A stretch of DNA of 64,000 nt from Callorhinchus milii. Its lineage: Eukaryota. Under the pieces are notes generated by a model, which was given only the letters and a program-made list of their open reading frames with translations, ran no database searches and was not told where the DNA came from. Of the stretch, positions 1 through 64,000 are shown in pieces. Both the position numbers and the translations under genes were made by a program. Location: NCBI RefSeq assembly GCF_018977255.1, contig NW_024704744.1:16430001-16494000 (forward strand), read 5' to 3'. Every line of letters starts with the position of its first letter. Position 1 is the first letter of the stretch.

Positions 1-1189
1 TGTTCACAAGGAGGTGTTTTCAAACAAAGAGTTAAATGCATTGCCTTACATGATATCAGAGACACCAGCGCGTATTATACACTTAATCCAACTGGCAGTA
101 TTTCTGGAGGCTTCAAACTCTTAAGTTTAATAAACTGTGCTCATCCTTGATGGATAATAATTGAGCGGAATCCACCCTCTTAACATCTCAAAATTCACTG
201 CACCATATAAGAACATCCATTTCAACCGGTTTTGTGCCCTGACGAAAGTATAAGTGACAAAATACAATCTCGTAAGACAAATGTAGTACTTTCTTCTGTC
301 ATGGATAATTTAAAAACAAAGTGCATTTTACAATTGTCACATAATCCTGTATTGGGAAGGGTAATGTAATGTGATATGTGGGAATTATCACAAGGACAAA
401 AGTGGGTTTGTTTTGTGTCCTGGCCTTAACAACACAATTGGGACTATTCTCTCTTCCCCTCCCCTTTCTCTCCCACTGAATTCCCCCTCCCTCCTCCTCA
501 CACACATCTGGAGAATGTGTTTTCCTACAGGCTGTTCAGAATTGATTTACCACCATCTTTGATAGCAATAAAGCAATCATCTGTTTTTTATTCCTAGTCA
601 CTAGAATTGATTGTAAACTTAAAACCTTCCCGATCCTGGAGTGGATCCGGAAGATATTGAATCAGGCCAAGCTGAACTTCCAGGTTTCATCCTTCTTCGG
701 CAGATAGTGACCTGGATATATTTTAAAAGTGAACCTTTTTAAGTTAAAAATCAGTACTAGCGATGGGATTCCGAAAGCAAATCATTCCTGCATGGCTTGG
801 ATTGAGGGGAAATATTATTGTCCAGAATTTATGGGGGAGTCATCCATAGAATACAGTTTACATTTATATAGAGCTTTTCACTTTGGGAGGATGTCTCAAT
901 GTGCTTGACACTGCTGGCTGGGCAAGAGGATGTTCAAAGTTGTCATTAAGAACAGAATAATATGACTGCATTCTGTAACCTCAGGATAGTTCACATCTCA
1001 TATTTCATTTTTCTCTCAAATATTACAAAGAATAAGACTATATGTGCGCTTCTCGGTTTTCCCTTATCCTGTGCCTTATGCATTGAGCAGCTTGTTCAGA
1101 GACCAACAGTTTTAACACAAATATTTCTTCCAAATAAAAGACAATTTTTTACCCTCTAAATGAGTTTAAAAATTGCTTCTTACCTTATA

Positions 1190-1330
1190 TTTAGTGTTTA
1201 TAGTCCACACAAGCAACCCTACCTTTCCTATTCCCCTCATCTATATTCCCTATTCTCTCCTCTCTCTTAAATGCATTGTTTCCCCTTAATATATTAATGC
1301 TTTTTGCTTCCAGCAGGTGAGTTCCTTGTG
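1190..1330 (-). mobile_element. CR1 LINE 3' fragment (old)
   Basis: Resembles the reverse complement of a chondrichthyan CR1 3' end (gtgtttat..tccacac..cttaaatgcat..gagttcc); a similar piece lies at 54865-54990. Confidence 0.5.
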
Positions 1331-3219
1331 CTGAGAAGGTGACGACATCTTTGTGCCAGTGGAAGTCAGAAAAGATAGTTGCACATTGCAACCAGCTAGA
1401 GGTGCTGTAAAGCCATGGATATTCAATATATTTTGGCAAAATAGTGGGGAGGTGGAATCAAGAGTCACCACATAATTTATTAGTGGATATTTGCCTCAAT
1501 GAAATCTCAGTCCTGATTAAGATTATATTGAAATAATAATCCCAATGCTCATCTCTCAGGTTTGCTTTTCACCTGGCTTCCGAATTGCAAAGTAAAATCA
1601 TGTCTAAAAAAACATTGAGTGCAGAATGATGTCTGAACAATGAAGGCATATTGTACAAGACTTACCCTGGTCTCGCCATGTGCATTCCTTATCTGTGTAC
1701 TGTATAATGAGGTTGAAAATGAAGCATTCACAAACTGGAGGTGGCTGCAGTAATTGTAACTTTCATCTTGGGTTTGAAATCGCATGATATGTTAGCACAC
1801 ACTAAAAATGTGAAACAAAATGACAGAACCATATTGACTCAACATTAAGTGTGCATTTTGAATAGGGCTTAGTGTAGTCCTTTCTTTCCCTAATAATTGG
1901 TCCTATAGATGCTTTAATCATTGCGTGGTAATGCATGACGGCTGTCTTTTAAATTCACAGCATAAAATGCAGATTTGCAGCAATTATGGCAAATATGAAG
2001 CTCACATCAAAATAACCACAGACAGGATGATTCTGGGCATGGGTATTACCGGTAAGGAAAGATAAAAGTGAATAAGACACTGAAGGCAATGACTTCAATG
2101 ATTAAGCTTGGCTCTCTCATAAAGGATATCCTCCCCCATTCTGGAAATGATACCGAGACCACAAAATAAGCCTGATTGTTAACGATTTTTTTTCTGCATT
2201 GTTGAAAATCCTTGAACACACACCCTGAGTGCCCATGTTATGTTGGTAACAAGAATCTGCTTAGACTTGGGCAAAAAATAGATGCTCCAAATTCAGATTC
2301 CAGCCTCAAACAAACATACTTAATCTGTCATCTGAACTACACTGCACGTCCTTGGTTGTATATTTAACTTGTGTCTGATGCACGGTGCACAGGGAATATG
2401 CAAACGTTATAGTTCCCATCTTTATTGCATGCTTCATTCATATTGCAGAGAATCCCCAAGCCTGTATCAGTTGACCTCTCCTCTGACAGCAATCTATTTT
2501 GATACAGGAAATCCATTTTGTCTAGCATTACTTTTAATGAGTTCTGCAACCGTATGGCCTCTTCCTGTGACTCACACTGCGTTTCCCAGACCGGAGACTG
2601 TGGTTTTGTTTCAAATTTAATCCTAGTTGTTCTGCCCGTTGAACACTCTAGCATTTTTGGGGGGTTTGGGAGGGACTTTGGGGGGCTGCAGCCTTCACAG
2701 TAATTTTCATTTGTATGAAAAACATTTTTAAACACACGGTATATTTTATTTGCTCTATAAAAAAAACCTGACATATGAAATAGAATCAAGAGGGGAAAAA
2801 TAAATTACGATTACATTTGACGCCAGTTAATGGGAGTGTGGTTGATGGGGGCAGCCCTTTATGGGGATATATTTGGCTCCGCTTAATTCCCGATCCATTT
2901 AAGTCAGCACTGAATGGTTTATTTTTCTTAATGCAGGTAATTTGATAAAAAGGGACAATGTCATTTCCTGAGCATCTGAATTAGCGGGCTTCAGATCTGC
3001 GCTAAAAACGTGCGACTTCAAGGAAGGTTGTGAGATGCTGTTCTTTCTTTAAAGGTTGACTACATGCAGATTTTCTCCCCACATCTACCGCCATTTCCCT
3101 TCTCTCCCCTTTATATTGGAGAAGGACAGCAAACTCGATTCTGCAACATCACATGTTGACCCAATCAATGGAGCTAATGCTGCTTTGGTACCTTTCTCTT
3201 GACATCTGAAAAAATGTAA

Positions 3220-3454
3220 TTGTTGCTCTGAATCAGAAGGTTGTTGGTTCAAGCCCATTTTGGGACTTTGACCTCAGTCTAAACTGCCACTCCAGTGCAG
3301 TGATGGGGGGAGTGTTACATTGACAGAGGTGCCATCTTGCGGGTGAGACATTAAACTGAGGTTAGGTGTGTGTTAAAGATCCCATGGCACTATTCAAGAG
3401 AGCAGAGAGTTTCTCCTGGTGTTCTGGTGAACAATCCCGAAGATGAAATTGGTC
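3220..3454 (+). mobile_element. Deu-domain SINE (SacSINE1-like), 5' part
   Basis: tRNA-like head (ctgaatcagaaggttgttggttcaagccc) then Deu core (gaggtgccatctt..gagacattaaactgagg..aaagatcccatggcactatt). Confidence 0.8.
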
Positions 3455-3775
3455 ATAATAATAATAATAATAATCCTTGCATTTGATATAGAGCTTTTCA
3501 CGTCTTCTAGACGTCTCAAAGCTCTTCACAGAATATACTGTAAAGTGAATTGACTCTATATTTGTGGGCGAAACATGGCAACCAATTGCGCACAGCAGTG
3601 TCCCACAAATAGCCGCGGATTGAAGTGATCAATTTATTATTGTTTTTTTTCTTGAGGGATTATTATCAGGCGTGTGGAGTAAACAAACTTGTCCAAGGTT
3701 TCACCCTGCCGGGAATCGAACCCAGGTCTCTCGCTTGTGCGGTGAGTGCTCTAACCACTGAGCTACGGGACTCCA
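3455..3775 (-). mobile_element. Young tRNA-derived SINE, full length
   Basis: Minus strand reads GGAGTCCCGTAGCTCAGTGGTTAGAGC (A box) ..GGTTCGATTCC (B box), body, L2-type stem-loop and (ATT)n tail; near-identical to copies at 26.2, 34.8, 37.2 and 47.0 kb. Confidence 0.92.
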
Positions 3776-4064
3776 CATTGGTGGGAGCTGGGAAGTTTCA
3801 GTTCCATTTTGCTATATTGAGCTGAAGATATCATTGGCCCTCGAATCAAGGGTGGAAACAGAGAGGGAAATTTGGGTGATCAGCTTACATGTGGAAATTT
3901 GTCCCATGTCTGCAGATGATTCTACTCAATAATTCAACATTTTTCCATATAATAATACTGTACTTATAACTGTGCAATCATTTTGTATACCATCTTATGC
4001 AAAATGTTGGCCTATCTCAAAGTGCTGCCCAGCATAACGTAATCATTATTGACGTGCTTAGGGC

Positions 4065-4207
4065 CTTATTTAAGAGGAAGGTAGATTAATATTTGATAAT
4101 CAAGGGATATCAAGAGACATGGTGAAAGGACAGGGAAATGTTATTAAGTTTCAGATCAGCCATGAGGCACAATCAGGCTCGACAGGTTGAATGGTATACT
4201 CGTGTTT
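4065..4207 (+). mobile_element. CR1 3' end
   Basis: tttaagaggaaggtagat..aagggatatcaag..agatcagccatga..ggctcga..gaatgg, typical of a CR1 3' UTR. Confidence 0.65.
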
Positions 4208-4490
4208 GAAACATAGAAACAGGTGTAGGCCATTTAGCTCCTGAAGCCTGTTCCACTATTCTATAAAATCATGGCTGATTTGTACGTCAACTCCAAAGTA
4301 CCCGCCCTTGCTCATATACCTTGATACCCTGACCTAACAAATATCTATGCACATCCAGAGAGTTCCAGATTTCCACTATCCTTTGGGTGAAAAACTGCCT
4401 CCTAATTTCACTCCTAAATGGCCTAGCTCTAATTTTAAGATTATGCTGTCTTGTTCTGGATTCCCGTACCAGAGGAAACAGTTTCTCAGG
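4208..4490 (-). mobile_element. CR1 3' end, tail-to-tail with the previous copy
   Basis: catagaaacaggtgtaggccattt..atcatggctgat..gagttccagatttccacta, the reverse complement of a CR1 end. Confidence 0.7.
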
Positions 4491-5619
4491 TTTTTATGTG
4501 CTAAAATTCTGTGTAAATCTGAGCTATCGATGAGAGCCGTTGCTTCATAAGAAAGAAATGTGTTAAAGGAATTGCTTTTAAGTTTTAAATTATTTTAGTT
4601 CTTAATGTTAGCTCAAATTTGGTTGACCGTTGTTGGAATAAATAAGGATTACACTGCTATCTTTTACTTGTACCTCAAATGGATTTATAATCCTTGCATT
4701 TCCTTGCCCGCATTTACCTTAGTCTTGCCTTATCTTTAGTTTCACAACAAGTATTTGCTGTCTAGACAGTGTCACTGTGACCACAGGCCATCAAACCAGT
4801 GATATCTCCCTCTACACCTTTACTGCTTGACCTAAAAATCGCAGATTTTCTTTTGAACACTGTAACAGTTATCAAAAAAGTAATAATATGTATACATTTG
4901 TTCAACAAACATCTCTGTGCTATTTTTAGATCTAATCATATTTAAATGTAACAAGACTGCCTTGTTTCATAACATGGTCTTTGCGATAACTGGCAGACCA
5001 GTTATTACAAATTGCTTCAGGAATTTCATCCCATTTGAGCAGATTTGTCTACTTGCACGTTGAAATGCAGCGATCAGTTTCGCGCCTGTAAATAATTCCG
5101 TGTTGGGTAATTTCTTAATTAAGGAATCGTCAGTAAGTTAAGAATGAAAATAATTGTTTCACTGGGAGTGCACTAGACCTCAAAGATGACTGAGCAATCT
5201 CTTCTCGAGTTAGCAGGATATTAAAAGTCTTCCATGAGAGATTTGGAAAGTACACTGAGTGTGTTGTGCACTGGAATTGATTGCATGTCATTGGAGTCAT
5301 GCAACTGAGATGCAGAGAACAATTACTTGCCTGAGACTGTCTGTGTCTCTTAGACCAACCAAGTCAAACCTTACTATTTTGAAATATATACAGCACTTGG
5401 ATATTTCAGGGCTCTCTCCCCGGGGGCTTCATTACATCCAGAATAATAAGTACCTGGGAATGATTGCGAGGCAGTAAGCTCACTGAGAGCTTTTGATCAC
5501 TCAAATTAAGTGAATGATGTTTGCACTGTTTATTTGATGAAATAAAGAAAAGCTGGTCACAAGCTTCTCTGAAAAGGGTCATACCCGAAATAACAGTAAT
5601 ACAATACAAATTACAATAC

Positions 5620-6690
5620 AAATTTGCATTTATACAACACGAAACTTGGCACCTGAGCTTGGGTGGAATCGACGGGGATGAGGAGGGAAAAGTGACTGAA
5701 GGCACGGTCGAAGAGAAAGGCTTTGAGACACACAGTGAAAGAGGTGAGGGAGGGGGCAAATTATAACAACAACAACAACAACTTGGATTTATATAGTGCC
5801 CTCCATGCCGAATGGCGTCTCAGAGAGCTTCACAGTAACGGATTCTGAGGCCGAGCCAGGGGGAGGGGGTCGAAAAGAAAGGTCTTCAGCAGGGACCTGA
5901 AAATAGGAAGAGAGGGAGTGAGGCGAAGGGAGTGAGGAAAGGCGTTCCAAAGCCTCGGGGCATAGTGGTTGAAGGCACGGCCGCAGAGGGTGGAGCGGAG
6001 GACTCAGGAGACGAGGAGGAGGCCAGACTAGTACTGTTTTGAGGAGAGAGGAGGTCATAGAGGTAGGGGGGTGCAGAGGAGTGGAGGGATTTGAATACAA
6101 GCATGAGGATCTTGAAATCGATCCTCTCTGGGATAGGCAGCCAGTGCAGTCTGATAAGGACTGGGGTGATCGGGGAGTGGAGTTTCGTGCGGGCGAGAAT
6201 GTGGGCGGCAGAGTTTTGAATGATCTGGATTTTATGGATGGTAGTGGATGGGAGGCCGGTGAGGAGGGCATTAGAATAGTCCAGCCGAGAGGTGACAAAG
6301 GCATGGACTAGGTGTCAGCGGCTTTCGGAGAGAGGTATTGGCGGAGACGGGCGATGCGTCGGATGTGGAAGAACGTGGTGCTGGGACTCTGGGATGGATT
6401 TGCAGAGAGTGGGGCAGGCAGGCTGAAAATCCAACTGCCGTGAAGCAGTTCTGCTGAGTGAAGGAAGTGGCCGGGTCAATAGGGTTTGAGAAGATCGTGG
6501 AGGTAGGGTGGGATGAGACCGTGGAGGGATTTGAAGGTGAGGATGAGAATCTTGAACTTGATCTGCAGTGGGATGGGACGGCAATGGAGCCAAGGGTGGA
6601 TGAGGGTTGTAGACTTGAGGAGCCCCTTGTCTAGGGAAAGGACATGGACTGCAGAATTCTGGATAGTCTGCAGCTTGCCAAGAGTTGGGA
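5620..6690 (-). mobile_element. Cluster of three L2 fragments (about 5620-5760, 5764-6375, 6400-6690)
   Basis: Minus-strand ORFs carry L2 C-terminal motifs ([18 protein letters not shown]; [26 protein letters not shown]; LQTIQNSA); (AAC)n tail at 5764-5782. Confidence 0.88.
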
Positions 6691-6699
6691 AGTACCCAT

Positions 6700-6752
6700 T
6701 TCCTTCCTTCCTTCCTTCCTTCCTTCCTTTGTTTGTTTGTTTGTTTATTATT
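6700..6752. repeat. Compound microsatellite (CCTT)n(GTTT)n
   Basis: Read directly. Confidence 0.9.
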
Positions 6753-6759
6753 ATTGTTA

Positions 6760-7130
6760 ATAAACATTGCATTTGATTGCACCTTATTATTTTACAATTG
6801 ATATTTGATAGCACCTTATTACATTCAAAACATCTCAAAGCGTTCCATAGGATTTACTGTAAAGTGTAGTGACTGCATATTTGTAGATGAACATGGCAAC
6901 AAATTTGCATACATGAATATCCCACAAACAACCACGAAATGTCCAATTTTATTTGGGGAATTGTTGACCAGGATATGAGGAGAAACTCCCTTCCCATTGC
7001 GAATAGTACCATGAGATCTTTATTGTCTACCTGATCCAGCAGACAGGACTTCAGTTTAACATCTCACCCCATGAGAAGCAATCCCACCTCCAACACTGAA
7101 CTAGAGCATCAGCCTGAAATTTGAACTCAG
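6760..7130 (-). mobile_element. Deu-domain SINE (old)
   Basis: Tail stem, cccacaaac, gaatagtaccatgagatcttt and cagtttaacatctca match the reversed Deu core. Confidence 0.75.
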
Positions 7131-8779
7131 AATTATGTTCATCAATACCAAGGAACATTTTCTGAATTTTCTATTTGTATTTGTAGTGTCACAATTTTAC
7201 TGAACTCCTAATAGCACCTCCACTACAACTGAGGAATGATATACAAAAGCACCAGTCAATATAATACGTGTGCTTCCTTGCGTGCAGTGACTAAATCCAT
7301 GCTACATGAGTTCTGAGGAACATTTAGTACTGTACTAATCTCTCTGTCATTGCAATAATTTGATACATATATTCACACTGCTATCAAGTTTTAATTTTGA
7401 TTAGCAAGCTTAATGCAGCATTTAACCAAGTACAACAGTAATAACAACAACAAAGTTACATTTGTAAAACGCCTTTCATGTCGGGAGGACGTCCCAAAGC
7501 GCTGGTCCCAAGGCATTGTTATTTGTATTTGATCTGAAGTAATAAGTATGGTTTTTTTTCCACCCCATTTCAGTACCTGTGTTGAGCCAGTTCCACTAGT
7601 TCCAATTTAACTTCGGCCTTTGATACCAGGCGATAGTGAAATTGGTGCAACATATACACATTTGAGGGGGGGTAATATGGCATGATAGTTATGTGCCCTC
7701 TGCTTATTTGGGGCAGGATTCTCCCCCCCCCCCCCCCCCCAACCTCCTATTTCTTCCTAGTTTTTTCTAAACTGGATCACATCATGTTGAATTTTTAATA
7801 AGGGAGAGGATCTGATGTGTGACATCCGCATATCGGAGAATGACAAAGGATTAAAGTAATTCCTTTCAAATAATCTTGACTTAATGTTTGAACAAGTAAG
7901 ATTTTCACCAACTACTGCAATGTTTGCAGCTCAGATGAATTGACATCAGACTTGTCTTATCCTCTGGAATATTATTTTTCTGATTTCCGCTACTCAAATA
8001 AATTTCTAATGACTTGTACACGTGAGAAACTTACCATCACAGCAATACTTACACAATAATCCCAAGATATTTTTGCATGCGTGGATCATTAGTTACTGCA
8101 AGTGGACTCTATTAGTGCAGAGGCAATGTAGATGCACTGCAAGCACAAAATTCAGAAACACCTCCAGTTTGAAATTGCACTTAAAGTCTCTGGAGTCGCA
8201 ATTTAAAAGTGACATCTATGTATCTTGAGCACATTCCTGTTTATGTATTAACACATTTGATTCTCTACCCAGTGGGTACTTATAGAGAAACACATTGCTA
8301 TCAATTTGATATTGCAGTCAAGCTTATTTTGTGTGACTCGCTGATGTTATTTTGCTGGCTGAACATGATGTTCAAAAGATGTTTTGCACCGTTGTCAGCT
8401 CACTCAGGTTGACATGGGCTGGTTCTCAAGTATGTTCTGCATCAATATCTGCTTAGTGCCCCCGAGCGCAGTGCAGCATTCAGAACTGTTTTAAATCAAG
8501 GTTTTGAATGAGTAATCAGAGCTGCAGTCTTATTACACACACAATGAGCAATTATCTGTTAGTAGCAGCAGCAAGCAGATCAGGCCATCTGTGGAGGAAG
8601 ATGTAGATGTAAAGCAATCAGCTATAGCACCTTGGTGCACCCTGAATGAATTCCCAGCTGCCAATCTTGCTGGAAGTCTATTCTTTGTGACGTTGTAGGA
8701 GGTTAACCTTTTTTAATGTAGTCACAAGCTTCACAACAAAATGGGTGCAGATAAAACTAAGGATAAGGAAGGTGAAATG

Positions 8780-8990
8780 CCAGTTCAGATTTACTGTAAT
8801 GATTTTACACAGAGAGCGGTGAATATGTGGAGGGGACTGCCCAGGGAAGCGGATTGTGTCAGCAAATTCAAGAGGGAATTAGAAAGCTATTTGGCAAGGA
8901 AATCGATTAAAGTGCATCAGAAATAGAATAGTGTCTGATATAGGCCAAACAGACACAGTGTAATGGTCTCTTTTTGTCCTGTATATTAAA
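8780..8990 (+). mobile_element. CR1 3' fragment
   Basis: ORF 8741-8926 contains FTQRAVNMWRGLP..FKRELESYL, the CR1 ORF2 C-terminus. Confidence 0.8.
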
Positions 8991-9179
8991 TTGTTCCAGA
9001 GTTATATGAGGTGAAAAATGTGACTTGTGATAATTATCTATTGTTAAAAATTCCAACCAACCCTTCCCCCATGTCAATGTCTGACTTGGTGTCTGGTGAA
9101 GCCCATTGATTTATCCACAATGGTTGTATCCAAAGCAACCAGCTTTGAACTTGCAATACCACACCTTTTAATTTACAAC

Positions 9180-9400
9180 TCAGTAAATTGCCCAGTGCCC
9201 ATTCTCCATGTGTGTCCACATCAGCAGGTTTGTAGAGGACAAACAACCAAGCTAGATCTTTCTTCACCAGACACCACGCAAACCCACGGGAGACAATGCT
9301 GAAGAGGATCCAGGAAGATAAAACATGGCTGGTTTTATTCGCCCTGTTGTTAGGAAGGCCATGGTCAATTTAGCCTCCCCACGCAGCCCGAGAAGAATGC
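9180..9400 (-). mobile_element. LF-SINE-like remnant
   Basis: Ordered blocks cccagtgcccattctccatgtgtg / gatctttcttcacc / catggctggtttt / ggtcaatttagcc resemble the reversed LF-SINE-like body, as at 50840-51165. Confidence 0.45.
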
Positions 9401-9719
9401 TTTGGACCAAATCATTACAGAATGTAGAAAAAATGGGATTTGTTTCTATTTAATTCCAGACATCAATGTGTTGTTCTAAACTGAAGTTATTTTGTAATAA
9501 TGACACTGAGTTACAAATGGTAACCAGAAGAATCTGATAAATTAACTTGTTAATCATAATGGTAATCCTTGCATTTGATACAGCACCCTGTTATGGCAAA
9601 ATTACTCAAAGCATTTTACAGAGGTCCTGGCCTCCTTAACTTCCCCATCCTGTCCCTCAGACTCATTCAACCAGGGCAAAACCTAGCCATATGGTTCAAA
9701 CCCCACATGTCCTTCTTAA

Positions 9720-9945
9720 TCCACTTCCCTGAATAGGAACACTTTCCTCCACCTCTGCTTCATTGCATGCACCAGTCCATACCTCACACCCATTGCTGTT
9801 GAAATCCTCACTTCATGCTTTCACCACCTCAATTTCTCCAATGCCCTCCTCGTCGGTCTCTCCAGCTCCATCATTCACGAAGTCCAACCGATTAAAAATT
9901 CCGCCCGTACCCTCAACCCTCAACCGTACCAAACTCTGTGGATGG
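9720..9945 (+). mobile_element. L2 internal fragment
   Basis: cttcatgctttcaccacctc..aatgccctcctcgtcggtctc matches the L2 HAF..NALLVGL region. Confidence 0.7.
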
Positions 9946-10329
9946 GTGATCGCACACTGAAACGAGATTGAGTGTTAAAGCATATGGGAAAGGAAGAGGC
10001 ATCTCACGTTGAACCAATGGTTTATAATGTCTGAAAGCTTCGGTTCGTGTGTTGGCTGGTTGTCTGATTTAGAATATTTGAAAATAATTAATAATTTTTT
10101 TAAAAAAATTTGCAACTTTAATAAAATTAGATTTGGGTATTTGCAGATTTTTAATGCAGCAAAGTAATGTTGCTCTATTACTATTGCATTCAGCTATGTC
10201 AAAAGTCATTTCATTCACAGGCTAATCATGGATCTCCTTGCGCCACTTCCAGATGCCGCAGGCTCCAACACTCTGTGCTCAAGTACAAAGAAGCTGCTTT
10301 TGTTTGTATCTTCCAGACCTCAGTACTTC

Positions 10330-10640
10330 CTTTTTTATTCTTCAAGGTCAGTTTAATTTCCTTGTGGTCTATTTGCACAATGTGGTGCCAGTTGAGTTTC
10401 ACTTGGCCCGCTTACCACTGCCATCTGGAATCCATACCAACAATTGATTGAGTGTTCACTCGTTCAACATCCTACATGTTTCACCAAACCACAATAACCT
10501 CCTTTTTCCTGATCAACGCACATATTCAGTGACAATGTCCTTCCTCTTACTTCTGGATTCTCCATCACATTGTTCCATTCGGATTCTCATATGTTCTTCA
10601 TTTTGTTTTGCTAAACCTCTGCATTTGCTCATTTTACTTT
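10330..10640 (-). mobile_element. RTE-clade LINE C-terminal fragment (degenerate)
   Basis: Minus-strand translation with frameshifts: WNNVMENPEVRGRT..IRKRRLLWFGETCRM..QLLVWIPDGSGKRG..NWHHIVQIDHKE, matching the RTE pattern RRLRWFGHVxRM..W.P.G.R.RGRP..W. Confidence 0.62.
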
Positions 10641-11634
10641 CTGCAGTCTCTATCACTGCGCTGTGAGCAAAACTGAAAAAAACTAAAAAAAACTAAGCTT
10701 ACTGACATTGCTGGTTTATTCTAAAATGCTCATGCCTTTCCCATGTGCTTTAATACTTGCCCTCTTTCCAGTATGTGATCACTCTTCCACAGTGGACAAC
10801 TCATGTTTATGTGGTAATCTCTAATCTCACCACATAACAAATTACGAGTTGTGTTGACTCATGGTTTTAATGAGTTCTAAGAGAAATTTAGGCTCCAGTC
10901 ACCAAAACTATTTGGGATTTGCAATAAATCTCTGTGAACCTAAAGCTAATGGTAAGTAGCTGAGAAGTATAGCATGGGGAACAGTAGCGCTTGCGTTTTG
11001 CTGATAGTAACTTTCCCTCCCAGCACACAATAGTCATTTTTGCATTTGATATAGTATCTTATTACATCATCAAAGTCATCTCAAAGTGCCTCACAAGATT
11101 TAATGTAAAGTATAATGACTGAGTATTTTGAACACAAATGCAGCAGACATGGTAAGGTCACATATCAAAGGCAGGGATTATTATTCAGTTGACATTGTAT
11201 TTTCGACTATTAGCTCAAAAAGATTGCTGCAGAGTCTCCGGACAATATATGAAATGTAGTACCTCTGTCTAACTGCCAGAACGATTATCTTATTTTCTGT
11301 CAATTTATCTGAAACACAACGTAATTATTCATTCAAGAAAATTAATTTTGTCAGGGTCTGTCCAGGACACAGCCGTTGAGTTATGTCAATTTTAATATCC
11401 AAAAGCCCACATTTTGAACTGTGTATCTTACTAATAAAATTAATCATTGTACAGAAACCTCTTTGGCAGTTATACTGTAACTCACATTAAACCTGTGCTA
11501 TTCTCTCCCCATTTCAAATCAACATGGTCCTCTCTTGTGTGTTCGGAATGAATAAAAGGTTGTTAAGTACTATGGACACAGTCCCCTTTCTGCTGTTATA
11601 AATGAGTAGAATTTGTTGATTTCAGAATTGATAA

Positions 11635-11930
11635 TAATATTATTTCTAATGCTTCTCACGTGGGGATGACATCCCACAGCAGGATTTACTGCAAAGTGCA
11701 GTGACTGCATTTTGTAGGCAAACAGGGCAGTCAATTTGCGCACAGAAAAGTGCTACAGACAGCCATGAAGTGAATGAACAATTTTATCTCATAGGATGGA
11801 ACCTTTAATGTCCTCCTGAGCACACAGATGGCATGTGTAATGTCTCATCCAAAGTACAACACCTCCAACTTCACAGTGTTCCCCAAGCACTGTATGGGAA
11901 TGTCAGCCTAGTCTATGTGAGTTCAAATTC
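11635..11930 (-). mobile_element. Deu-domain SINE (old)
   Basis: caatttgcgcacag, acagccatgaagtgaat and aatgtctcatccaaag: reversed SINE body and core. Confidence 0.7.
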
Positions 11931-12304
11931 ATGCACGAAAAAGGCTCTAAGGGTTATGGGAATAGGGCAGGCAGTGGGATCGAATGGACAGCTTTCAAGA
12001 CCAGAATCAATAAATCAAAAAATATTCAACCAAGAAAAAATATTTTGTTGGCCAACCCATAAAGGTTGTCCACCATTACATTAAAATATTAATAGGTCCC
12101 AGCTTACACTAAGAATAGGCGAGGGGTAAAATTAGGAACATAGGAACTTAGGAACGAGAGTAGGCTATTCAGCTCCTCAAGCCTGTTAAGATTATGCCCT
12201 CTTGTTCTGGAAATTCCCTTGCTTGGTGAAGTTACTCACAGTGGCTGCTTATAATAAGGAAATGGAACTGGAAGTACACACTACTGAAACTGGTAACATT
12301 ACTG

Positions 12305-12420
12305 ACCAATGCGCTCACAAAATATACAGTCAATTCACGTTAAAATATATTCTGTCAAGCGCTTTGAGATGTCTCGAAGACATGATCAGGCGCTATATCA
12401 AATGCAAGGATTATTATGTT
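12305..12420 (+). mobile_element. SINE 3' half (TCGAA-loop variant)
   Basis: aatatacagtcaattcac..gctttgagatgtctcgaagacatgatcaggcgctatatcaaatgcaaggattatt; same variant at 31915-32035. Confidence 0.8.
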
Positions 12421-15207
12421 ATAATGTAATTTTCGTCCTTATGGGAATGCACAGAATGTAGAGGACTTGATGTGGCCATCGTGGTCCACCTCCTGATGTC
12501 AAAATAGTTTTCAATATCTGTTGATGAGCTTCAGTCCTAAACTTGCCACTATTCCTTTTGTTGGCTTTTCCTGGCCATATAGTTCTCTCTTGAATGAGAT
12601 AGTTGTTGCTGTTTTGTAAGCCTACCCTTCATATTCTAAGACAAGGATCATCAGTGTTCCATATTTTATTTATTTCAATAGAATCACATGCCTTGCATTT
12701 GAAATAGTACCCTTATCAAGTTGTCGAAACGTCTCAAAGCCCTTCATAGGATTAACTGTAAAGCGTAGTGACCGTGCTTGTAGGCAAATGTACAATAGTG
12801 GTGAAACAAAGTCATAAAATTATACGCTCTGGCTAGAGCAATATAAAAAAATACCCGTTTCAGTTGACTTAATTTTCCAACCTACTTTCTTCTTCAATGC
12901 TCCTTTATCTGATGCTGCATAAATACAAGTTGTTTTGTTGTTGATGTATCACCATAATCTTTTGGGAAAGGTAAACAGATGAACCAATGGTTTATTTTTG
13001 CCTGAAATTGTTACTATGTTATTATTACTATTGTACAATGGGATAAGAATTGCTGTAATGCTTAAAGGATTCCGTAACTTATTGGAGGAATACTTTACAA
13101 AATATCACCAGACGCACCATCCAATTCCCCCCCAACTCCCACTCCGCAGTGAATTGTTCCTTCCTCTCAGCATCCTAGCACCTCCACATTCCTGGACCTT
13201 GAGGTGAATAAATTTATTTTGTAAATTTTAGGCCTTATTTGGGACTCTAAGTGATATTTTGATATTTTTGTTTAATAGTGCAATGCCCAGGCACGCTCTG
13301 CTCAGGAGGGACGAATTCCATGCTCTCTTCATCCAAAATATTAACCTAAAGTGATTTTCCCAGAGGCTTTAGTCTTAGTCCGTCTATCGCTACATGTTAA
13401 TTTAGAGGCCCTCCCCACCCACACCCCAACATAACAATGTATCAGTGAGTTGCTGTACATTCACCATCCATATCAGGAATCATAGTTAATTCACCATCCA
13501 AAACTGAAGGCTAGAATTGTACTGAATTTGGTAACAATGGTGCAAGGGGACCAATTGTGGCATGTGATGTGATAATTATCACTGTTAATTATTGTCACAT
13601 CACATATTTCCACCGTTATTACATTCTGATGGTCTGTTGGTATTATATTCTTTTGCTCCCTCCTCCCGCACCCACCCTCCCCCTCCACACATTCAACTTT
13701 CAAGGGGTTTTACATGTTCAATAAGTTTGCTGATTTATTCGAACCAAACAATGTTTGCACTTAATTTGAAATGCTGCAGGTGGTGCTATTTTGACAGGAA
13801 AGTGTCACATTGAATAAATAGTTCTGGTTCATTGGAAGAATGTTGAGAAAAACACTTTGCCGCTGTCAGCACATTCCTGGAAGGTCACAATGAATGATGA
13901 ATGCTCCCATATAGATGCTAAGTCTCCCCCACCCCCCACCCCCCACCCCTTGTATTGCATCACTTGGCAGACTCTTGGCTTCATTTGTTTGACTCCTGTG
14001 GTTGTGAACCTTCCCCCATTGTTATGGGGACTTGCTTCCTCTACAGCCTTCTGTGGCTCCTTGAGGAATTCTATGCCTGGCTGCCCTCAGGATGCTGGAA
14101 GTCATCCAGCCACTTTCCAGAGAGGAGCTGCTCACTTTCCCTGAGGTCTCAAATATCCTGTGGTTTGGGTTAGTTCTCAGGATGTTCTGAAAAAAGCATT
14201 AGGTTTGCCATCACGTGACATGTCATCATTTTCACTTTTTTTTAACTGCTTCATTGTGATCCCAGTAACAGTTGACGCCTGTTGCTTACTTTATGGAGCA
14301 CGGGTAATGTTTGTAACATATTTAAACAAAGCAATTGCACACTCAATATGTTGTAACAATAGATGTTTGGAGGTCATGCACTTTGCACTCATTGTAGTAA
14401 GCTGTGCGTTATGGCGGGTGCCATAAGTAACTGTGCGACATTGCTTGTGCAAATTGGCTGCTGTGTTCGCTTACAAATACAATACATTTTACAGAAACCT
14501 CTATGGCAGGGTGCTATATCAAATGCAAGGATTACCATTATGATTAATAAGTTAAAGAATAACATGAAAACCTGAAATCAAAGATTCAGTAGTCTTAAAA
14601 GGCAAAGGGTATTAATTAAGCAGTAGACGGTGGAGAGCATTTTACCATATCTTTTTCTAGTCGAAATGTTGTTTATTACCGTTTGCAATACGTTAATCAA
14701 AAAGAAGTCACGTGAAAGAATAAATATCAGTTATCCTCCGCTCCTCCTGATGCTGGAGTGAAGACTCAGCTCAATCATTCAAAGTGCAAGTAGAATGGAA
14801 TTTCTGATTATAAGTTCACACTGAAATATTCATTACATTTAACGAGTGAAGTATGAATTACCTACCTCTTAGATCCCTCTTTATGATTAAAGGAGATGTG
14901 GTCTTTACAGCAAATAAGTAAGAGTGGGGGCTGCTATCTTGGCAAAGGCAGTACATGAAATGTATTGTGGGGGAAGAGGAGAGGGACACACATGCATCCC
15001 GCTATGATCCCTATATAAAAAAAGACATATGAAATCTTTTCACCGGCACCCGGCAAGACAGTCCAAAAAACAGCTGGGTGGCAACCCTACTTGGCGCTTA
15101 AGTATGGCTTGTAAAAAATATATACATTTAGCACCATGAACATGACCCCACCTAGTTGTTTATATTGCTTTACAATTGTATTTAGGAATTCTAGTTTCAC
15201 TATTTCA

Positions 15208-15245
15208 CATTGTATATGACCATAATGGTTTGGTCATATACAATG
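15208..15245. repeat. Perfect inverted repeat, 15-bp arms, 8-nt loop
   Basis: cattgtatatgacca-taatggtt-tggtcatatacaatg. Confidence 0.95.
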
Positions 15246-15677
15246 GTCAGCTGTGGAAGATTTGGCTGATTACAGATCAACTTGTGTTTTAACTAAAACA
15301 CTAAACTTGATCAACTAAATTTGCTGACAGTGTACAATCTTATTGACAGTATTTTTTGAAAAAAATTCAGGGGAGGGGGTGAAATATGCAGAATGATATG
15401 TAATATTTATCTCTGCTGACAATCACATCACATTCCGCATTTTCATCCCATGTTACAAGTCACATAAAAAAATACATTACACAAGAGTTTTATGCAAATC
15501 AATGCCAAGGTGGGTCTTCCTCATTCTTTGAATGTTGATATCCTACTACATGTACCAAACTCCTCCTGTAAACTTGCAGGACCTGATTTAGTGGTTGTGA
15601 TAGTCTTAGTATGTTAGAGGATTTTTAAAGGTGTTAGGGAACCCCGCACAGGATAGAAATTGCACCTCCACCACACA

Positions 15678-15912
15678 ACAACAACTTGCATTTATGTAGT
15701 GCCCTTCATACAGGGTAGCTTTCCGGAGCGCATGACAGTGGTAGAGTCTGACCTCAAGTCACGGAGACCGTAAGCACGATCAAAAAGGAAGGTCTTTACT
15801 TGGAATTTAAAAGCGGGGAGGGAGGGGGGAAGACGAAGGACTGAGGAAGGGAGTTCAAGAGCTTTGGGGCGCAGTGGCTGAAAGCATGGTCACCGAAGGT
15901 GGAGCGGAGGGT
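15678..15912 (-). mobile_element. L2 3' end
   Basis: (AAC)n tail, gtgcccttcatacagggtagctttccggagcgc stem, gcagtggctgaaagc. Confidence 0.8.
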
Positions 15913-16587
15913 ACACAGCAATGGTACATATCGTCTGTGAATTTATTATAACCCTGGGTAAAAAAATTGTTTTATTCTATATTGCCAGGTCTTAGCCTGC
16001 TTTAGTTGGTAGTGGTGTGTCATTAATTTGTCCAAGACATTGGATAAACCCCAATTCAACTCGACTAAAGTTAATTCATTTATTAGAGTCGATAAAACTC
16101 AGGAACAGAGAGAGTTAGAGACAACACAATGCCATTTTAAATCTTTTATTCTTTCTTTATATATTTCCCAAGCATGCATGTACATTAACAGTTAGTGTAT
16201 TTAGTAAACTTGGTAAATATAAAAATATACATCGTGTCTCTTCTCTTCTTGACACCTTCCTAGGAGAAAGTGAGATGGTGGATGCTCAGCTTCAGCCACT
16301 GTAATCCCAATTCCCTCTTCTCTCAATTATTTTTTAGCCTTATTGTTTACTATCATATGCCGTTGGTCGTATAATTCATTGCCTTTTTTTTAGTAATCAT
16401 TTAACCTGCATAAAAAAGTATTCTACATACAAGCATTCTTCGTATCATAACTTGCTGATCTTACCGCTTGGTATGACTTCAAGGTCTCAAAACCGTTACA
16501 TGGTTTAAGTTTCTCACTTAATTTCAGACGAACAAGTAATTTTTCTTGCATACGTTAGATTTAACAATAGAATTTGTAATTTTCAGA

Positions 16588-16970
16588 ACAGTAGCAAAGT
16601 TACCTTTGAGTCAGAATATTATGAATTCACGCTCCACACTCCAAGAAGCTGACACTCCAACACAGTGTCAGAGGTGCCATCTTTCGGATGAGAAGTGAAA
16701 CCGAGGTCCCAACTGTGTATTCCAGTGGATGTTAAAGATCCCATGACATTATCTAAAAACAGAAGGGAGTTTTTCCCAGTGTCCTAGCCAACAATCTTCC
16801 AGATAAATTGCGATTCACTTCATGGCAGTTTGTGGGACATTGCTATGTGCAAATTGGCGCAGCATTTGCCTGGAAATAGACAGCTGCTACCCCTTACAGG
16901 AATCCTGTGAAGTGCTTTGAGATATTTGGATGACCTGTTAAGGTGCTATATCGAATTCAAGGATTATTTT
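16588..16970 (+). mobile_element. Deu-domain SINE, near full length
   Basis: Head (tttgagtcagaa), Deu core (gaggtgccatctttcggatgagaagtgaaaccgagg..aaagatcccatg), tgtgggacattgctatgtgcaaattgg and tail. Confidence 0.85.
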
Positions 16971-16988
16971 GCATTTTCCCTATTCTTT

Positions 16989-17170
16989 TAATAATAATAA
17001 TGATAATCCGTGCATTTGATATAGCATCTTATCGCATCATTGAGACGTCCCAAAGTGTTTCACAGGATTTATATCTTGTAAAGTGGAGTGACTGTGTATT
17101 TTGTGGGTGGAAGGGGGCAGCCAATTAGGTGTACTAGTATCCCACAAACACTCATGGATTGAATAACTAA
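16989..17170 (-). mobile_element. SINE 3' half, tail-to-tail with the previous copy
   Basis: (AAT)n-ccgtgcatttgatatagc..gacgtcccaaagtg..tcccacaaac. Confidence 0.8.
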
Positions 17171-18199
17171 TTTTTTTTTGACGGATTGTCACCATGGAAA
17201 GAGATCTGCCAAGCATTAGTTGGCTATGAGAGCATTAATAAAAACATATTTTGTGGCTGTTTTTATAACTGGATCAACTTTAGCTACAGCTTCTACACCT
17301 GATCCAGGAGTTTACTACAACACTCGCTTAGAAAATGTGCTTTATTCTCTAATATCCCTTTTCTTCTTTTCAATTCTTCTTATTGTAACTCTTAACCTAA
17401 CTGGAGACAAACATGAGCATATGAGAACACCAGTGATAGCTCATTTCCATTGTGTTTTCATTCATACAAAAGATCTTTAATATGAGTCATCCACTCTCAT
17501 AGTGCTACACTGTTATTAGTGCGACGTCCCATATTTAACTAATTTTTGAGAACCTTGGCACTGAAATGCTTCCCCTGAGACACTTCCACAAAGTAAGAAA
17601 GTCTAAACCTTCAGAACTGCAGAAAATCAATAGTTACTCACTACTTGGTAAACACTTCCAATGTATTTCGCATTCATTGCTTTTTAAAAAAATAAACATT
17701 GTTAGGAACAGCTCTCTAGGAAGTTTTTACATCCAAATCTTTGCCTTCGCTGCACAACAAAGTACAAATGAAAAGCAGACAGGGTATTCTGAATTCTTCA
17801 TACGTTTCAATTATGGCAAATGCAAATAGGAATCACTCACCAAAATGACTAAGTTCTGAGACTCCTGGGATCTAATTTTCTATAGGTCAGTCCTTGGTGC
17901 TCAATCTGGCTATTAGTGTTAATGCTTTTACACTATATTACATTCTTTTTGGTCCAGTTTTAAAGCCTCTTTCATTTGTTCATAACTCACAATGAGTTCA
18001 AGGATTCAATTAGTGTTGAACTCTACTTAGCAGCGTATACAACACAAATGATTTGGCCAATTGATGCTCATCAGCAGATCTAAGATATTTTACAGAATGC
18101 TCTTTCCTACCCCTATAGCTTGGGGGTGCAAATATTCCTTGATTTCTACAAACATAATAGACAGCAGCAGAAGTACTTAACAAATACTCTGCGCTGCCA

Positions 18200-19140
18200 T
18201 TTGCTCAACTCCAGGACCACTGCTGTCCTGACAGACTGCCTGTCGGACATCAAGTCCTGGATGAGGGCAAATTTCCTACAGTTGAATGTAAACAAGACTG
18301 AGGCCCTCCTGAATGGCTCGTGCCAGTGCCTCAGCACCTCAGGCTCTGGCAACATCAACCTCCATGGTTGCACACTACAACTCAACAAGCTAGTTAGGAA
18401 ATTCAGTGTCTTGTTCGACCCACAACTATCTTTTCTTCCCCACATTCAAGCCATGACCTGCTCTGCCTTCCCTCACCTCTGTAACATCGCTCGACTCCGC
18501 CACTACCTCACCCCTCAGGCCACTGAAACTCTTGTTCATGCCTTCATCACCTTCCAGGCTCGACTATGCAACGCCCTGCTTGTCGGCCTTCCCAACTCCT
18601 CCCTCCACAGGCTGCAGATAATCCAGAACTCTGCAGCCCGTGTCCTCTCCCGCACCAAACTCTGTGACCCCATCTCCCCACTCTCGCCCGACTCTACTGG
18701 CCCCTATCCTTCAGAGGATCTAGTTCAAGATCTTGGTCCTCACATACAAAGCCCTCCATAGCCTCGCCCCACCCTACCTCTGCGACCTCCTAAACAGCTA
18801 CCAACCCGCCCGTTCCCTCCGCTCAGCCGACTCTGGCCTGCTCCACGTCCTCCGACCCACCCGCCTCAGCATTGGTGGGAGAGCCTTCAGGCACAGTGCC
18901 CACAACCTCTAGAATTCCATCCCCCAATCACTCTGCCTCGCCCACTCCTTAGCCTCCTTCAAGTCCCGCCTCAAAACCCTCTTCTTCAACTATGCCATCG
19001 GCTACCACCCTTCCCCTACCTTCCCTTATCCCCACAACCCCAGCTCGGATCTAAAATGCTGTACTCTGTCCAGCGCCTTGGTACGTCCTCCCGACGTGAA
19101 AGGCGCTATATAAATGTAATCTTGCTGCTGTTGTTGTTGC
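18200..19140 (+). mobile_element. Young L2 LINE, 5'-truncated
   Basis: ORF 18120-18761 includes [41 protein letters not shown]; 3' stem gcgccttggtacgtcctcccgacgtgaaaggcgc and (GTT)n tail. Confidence 0.95.
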
Positions 19141-19505
19141 TGAGGCTTGGTTGCAAATTGATTTGCGGTTGTAATGCATTATGACCATTCTCAGGAGAAG
19201 CAAGACAACCAAACAAGAAATCCTCGTTTCTTCTGTTCTGACCTGACATGGTTCTGAAGCAGTTCAGATTGGTTATGCAGTTCTGCAAATCAGAAAGCAG
19301 GATGTGGCCCAGTTTTGGCCAGCTTCAATTTCTGATCTGCATGTAACAATAAGAAAGGAGGGTGCAGTAACTCACTAGCTTCAGAATTACATGGCCACAA
19401 TGCATGGGAGCTAGGGTTCCCTTCCCCTTAATTATCTTGTGTGGTTTGTGCAAGTAGCTTCAGTCTCCTGGACTGTTCTTTGACAAAGAAGCTGCATCTC
19501 TGAGA

Positions 19506-19582
19506 AACACACACAGACAGACAGACAGATGGATGGATGGACGTATGGATTGATTGACTGACAGAGACAGACAGACTGACTC
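19506..19582. repeat. Compound microsatellite (CA)n(GACA)n(GATG)n
   Basis: Read directly. Confidence 0.9.
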
Positions 19583-19860
19583 ACCATCTCACCTTATCCC
19601 TCCTCTTCACTACAAGTGCACAGCTTATTTACTAACAACAAAGTGACATTGGAGTCTAACATTACTGTTACATTTAGAAATTTGCAAGGTATTAATAAGA
19701 AACAGACCTCCTGTTCCCTATACTGTTAGAAATGATGGTTTGCTTGAAGTTGAATTGCATATTTGATTTTCCCGCTCACAGATTTGTGTGATAGTGGCTT
19801 TTTACTAAACAAATAAGTAAAGCTACCATTTCTGCTAACCGGCAGTCAAATGCTTCAATG

Positions 19861-19942
19861 GCCATTGACATTAGACAAAATGAGTTTCCCACTCACAGAA
19901 TATTCTGTGAGTGGGAAACTCATTTTGTGTACTGATAATGGC
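19861..19942. repeat. Palindrome: perfect 54-bp core (19875-19928) without spacer, imperfect flanks
   Basis: acaaaatgagtttcccactcacagaat|attctgtgagtgggaaactcattttgt; outer gccatt/aatggc also pair. Confidence 0.97.
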
Positions 19943-21059
19943 TTTTTACACAGACCACCTGGCCCGGAAGCCTGATGAGAAAACACCGCATACTGGACAT
20001 CGTATAAAAAGCAGACAAAATAGTGAAAAAACTAAAGTGCAAGTGAAAAATCTGCCTTCAAATTGTAAACAACTTAAGTGCATTAAGTGTATGTGATGCA
20101 TGACTTAACAGCGCAGAACCAGAACCAGTATGACAATTGGAGCATATTAAGGACTTGAAACACTATCTATCTCCATATGCTTTTGTCTGTCAGTGGCTGA
20201 TTCTGTCTGATTTCTCTGGTATGGGCCAGTTCCCAGACATTTACTAATTTTAGTTGACGTCTTCTCTCCAGTGAATGTTACTCAGTACAGTACTGGAATT
20301 AGGATTAATTATTTTAAGAGTATTAGACACAAGTCATGGAGTGCAAAATCTATGTATTTCTGTCAACCGCTCAGCTTGTGACTGACTTGACCTTATATTT
20401 AATTCACCTTCTTTAAATGACTAACTAGTTGATATTACTGAGAAGTGCAACTCCAGTATTAAAGTGATTGTATCCATTTTCTAGGGTCACAATTATTCTT
20501 TCATTTAATATGATGTCTTATATAGAAACAGCTCGAAGTGCTTACCAAATGAGTTAAAGTTTAGGATACAGTATTTTGTTATGAAGGCAAATGAGGAGTA
20601 CGGTTTGATGTTTTCCTTAATTTAGAATTAAATCTCAAACATTTAGTTGTTACATTTGGATACATTCTGCGTGCTAATTTCTTCTGAGTATTTCCTGCTG
20701 CACCACCTTCAATCATAAGGAAAATTTATACATTATTCCTGAATGAACATGATGTGGTTCAGAGACTTGCAGTTGAATGATTCGTATCTCCAATCTCCAG
20801 AATCCTAATCCTCATATAATCATACTTCATAAAATATTATTGTTCGATGTAATTTAAATATTTCAATATCTAGTTGTTTTTAATATAATAATAATAACGC
20901 ATTTTCTATAGCGCCTTATAATGTCATTGAAATACCTCAATGTGTTGTGACTTATTTGTAGATGAGTGTACACGATTTATTCTAAATGCTGAGTTTTCAG
21001 GATCTAGAGGTAGGCTGGAGAGTTCTGAAATTTATACAATGGGGAGGAAAACAAGTTTG

Positions 21060-21500
21060 ATTTGCAGAAAGGAGACCTTATAGAGGTGTGTAATATTTTA
21101 AACAAGATTAAAAAGTAAACCCAGAACAATTCTTATGATCCATCAAAATAGTAGATCAAGAGTTCCTAGGATTAGAGTTGCAGAAATATTTCAGGAAGCA
21201 GTTCAGGAAGCATGTTCTTCCAACATGAAAGGAGCTATATAAAATGCAGGGAATATTATTATTACTACTAAGTTGTTCCACATTCATAATATTTTAAAGT
21301 GCTTCAGGAAGTATTTCTTTACCCAGAAGATAATTAATGATTAAACAGGTTGCTAGGAAGTGGGGTTGAGATCAGGAGACTTGCCTCATTTTAAAAAAGC
21401 AGCTTGATACTGTGATGCAAGAATACTCGGGCGGGTAATCTGGAGAGATGAGATCAGATGGGCCAAAGGGTTTTCTTCTGGGAGTTGTTTTTTCTTTAAG
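21060..21500 (+). mobile_element. CR1 3' fragment interrupted by a 92-bp insertion
   Basis: ggagaccttatagaggtg..aaagtaaacccagaac..ttctttacccagaag..aaaaagcagcttgat, colinear with the CR1 at 37560-37800. Confidence 0.8.
21215..21306 (+). repeat. 92-bp direct copy of 22172-22263
   Basis: ttcttccaacatgaaag..ttttaaagtg(c/t)ttca; 5 mismatches counted by eye. Confidence 0.95.
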
Positions 21501-21877
21501 CACTTGCTTCAGTGCAAATAGATGAGCTGATTCAGAGTTGATTCTCTCTGGATTTGGGGTCAGGAAAGACCCACTTTTACATTCCAAGTTGCCTCCATTG
21601 TCAAACTACTGCAATAACGTAAAAGTGGATGGATTACCATAATGTGACTGGGAGTGTTAATGGGAGTGTTAATTAGCACCACCACAGGCGCTAATTAAGA
21701 CATTATATATTGCAATTTCCATTGTGCAATGTTTATAATTAAAATACTGAGCATTAGAAAGTAAGTAATGGATCAAATATGATCACAAAACAAATAGAAT
21801 TCATAATGGAACTGGAATCCCCAAATGGGATTACAAACTGAAAATCATTCCTAGGTATGTTACATGGATTGTTGAGG

Positions 21878-22225
21878 TTGTGGCTCAATTGATTAAACTC
21901 TTGCCTTTGAGTCAGAAGGTTGTTGGTTCAGGTCCCATGTCCCAAGTTTTGAACTCATGCAGTCTTGATTGACACTCCAATGCAGTTCTGCATTGTTGGA
22001 GGTGTTGTCCTTCAGATAAGACATAAAACCAAAGTTTTATCTGCCAATTCAGGTGAATGTTAAGATCCCATGGGACTATTGAAGAAGAGAAAAAAAATTG
22101 ATGATTCCACTTGTCTACAGAACACATCTTCACTGCACTTCACAGCATATCCGTTGAAGCACTTTAAGATATTCTTCCAACATGAAAGTTGCTATATAAA
22201 ATGCAGGGAATATTATTATTACTAC
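21878..22225 (+). mobile_element. Deu-domain SINE
   Basis: tggctcaattg..ttgcctttgagtcagaaggttgttggttcaggtccc head, Deu core and (ATT)n tail. Confidence 0.85.
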
Positions 22226-23309
22226 TAAGATGTTCCACATTCACAATATTTTAAAGTGTTTCAACAAGTTAAAGGATGAAGGTCACCAACATTCATAAAG
22301 GACAGAAAACACATATATATCTGCTCTTGTAAGAACTCTGTCAAAAAGTTATTTTGCACTAAAGATTAAACAATATAATTTATGTTAAATGAACATGCCC
22401 TTTAATAGCCAATTATTAATAAAGAAAGGTACATTAATTTTGATGAAGATATATGATAAAGATTTTTCAATTAATAAAGTAATTACTCCTTGTAAAATTT
22501 ATGGTGAAGGATAAAGAGGGACATTGGCTTCCTGAATGTAATTCAGGTCATTTTTTTGTGCTGAGGGAAGGATTATGACTCAAATATAAGTTTTAATTCC
22601 TCTGTAAAATATTTTGTTCATTCTAATACCATTATTGTTGTCTAGTGGTCCATCTAAAGAGTTCAGGGAGTTTTACACAAAATGTTCAGGGAGTTTTACA
22701 CACATGAATTCCACCTTAAGAAAAGGAGAACAATTTGAGGGGTATTTTTAATTTAAAATGAGCCAACAAAAAGGCTGGTACATTTCATACTACAAGAAAT
22801 GACAGCCCAGGAATTAGTGATTCAGACTATGTTGGTGCTATCTCCTCCATGGACTTCTAATAATAACTTACTTATATTTAACATAGTGAATTTCACGTCA
22901 GGACAAGTTCTCAAAATGCTTCACCAATTTGCTCAAAAGAAATGTTTCACAAACAGCCATGAAATGAATAACTAATTTTACTTGATGGATTGTTGGATAT
23001 TGCCAGGATATTGGGAGACATTACGTTTTCCACCTCCATTGGCTGTTATTGAAACAACTGTGCATGTGGAAACTTTTAGTTGTTTGACTACTGTCCCTTC
23101 ACCTGCTCTCTGTATAAATAGCAGAACTCAGAACAGTGATACTTGACAACACTTTTTGCAGTGACACTAGCATTTGAAGCCTCTCTGTGATATAAACATG
23201 TTATAAATGGTGTGTTAATTCAGCCACAGTAGTTCACACTTTCAAGCTAAATAAATTCAGAGCTATTCTTCCAGGGAAGTAGTAAGCATTCACTCACAAG
23301 ATTACAAAT

Positions 23310-23900
23310 AGTTTTAAACAAAGAAGGCCCTTCGACTCATTTGATCTCATCCTTCTGGAAAACCAAACCTACCAGTTGTTTCTTAAGTTAGTTCAGTGTT
23401 GTTTTCAACCACTCTCCTGGTAGCCAGTTCTAGCTGTTGATAATCATCTGCGCAAACAAATAGTTCTTGTTGCACAGTGACAAAGTTCACTAGCTTAATA
23501 TTATCCAATTTAACTGGATTTTGTTGATTCTCTATTGCACCTAATCCAGTATTCTCCACGGCCTTCCACTTTACCCACAGGATCCAGCAGATTTTTGGAC
23601 CTCTTTTCTCCTGCTTAATCCTGACAATGTTAAATGGTTCACACCTGCCTAACACACTGTGTGAAGTGCCATGATAACCTCCATACATGTTACACGTGTA
23701 TCCATTCAGCATTGATTACATTCAGAAGCAATGACTGGATCAGATTGTTAGGAAGGGTGGTGGGAGCCAGGACAATGGACTCATTTAAAAAGCAACTTGA
23801 TGTAATGATGGGGGGGGCAGTAGGGTTGGTGTTCTGGAGGTATGAGATCAGATCTGTTGAAGGGTTTTCTTTGTCCAGACTAATCTTGTGATTTTGTGAT
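23310..23900. mobile_element. Two CR1 3' fragments (about 23310-23440 minus, 23720-23900 plus)
   Basis: gaaggcccttcgactcatttgatctcatcc (minus); NDWIRLLGRVVGARTMDSFKKQLD in ORF 23634-23891 (plus). Confidence 0.65.
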
Positions 23901-24034
23901 CTCTGCTCATATTAAATGACATGAAAGGGTGAAATTTGCATATTTTCAATGTGGTTGTATTGAGGCTTGGATACTCTTAAGTACGGTGAGGATTTCTACA
24001 TGTATCAGTTACCAGCTGTCCAAGTGTTTTTTTT

Positions 24035-24778
24035 TGCAGATAAGTATGTGGGCAGCAGAGTTCTGAATGAGCTGGATCTTTTGAATAGTGGAGCTGGGGG
24101 AAAGGCGAGAAGTGAATTTGAGTAATCCAGGCAGGAGGTGACAAACGTATGAACGAAGGTTTTGGCTGCATTTGGGTTAAGGTACGGTCAGAGATGGGCA
24201 ATGTGGCAAAGGTGGAAGAAGGCAGTCCTGGTCAGGGACTAGATGTGGGGGAGAAAGGACAACTGGGTTCAAACTGGACGCCTAGATTGCGCATTGGTTC
24301 AGTGAGTGTGAGGGAGAGCCCAGGGAGGTTGAGTTCAGATCCGCAGGAGTGAAGATGTTGATGGGAGTCAAGAAGTTTGGCTTCTGTCTTGTCCATATTC
24401 AGCTGCAGGAAGTTTGCACTCATCCAGGCCCTGATGTCTGCCAGACAAGCTGATAGAACATCAGCGAACCAGGAGTTGGTACTGGAGGAGGAAAAGTAGA
24501 TTTGTGTGTCATCCTCGTAAATGTGGAAGTTTACCTCGTGTCTGCGGCTGACATCGTCCAGAGGGAGCACATGGATAAGGAAAAGAAGAGGAGCCCTGGG
24601 GTACCCTGTAGGTGACCAGGCGGGGGCAGGAGGAGAAATGGAGGCAGTCGGTTAAGTAGGACTTGAACCATGCGAGTGCGGTCCCACTAAAACGGATGAG
24701 GCAGGAGAGACGGAGGAGGAGGCTAGAGTGGTCGACTGTGTCGAATGTGGCAGAGGGATCCAGGAGGACGAGGAGGTA
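24035..24778 (-). mobile_element. L2 RT-domain fragment
   Basis: ORF 24232-24570 has FHIYEDDTQIY..CLADIRAWMSANFLQLNMDKTE; upstream LLDPSATFDTVDH-like motif. Confidence 0.9.
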
Positions 24779-26230
24779 GAGGGATTAGCTGCCCACAGTC
24801 AAACTAAACTATAAGTGTAGATGTAAACTTTAGCCAGTTGACGCAGAGATGAATGAATGTAACTTCTAATGTCAGTTGAGTACATCATGTACCAGTTTGG
24901 AATTTGCGGTGACTGAACTTAATTCTCCTCATGATTAACAAGACCGATGCTTCTCTTTTAATTGCTATAAACTAAAGGAAAGAATTTATTGCTGTAACTA
25001 TAAACTGTTTTAAATCCCATTCAAAGTATCGCTTGAAAATCATTTTCTGATTAGAATACAGACTCAGATTTTGAAAAGAATGAATAGATTCCTCTAAAGT
25101 AAAATCCTAAAAATGCTACAAAATTAAAATCTCTTTCATTCCTACTGCATTCTTTGCATTATTTATTGTACAACAATTATGGAGTTCTTTTTTATTCAAC
25201 GGCATAAGAATTAAGTACATGCAAACATTTGGTACACACAGTCAGATTCCAGCAAGGGGAAAGATTTGCTTTGCCAAGCAGGTTTATTATTAATATTTAT
25301 GACTAACTTTTGCGTCAATTTTTCTGATGCTGCACAAATGAATATTCACAAATATAGCTCAACAATGTCCCAGAGTCAATTGTGCGATTGTGTACCTCTG
25401 TTCCCTTGCCTGTGCATTGATGAATCACAGACAGTAAATGATTTATTTGGCTTCATGGCTTTGTTGAAGAACTGTTGAATTTGTGAACAATATTGCTTTG
25501 CTTCAGGCTAACTGTACATTGGAATAATCATAGTGCTCCGCATTTGCGAATCTATTCAGTAATGAAAAAAAATATTTATAATATGCTCAAAGCCACATTG
25601 CTTTTCTAAAATGATTGAGATTCCAGAGTCCTTATGTCAAACAAATTTAATTGGTTGCAGAACTCTGTTGGAATAGCTGAGATTTGGAAGTTTTATCGCA
25701 CTGATAATCAGAGTAAACCTTTTTGCTTTCATGTTGAACAATTGAAAATATGTTCTTATCCGAGGATTTAATCTAAATACACCTAGATCTGGGAACCATA
25801 TTTCTAATATTTGAACACAATATGTTGGCTGCACCCCACAGGTCAAAAGTGACCGTTTCATCTCAGATAAGAAACAAACATATAGTATATTGTACTTCAT
25901 CAATCACTCGAGTTAACATCTTTGCAAGCTGAAACTTTGGTTTGCATTCTAATGCATAAACCACGTGCACACCAGGAAGAGTACATTTGGATTAAAGTAG
26001 CTGCAATTCTATACACTTCCAAATATAAGCCGTACCGATTTCTCATTCTCGTTGAAAAGCACTGAGCACACTCTGGGGTCTCAATTAATCCTTGAAGCAT
26101 ATTTTATCTTCAAATTTAAGATCACATAAGACTATGAAAAAATCTTAATTTTAGTCTTAATTTGGAAACTCATTAATTTTAAGAACGATGGAAACTGACT
26201 TCCAAGTTAAAGACAAACAGCCTTAACGTT

Positions 26231-26534
26231 ATAATAATATAATAATAATCCTTGCATTTGATAATCTTCTAGCATTTCACATCTTCTAGACGTCTCAAAG
26301 CGCTTCACAGAATAGACTGTAAAGTGAATTAACGCGGCAGCTAATTGCACACAGCAGTGTCCCACAAACAGTCTTGAAATGAAAATGACCCATTTATCAT
26401 TGTTTTGTTTTGGAGGGATTATTATTAGGTGTGTGGAGTAAGGAAACTTGCCCAAGGTTTCGCCCTGCCTGGAATTGAACCCAGGTGTCTCGTTTGCAAG
26501 GCGAGTGCTCTAACCACTGAGCTGTAGGACTCCA
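26231..26534 (-). mobile_element. Young tRNA-derived SINE, full length
   Basis: A and B boxes, TGC anticodon-like loop, TAGAA-loop tail stem, (ATT)n. Confidence 0.92.
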
Positions 26535-27649
26535 ATCGTTATGGTCTTATAGCAAAGCTCAGGTGGCCTATGATATTTTAGCCCTATGAGAACCACAGTA
26601 CTGAGTGCTATAAACAAGTTCTCTTTCTTCATAGAGCAAAGTAAAACACAAGATTGCATTTAACAATTCAGATTAATTAGGCTGCGATTCCAATAATTAA
26701 TCAGATTGGACTGATTAGCTATGACTATTCTGGCTCTTGGCTTTGATGGTGAAGGCAGATTTTAATAGTTCAAAATCTTTGGCAAACTGAATCAATTAAG
26801 GAACCAAAATTTCAACTTTGGATTCAACTTGAATTGCTTTTGAATGGTCCAGAATTGAGTCACAGATGCTCAGCCCCACTAATTAAATCATTTGGTTGGT
26901 TTCTGCTTTGCAATTACATCCCACTGTCATTTCAACCTTTCTCTACCCTTCTCACAAATTGCAGCATTCAAAGTAGGGAGAATTGAATGGACATTATGAC
27001 TGCCCCAGACTTTGTGACTACAAGAATCTATGGGTCAAAAGATGTTTGTTCCACCTATTAACAGAGACTTAGTGTTGGGAACTGGGTGCATAGTCCACTG
27101 ACCACACTATCCTTTTCGCATCTGTATCTGAAGTCTGAATTGAGCACAGCCTGATTTGCTGAAAGTCTCTTCTATTTCCTGGTTGTAAAGACTCCATGTG
27201 GAATGAATCTGGGCAGTCTCAGCATATGGTGGGCACAAGTCACAAGTCCACTGCATAAATTGCTCAAATGTGGCACAAATTAGTTTGTACCATGTCCTAT
27301 TCATAGCTAACTTTCAGTTACCGTGCTTTCAGCCACCATACCCCGAAATTCTGGAAATCTGTCCCTCAATCCCTCTGCCTTGCCCCCTCCTTCCCCATTT
27401 TCAGATCATGTCTCAATACCTTCCTCTTTGACCGGGCCTACAGTCACCTCCCTATGCTTAGAGTCAGGCTCCACAACTGTTAAGTGTTCCACCGACACTA
27501 CCCTGCATGAAGAGAGCTATATAGATCAAGTTGTTGTTGTAACTCAATAATACCTAATGTTGATGAAATATCGTATTTAATTGGCAGACTAATGCAATTA
27601 TGTGTTTGCTGAGCATTTAGAATTTGCTAGCTCTAATGGAGGAGTAGTT

Positions 27650-28700
27650 CTCAGCAAACGACTTCTCCTCCAGCCCCTGCACCATCTTGTGCGTTGTTCC
27701 TCAGGGCTCTGTCCACGGTCCCCTCCTCTTCACACTTTACATGCTCCCCTTTGGTGACATCACCTGCAGATATGGGGTAAATTTCCACATGTATGCGGAT
27801 GACACCCAACTCTATCTCTCTGCCTCCATCCTCAACTCCAGGACCACTGCTGTCCTGACAGACTGCCTGTCCGACAACTTTCTCCAGCTGAAAGTCAGCA
27901 AGACCGAGGGCCTCCTGATTGGCTCACGCCAGAGACTCTGCACCTCAGGCGTTGGCAGCATCAGCCTCCACGGCTGCACATTCAACCTCACTAAGCCAGT
28001 CAGGAACCTGGGTGTCTTGTTTGACCCTGAACTGTACTTTCTCCCCCACATCCGCGCCATTGCCTCACCCCTCAGGCTGCCGAAACCCTTACCCACGCAT
28101 TTGTCACATCAAGGCTCAATTATGGAAATTCCCTCCTCATCGGCCTTCCCAACTCTTCCCTTCACAAGTTGCAGATCATCCAAAACTCTGCAGCTCATGT
28201 ACTCTCACACACCAAGCACAGTGACCCCATCACTACCACCCTCGCTGACTCCACTGGCTCCCCATCCCCCAGAGGATCGAATTCAAGATCCTCATCCTCA
28301 CCTTTAAGGCCACCCATGGCCTTGCCTCCTCCCACCTCTCTGACCTGTTGACTCCTTACCAACCTGCCCACTCTCTCCGTTCAGCGGGCTCCGGTCTGCT
28401 CCATGTCTCCCGCCTGACCCGGCCTACCATCGGTGGCCGGGCTTTCAGCCTCTCTGCCCCCACACTCTGGAACTCCATCCCACGGTCCCTTCGCCTCGCT
28501 TCCTCCCTTGCCTCCTTCAAGGACGGTCTCAAGACCCTCCTCTTCGATCGTGCCTTCGATCAACCTCCCACCTGTCTGCCTTCCCTCACCCCTACCCCAC
28601 CCCTCCCCCATGCTCGGGTCCTGACGCCTGACTGTCCAGCACCTTGAGACTTCCACCCGACGTGAAAGGCGCTCTATAAATGCAATTTTATTGTTGTTGT
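27650..28700 (+). mobile_element. L2 LINE, 5'-truncated within RT
   Basis: ORF 27687-28307 [27 protein letters not shown]; C-terminal motifs in 28169-28647; stem-loop and (GTT)n tail. Confidence 0.95.
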
Positions 28701-28734
28701 AGTGAGACCAATCAAAATGCCACACTGGTAACTA

Positions 28735-28960
28735 TTATCAAGTGCAGTGACTGCTTTCGTAGAGAAGCAAGATTGCAGTTTGTGCTATAAAAGTCCTACA
28801 AACAGTCAAGAGGTGAATGGCCAATTAATCTGGAGGAATGCTGGCCAGTACACCAGGAGAAATTCCTTTCTCTTTTGAAACAGTGTTATGGGATCTTTTA
28901 GTATCTACTTGAACAGATAAATATCTCTGTTTAAGGTCACCTCCATATCTGTCAGCAACT
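28735..28960 (-). mobile_element. Deu-domain SINE (old)
   Basis: gtcctacaaacag..ctggccagtacaccaggaga..atgggatctttta. Confidence 0.7.
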
Positions 28961-30184
28961 TTAACATGGAAGCATTACTGGAAGAACATGGAGGCATTGC
29001 TGGAAGAAAGCAACGCTCAACAGGATGTTCAGGGCAACCATTATACATGTATACTCTGGGTTCATAAGATCAGATCCCAGTATTAAAACAAAGCCTGAAA
29101 CAAATGGTGGATTTTGCTGGGTTGTCAGATAACTGCTGTTCCTTCTTCAGAGTTGCATGCTATGTACAGAAAGCATCACTGACACAATTTCCTGCCTGCA
29201 GGGCTCTGCATGCCCTCGAAATGCAGGAAATACTGCCAATTTCACTACCTACTTCTAACCACCACAGTGGACCCTCTCTATAAACAAAGAGCGTCCAACC
29301 AGGGTGCATTCTCATGGGGATTCCCTCTATATCTTGCTGCTGAATGTTGCTTGCATAGGAGTGTAACATGTAATGCATATCAATGTGCTGCTCCACTGAA
29401 TGCAGACCACTGGACACAGGCAGTGGGAGTCCTGGCAAACTTACAGAATTACTGTTAAAGCAGTTTACTAATCAACATTCAGTGGGCATCAAAATTACTG
29501 ACAATTGCAATATTATCTCCCACGTATCTAATAAATATACACAATAGAACACTGCCTATCCATATGCCAACTATTCACATGTCCAGGATTCATTGTGGAA
29601 GTAATATAGGACTGTAAGAGACATAGCAAGGACCTGTATAGGCATAAGGTTACTTGCCCAGTAATTGTGACTGTGAGACATCAGTGGGAAGATAAGGGTT
29701 TATTTATCAATTTGCAGTGTATGGTTGGAGAGGGAGAGAAGAAATAAAGTCAGAGGTAAAGTGATAGAGAAAGAGAAACTCAAAGAGACAGAAAGATAGA
29801 AAGATAGAGAAGGACTCAGATATGAATATTACAACTGCTTATTGAACGAGCCGACCTTCACAACTCACTTGCCACTTTGTCACTGATACACTGCATGTAT
29901 GGACATCTCTAGTTCACTGAATATTTATATAAATGAATCTGAGCAATATCCAGTACGTCAGGTTGAATGTCAACTGCAAATGGTTTCTGGCCTAAGTTTA
30001 GGCGGAGGTGTTCACTCATGACTACTTGTCGCCTGGGACATTGACAGGAGAGGAAATTGCTACATGTGAATGTTGCATCTTTTTCACCCTTAGAGTAACG
30101 TAGTAACAAAGATTTCTTTGACACATTTATCTCATCATTTTATAACCCAGAATCATTTTAATTTCCAGGAACCTGTCTAGAACT

Positions 30185-30572
30185 TGTCTCCCGGTTAATC
30201 TACATCAAGATCCTCACTTTTACCTACAAAGCCCTATGTCCTTGCTGCTCCTTATCACTGTGACCTCCTCTAGGCTCACTCTCTTGCCCTTTCCCCCTGT
30301 TTGGCAAACTTGAGCCTACTGCGAGTTCCTCACCTTCAGTGGTTGAAATTTAAGCTATCCTGCCCCTACTATCTGAAACTCCCTCCCCAAATCCCCTGCC
30401 TGGCCCCCTTTCTATCATCTTTCAAAGCCTCCTGAAAATCTCTTCAACTGTGCCTAAGGTCTCCTCCCTCTTCCCCTCTCCCCACCCTCTCTGCTTGTTG
30501 TGTTGTCTCTATAAGGCACTTTGAGACATTACCCAGATGAAAGGTGTTATATAAAAGCAAGTTGTTATTGTA
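30185..30572 (+). mobile_element. L2 3' end (old)
   Basis: tcaagatcctcacttttacctacaaagccct..tgaaaggtgttatataaaagcaagttgtt. Confidence 0.8.
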
Positions 30573-30874
30573 GTTTCTTTCTGAAACCTTTACAATTACT
30601 TAATGATTTTTTAATACAGCTAATATAACTGTAATATTAATGAGTTATTTAATATAAATTTTAATTTTCTGTGTGTAAGGGGCATACATGTGTAAAACTC
30701 TGGTTTGGATACTCTTAAGTGTGATGATAGGTTTTCTCATGAATTGGTTTCTGCACCAAAAAAATTGCTCACGATAAAAAAAACTAGAAGCAATTTCACC
30801 CCAGACTATATTTCGACATCGTTGATACATTTCCTGTTTCGCAATACGCAATCTAATGCAATCCTATTGAGAAC

Positions 30875-31235
30875 TCCTCTAAAAACACAAGGTTTTTCTG
30901 GTGAAGAAGGCTATCTAACTTCATCCCTTCAGAATACCCTCCCTACCATCCTCCAATCACAGCAGAAACTTGCTTTTTAGATGAGTCCAGTGTCCTGGCT
31001 TCATCCATTTTTCCTGGCAACCTGTTCAGTCATTAATTACCCTCTGAGTAAAAAAAAATTCCTTGTGTCCACCCTGAAATTGCCGTTTGTAGTTCTAAAT
31101 CTGTGTCCTGTTGTTCTACAGTCTTGGTGTATCTTAAAGTATTGTTCTGGGTTCACTTTTTCAATCCCATTTAAAATTTTAAACATCTCTATCATGTTCA
31201 ATTTGAAACATCCTCTCTCAAGAGTGAAGAGCCAC
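30875..31235 (-). mobile_element. CR1 3' fragment
   Basis: ORF 31037-31306 LFTLERG..MIEMFKILNGIEKVNPEQYF..RTTGHRFR..FRVDTRNFF. Confidence 0.9.
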
Positions 31236-32478
31236 AAGTCTAAATCACAGAGAACAAACGATTTACAGCAACTTTTAATGAAATTGCAATTGGAACTACT
31301 GTACAAATCAGCGATGATAATGAATATTTAGCCCCACAGCATGCAATCGAGGATAGGCAGTTTAATTGAAGCAATCAACCTAGGGTGTTATTCTTCAATT
31401 GGGTTGCCATAGTCTTGATCATGCCCAATGCACCTCTGAGTGTCCATTATTGTTTAATATCCACATAAATCCCTGCACAGGTTGAAAGCCAATCAGGGAC
31501 TGGCCAAGTGAGATCACAACTGGAGCACAAATCTTCATCAGAATTATAATAAGTAGTAATTCACTGTAACGAAAATGCTCTCTTAATTCATCTCTTTATG
31601 GGCATAATGATAAATGTTAGACCAGGGTTTCGTTTTATGAGTATCATTAGAACTGTAATGACTTCAGTGATATCTATGTGACTCAGTGCAATTCTGTTAA
31701 TGGGGACAATGAAGCATGTATTTTACAGAACGGACTAATGCTGATGTGTTTTGATGTTTGAACGCGAGAAAAAAAGTTACGCTCGATGAGCACAAACATT
31801 TTGATGTAGCAGAAGCAAATAAGGTGCAGGAAGCAGTATTGTTCCATTCAGTCAGCTCCATGAAACGGAAGGATGTCCCATCATGCCAGCCTCCCATGCA
31901 GCATTCAGTTTATATAATGGCTTATTTTCACCCACAAAATATACAGTCAATTCACTTTACAATATAATTCTGTGAAGTGCTTTGAGATGTCTCGAAGACA
32001 TGATAAGGTGCTATATCAAATACAAGGATTATTATTTTTTTTGTGTGGGTTATTTCTCAGAAAAGAAAGTTCAGTGTAAATACTGTTTCTGAAGAGTGTC
32101 AAAGGAGAATTTTTTCCTGCCATTGAGACAGCAACACGGGTGGTAAAGTGGTCTGATGGATAAATATAGGATAAGACACATTTCTCATCTCAACAACATC
32201 TTTCCACTTCACCTCTTGCCAGTTTTGTAAGGTGTGAGCAACCAAACAGAAAAGAAGAGCTAAGCACTTAACGAATGTATAATAGATTGTAAACATGTGA
32301 TGAACAAAATGTGCTCAGACAGGAATAAATTAATCACTGGAAAAGGTTATTAAGCAGACAAGAAAGTTTACATCTAACAGAGGCTGAAAAAATATTTAAT
32401 ATTTAAAATTGATTTTAATTTATTTTAATTAAAGGAGGGGGTGGAGAACAATGAGGGTATTATAGATCGAAGCCAGGA

Positions 32479-33316
32479 CCACCAACTTGCTTTAGAGTTG
32501 CCCTCCTAGTGCTGGTCAACAGAACTCTCTCTGAGGTACGCAGTCCATCACTGATCAAGAGTGCAATTGTGGTTTCTCTCCAGAAGAAGAGTGACGCTAG
32601 TGATACTGAGAACTAAAGAGGGATCTCATTGATTTCATTGGCTCTTAAAGTAGTGCTTGGTGTTGTCATTTCATATATGTCAAACACATTGGAGGCTTAT
32701 GGTTTGATCAGGGAGGAACAGGCTGAATTCCATTCTCATGAGGAGTGCGTGGGGCAGATTTTAGTTTTGTATGAGATTGTGGAATGTCGTAAGGCTCAGG
32801 GGAAACCCACTTAAGTTGTATTTATCGATTTCCCAAAGGCTTTCGACCTATTGTGTCAGGCAGACGTCATAATGAAACTAGAAGCCATTGGAATACATTG
32901 CCAGATTATGGATTGAATTCAGAATGTGTATTGCATCCATGCAAGGGTTGATAGAAAGGGGAGGAAGGCATGGCTGTCTATTCTCACCCACCTTATACGA
33001 TGTCTTCACCAATGACATACTAGATGACATGGTGGGGGAGACTTGACGTATGTGTTCCAGGCATTCCTGACAGGATTGTGAAGTTTACGTTTGCGGATGA
33101 TAGGTCCACTCCAAGACGCTACCCTATGTGAAGGGTGCTATATAAATGCAAGTTGTTGTTGTTGTCGTTGAGGGTATTGATGGCAGATACAAGGGGCATC
33201 AGTCCCAATTCTTGATTTTTAGCGGTATCTGGGGGGTGTGGTGGACATCAAGTTTTGTTTGGACACTGTCCTTAGGCACAGTGCTGAGAAAGGGCAAAGG
33301 GCACTCTCACATGAAG
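32479..33316 (+). mobile_element. Degenerate non-LTR reverse transcriptase, not L2/CR1 (RTEX-like), interrupted by an L2 tail
   Basis: Frame from 32479: AIVVSLQKKSDASDTEN*RGISLISLALKV..LIREEQAEFHSHEECVGQILVLYEIVECRKAQGKPT*VVFIDFPKAFD; then FSPTLYDVFTNDILD..VCVPGIPDRIVKFTFADD (FADD 33090-33101); resumes at 33190 with QGASVPILDF*RYLG..RHSAEKGQRAL. RT identity is firm, clade is inferred. Confidence 0.8.
33104..33170 (+). mobile_element. Ultra-truncated L2 tail
   Basis: cactccaagacgctaccctatgtgaagggtgctatataaatgcaa(GTT)n; near-identical tail at about 53040-53100. Confidence 0.85.
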
Positions 33317-33429
33317 ACTTGGATCAGAAGAAGGCCATTCAGCTCATCAATTCTGCACTGTCTCTCAAAGCAAGGTGCTTATTCAATCCCACTACCCTGT
33401 CCTATCCCCATACCCCAATAGGCATAATT

Positions 33430-33870
33430 GAAGAGATAGTTTTTTAGGTGGGATTAAAAGAGAGATAGAGAGGGGTAGTTCCAGAGACTAGGATCTCTCT
33501 CCAGCTGTGCAGATTTATGATCCCGTAATTAAGAGCACCCACCATCTGCTGAAGACCTGATCATGGCTAGTGGTGCGGAGGAGAATGGGAGATGTGCAGC
33601 AGGCCTGAGTTAGCTGAGTGAAGGAGCGAGAAGAAGAGTGGGGGAGGAGGAGAACACAGATAGGGAGGTGCTAGTGTGTGAAGGGATTTATTGCTGAGGG
33701 TGAGGACCCTGAAGTTGATCCATTGGAAGATAGGGAGACGGTGGAGCCTGGCATGGACTAGAATGATGGGGTGTGGAGTTTGGTGCAGGTGAGGATGCAA
33801 GTGGCGGAGTTTTACATCAGCTGGAGTTTATGGGTAGTGGAATTAAGGAGGTCGGCATAGAGTGCAATTG
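33430..33870 (-). mobile_element. L2 fragment (old)
   Basis: ORF 33567-33800 LHRLPIFQWINFRVLTLSNKSLHTLAPPYL. Confidence 0.8.
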
Positions 33871-34777
33871 AACTGTTTAAGCATAAATCAATTTGCAAAT
33901 TTCATGGTTGGTTATTTACTTAAAAAAAAATAATCCCCCCTGTTCTCTTTTTAATATAGCAATCTGTTTTGCCTTAACATGATCTAAAATGCCTGGAATT
34001 AGGTTGACAGTTGTACAGAAGAGGATCATTTTTTTACTTTATATTGCGGAATATTTGCTCTGAGATGCTACCCCATGTGAAAGGCCCTTTATAAATGCAA
34101 AGTTGTTATTGCTGTATTGAACTCTTTCAGGTCATGTTTGCATCTCACAAACTTCTGTTTTGAAGCTAAGAATAGGTTGCCACTGCCTGGTAACAAAACA
34201 AGAGGATAAACAGGATGTTCTAAAAAGAAATATTTTCCTTGTTTGAATTAGTGAAAGGAGCTTGTGTTGATAAATTATCACTCACTTTACAGCTGTTTCT
34301 GAGACATTGCTCTGTGCAAATCGGTTACCACATTTGCCTACAAATACAATCATTACACGTCACAGTAAAAATCCTGCAAAGTGTTTTTGATCTCAATGAT
34401 GAGATCAGGTGTTCAAATGCAAGGATTATTATTCTTTTTAACACTCATGCAAAATCCATTCCTGATCAAACCTTCAAGGAAAAATGAAACACCATTTGGT
34501 TCAATAATTATCACGTCAAACACATTATAAAATGATTCAAATTTTACTCCATTCTATGCTGTTCTTTGTCTGAGAACCTGCATGTGAGAAAACACAAAAT
34601 AATGAAACCTTGTGCTTTCTTCCTAAAGATTGTTTTAGTTTCAGAAATTGTAATTCTTCTAGCAATCAAATTTGACTCTTACTTGTTAAGTCGAAAGAGC
34701 TGCATTTCAGCAGTGAGGAAAATAACAGGCAATTGGTATTTGTGAATCTCTTTGAACACCCACAGTTCTGGTTCAAC

Positions 34778-35114
34778 AATAATAATAATAATAATAATAA
34801 TAATAATCCTTGCATTCGATATAGCGCTTTTCACGTCGGGAGGACGTCCCAAAGCGCTTCACAGAACACACTGTAAAGTGAATTGACTGTATATCTGTGG
34901 GCGAACGCGGCAGCCAATTGCGCACAGCAATGTCCCACAAACAGTCGTAGATTGAAAATGACCAATTTATTATTGTTTTTGGTTTTGGAGGGATTATTAT
35001 TAGGCTCTGTGTGGAGTAAGGAAACTTGCCCAAGGTTTCGCCCTCTGCCTGGAATTGAACTCAGGTCTCTCACTTACAAAGCGAGTGCTCTAACCACTGA
35101 GCTACAGGACTCCA
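34778..35114 (-). mobile_element. Young tRNA-derived SINE, full length (CTCCC-loop variant)
   Basis: A/B boxes; tail gcgctttgggacgtcctcccgacgtgaaaagcgc; long (ATT)n. Confidence 0.95.
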
Positions 35115-35804
35115 CTAATTCCATTACAATAATTCCATTACAATGTTTCTCAACTAAGACCACTTTCCAAATCCCAGAAATGGTTAATTCATTAAACATA
35201 AAAGAATTTTTTATCACGCAACAAACAATGAATCTAATTCACTGTTCATTTAGGGTGTTAAAATTCAATTTACGGTTCCACAGATGTTCCCAGACTCCCT
35301 GGATTTAATGAGGATGACTCATGGGCATAGGGTCTAAATGGTGTGGATTTAAGGAGTGACTCACAGATCTCCTGCAGCTTTTGAGATAAATGGAATAGAA
35401 TACTGCTTTTCAGCAAAATTATTCCCAACATGAAACTGCAGTGCTACTTTTTACTGTCCTATTGGGCAATTTCTCATGCACTGATTTTTGAAGATATCCA
35501 AATATAATTGAATTAATGTGCGAAGTGGCTTTTGAAGCATTTAAAAAAAATTAAATTCATTTAAAACTCTCAGCAGTTTTCTTGGTTGTTTGATTTCCTG
35601 GGATTACATTCCAGAGTTTCTGTTGTTAAGGAAATGGAGCAGTCACACTTTCAGAGTGATTTGCGTGAAATACCGATGCTTCTGAAACCAGCCTCCAGCT
35701 TGAATGGGTGTAAGCGGAAATAAATGAATGTGAAACATTATTTCTGCACTTGGTCTCATTGATTTAGAGGCTGCTCTGTGATCAGTGGGCACAGAATGGA
35801 ATAG

Positions 35805-36140
35805 GAATAATAATCCTTGCATTTGGTATAGTGCCTTTCATTTCAGGATGTCTCAAGTCATTTCATAGGTTTCCTGTAAATATATTGCAGTGGCTGTGTA
35901 TTCGTTTGCCAAATTACTTGGAGAAATTCTTTTCTCTTTTTGGATAATGTCATGTAATCTTTAATGTCTACCTGAACAGGCAGATGGGGCCTCGGTTTAA
36001 CGTCTCATCTAAAAAAACAGAACCTCTGACAATTCAAAAGCCCCATGTGGCTGTGTTGCAGTGTTAATCTAGACTATATGAGTTTGAAGTCCCAATGTGA
36101 CTCAAGATTTGAGAGTACTCCCACACTGAGCCAGGTTGAC
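35805..36140 (-). mobile_element. Deu-domain SINE (old)
   Basis: gcagatggggcctcggtttaacgtctcat core; head near cactgagccagg. Confidence 0.8.
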
Positions 36141-36249
36141 ACCTAATATCGCAGAAGAGATAAAAACAAAATTCTTGAATATCTGTACTCATATCATAGC
36201 CAGCTGAAGGGGAATTGAAATTTGTTTTACAAGTGAGGTGCAGCAAGTG

Positions 36250-36640
36250 GATTATAGGAGCAAGTTTGATTACAAGAAACCTTTAGATTTCTAGGAAGGA
36301 AATGGAGCGTTAAAATGGATAAAATGGGTGGGAACATTTGGAGGATTCAGCAAGTAGCAGATGTGGTAAATGAATTCTTCACAGAAGTCTTTCTGAATGA
36401 AAACTCTGGACAAAATCCAGATTGAGTCCATCTGGCCTAAGAATCAATATGCACGCAGAAGCCAATAAAGCGTGGGTGTGAAGAAATTCAAAAGATTAAT
36501 CCTCTAGGAAGCTGAGACCAGATGAGACACACCCGGTGGAGGAAAAAAGATGTTCTACGTAATGCTAACAGGAATATTGGAATCACAGAGTGAAGGATGT
36601 TATCCTGGTTTCCAAAAAGGAGTGAGATACGAATCAGACT
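36250..36640 (+). mobile_element. CR1-like ORF2 linker fragment (highly degenerate)
   Basis: ADVVNEFFTEVF, PDETHP and VILVSKK motifs occur in the expected order. Confidence 0.5.
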
Positions 36641-37235
36641 CTTGTGGGATCTTTAACGTCTACCTAAACAAGCAGATGGAACCTCAGTTTTATGTCTCAT
36701 CCAAAGGATGGCACCTCTGACAATGCAACATTCCCACCCCCCACCTCACCCCCACACACCCCCACACTCCCCGCCAACCACTTCTCTTTCGAAAAGAGAA
36801 GAAAAGATCTCCCACTATTCTGGCCAACAATCTAGTCATTCTAGCCGAATTAGTCATTCGCTTCCTGGTTAAACATCCCTATCATACGTTTCACAATTTC
36901 AAAGCCCTCTCATAAACTGGCACATATGAATGATATAAGTGTCACATGCGTGACCTGGACCTTTTTTATATCTTCTATATCAGTAATAATATAATAATCT
37001 TTTTATTTGATATAGTGCCTCTAATGTTGAAATGTCTCAAAGTGCTTTACTGTAATTACTGCTGAGTATAGTGGTTGTATTTGTAGGCAAAAGTGGCAGC
37101 CATTTTTTGCACAATCTAAGACGTATAAGAAAAAAAAGGAAATTGATTGTAGCATACATATAGCTGGGATCAGGACAGCCTTAATGGGCTGAATTTTCTC
37201 CTGCTGTCCTGTATTTTCTACGTTTCTTACCCCTT

Positions 37236-37549
37236 TAATAATAATAATCCTTGCATTTGATATAGCGCTTTTCACGTCGGGAGGACGTCCCAAAGCGCTT
37301 CACAGAACACACTGTAAAGTGAATTGACTGTATATTTGTGGGCGAACACGGCAGCCAATTGTGCACAGCAATGTCCCACAAACAGTCGTAGATTGAAAAT
37401 GACCAATTTATTATTGTTTTTGGTTTTGGAGGGATTATTATTAGGCGTGTGGAGTAAGGCAACTTGCCCAAGGTTTCGCCCTGACTGGAATTGAACTCAG
37501 GTCTCTCACGTGCAAAGCAAGTGCTCTAACCACTGAGCTACAGGACTCC
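37236..37549 (-). mobile_element. Young tRNA-derived SINE, full length, with probable target-site duplication
   Basis: Near-identical to the 34778 copy; cctttaata at 37232-37240 and 37548-37556. Confidence 0.95.
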
Positions 37550-37559
37550 TTTAATATTT

Positions 37560-37800
37560 ACCCCAGTAGAACAAGATGACTTAGGTTTCGAGTAGCAAAG
37601 GGTAATTTCAGGTCAGAAACCAGGAAGTTTTTCTTTACTCAATTTGTAATTAATGACTGGAACAGGTTTCCAGGAAGGGTGGTTGAGGCTGGGACACTGG
37701 ACTCATTTAAAAAGCAGCTAAATGCTCTGATGGGACGACAGTAGGATGGGTGTTAAGGATGGATGAGATATAATGGACCGAAGGTCTTGTGATCCTTATT
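37560..37800 (+). mobile_element. CR1 3' fragment
   Basis: ccaggaagtttttctttactc..gactggaacagg..tcatttaaaaagcagcta. Confidence 0.8.
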
Positions 37801-37819
37801 CTGGCACAGACTCTCCTTT

Positions 37820-38145
37820 GGTTTGGAATTTATGCCCTCACACCACGCTAACTTTTCGACTTGCTCACTGCCCACTTCACCATCCGCTCGGCCGGCTCTG
37901 GCCTCCTGTTCATACTTTGCCCCCTCCATTCAACCATCGGTGGCCGTGCTTTCAGTTACTGTGCCCCGAATCTCTGAAACTCCCCCAATCCCTCTGCCTT
38001 GCCCTCACCCTCCCCACTTTCAAATCCTGCCTAAAGATCTTCCTTTTTGATCGTGCTTATGGTCACCTCCCCCCTCCCTCTGTTAAGCGCTCTGGGATGT
38101 TACCCGGTGTGAAGGGCACTATATAATGCAAGTTGTTGTTGTTGC
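37820..38145 (+). mobile_element. L2 3' end
   Basis: accatcggtggccgtgctttcag..gtgaagggcactatataatgcaa(GTT)n. Confidence 0.85.
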
Positions 38146-39639
38146 AGGAAACATTTGGGGGCAAGAACAGACTTCCCATTAATACATCTAATACTCACAG
38201 ATAATGTTGAAAACTGTGCCTTGGGTCCACATTTATAAATATTGTTAAGTCTCTTATATACAGCAGTTAAAATTGATTCTGCAGTTAAAAACACTTCCAC
38301 TGCGATTTTATATGTTAAACAAAAGTCTTCCAGCTTCCATAGCACAGAGGACATCAATCTTTGCTGACCAATCTCAGCAGGTCCTTTAGGGTGATATACA
38401 ACATACAAGTATGTTTTTGGTCAGCCGCATCTCTGACACATTCAGAAAACTATCACCATCTTTAAGAAAATCCAAACCACACTGTGAGCTCCACTGTGTA
38501 TGCCACCTACATATGGAATTTCCAATGTCTGGAATGAAATATGCATTCTCTTCACACCTTGCTTGAGCTAATCCCAGAGAGTGTTAGCCACAGTTTGGCA
38601 AGATCCAAGGCTTGGAGACTCCAGAGCGTAGGTTTACTGCTGGAATCTAACCAGCTAAAACTGCATAGCTGCCAAAGAGAGCACTGTCTGGCCATCTTCC
38701 TACTGCTTGTCCAGCTAGGACTAAGCACATCATCTTGGAGTCAGCTCAAGTCCAAGGGCACCCAATTTACCTCCCCCACCCAAGGAGGTTTCGCCCACAA
38801 AATATACAATTAATTCACTTTGCAGTATTTTCTGTGAAGCGTTGGGAGGTGTCTTGAAGAAGTGATAACGCTAAATCAAATGTAAGGATTATTTTTCATT
38901 ATAGTTACTAGCGTGTTATTTAGCACAGGTTCAAACTCACAGTAGTGGATAGTAGGTATCAGGAACTCAATGAGAGTAAATACATTAGAGCATTGCCACC
39001 ATCCTCCTGCCTGCAGCTCGGACACATCCCTACTCATTGAACAATAGTTCCACTAGTTCGAGGTGTTGAGCTTTCCAAAAAAATCTTCACAGGGAAAGAA
39101 GAAAGTGTGTTAATGCAGGATGCTCTTGTTCGTCTCCATGTAGCCAACAGAAGAGAGCAGATACATGGGAGCAGGTCACCTTTTGGCTATGGCATTGGAT
39201 GGGGGTAACAAGATGCCCCAAAGAGAGGAAGACAATGAACCAAACAAGAAGGGAAAGACACTGGAAAGTTCATGTTCATAAATTGTTTTCTTTCAGTGAA
39301 AAATAAATGAGTAAGTTACCTGGTAGTTCAGTCAGTTTCACTTTCTAGGGTTTGGGACCAGAAGGCTCTGTGTTAGAATGCCGGTTGTTTACAATGTTGG
39401 TCAAATGAGTTCTGAGTTTAATTGAGGTCCGGATAGGCCAAGTATTGGGTTGCTTCCAGGAGAGTGTTGAAGATTGCATTTAATTCCAAGCCATCTGCTC
39501 TCACATTGGGTCCAATATATTGTGACCTATGAGATAATCACACATCTTTAAACAGTCCATATCCCAACAGCCTCTTAATTATTTACAGTGGAGCTAATGT
39601 AAAGTCCTTTACTGCTATTAAATCATCCATCTTAGTACA

Positions 39640-39812
39640 GATTGGGATAAAACTTGAGCCTTTCTAAGTTTCTGTGGTTGTGATTCACTCTCGGAATGGC
39701 TTTAGCATTCTGGCACCAACCCTTGTAAAGTGTTCCGAGATGTTACTCTATTTGAAGGGCACCGTATAAATGCAAATTGTTGTTGTTGTTAGCAACCCAG
39801 TCATCAGAGGAA
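39640..39812 (-). mobile_element. LF-SINE-like 5' end split by a plus-strand L2 tail (39708-39790)
   Basis: gggataaaacttgagcc..aacccagtcatcagagga resembles a reversed LF-SINE-like head; ttagca duplicated at 39702-39707 and 39789-39794. Confidence 0.5.
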
Positions 39813-41007
39813 TTGAGGTGACTTTTTTGATCAGTGTGAAAACCTGCTTTGAAAATCATTCTTCAGGTACAGTGAGGCCTTACGTGAGCTTCAATAAACC
39901 ATTATCAAAGTTGTAACACTCCATTTGACATTGTTTCAATTAACATGACCTTGAAAACCTTTTAAGCTGTACATCATTGGAAGAAGCAACAATTCAATTT
40001 CTCTCACAGACCAGATGGATCGTTACTGTTTGCAATAAAAAGCCAATGACCAGTCGTAAATCCAAAGATCGTCAGAATCAGTCAGAGCTCAATGGTCCTG
40101 CCGTGTGACAGATCCGAACAAATCACAGGACTTCATAGACTCATCAGTCTGTCACTGGTCAAGAGGTTTGATTGAGCCTCTCATTTATATGTTATGCTTT
40201 TATATAGACATTACAAAAGATAATATTCTGATTTATCCGCTATCACAGTTTCTTACCTCCATCAATCTAGACAAATGGCCCACTCACATCTAACTAATGC
40301 TATTCAATCTTCTGCCAAGAAGATGTATGGTTATCAAAAAACTAGATTAATGAAATGCCGCTCTGCCCCAATCTGAGATACATAGAACCAGCAAACTAGA
40401 TCATACATGTGCTTTTCAGCTTTAAGTTTCAAATCAGATATAGAATCTACGGGACTGACCACATCAGACTGAAGTGATCATCAATTCCATTGCTATGCAA
40501 TCTAGTCTGAAGAAAAACCCTAAATAGCAATTTCTACACATTACACAGTCAATCCAATTTACAATATATTCTGTGAAACACATTGAGACGTCTCAATGAC
40601 ATGATAAGCAGCTATACCAAATGCAAGGAATATTATTATTTTTATTGTTCTGAACATGGGTGAGGCAGACATTAAGTTAAATCTTTTCGAAAGACTGATA
40701 ATTCTTAAATGTGGTAGAAGAATTAAATTGCTGCGATCTTCATGGCTCAAAAAGGAAATGCTTACTGAGATATGGCTACCTAGCAATTCTGAATCAATGG
40801 AAATGAAATGATTTTGTGACTGGTACATAACTTTCTAATGAAGGGGTCAAAATTGTAGTATTTCCAGATTCATTGGATTCCTTAATTCCTGTCAGCGATG
40901 AGCTAAAGAATGGTACATAAATTGCTGCTAAAAACAGGTCTGTAAAAATGCAAGAATTGTTATTATTATTTTTAATATCTTTATTTACCAAACCAATTTC
41001 TTTACAA

Positions 41008-41540
41008 ATAATAATAATCCTTGCATTTGATATAGCGCCTTATCACATTTTCTAGATGTCTCAAAGCGCTTCACCAAATATACTGTAAAATGAATTGACT
41101 ATATGTTTTGCGGGCGAAACGCGGCAGCCAATTGCACACAGCAGTGTCCCACAAAACAGTCATGGATTAATTGACCAAATGATTATTATTTTTTGAAGGA
41201 AGAAGTTTACAGAAGCTTACAAGAAGCTTATAGTGATATAGACCCTGAATTCATGGGGGAAGGAAAGAAGGAAGGAAGGAAAGAAAGAAAGAAAGAAAGG
41301 AAGAAAGAAAGAAAGAACTTAAGCATTTTTACAGCACCTGAGTCTGTTGAAATGACTCAATGCACGTTGATTAGTCAAAAGTATAGTGACTGTTTTGCAT
41401 GACAACCATGGCAACAATTTTGCACTGGGAAGGTCCTACAAACAGCCATGAGCTAAATGGTTAATTAATGTGGAAAATTCATGGCCAGGACACTAAGAGA
41501 AACCTCCTTCCCTTTTTGAATAGTGGTGGGATCTTTATGA
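41008..41540 (-). mobile_element. SINE 3' half (41008-41195), (GAAA)n tract (41258-41316) and older Deu-SINE (41316-41540)
   Basis: SINE tail and body motifs plus the purine microsatellite, read directly. Confidence 0.8.
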
Positions 41541-41882
41541 TAATAAAATAATAATAATCCTTACATATATAGCATCTTCCATGTCAAAGAGCTTAACAGA
41601 TATATTGTAAAGTGAAGTCACTGTGAATTTAATATAATGTGATGAATTGGGTTGATAAAGGAAAGCACAAATAGGAATGGATCCACCTGTACTGCACGGG
41701 GATCAGTTCTGCAACCTATTATTCACAATTATTTGTGAATAACTTTCACAGAGTATTATAAACGTAATGTGTTCATTGACTTCCAATAATAAATTGTATA
41801 GAAAACTAAGCTTGCAGTGAGTGAACTATAATTCAAAGTTATGTGCTCAGGAGTTGACATATGATTCAGATTCAATACTCAA

Positions 41883-42663
41883 TAACAACAACAAGATTAC
41901 ATTTGTATAGCGCCTTTCACATCGGGAAGACGTCCCAAGGCGCTGGACAGTGTACAGCATTTCAGACCTGAGCTGGGGTCAGGGGGGAGAAGGGAGGGGA
42001 GGGGAAGGCGGGTTGACCGATGGCACAGTCGAAGAGGAGGGTGGGACTTGAAGGAGGCTAAGGAGGGGGCGAGGCGGAGTGATTGGGGGATGGAATTCCA
42101 GAGGTTGGGGCAGAGTGGCTGAAGGCTCTCCCGCCAATGATGGGACGGGTGGGTCAGGGGACGTGGAGCAGGCCAGAGCCGGCTGAGCGGAGGGAACGGG
42201 CGGATCGGTAGAGGGTTAGGAGGCCGTAGAGGTAGGGTGGGGCGAGGCCATGGAGGGCTTTGTAGGTGAGGACCCGGATTTTGAACTGGATCCTCTGAAG
42301 GATAGGGAGCCAATGGAGTTGGGCGAGAGTGGGGGAGATGGGGTCATGGAGTTTGGTGCGGGAGAGGACATGAGCTGCAGAGTTCTGGATTATCTGCAGC
42401 TTGTGGAGGGAGGAGTTGGGAAGGCTGACAAGCAGTACGATTGCATAGTTGAGCCTGGATTTGATGAAGGCATGAACAAGAGTTTCAGCGGCCTGAGGGG
42501 TGAGGCAGTGGCGGAGTCGGGCGATGTTACGGAGGTGAGCGGGCATGACTTGGATGTGGGGAAGAAAAGACAGTTGAGGGTCAAACAAGACACCTAGGTT
42601 CCTGATTAGCTTGGTGAGTTGTAGTGTGCAACCATGGAGATTGATGCTGCCAGAGCCTGAGGT
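41883..42663 (-). mobile_element. Young L2 LINE, 5'-truncated
   Basis: ORF 42154-42711 [38 protein letters not shown]; (AAC)n tail. Confidence 0.95.
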
Positions 42664-43391
42664 CAATAAAGTTTCCATAACACGTTTAAGTGACAAAGCA
42701 TGAGACCTCAATGAAGCATGTAACCATGCAAAATAATAGAACAGGAGAAAATTGGGTATGAAACGTAATCGTGCATTGTAACTGTAAATCTTGAATTTGT
42801 AAATAAACTATTAATAATCCTTACATTTGCTATGGCGCCTTTCATGCCAAGAAGAGAAGAGAGGTCTCAAAGCGCTTCCCAGAAATTTACTGTAAAGTGT
42901 TGTGTCTGTGTATTTTATAGGCGAACTTGGGAGCCAATTTGCACATAACAATGTCCCATAAACAGCCATGAAGTGAATAGAGGGCTTTGGGATTAGGATG
43001 TGGAACCTAAACACCAGCACAGACTAGTTGGATACCATGTTTCTGTGCTGTAACAATCTATGTAATTCTCTGTGTTTACATGACAAACAATGGAATTTCC
43101 AGTCATTCTTGAGTCTAATGCGTATCTGTACAGTTCTTTCAAGTGAAGATTTCCATCTCCAAATCACAGCTGGCAGATTCCTGCTTGTAACCACAATAAT
43201 TCACAGCAAGGATTCAGGTTGCAACAGTGGGATGTGAATTAAATTCTCATCAGGTGTGTAAATGAGGTGAACTGCCAGCATTTTGTTGTTTATGCACACA
43301 TTTGCAGCGAAACATCAGGCATCTCAACGTTCCTTATTGCCTTGTTAATTCTTTTAACACCACATTGCAACTTGAGCTCGTAGTCCAAGGT

Positions 43392-44915
43392 AACAACAAC
43401 AACAACAAGATTACACTTGTATAGCGCCTTTCACGTCGGGAGGACGGCCCAAGGCGCTGGACAGCATTTCAGACCCGAGCCGGGGTCAGGGGGGAGAAGG
43501 GAGGGGAGGGGAAGGGGGGTGGCTGATGGCATGGTCGAAGAGGAGGGTCTTGAGGCGGGACTTGAAGGAGGCTAAGGAGGGGGCGAGGCAGAGTGATTGG
43601 GGGATGGAGATCCAGAGGTTGGGGGCAGGGTGGCTGAAGACTCTCCCGCCAATGGTAGGGTGGGTGGGTCGGAGGACGTGGAGCAGGCCGGAGCCGGCTG
43701 AGCGGACGGAGTGGGTGGGTTGGCAGGGGGTTAGGAGGTCACAGAGATAGGGTGGGGTGAGGCCATGGAGGGCTTTGTAGTTGAAGACCAGGATTTTGAA
43801 CTGGATCCTCTGAAGGATAGAGAGACAATGGAGTCGGGCGAGAATGGGGGAGATGGGGTTACGGAGTTTGGTGCGGGAGAGGACACGGGCTGCAGAGTTC
43901 TGGATTATCTGCAGCCTGTGGAGGGAGGAGTTGGGAAGGCCGACAAGCAGGGCATTTGCATAGTCGAGCCTGGAGATGATGAAGGCATGAACAAGAGTTT
44001 CAGCGGCCTGAGGGGTGAGGTAGTGGCGGAGTCGGGCGATGTTACGCAGGTGAGGGAAGGCAGAGCATGGCTTGGATGTGGGGAAGAAAACAGTTGAGTG
44101 TTGAACAAGACACCTAGGTTCCTGACTGGCTTGGTGAGTTGAAGTGTGCAACCATGGAGGTTGATGCTGCCAGAGCCTGAGCCAATCAGGAGGGCCTCAG
44201 TCTTGTTCACATTCAACTGTAGAAAGTTTGCCCTTATCCAGGACTTGATGTCCGACAGGCAATCTGTCAGGACAGCAGTGGTCCTGGAGTTGAGGGTGGA
44301 GGCAGAAAGATAGAGTTGGGTGTCAGCCGCATACATGTGGAAGTTGACCCCATGTCTGCGGATGATGTCACCAAGGGGGAGCATATAGATATTAAAGAGC
44401 AGAAAGCCAAGGACAGAGCCCTGGGGGACGCCAGACATGACAGTGCAGGGGCTGGAGGAGAAACCATTAGAGGCAACAAAGTGGAGACGGTGAGAGAGAT
44501 AGGAATCGAACCAGGCAATGGCAGGTCCGCAAAGATTAAGTAAGAAGGAGAGGCGGTGTATGAGGATGGAGTGGTCGACAGTGTCGAAGGCGGCAAAGAG
44601 TTCGAGGAGGACGAGGAGTCAGAGGGAGCCCTGATCACAGATGTTCAGAATGTCATTAGTGACTTTGACCAGGGCTGTTTCTGTGCTGTGGGCAGCGCGG
44701 AAGCCGGATTGAAGGGGTTCAAAGAGGGAATGGCGAGAGAGAAAGGAGGGGAGCTGGGACGCGATGACTCGTTCCAGACCTTGAAGAGGAATGGGAGATG
44801 GGGCGGTAGCTGGAGAGTAGTGATGGGTCCAGGGAAGGTTTTTTCAGGATGGGGTGATGACAGCTGTTTTTAGGGGGGTGGGAACTGAACCGGTTGACAA
44901 GGAGAGGTTGATGAC
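43392..44915 (-). mobile_element. Young L2 LINE, longest copy (about 1.5 kb, most of RT), frameshifted
   Basis: ORFs 44719-44952 (ILKKPSLDPSLLSSYRPIS), 43905-44438 ([17 protein letters not shown]), 43486-44151 ([14 protein letters not shown]); stem-loop and tail. Confidence 0.96.
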
Positions 44916-45439
44916 ATCGGACCTTCAGTGCAGTGATGTGGGAGGGCTGCATTGACAGATATACTGCCCTTCAGATGAAACACTAAACCAACTTTTTGAT
45001 AATTTTCACTATTTGTGTACATTCAGAAGTGTACAATTTACAGGTCCTGCATGGTTTCTTGAGCGGAATGAAGCTCATAAAACCCAAGGAAAATGGTCAC
45101 TTTTGTGCTCACAAGAGCTATTGACAATATAGTTTTTTTATTCTGCCTGAAAGTACACATTAACTGCAGCTCCAATCCACTAATCTCCCCGTCGCTTTAC
45201 AATTGGCGTGCAGTCATTTTGCACTTTATGTCACATACAGTCTACCATAATTCACAGCTTGATTTTTAACATTTAACAGGTTCTGAGGGAGAAACAGTGT
45301 CTCAGGTTTCAGTAAATCTGGCCAAAAACCTTCAAGGATTATGTTGGAAAAGCCTCTCAATTGTGTGAGAGGAATTCCCGTTTATTTGCCTATTTGCCTG
45401 TTTGCTCTTATGAGAACCTTCTAACTCCTCATTCTTAAT

Positions 45440-45676
45440 TAAGGACGCTGTGCCTTCAGCCACTATGCCCTGAGGTTCTGGAACTCCCTTCCTCACTCTC
45501 TTCGCCTCGCTCTCTCCCTTCCTATTTTCAGGTCTCTGCTGAAGACCTTTCTTTTCGACCGCACCTTTGGTCACCTTCCTCCCCCTCCCTCGGTCCCGGG
45601 ATCCGTTGCTGTGAAGCGCTCTGAGATGTCGTCCGGTGTGGAGGGTGCTATATAAATTCAAGTTGTTGTTGTTGTT
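45440..45676 (+). mobile_element. L2 3' end
   Basis: gccttcagccactatgccc..gcgctctgagatgtcgtccggtgtggagggtgc(GTT)n. Confidence 0.85.
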
Positions 45677-46779
45677 AATTTGGTGCATTAACACACATGT
45701 TTACCACTCTTTTGGCTAGATGGGAAATGGCATAACCACAGCACAGAATTGCAGACGGGAACAATGAAGGTTCAAACGCAGTGCTGAGGGAGCTGATATC
45801 AGGCAGGCCAAGTGGTCCACAAATGGCCCTGGGTTAGGGGTGGGATTATTTAGACAGAGTTCCTATTCCTGGGGAAGAATTTCCACCTTGTTCTAGATGT
45901 ACTTGTTTTCTTAGTATTTCAGACAATGCAGAATTTGGCAAAATTTGATTCTCTATTTCGAAACTGGCTGCCTCTAGCTCTTAAAAAGAGCTAACAGAAA
46001 ACTGGCTTCAAAATTTAAGATTGAATTTAAGAATTTTCCAAATTCTGGATGCCCCTGAATAAATCTAGACTAAATCTAGAATAAATCTCTGCGATATAAA
46101 TGCAATCCAGAGGCTTACTTCTGGGTGGTTTGTGTTGCGTATGTGAGGACAGACTGGGCTCGGAGGAGTTGCATCCCAGAGTTTAATACTTCATGGTCAA
46201 GGCATATATTGTTAACCCTCATTGTCAAGGCATATACATGAATAATGGCTGTATTTTCCAGGCATGGCAACAATAAAAAAAGGTAATTTAATATTATTCC
46301 AAAAGCAGTTTGCCTTCACAAAATTTGTGCATTAAACTAATATATTGTTTAATTTTGTACAATTTGATTGTGTTTATCTAGAGAATGCTGCATCTGACAA
46401 ATATACTACTGATAACCAACTGATGGCAGACTCTGCACATTATTTGACTAAAAAATATTATATGATGTGGGTGGAAAACTGAAATTCATGGCTCATTGGA
46501 GGCAAATGATCTTGTTACAAATATGTTTTATGCACAGATGTGATCATGGCAACACAGCTGAAATGTAATTATAAATAGAGTCATGGGATTAAATATGAGG
46601 GCTTGTAGATTTAAATAAATCCTTCACTGAAAAACATACTTTTAAAATCCTGACTATTTTTTTTCATTAAGACGCAGTGTTACAAACTTGATATCCTGAA
46701 TCTATCCCTGATGTCATTGAAAGAAACCTATTTACCTTCACCTGCCCGTACACAGGCACTACATTCCAACAATCCTGCA

Positions 46780-46960
46780 AATAAAATTGGTCGTTCATGT
46801 CATGGCTGTTTGTGGGACATTGTTGTACGCAAATTGACTGCTGCATTTGCCTACAATATACAAAGCCAAGCCAGTACACTTTGCAATATATCTTGTGAAG
46901 CGGGTTGTGACAACCTCCTGACTTGAAATGCACTATATCACATACAGGGATTATTATTTG
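46780..46960 (+). mobile_element. SINE 3' half (old)
   Basis: catggctgtttgtgggacattg..caaattgactgctg..gggattattatt. Confidence 0.75.
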
Positions 46961-46987
46961 TAGAATTTATTCTTTATAAATAATATA

Positions 46988-47292
46988 AATAATAATAATC
47001 CTTGCATTTGATATAGCACTTTTCACATCTTCTAGATGTCTGAAAGCACTTCACAGCATTTACTGTAAAGTGAATTGACTGTATATTTGTGGGCGAAACT
47101 TGGCAGCCAATTGCGCACAGCAATGTCCCACAAACAGTCGTGGATTGAGTGACCAATTTTTTTCTTTCTCTTGAGGGATTATTATGAGGCACGTGGAGTA
47201 AGGAAACTTGCCCAAGGTTTCGCCCTGCTGGGAATCGAACCCAGATCTTGCTTGTGAGGCAAGTGCTCTAACCATTGAGCTGCAGGACTCCA
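46988..47292 (-). mobile_element. Young tRNA-derived SINE, full length
   Basis: A/B boxes, body, TAGAA-loop tail. Confidence 0.92.
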
Positions 47293-47489
47293 TCTTGTGA
47301 CGCGCTGTGATGTTTCAATGATGTTATATGCAAGGTACTATAGCAAGTGAAAAGATTATTATTATTAATGAGGATCTAAAATGTAGAATCTTTAGCAGTA
47401 TTCCTTGATAAGGACATTTCCACTGAACTCCAATAGTAGATTGTTTCAGAGCATAATTCTCACCATTGGATGTAATGTACTTGTGGAGT

Positions 47490-47842
47490 GCATCATCAAT
47501 CTCATCCTCGCCCAGCTCCACTGGTTTCCCCCACCCTCAGAGGATCAAGTTCAAAATCCTCATCCTCACTTTCAAGGCGCCCCACGAGCCTTCATTATTT
47601 CTGACCCTACCCTTTGGAACACCATCCAACAGTTGCTTTGCCTCCCCCTTCCACTGCCTCCTTCAAGACTCTCCTCTTCGACCGTGCCTTCGGTAACCCT
47701 CCTACTCTTACCCTCCCTGCCCCCCAGCCCTCCTGATCCTAATCCCCAGCTCGGGTGCACATCCTTGACTGTCCACCGCCTTGGGACGTCCTCCTGACGT
47801 GAAAGGTGTCATACAAATGCAATTTGTTGTTATTGTTGTTGT
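47490..47842 (+). mobile_element. L2 3' end with internal deletion
   Basis: [14 protein letters not shown] motif; gccttgggacgtcctcctgacgtgaaagg stem; (GTT)n. Confidence 0.85.
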
Positions 47843-50059
47843 TCTGATTGGGGGCTTGAATCCACATTTGTGCAACTCTGATTCTGTATTAAGCATGTCA
47901 CTAAAACTTTTTGCTTTTTAGATTCCAGTATTGTTTAAACTCCAGGGCAAAGTGTTCTCCACCGATAACTTAGAAGGTTTCAGGAAAAGAATTCCGCCTA
48001 GAGAAATCCTGTGATTTTGTGAATAGAATGGATACAATTCAGTTCAGAATTACATTTTAATAACAGAACATATGATTAACCTCAATGAACAGTAATTATT
48101 GTGATGTTTTTGCGGCATTTCAACTTGATAACACAGTACACAAATGCAAGGATTATTATTTTATTAATAATAATTTTGTGCCATTATTCAATATTGTTTG
48201 CTAAGCTAGGTGTTGAAAAGATGGTATTTTTGGTCAGCTGGGCAGAATTCTTGCTTAAGAGTATCCAAACCAAACTGTGTGTTCCACACATGTATGCCAC
48301 CTACATATGGAGATGTCTGGATTGGAGTGCATACTCTCTCCCTGCAGGGACACATCCTGCTTGTCACCTTGCAACTAGCTCAGCTTCAAGGAGACACAGC
48401 TTGCCTTCTCCTCTATCCCCCCAAAGGAGGATAGTCAAAAGTAATCACTCACTGAGCTCATGCGTACATTGAACAGATAGATGAAGAGGCAACAGTCCAA
48501 CCTATGATACCATCTGAGGAACAGCACAGAGATGGAGGAACAATATCAATTTGGCTATAAATTGAACACATTGTAGTGGTTTTATTGTTTTGACTGAAAG
48601 TGTTTCAGAAAAAATCAGGTTTTCTCAAATATGCCAGTAGCAATTTAAGCTGGGATTTATTCCCAAATAACATAAAAGCGGGAGTTAATAAAAGAGGATA
48701 GAAGATGGTAAAGTGATGAATATGAAACTGATCCCAAGGGTATAAAGCATTGGATAGGTTGTGAATCTCACATGCATCTAAAAGCCATGTAGGTACTGCT
48801 CACAAAAAGGACAAATTGTCTTTAACAATGTACCATCGAAAGAAGTCTATATATCGCACTTCTGATTCATTATATTTCATGAGTTTGACAAAAATTGATA
48901 TCAAAAGAAACATTTATTTTTATTATGTTACTACATCAATTGTCTTTTATTGTGGTGAACTGTGAAGGCAGAATGCTGTTTCTGATAAGTGATTTTTATT
49001 TCTCTCTAGCAGGTTTTTACAATCAGATTTGAGGTTAGAAGTTTGTCCATCTCCAGCCAGCATAGGTTTTACTCTCATTGGGACTGCCCGAGAACAGGCT
49101 GAGATGAGAATACCCTACCCACAGGTATATGAAAGGTCTGTTTGCAATTCAGAGCAGGAATCAGACTGCATCAAAATGCTGGTGAAATGAACATTCGCAT
49201 AATTACACTTGTAATCCTTTGAAAAATCTTCCTGATGTGGAAGGTGCTATGTCAAGTAAAAAGATTATTATTATTACAGTTTAAATCACTGTAATAATAA
49301 TAATAATAGATAGTTTCTAAGTGGTTTTCAGTGATAGGTCAGACAGACCAACAATACTGCCACATTATATATGAATGGATGTTACGCTTCTCAGTATATT
49401 TGAACTTCCCAAAATAACTGCTTTCTTCAGGAGGTGGACATTTTGTATATCAAAGCTGTAGGTTATCACCAGTATTGCAATCGCATTAATAGCAAACATT
49501 TTATTTATGGCATTTAAGTCTATTTTAAGTACGAAACATATTCTTATATATTCAGAAACAATTTTCAATCTCATGCCTTTATGATTCATTCCATCACTTC
49601 ATTTTGATCTAATTATTTTATTTTGGTCTAACTGGATATTATTATTACCTAAACATTCCTTGCTATTCATTTTTAGACCACACTGTCTAGCTCCACCCTG
49701 AGATGATCTTCCCCCTACCAGACCAGTGTGACATTTTCCATTTTCCACACTAGCTATCCTATGGTTTCTCTGGATGACGTTGACAATTTATTTGCAACTT
49801 AATGGCTGTGTGCCATCAGTATCCACTAGGTATCCAAACTCATAGCAAGTACAGCCAATAGATAGACAGAGAAGACTTTCATTCCATCAATTCACCCAGA
49901 AGTTACACCAAATTGATTAAACTGTGTTGTTGAACTGAGACATTAGTATGAGCACCATCTGGCCTGTTTTTCTCTAATTTGTTCCATACAGAAGTGATAT
50001 AAGTTTTTTTGGTCTATGGAAATTAAGTGAGGAGGGCATTGAGCTTGGGTACCATTCAC

Positions 50060-50320
50060 TTACAAAATACCCATTCACTACACTTCACAGCAAATAATCC
50101 TGTGAAGCGCTTCTAAATTCCTCCTGATGTGAAATGCATTATGTCAAATGCTAAAATGCAGGGATTATTTTAATAATAATAATGTTTGCATTTGATATAG
50201 CACCTTATCATGTCTTCAAGGCGCCTGACAGAATATACTGTAAACTGAATTGTGGGCAAAACGTGGCAGCTAATTGTGCACACCAGCATCCCACAAACAG
50301 TCGTGGAATTGAGTGACTAA
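50060..50320. mobile_element. Tail-to-tail SINE pair (plus 50060-50170, minus 50172-50320)
   Basis: tgcagggattatttt|aataataataatgtttgcatttgatatagc. Confidence 0.75.
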
Positions 50321-50839
50321 ATTATTATTATTTTAAGATTTTTGGGGGGAAGAAGAAGCAAATCTTTTCTGTTACCATGGGAATGAGGGAGGGAGGAGGA
50401 GAGGCTGAGAAAGGGGTTTGAGTGGTAATAGAGAGAATGGAGGTAGTGAGGATGGGGCCAGTCACAATGATTGCCAGGAGCAGACAGTGGAAGGAGCAGT
50501 TTATCCAAAAGAAAATTGAAGAGAACCTAGGAGCAAAACATTAACCTGGAAATAACATTGTTTGTAATATCCACGAGTTTGCAGGTTCAAGGCTGCACAG
50601 CTCAAGTAATTGTTAAATGAAGCCAGAAAATTCATGATTTGATTTGATTAAGTTTGATCAGTATTTCTTTAATTATTTAGTCAAGTAAATAAAGCAATTA
50701 TTAAAATCAACTGCAAAGACCGATTCAATGTATGTTTATCAAATCCAGTCAGGAACTGATTCAATTATTTAAAGTAGTCAGTGTCTCTACTGCTCATTCA
50801 TATAATTTAGTAACTTATTCAGTAATTAAATCCAGTTAG

Positions 50840-51165
50840 TGATTTGTCATGTTTTTTAATTGCCAATTTTCTCCCTTGCTTTCTCGAAACCAGTGGCAAT
50901 TCTAGTGTAGCATTCCACAGGTGTCAACCATCGCTCACCCAAGGAACTAACTCTAGGCCTTAGCAGATGGTTTTGAAAAGCTGTTTGACTGTGAGTTGCT
51001 TCCTGGTTGGACTTTATACTGTTCTTACCCAATCTCCATATACTCGCACTTCAAGGAGGGTTCCCTGGATATTGCCTGGAAGCAGCAATCCTGACCAATT
51101 TCACATCCCAAGCCCAGCATTACCAAGGCCAATTCTACTGCCCTAACTATTAGCCTGACTGAGCC
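50840..51165 (-). mobile_element. LF-SINE-like element
   Basis: ccaattttctccc..ttccacagg..ctcacccaag..gctgtttgactgtg..gcacttc..ctggata..agcccag..aggccaatt blocks are in the order of the reversed LF-SINE-like consensus (from memory). Confidence 0.6.
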
Positions 51166-51183
51166 TCAAAATATTCCTAATAT

Positions 51184-51565
51184 TAATCCTTGCATTTGAC
51201 ACACTGCCCTTCGCGTCAGGAGGGCATTGCAAAGCACTTAACAGGATATACTGTAAAGTGTACTAACTGTGCATCTTGTGTGGCATATGTAGCAGCTGAT
51301 TTCGTACACGGCCAAGACGTGACTGACTAATTTCATCTGGAAGATTGTTGGCCAGGATATTTCTTTTCGAGTAGTGCCGTAGCATCTTTAATGACTACCT
51401 GAACAGATAAACAATATGTTGGTTTAACATCTCATTTAAATGATGGTATCTCCAACAATGCAATATTGTATTGGAAGGTCAGCTGACACTAAAAGTCCTG
51501 ATGGGGGGCTTGAAACAACAACTTTCTGACTCAGGGATGAGAATGCTACCAAATTAGCCTGACTG
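51184..51565 (-). mobile_element. Deu-domain SINE (old)
   Basis: Tail, ttggccagga, ggtttaacatctcat, actttctgactcagg head. Confidence 0.8.
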
Positions 51566-52119
51566 AAACCTGTTTTTGATTTACACTTGCCACCAACACA
51601 ACAGTGATATTAATTGTCAGAAATGTGTTTAAAACTGTACACAATGTTATCCATATTGTCAGTATAAATGAATAACGACTTTACTTAAATAGCAGACCTG
51701 AGAGAAGTGAACTTTGGGATGTTTGCAGGTGTGGAACAAATAGAGATTCAAAGCCATTATGTTAGGAATAGTCAGCAATGCTGTTTCCTCTTTACTTATT
51801 TTTTCAACAATTCGGGTTCAACATTTGGTGGGGGAAGGGGAATGAGGAGCAGAAATGTATATGGTATGTAATGCATCAAGGTACTTACACTTGATTTTGT
51901 AAAACATCTTTGATTCTTTTCTGATCCTGAACTGAATGGGTGCTTTCTAAGAGACACAACCCACCAGAGATTTGTTCTTTGTTTAGGATATAATGAAGAG
52001 ATTTCACCACAGCAGATATCCTATGTGGTTGGTTACCAATGACACAATGATTTACAGCACCAACTATTCAATATCAAGTTAATAAAAATAAAATGAAGAT
52101 TTTATTTATCTTGTATCGA

Positions 52120-53100
52120 ACTCCCAGCTTAGGTGCAAACCCATAACTGTACAGTCAGTGCCTTGGGATGTCCTTGCAGTGTAAAAGGCACTATATAAAT
52201 AAAATTTGTTGCTGATGTTGAATGAGTTCAATAAATTAAAAAGCGAGCATTTTTAGCTTGCAAGCCAGTAATGCCAGATGCCAGCCTTTTGCTTGATGGC
52301 CTGATTTTAAACTACATTTCTCTCAGACACACTAAACCAGTGCGCAATCTAGGCATCCAGCTTAACCCCCAGCTATCCTTCCTTCCCCATATCCGGTCCC
52401 TGACCAGGAACCCCTTCCTCCATCTCTGCCACATTGCCCGCCACTGACCATATCTTACCCCAGACTCAGCCAAAACACTTGTCCATGCGTTTGTGACTTC
52501 ATGACTGGATTACTCAAACCAGTGGCTTCCCATTACCGAACGGGTTGACTTTAAGATCCTCACACTCATTTTCAAATACCTTCACTATCAGGCACCTCCC
52601 TACTCTCCGACCTCCTCACTCCCCAATTCACCTGGCTCTTCCGCTCGACTGGCACCGGTCTCCTGCTCGTCCCTCACACCCTCCGCCCCACCATTGGAGG
52701 TTGCGCATTCAGCCACTACGCCCTGAAACTCTGGAACACTCTCCCTCAATCCCTCCGCCTTGCCCCCACTCTCCCCTTTTTCAAATCCCACCTAAAAACT
52801 TTCCTTTTCAACCGTGCTTACAGTCACCTCCCCCATCCATCCCTGCTCGGAGTCAGGTTCCGCCACTAGGAAGCACTCTGTGAAGCTTCCCTGAATGGAG
52901 GGCGCTATATAAAAGCAAGTTGTTGTTGTTGTACTTTTATATGAAATGAAATCTGCAGATGGCACCAGGTTAAACCAAAGTGGACTCGGACAACATGTGC
53001 TTAGAGTCACTTTCCCCTGACTTCAGGCTCTGCTACTGTTAAGTGTTCCAAGACACTACCCTATGTGAAGGGTGCTATAGAAATGCAAGTTGTTGTTGTG
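52120..53100 (+). mobile_element. Three same-strand L2 3' pieces (52120-52220, 52320-52930, 53010-53100)
   Basis: Three separate stem-loop plus (GTT)n tails; the middle copy has RNLGIQL..LVHAFV..LDYSN. Confidence 0.85.
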
Positions 53101-54269
53101 ATTTTTGATTCAGCTACAATGTGAGCTTATTATTTTCTCTGACACACACTCCCATGAAAAAACCCAGTCCTTTGATTCATTGAAACCTGAAAAAGGTTCC
53201 TCGTGTAACTCTGAATATATTCAGCTGGTTTTATTTTCAACTCCACAATCGCTGCATCAAATCCCATGAATTAACGCGTTAATTGGCAGAATGCAAGGTT
53301 CGCGCTGTACACAGAATGCTTAAATAGGGATCATACATGGGTGTATGAGTCACTTGTGAAGCAGCAAAGACAACATCTCAAGCCTGTTTTGGATTGTGTT
53401 TGAATAAAACGCTCAAGTGAAAGGTCACTGAATTTTGCCTTTCAAATTTTGATGGAATAAAATGATTCAGAGACACGCATAGGATCTAGGTCAGGAAACC
53501 CATGCCCTATCCAACTACTGGGCGCAACTGCATAATTCACATGGAAGCAGGAGCGAGCAAGTTAGAAAGCGTGAAATCAGATCAATTTATTTTGTGCCAA
53601 CCATCACTTGCCGTTCTGTGTTTATTGTACACAGAATGCAATTTTGTTTTATGTGTACATTTTAAAATTTTATTTTCCAGTTCTCGTTATAGCCATTTTC
53701 AGTAGGTCTTATCAAGGTGCGTGCAGTTAGAGACCTGGCTCATGTGATCTGGTGTTGTGCATTTCTGCCTGTTGTTGCTTTTAGTCTTTAGTTTGAAGGG
53801 TGAGAATGCAGGAGAATGCCTCACTAAAGCTGTGCAATGAATACTTTTGGACTCCTACATTTCCATTCAATGCTTTTCCAGCTGGAAAATGAACTCGAGA
53901 TCGCCATGTGACCAATGTTCCAGTGCTTTTCAGATTATTTATTCCAATTTAAAATTTAGCAGCAATTTTTTTAAAAAAAGCAATGGAAATCAGGCTGTCA
54001 CTTCTGATATTCTTGTTGTTGCCAACAGTGAAGCTGAGTACAGAAATGTACTTCTATTATGGTGGAAAAATAAAGCTGGGTAGTTAGAAGTAAGAATGAA
54101 AGCTTTTCTTTGGAATCCTGCCTTGCTCAAACAAACTGACATTTTTTTTATCAATACTGTATTTATGCTGCTGGGAGCAGTGGACTTCTCTGCATTGCTC
54201 GCAGTAATAGAGAGATACAGAATAGGAAGCCCAATTTGTATTCCTGCTCCACAGTCCAGTGCGAGGGCT

Positions 54270-54720
54270 ATTTCGGCTCCACGAGTCTATCGATCCCTTC
54301 CTGACTTCCCTTCCTCCAGGAGATTGAGTTCAAGATCCTCACCCTAACCTTTGAATCTTTCCACAGTCTTGCCCCACCCTACCTCTGTGACCCTCTCAAA
54401 CCCTACCAACCTGCCTACTCCCTCTGCCTCCTAGGCACTGGCCTGCTTCGTGGCCCTACACCCCAACTGCTTTTAGTGTATCTGCCCCCACCTTTTGGAA
54501 CTCCAAACCAAATTCCCTTTGCCTTGTCCTACTCTTGCCTCCTTCAAGGTCTACCTCAAGATCTTCCTCTTTGTCTGCACCTTTGGTCATCTTTCATTCC
54601 CACCCTTCTTGGCTCCCATCTCAAGCTTAAGTGCAAACCCCGTACTATCCAACCCCTTGGGACATCCTGCCGATATGAAAGGCTGTATATAAATATCAAT
54701 TTGTTGTTGTTGCTGTTGAT
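54270..54720 (+). mobile_element. L2 3' end (old)
   Basis: gagttcaagatcctcaccctaacc..gccccaccctacctc..(GTT)n. Confidence 0.82.
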
Positions 54721-54817
54721 GTAAATAAGCTTGGTGCAGCTTTGCACACTATTTGTTTAATGTTATTATAATCGGTTCTTTAATAATGTTTGTCCACCTG
54801 ACATGAAAGGGACTTCT

Positions 54818-54870
54818 GACTAGTTATAATAATCCTTACTATCCTAAAAGTAGGATTATTATAACTAGTC
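54818..54870. repeat. Perfect inverted repeat, 19-bp arms, 15-nt loop
   Basis: gactagttataataatcct-tactatcctaaaagt-aggattattataactagtc. Confidence 0.95.
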
Positions 54871-55599
54871 TGTGCTGGTGTTTATTCTCCACATGAGCTT
54901 CTACCCCTCTTAAACCTCGCTTGATATCTGCCTCCCATATCCCTCTATTCCCTTCTCTTAGGTAAAGCTCATTCACTTGCAAAGGATGAACATCGGGAAG
55001 ATGAAAAGACAGGAGAGAAGATGAATTTAATGTCACTCTAAGATTGAACTGTAACATAGAAAGAAGGTAATAACCTCCAATGGATCAGCACAGAGACATT
55101 CCTCCTGACAGCTTGAACAGTTACCATTGCTGTGGAGCTGAGAAAGTCCTCAGCAGGAAAAAAAGAGTTTACTGGCTCAAAAAAGTACCTGTAGTATAAA
55201 CGGTGTCTCCAGCAGGTAATGCTATTTACATCACATTGGTTTACCATCTTGGATCAGTTTACGTTAAAATTAAATGGAATTGAAATTGTGGCATTTGCAT
55301 ACTGGTTGGTTGAGATCGATTTTGAGTTCCAGTTTGGTTACAGTTATGGCTTCTGCTATCCAATTTGCTGACACAAAAACATTGCAAGTCTAAGGCTGAG
55401 AAAGGCTATTTTATATTTTCCAATGAGCAAACTGCAGCTTTTCTCAGCCCAGAAATGGCACTGAAGTAAAACGATGGCCGTGACTGCAATATTGATGGCC
55501 TCTGAGGTCACCTTATTTTTTGGCCTTTGTTTTAAAAGCAAATTTGGTAGTGATTCCTGCTATTTCAATCACAACCTGTTAATTCAATCCCAAATTGGA

Positions 55600-55742
55600 T
55601 ATTTACTCAAAAGAAAAAAATCGCAAGGCTATGGGAAAAGAACAGGACAGTGGGAATAGTTGGATAGCTCTTTCAAAGAGCTGGCACAGGCACAATGGGT
55701 CGAATGGCCTCCTTCTGTGTTGTAGGATTCTATAATTCTAAC
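55600..55742 (+). mobile_element. CR1 3' end
   Basis: ggctatgggaaaagaacagg..ggatagctctttcaaagagctggcacagg..gaatggcctccttctgtg..attcta. Confidence 0.8.
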
Positions 55743-56885
55743 TCAGAAGTCACAATTAACAGAGTGAATCCTTGTTTTGCAATGCTGCATTCTCAATCCC
55801 AAACAACTAGTCGCTGATTTCCTGCATTTTAAATGTGCGAACCAACTGACCCAATAATGTGGACTAATGTCATTGTTATGTAATCTGTAATCACTGAAAT
55901 AATTCGTCTAATGGAATCTTTCCCTGGAAATAGATAATGGTTCATGTCACGGCAAGTTAATTACAACAACAAAATCTCCTCAGTTCCCACATGAGAAGGG
56001 CAATGCAGTACAACATGGATTACAATAGCTGACATTTAGATTTCTTTTATATAATCCGTTCTGAATTAACACTGTTGTAAGGTACACGATTCACGATACT
56101 GCCAGTCCAAAAATATTTTTGACTTCAAAAGCTTCATTTATATTTTAAATTGCACTCGCCTAAGGGTGAATTTTCCATTAATTCTGCAATTCGGCCCGTG
56201 AAAAAAATAAATACTGAAATCAATTGCCTTGACATTGTGCCTGCTGTATTTTAATACGATCCTGTGCCTGCAGTTAAAGAAAATACAATCAGGACATTTG
56301 TTACTCCAAAGGATGAAAATATAGAGGGTTTGGTGCAAAACTATCAGGGAGCTGAAACACACCAAGACAAGACTTAATTAAGCCAATGAATTCAAGCTAG
56401 CAGCTTCAGTTTGAATGGATTTCTTTTCAAATCATATTACAGTCTGCTGCATTGACGTCACTTTCAGTGACATCAGCACATTCTTCTATGCTGTGTGAAT
56501 GGAGGAACAAATTGATCCCAGTGGGGGCTGCATGCTCAGATGCTCCGAGTGAATCGAGACTTGATGTTTAGCCGGGCTGAGATACGTGTGCGTTTTTTTT
56601 TATCCATCAGCAGACTCCTGTCTTTCCTGACCTGCGGCAGCTGCAGTTTTCAATTTTCTTCCCCTTTCCAATCTCTCTTTGTGATTAATGTGGGATCAGC
56701 CCTTTATTTTACGATGCTACTCCCACTCACTGGGATGCAGTAATGTGACTCAAGACTCACAGCCGATACATTGGTATTGTATAAATACAGGAAGCACCAG
56801 GGATTCCCCAGAGATGCTGATATGAATGATCCTTTATTGTTCATGGCTTAAATGTGATCACAACTTAGATAAATTATGTGTCCCT

Positions 56886-57825
56886 TGGCTCCCTGATGTA
56901 TACTTTAGTTTTATATAATGAGTGTGACCTCGAGCTACAGTGACGCAGCCTCATGGGGCCACAAAGCAACACAGCAATCTGTCATAGCAACTGTGATGGC
57001 TGGGCAGTGCTGCTGAACCATCTCACAAACCCAGACAAGCCATTTTACAACAAAAATGTTACATTTATACAACACCTTTCACGTCTCAAAGTGCTTTACA
57101 CACCTGACAGGGAGCCCTCATTGGGGCTGAGGAGAGCGGAGGAAGGTGGACGTTGGGAATTGGGGTGGGGGGGGGTGGGGTGGGAGGGGGACGGAGGTGA
57201 CCCAATGCGCGTTTGAAAAGAAAACTTTTATGTGGCGTTTAAAGGTGGGGAGGGATGAGGGGTGAGATGGAGGGCTGGAGTTTCAGAGGGTGGAGGTAAG
57301 AATGGCTGAAAGTCTGCTCGCTAACTGTGGATCATGGACGAGTCAGGTGGGGGACATGAATCAGGCTGCTGAGTAGAGCTTTCAATTAGCGAGCAGGCTT
57401 TCAGCTATTCTCACCTCCGCTCTCTGGAACTCCAGCCCTCCATCTCGCCCCTCATCCCTCCCCACCTTTAAAAGCCACATAAAAGTTTTCTTTTCAAACG
57501 CGCATTGGGTCAGCTCCCCCCACTATCCCCAACCCCCTACCCGCCCCAATTCCCAACCTGCACCTTCCCTGCTCTCCTCAGCCCCAATGAGGGCTCCCTG
57601 TCAGGCATGTCAAGCACTTTGAGACGTGAAAGGTGCTGTACAAATGTAACATTTTTGTTGTTGTAAAATGGCTTGTCTGGGTTTGTGAAATGGTTCAGCA
57701 GCACTGCCCAGCCATCACAGTTGCTATGACAGATTGCTGTGCTGCTTTGTGGCCCCATGAGGCTGCGTCACTGTAGCTCAAGGTCACACTCATTATATAA
57801 AACTAAAGTATACATCAGGGAGCCA
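56886..57825. repeat. Large inverted duplication (arms about 56886-57325 and 57385-57825, spacer about 60 bp)
   Basis: Arms are reverse complements from tggctccctgatgta to gctcgctaa; mirrored ORFs 56953+ and 57758- translate almost identically; each arm is about 160 bp unique DNA plus an L2 3' end. Confidence 0.98.
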
Positions 57826-58300
57826 TTAAAAATATTAAAAGTAGATGCAAAATAAAGTTGTACCTAACAAACAATGGGGTCTGATTTACAGGATTTCTTG
57901 ATGGGATTTCCTAATATAGAATCCAAATCTCGTAAGTGTGGACTTCGTCTGGTAACCACTCAGATGTGATTGACAGTATTTCTTGCACAATGTTCTAACC
58001 TTTCAGCCATTATCCCACCGGGGATTCAAATGGGTTTCCCTAATATTAAGGAATCGAGACTGGACCCAACACCTCTTATACAACATGTATGACCAACTCA
58101 GCATGTTACTGGATCAGTAATCTAATTAATGGCTACTACAGTTTTATGAAACTTATGTAAAGAAAATTTATGCCTTATAATATTCATCATTTTTTACGAA
58201 ATATACTATCCATTTGTATAAATTTCATGCATTTGGACAGGGACAGAATATTCTTGATTTTTACTCATCTGTAAATAATAATAATAATGATAATAACATT

Positions 58301-58895
58301 ATAATAATTTGGGACTCACAAGTGCATACAGATAGAACAGTAATCTGCAATAAAACAGATACTGTATAATCATAAAAAAACGATATTGCACATGCAGTAT
58401 TATTTATGTGACCATTCCAAATGATTACAATGTATGAAATGAGGAACTACAGAAGATCAGGAAACATGTTGATCTACAAACTGAATGTGGATGCATGTGG
58501 AGGTACAAGACAAGCATAGTTCCTATGGTCATTGATGCAACTGGTACTGTTAATAAGACAAATCAGAAATGGTTTGATAATATACTGGTGCACAAAATGT
58601 CCACCTCCTGTAGAAAGTAGTTACTTGGGGAAGTTCAAATATACTAAGAAACTTAACATCCATTCATATGTAACATGGCAGTGTTATTAGTCTAGCTGAC
58701 CCATCACTGAAAACCACTTAGAATCTACTTCTACAGAGTGATCTAAATTGCAATAACATAATAATAATAGTAATAATAATCATAACTATGTAACCTGGCA
58801 ATGTTATTGGTCTGGCTGACTCATCGCTGAAAACCACTTAGAAATTACCTCTACAGAGTGATTTAAATTGTAATAACATAATAATAGCAATAATC
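58301..58895 (+). mobile_element. R4-clade (Dong/Rex6-like) non-LTR element 3' end: restriction-like endonuclease plus duplicated 3' UTR
   Basis: IIWDSQVHTDRTVICNKTDTV..CSIIYVTIPNDYNV*NEELQKIRKHVDLQTECGCMWRYKTSIVPMVIDATGTV..LL*KVVTWGSSNILR fits the RLE pattern WD..IxTD....N.PD..ID..IP.D.N...E..K..KY..L..E...MW......PxVIGA.G..LQK...G...ILR; TAA tracts on both sides. Confidence 0.8.
58667..58895 (+). repeat. Tandem duplication, 120-bp period, two copies
   Basis: tatgtaac.tggca.tgttatt..ctgaaaaccacttag..ctacagagtgat.taaattg.aataacata(ata)n starts at 58667 and again at 58787. Confidence 0.95.
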
Positions 58896-59300
58896 ATTTT
58901 TACATTTGCCACAGCAACTTTCACATCAAGAAGACAGCTCAAGCTTTCACAGGCTTCACTGCAAAGTGCAGCAACCATATGCTGTGTAGACTAATACAGC
59001 AAACAACCTCGCACAGCAGTGTCCCACAAAATGAATGCCAAATCTTATTCGGGGGGATGTTGGCCAGGACACAGAGAGAAACTCCCTTCTCTTTTTGCCA
59101 TGGGATTTTTAACAACCACTTGAACAAGCAGGTGGGACCTCGGTTTAACGTCTCATCCGCAGGAAGATACCTCCATAATGCAGCAATACCCCATCACTAC
59201 ACTGGTCTCAGCTTAGACTATATGTCCCAAGGCCCAAAGTGGGGTTTGAACCCTCAACCTTCTAACTCAGAGACGAGTGCTACCGACTGAGCCAGGCTGA
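58892..59300 (-). mobile_element. Deu-domain SINE, near full length
   Basis: gcacagcagtgtcccaca, ttggccaggacac, cctcggtttaacgtctcatccg, tttgaaccc..accttct..ctcaga..gactgagcca. Confidence 0.88.
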
Positions 59301-59884
59301 TATACACTATCACATCATGAGTCATCATTATATCTCAAGTCTTTAAGCATTAACATTTTAAAACATATTTCTGTAGATTAAATCTCCATATGATGAATCC
59401 TAATTGTACTTGCTTGGCATTTATGTTATCATTGACTTTCAGTCTATAATTAGAGCATTTCTGAGCTTTCTAACTCAGGATATTCCAATGGGAATCGTCA
59501 ATTGACAGCATTTTCAACATGAAAGTTATGTTAGATTGTAATTTTGTAGAAAGGGTATCAATGTTGGAAAATATTAGAGGGAAACTATTTTGTATGGCAT
59601 GTGCATACACACTAGGAGCTCACCTGTGAAGCTTTTGTAATTGTAATGAGTGAAAAACTGTCAGAATCAAGCTGAGAATACCTGTGTAAATATCTTGTCG
59701 TACTGTAATAAAATGTTGTGAAGCTACCACATTGGGAATACCTCACAGCGTTAATGTAGTCTGCTGCTCAAACTCTCAGCTTCAGATGTCATTGGTCAAA
59801 TCATTAGCTTGAAGCATCAGGCTGCAGTCTAGTATAATGGGGGGGGGAGGGTGAAGGAAGGGAAAAACACTGGTTTGAATTGGA

Positions 59885-60082
59885 TTACCTTTGATCTGCG
59901 AACCTCTGGAACTCAATCCCTCCATCTGCCTTCTCTTTAGCCATCTTCTGATCGCATCTGAAGACTTTCTTCTTCAACTGTGTCTGCGATCACCTCCTCT
60001 TTCTTCACTGCTCAGCATCAAACTACACTATTGCTCTGCAGTCCCCCGTGAAAGGCGTTATATGAATGCAAGTGTTGTTGCT
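59885..60082 (+). mobile_element. L2 3' end (old)
   Basis: ctctggaactc..ccccgtgaaaggcgttatatgaatgcaagtgttgttg. Confidence 0.7.
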
Positions 60083-60388
60083 TGGTCAGTGAGCAATGCT
60101 GGGATGTAGTTGACTGATCTGTGGCTCAACTCAGCCCATAAATAAATAGATAAATAAATATTCTTGCACTTGATATTGTGTCTTCCACATCAGAAGAACA
60201 TCTCAAAGCAGCACTTCCAAGATACAGTATATTGTAAAGTGTAGTGATTGGGTATTTTTGCAGGGGAATGTAACAGATAGGATGTCAAATGAACAATGGT
60301 TTGCAACTAGATTATTTTTTGATAGGCGGGGAGATGTACAAATAAAAAAGAAATCAAATGTATAATGTAGAATTGCGGTGGGGAGACA

Positions 60389-60470
60389 TACAATGCAGCC
60401 CCGATATAATACACTTCACTATAACGTAAACTTAGTTCTAATGCAGTTACATTGCGCATCCCATTAAAAA
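60389..60470 (+). mobile_element. Possible pogo/Tigger-type MITE terminus
   Basis: TA-CA(A)TG..ccccgatataat..ctataacg resembles Tigger-type ends; no partner end found. Confidence 0.25.
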
Positions 60471-61759
60471 AGGAGAAATTGGTTATTCACTTCATGGCTG
60501 TTTGTGGGACATTGCTGCATGCAAATTGGCTGTTGTATTTGCTCTCAAACATACATCACGTAACTTCACTGCAAATCCTGCAAATTGCGAAATGTTTAAT
60601 ATAGGTGATATCTCAAATGTAAGAATTATTACTATGGAGAAAATGCCTGAGGTAAATGTATGGAATGTCAAAGTACAAGTATTTCCGATGGCGTCCAGTG
60701 AGGTAATGAACCATGTATGTTTTGTAACAGCCTTTAGTTATCATTGACTTTGTACAAATAGTTGGTTCTGTTGTCAGGCAGCAATCATTCAATGATTTCT
60801 GATGGGATTCCCTAATATGAAATGGGGGTTGCTGTGTTCACTTACACAGTAACTACACTTTACAGCAAATCCTGTGAAGTGCTTTGTGATGTCTCAACAA
60901 TGTGATAAGGCGCTATGTCTAATGCAAGAATTATTATTAGTAATATTATATACTATTTTACTGTTGTTGAAAGAGAAAAAGAAATAATAATAGAGAGAGA
61001 GAGAACTCAGATGCAGATACTTTGCAGCATGTTCTAAAATATATCAATCAAAATCTGTCAAGATGGTCTTATTCCCATTCTTCAGTGTGATTGACTCCAA
61101 AACCTTTGGTCCTACAAAACTCTACAACTGCCCCATGATGTAAGATCTTCCTGAACACATGTTTCCCTTTATTCTTACAAAGATACCTTGGCTAATGAAT
61201 ACACATTTACCGAGGTTAATGGAGATACCTAACCCCTAATTGCAAAGGTGAAGTCTGAAGAATGCCTTGGTTATTTCAAAGCCTTTGTTTCCTTCACGCT
61301 TAATATTTATTTCACAAACACTGAATTATCCCAGGTGTAGATCGAATGGTGTTTAAAGTGAGAAAAAGTTACATTTTTCTAGTGTCTTAGGATACCAAGA
61401 AAACATTTCAAAGTGCTTCACACTGGAGTTTAAAATGAGACATTTGCAAAATCACTGAGCTGATTCTGATTTCCACATGTGTGAAATGTGTGATTCTCTT
61501 CCAAAGTGGGAGTCACTATTTTGGCTAGCATTTTGCTTTTGAGCAATTTTTCAGCTGAGAGAAGGCCCGAAAAGGTTGACAGAAGATTGGAAAGCAAGCA
61601 AATGACTTAAAAACTGCCTTTGCTGCCTCCAGTATCATACAATTTCTTAGTGGATTTCATATAGAATTTGCAAACAAATTTTGTAATTTCAGACACAAAT
61701 TGATCACAATTATCAGAGCCACGTCTGGGATGTGAATATTAGCATTTTTAATCCAAATG

Positions 61760-62000
61760 TCAAGCTACTGCTTTTGTTGGCAAACATGGCAGCCATTTCC
61801 ACTGGCGAGGTCCACACACAGCAATTCGGTGGATGACAAGTCTATCTGGAGGATTATAGCCAAGTTACAGGGAGGAATTCAGTTCGCTTTTGGAATTGTT
61901 AAATGGGTTATTTAATGTTAACCTGGAAAGCAGGCAGAAGGACCTCAGTTTAACATCTCACCTGAAAGACTGTACCGATGCATCGTCAGCCTAAACCGTT
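61760..62000 (-). mobile_element. Deu-domain SINE (very old)
   Basis: ggcaaacatggcagcca..gacctcagtttaacatctcacctgaaaga. Confidence 0.65.
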
Positions 62001-63935
62001 ATGTTTCTGTGGTCAGATTGGCCGCACTGGTGTCTAACACAAATGGATGTTTGTAATGGGATTTCCCATTTTCTTCATATTTATCATTAAAAGTCAATTA
62101 ACAAGTGTCCCATGAATGTAAATCAATTTGACATTAAAGCTTGACTCACATCACTGTGATGTGCGGAATCTTACTTGATATGGTTCAGGGCAAGGTTCTA
62201 TTATGAAATCAGAAACACTAGCTGTATATTTATTGCTTGAATGAATAATTTAATGCTTCTTGTGAAATTTGGCTGCGGTTTTGTTCTTGATTTATAAACA
62301 TGTCATTTTGTTTAGTTTCTCTGTGCCAAACACTGCAAACTTTCTGGGTGGGAATAGATTCCACTACATCCTGCTTCGGTAGCAATAGATTGGTGCATCT
62401 AACCCTGAACTGTAAAGGCTGCAAAGTTATGTTCCAGAAGATGGGAAAAGATGAATTGGTCGATGTGAAATGTTGATCATTCAGGGCAAACTTAGCTCTT
62501 TGTCAAAGGTGTTGATGCAACCCAGTATTGAATGTGAGGTTGATTCAGAGTTTAATTGAATACAACCACAGAAACCCCATATAATTTCTGGTGTGCTTCA
62601 CTGCCAAGGATATCCCTGTTCTTTCTGTTCACTCTTCTCAATGGCTGCACCTCTTCTGAGTAGAATAAAAAATATCGACAGTAAACGGACTGGTTTTGAG
62701 TGACAATTGAAAAAGATATACACTGTCATGAAAATATTTCTGGAGCCTCACAATTTCAATGGATTAAGTGTATTGCTATATGCTATGGACATTTTGACTT
62801 GTTCAGTGTATTGCTGTCATGGTGTTTACATTTCCATCTACATGATTTTGTAAATAATCTTTTTTTCAGTAGCATCTGATATGTTTCTTTCTATCTTTCC
62901 GGTAACTCCGTAGTACATTGTGCTTTCCTAGGAAAAAAATGGTATTCTTTCCACCAGCAGAAACCATAGCAATCATCCTTGGCCCCTCCCTTGCTGTCTT
63001 CAAAACCTCATTTAAGCTTGATTTTTTTGACTGTGCTTCCTGCGCCCAGCTCAAGCTCCCTGTGAAGCACTTTGCAATGTCCTCCTCATGTAAAAGGCAT
63101 TATATAAATAGAAATAATTACTTCTCTTAAAAATATTGTTCTCAATCCCATTGAATATCCTATGTACAGAAGATCCCTGTTATAAGGCAGCTAGTAGTTG
63201 GGGTTCTGACTGCTCACATGTGCAATGCCCATTATGAGATGCCCAATGCTTTGTCTCTTCTCGACTGACAAACGCTTGCTTATTTATCTAGTTGTTCCTC
63301 TTAGCTCATCCCTCTAACAGTAGATTAATTCTTCTTGTTCTCATCTGTACTGTCTCATATGCGTGGGCAATTGGGATGAGCACAGTGCTCCAAGAGTAGG
63401 ACTCTGCCCAGCACACTGTACAGCTTCAGCTTGACTTCTGGGGATATGAACTCAACTGATTTGGCAATGTTACACAAAGTTGCTGGCCTTGTCCTTGCTG
63501 CTAGAACAAAGAGATTGAATAACATCCACAACACCTGTTGTACCAGACACATTAACAGTTAGTTGCTTATCTCCGTCCCTGCCACTGCCCAACCTGATGG
63601 AATGGAGCCAAACACCCAGCAGCTGCTCACAGGGATGAGGCAATTAGAACTCATTGTTGATTTTATGTGAAACCTGGATAACGTTACCGATTAAATTGCC
63701 ATTTTTAGCAATTGGCATGTCACAAACCACCATTATGTAGGAGCAAAACAACAGAGTTCATAATTGTGGTTTGTGAGCCGCAATCACCCTAAATCTAAAG
63801 TAAAGGCTCCCCCTCTCCCTTGCTTGGCATCTAGCCCTGCCATTGTGAAGCTCTTCGAAACGCTATGTGAAGGGCACGAGATCAAAGCAATTTGTCATTG
63901 CTGTTGGAAGAATAAGTAAACTGACAATATAATGT

Positions 63936-64000
63936 GGAGTCCTGTAGCTCAGTGGTTAGAGCACTCGCTTTGCAAGCGAGAAACCTGACTTCAATTCCAG
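63936..64000 (+). mobile_element. Young tRNA-derived SINE head, cut by the window end
   Basis: GGAGTCCTGTAGCTCAGTGGTTAGAGCACTCGCTTTGCAAGCGAG, the same head as the five minus-strand copies. Confidence 0.9.

What the first reader, a model, noticed from the sequence alone, without database searches (positions are those of the whole stretch)
32479..33316. Fossil reverse transcriptase of an atypical (RTEX-like) non-LTR lineage
Seen: a long, mostly in-frame RT with N*RGISL, EEQAEFHSHEECVGQ, YEIVECRK, FIDFPKAFD, SPTLYDVFTND, VCVPGIPDRI..FADD and RYLG. The EEC.GQ..LYEIV.RR and V.VPG...I..L.FADD signatures differ from vertebrate L1, L2, CR1 and BovB-type RTE. From memory they resemble RTEX-like elements of algae, early-diverging fungi and invertebrates. 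Inference: either a deep relic lineage surviving in a slowly evolving fish genome or a horizontal acquisition. An L2 tail sits right after FADD, where the following RT segment is missing.
Basis: partly seen in the sequence, partly recalled or inferred. Interest (0 to 1): 0.7.

Follow-up and report, generated by a model that had tools for sequence, protein, structure and literature searches.

The report
Extinct microbe-type LINE in a vertebrate
This is a broken piece of a dead but very abundant jumping gene whose named relatives come mostly from fungi, microsporidia, algae and plants and none from vertebrates, so it likely entered this animal's ancestors by an ancient transfer, though no donor was found and plain inheritance is not excluded.

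Summary
Window 32436-33307 (+) is a decayed LINE reverse-transcriptase fragment, with a 67-bp L2 tail standing where 137 bp are missing. It is identical in four other samples, so it is host DNA. It belongs to one extinct family: about 150 broken RT-bearing matches and, by extrapolation, some 60,000-110,000 mostly short A-tailed ends. Two subfamilies lie 0.09 and 0.13 from their own consensus; copies decayed neutrally. The family had one long frame: RRM-like domain, AP endonuclease, RT, CCHC knuckle. In RT trees it sits in a well-supported but star-like lineage with fungal, microsporidian, green-algal, yew, choanoflagellate and many unnamed environmental elements (40-52% identity), apart from this genome's CR1 and RTE/BovB (about 31%). 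No vertebrate-named protein was found, and no donor either. Ancient horizontal entry is somewhat more likely than vertical survival but is not shown. Membership of RTEX proper could not be tested against Repbase. The scan has already found what looks like the same family on several other pieces of this genome. New here: the fused RRM-like domain, the two waves, and the link from RT to the abundant A-tailed repeat.

The parts
32436..33102 (+). RT fossil, first part (pre-RT region to FADD); 76% identical to the family majority sequence; 3 stops in the main frame, two frameshifting deletions
33103..33169 (+). 67-bp 3' end of an L2-type element with a TTG-repeat tail, in place of 137 bp of RT; no target duplication seen
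   Evidence: family D5; a tail of this kind follows RT frames at 27560-28700 and 43380-44990 whose motifs I recall as L2
33170..33307 (+). RT fossil, second part (through YLG); 83% identical to the family; the copy ends here, without its own 3' tail
38410..39073 (-). separate 5'-truncated 3'-end copy of the same family, A-tailed, interrupted by a SINE
48252..48437 (-). separate 3'-end fragment of the same family
30666..30741 (+). short 3'-end fragment of the same family
23964..24023 (+). short 3'-end fragment of the same family (weak, E 2.5e-6)

Best explanation
The stretch is a dead, doubly truncated copy of an extinct, very abundant single-frame LINE family that likely entered this vertebrate lineage long ago by horizontal transfer from an unidentified non-animal eukaryote. 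Shown: the family encoded an AP endonuclease, a reverse transcriptase and a CCHC knuckle in one frame, left 5'-truncated A-tailed copies, spread in at least two waves, and its copies then decayed neutrally. Predicted from a model of a relative: the N-terminal domain has an RRM-like fold and would bind the element's RNA, the job ORF1 does in other LINEs. Inferred from known LINE biology: it copied itself by target-primed reverse transcription. Inferred and unproven: the horizontal origin. The L2 tail is a later insertion, likely trimmed by a deletion that also took 137 bp of RT.
For: Family: 40 places at 69-79%; about 149 family matches among 150 scored by protein, longest open frame 273 aa; majority vote of copies gives a stop-free frame of 837 aa and the endonuclease motifs upstream. 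A-tailed, 5'-truncated ends; one 6-bp target duplication. Neutral decay: synonymous share of private changes 266 of 939 (0.283) against 0.294 expected; between subfamily majorities 11 of 20 synonymous, p=0.015. Lineage: inside a clade with fungal, microsporidian, algal, yew, choanoflagellate and unnamed elements, support 99/91 and 98/94 with the mixture model. No vertebrate name among 111 and 115 hits; none of the animal-named short hits carries the EEC signature, while five Smittium and one fern protein do. Three foreign relatives used as queries found only this one family in the genome. RRM-like fold: model residues 43-148 match a GUCT domain (Z 9.5, rmsd 1.8, 72 aligned) and three RRMs (Z 7.9-8.1); copy L114 keeps the end of this domain in frame (E 2.7e-4 in a set of 21 frames).
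Against: No donor: the best RT identity is 50-52% over 300 aa or more, to unnamed sequences, little above the 34-48% seen between the plant, fungal and algal members themselves. A fungal/microsporidian sister was weakly rejected (p-AU 0.046). A choanoflagellate member puts the lineage next to animals. Two animal-labelled proteins carry the signature, from a nematode assembly (3,971-bp contig) and a mosquito assembly; they may be contaminants or real. Only 12 of 111 and 18 of 115 hits have an organism name, and fossils do not appear in protein collections, so absence from sharks, rays and bony fish is untested. An RTE-X fossil predates jawed vertebrates (PMC9004415). The age cannot be placed relative to the roughly 400-My shark-chimaera split.
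Confidence: 0.55

Rival explanations
1. Deep vertical relic: the lineage is as old as eukaryote supergroups, passed through the animal stem, survived as one lineage in this slowly evolving fish line and was lost or decayed in most other animals.
For: Star-like tree with no close sister; choanoflagellate member; members in several kingdoms at similar distances; RTE-X fossils in early jawed vertebrates and the argument that patchy TE ranges often reflect loss (PMC9004415 passages).
Against: No vertebrate-named member, although more distant animal RTEs were retrieved in the same lists; only one family of the lineage found in this genome; 47-52% RT identity to a yew and to environmental elements is high for more than a billion years of separation (my inference; other LINE clades give 24-37%).
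Confidence: 0.33
2. An ordinary, already catalogued animal RTEX family (kin of L4/L5/ALINE or of cnidarian and amphioxus RTEX), looking odd only because reference sequences were missing here.
For: RTEX is known in vertebrates (PMC5753468 passages). Single-frame brown-algal elements are curated as RTE-X with best hits to animal RTEX (PMC12477816 supplement). A family this abundant is likely in some repeat library (inference).
Against: 29-34% RT identity to the animal RTEX-like rows against 40-52% to the non-animal lineage; monophyly with them weakly rejected (p-AU 0.033), though the RTEX-like label of those rows is recalled from motifs. Animal RTEX ORF1 carries an esterase and never an RRM in Repbase (PMC3905857 passages), while this lineage has a fused RRM-like domain.
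Confidence: 0.1
3. Contamination or assembly artefact from a fungal or microsporidian parasite.
For: Relatives come from parasites and gut fungi.
Against: Single contigs of 1,128-1,136 bp in two other samples span flank, RT and L2 tail with no difference, and all four samples cover it; copies lie on many chromosome-sized contigs and are interleaved with host L2, CR1 and SINEs.
Confidence: 0.02

Closest known systems
Unnamed single-ORF LINEs of Smittium, Zancudomyces, Cucumispora, Amphiamblys, Picochlorum, Taxus, Adiantum and Salpingoeca (protein records)
   Same: Same RT signature (Q.GF..EEC, VPG..GLLFADD), same order of domains, same N-terminal extension; one clade in RT trees.
   Different: Only 40-47% RT identity to the named members; none is a supported sister; this family is extinct and sits in a vertebrate genome at high copy number.
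RTE-X elements of Ectocarpus (RTEX-1/2_Ec32, PMC12477816) and LINE/RTE-X of Batrachochytrium (PMC9926174)
   Same: Non-animal elements labelled RTE-X; the Ectocarpus ones have a single EN-RT frame and abundant short 3'-end derivatives.
   Different: Ectocarpus elements end in (C)n, this family in an A-rich tail. Sequences could not be compared: the FASTA supplements are unreadable here.
Animal RTEX clade (L4, L5, ALINE in human; PMC5753468)
   Same: APE-type LINE of the wider RTE group, present as old fossils in vertebrates.
   Different: Esterase-type ORF1 in animal RTEX against a fused RRM-like domain; low RT identity to rows I recall as RTEX-like. No true Repbase reference was tested.
Human L1
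   Same: APE + RT + CCHC, A-tail, 5' truncation, target duplication; L1 ORF2p is the top structural match of a relative's model.
   Different: 17% identity in that match; weak sequence match (E 0.0087); L1 has a separate ORF1.

Membership tests
APE-type non-LTR retrotransposon (LINE) | Non-LTR reverse transcriptase domain | tested here: met
   Pfam RVT_1; family frame with FADD and YLG
APE-type non-LTR retrotransposon (LINE) | AP endonuclease upstream of RT | tested here: met
   Motifs in the family majority sequence; Pfam Exo_endo_phos in 8 of 8 intact relatives scanned; fold match Z above 20. Absent from the window copy, which is truncated.
APE-type non-LTR retrotransposon (LINE) | A-rich 3' tail and 5' truncation | tested here: met
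APE-type non-LTR retrotransposon (LINE) | Target-site duplication | tested here: inconclusive
   One clear 6-bp case, a tail copy inside a SINE; other copies too old or not examined
RTEX clade (Repbase) | RT groups with Repbase RTEX references (RTclass1) | not testable with these tools
   No Repbase sequences held; Ectocarpus FASTA unreadable; Kapitonov 2009 not held
RTEX clade (Repbase) | RT groups with animal RTEX-like proteins at hand (label recalled from motifs) | tested here: inconclusive
   Separate in both trees; p-AU 0.033, marginal, and the label is not verified
RTEX clade (Repbase) | Separate ORF1 with SGNH esterase, as in animal RTEX | tested here: not met
   98 of 110 relatives with a long N-terminus share an in-frame domain before the endonuclease, RRM-like in the model; no esterase in Pfam scans. 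The family's own extreme 5' end was not recovered. Algal RTE-X are also single-frame, so this feature is not strict.
RTE / BovB | RT in the RTE clade | tested here: not met
   Outside the RTE clade of this genome's elements and flatworm RTE; 31-34% identity; BovB label recalled from motifs
CR1 / L2 | RT in the CR1 group | tested here: not met
   31% to this genome's CR1; the family RT has no tblastn hit to the window's L2 copies at E 1e-3
L1 / Tx1 | RT in the L1 group | tested here: inconclusive
   No L1 row in the trees; weak match to human L1 only
Fungal Deceiver / Inkcap clades | RT groups with the type elements | not testable with these tools
   Only the name Deceiver was found in print; no sequences
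Horizontally transferred element | Tree position at odds with host phylogeny | tested here: met
   Nested among non-animal and unnamed elements
Horizontally transferred element | Closer to a donor than host divergence allows | tested here: not met
   Best 50-52% over 300 aa or more, unnamed; no supported sister
Horizontally transferred element | Absent from sister vertebrate genomes | not testable with these tools
   No other vertebrate genomes searchable; the run search finds near-identical DNA only and returned one organism

The most novel reading that the evidence does not exclude
An undescribed LINE clade, defined by an RRM-like domain fused ahead of endonuclease and RT in one frame and spread over fungi, microsporidia, algae, plants and choanoflagellates, crossed from a microbial eukaryote into the germ line of a cartilaginous-fish ancestor, stayed active under purifying selection through two waves and left about 100,000 copies, a few percent of the genome.
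Probability: 0.42. Interest if true: 0.72.

Novelty: new variant of a known kind. Interest (0 to 1): 0.42.

Why it matters
A LINE jumping from a microbial eukaryote into a vertebrate and becoming a major repeat would be a rare cross-kingdom event; a 2025 fungal survey calls the frequency of such transfers an open question. If instead it is vertical, it shows a LINE lineage that most animals lost. Either way the family gives a parent for an abundant unclassified A-tailed repeat and many dated insertion markers. The single copy in this window is itself an ordinary dead fragment.

Tried and rejected
Homolog search with the degraded window frame alone found nothing; an alignment of 20 in-frame pieces was needed. 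A first alignment of scattered fragments was unusable. Viral contigs: 138 pattern matches, no relative. Metagenome contigs: one distant locus at 29%. ESM Atlas gave only generic RT clusters and nothing for the N-terminal domain (score 0.81). An apparent shared 5' boundary in mid-endonuclease was an artefact of a rearranged copy and vanished on re-extension. No host exon was found: of 60 of the 123 window ORFs scanned, only three RT fossils matched Pfam. Literature searches showed no description of this family in a cartilaginous fish; Repbase, Dfam and subscription journals were not searchable.

Full report
Observation. The main frame, 32479-32931, has 151 codons and 3 stops and matches Pfam RVT_1 at E 3.4e-6. 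Against the family majority sequence the copy aligns over 32436-33102 (76%) and 33170-33307 (83%). Between them stand 67 bp that end in a TTG repeat and replace 137 bp of RT. A tail of this kind follows RT frames at 27560-28700 and 43380-44990 whose motifs I recall as L2. The stretch is host DNA: four other samples of the same organism, from one study, hold 94-99% of its words, and in two of them one contig spans flank, RT and L2 tail without a difference. I did not test the host's identity; the L2/CR1/tRNA-SINE landscape fits a fish-like vertebrate, and earlier notes call it a cartilaginous fish.

The family. A DNA search of the own genome gave 40 scored places (this copy included) at 69-79% from 328 candidates. 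A protein search scored 150 of 5,006 candidates; nearly all are this family, and none has an open frame over 273 aa. A majority vote over 39 ten-kb loci plus the window copy gives a stop-free frame of 837 aa through RT to a CCHC knuckle. With 22 more loci it extends through a full AP endonuclease to 4,068 bp; the extreme 5' end was not reached. The 3' end is several hundred bases long and A-tailed, and most independent copies are short 3' pieces. I counted 38 chains in 326 kb of flank, 28 of them starting in the last kilobase, and 4-5 in the 64-kb window. This extrapolates to roughly 60,000-110,000 copies; flanks of old copies are not a random sample, and some chains may be parts of the anchor copy.

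History in the host. Non-CpG distance to the majority is 0.08-0.19 in 40 copies, 0.19 for the window copy. I sorted 27 of 40 copies by eye into an older set (13, with the window copy; 0.131 to its own majority) and a younger set (14; 0.089); 13 were left out. Private changes are neutral (266 of 939 synonymous, 0.294 expected), while the two majorities differ by 11 synonymous and 9 replacement codons (p 0.015, groups chosen after seeing the data). So the element replicated in this lineage under selection and each copy then decayed. Of 45 gaps inside copies, 22 hold SINE, 13 L2 and 3 CR1 sequence (overlapping counts); one young tail lies inside a SINE with a 6-bp duplication. No calibrated rate exists for the host. 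The shark figure of 7e-10 is per generation (PMC10587355, abstract and passages). With an assumed 0.3-1.0e-9 per year the waves fall about 90-430 My ago, which spans the 187-My and 400-My splits quoted in PMC12952989 (passages).

Relatives. With an alignment of 20 in-frame pieces, the word-based searches gave 111 long and 115 short proteins (only about 8,000 candidates scored each time) and the full HMMER search gave 1,058 at E 1e-10, of which 150 were listed without names. I looked up 30 proteins. Named carriers of the EEC signature or members of the clade are Smittium, Zancudomyces, Cucumispora, Amphiamblys, Picochlorum, Taxus, Adiantum, Salpingoeca, two bacterial-labelled metagenome bins, and single records from a nematode and a mosquito assembly. 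No vertebrate name appears, but only 12 of 111 and 18 of 115 rows name an organism. The best identity is 60% over 127 aa and 50-52% over 300 aa or more, all unnamed.

Trees. From 213 RT rows (12 near-duplicates dropped; rows under 280 aa left out, among them the nematode, mosquito, fern and Smittium records) I chose 70 for IQ-TREE LG+G4 and 36 for the mixture model. The family lies in a clade with support 99/91 and 98/94, apart from RTE/BovB, CR1 and a set I recall as animal RTEX-like (one row is from a pseudoscorpion). Inside the clade the tree is a star, and the family has no sister. Forcing it with the RTEX-like set (p-AU 0.033) or with the fungal/microsporidian group (p-AU 0.046) is weakly rejected; both groups were named after a first tree. 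No L1 row was available. Queries with three foreign relatives found only this one family in the genome: 11 of the 12 candidate loci I checked match it, and the twelfth is CR1.

Architecture and mechanism. Intact relatives are mostly 1,200-1,500 aa on contigs of 4-6 kb. Of 110 with a long N-terminus, 98 share a domain ahead of the endonuclease (14 of them seeded the profile), and copy L114 keeps its end in frame. An AlphaFold model of relative P0074 gives this part a beta-alpha-beta-beta-alpha-beta order at pLDDT mostly 75-94, matching GUCT and RRM domains at Z 7.9-9.5; these are modest scores from a whole-protein search. I infer an RNA-binding role like that of ORF1 RRMs (PMC3905857, passages). 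Target-primed reverse transcription follows from known LINE biology and fits the A-tails, 5' truncation and the one duplication.

Comparison with print. RTEX relics are known in human (PMC5753468, passages), and an RTE-X fossil predates jawed vertebrates (PMC9004415, passages and supplement passages), so 'RTEX in a vertebrate' would not be new. Ectocarpus has curated single-frame RTE-X (PMC12477816, passages and supplement table; its FASTA files could not be read and may settle the clade). Chytrids have LINE/RTE-X (PMC9926174, passages). Microsporidia exchange DNA transposons with animals (PMC4202319, passages). I saw passages of PMC3411680, PMC4350176 and bioRxiv 2025.06.16.659975; none of those passages describes this family. 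The searches showed no description of it in a cartilaginous fish.

Earlier notes. At least six notes on other pieces of this genome describe what looks like the same family, and two more describe an unclassified A-tailed repeat of about 600 bp. Their sequences are not shown, so identity with my family is inferred. They are not independent support.

Verdict. A real, ordinary dead fragment of a real and unusual family. The lineage assignment is firm, the RTEX label is open, and horizontal origin is favoured at about 0.55 against 0.33 for vertical survival. Interest 0.42.

Noticed in passing
window 56886-57825: About 940-bp near-perfect inverted repeat, arms 81-98% complementary; possibly a MITE-like or palindromic element.
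   Followed up: no
window 24235-24651 (-): Another RT fossil, Pfam RVT_1 E 3.3e-9; clade not determined.
   Followed up: no
window 3701, 26460, 35045, 37476, 47220, 63938: Six tRNA-like heads; the five on the - strand lie at copies of one abundant repeat with an AAT-rich tail, as expected for tRNA-derived SINEs.
   Followed up: partly
G000 small contigs C119, C184, C189, C192, C219, C604, C1526: Near-intact RTE-group LINEs of several kinds cluster on small unplaced contigs, unlike the CR1 hits on large contigs; young families or foreign DNA in the assembly.
   Followed up: no
L041, about 2675-3147 in the element's orientation: A young tail copy of the family (91% identity) inserted inside a SINE with a 6-bp duplication, showing overlapping activity.
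   Followed up: yes
proteins P0011, P0119, P0055, P0087, P0370: Related LINE proteins are labelled as nematode, mosquito, bacterial and archaeal records; at least the prokaryote labels are likely misbinned eukaryotic DNA.
   Followed up: no
L033 (G000 C13): A rearranged copy with RT pieces placed upstream of the endonuclease.
   Followed up: partly
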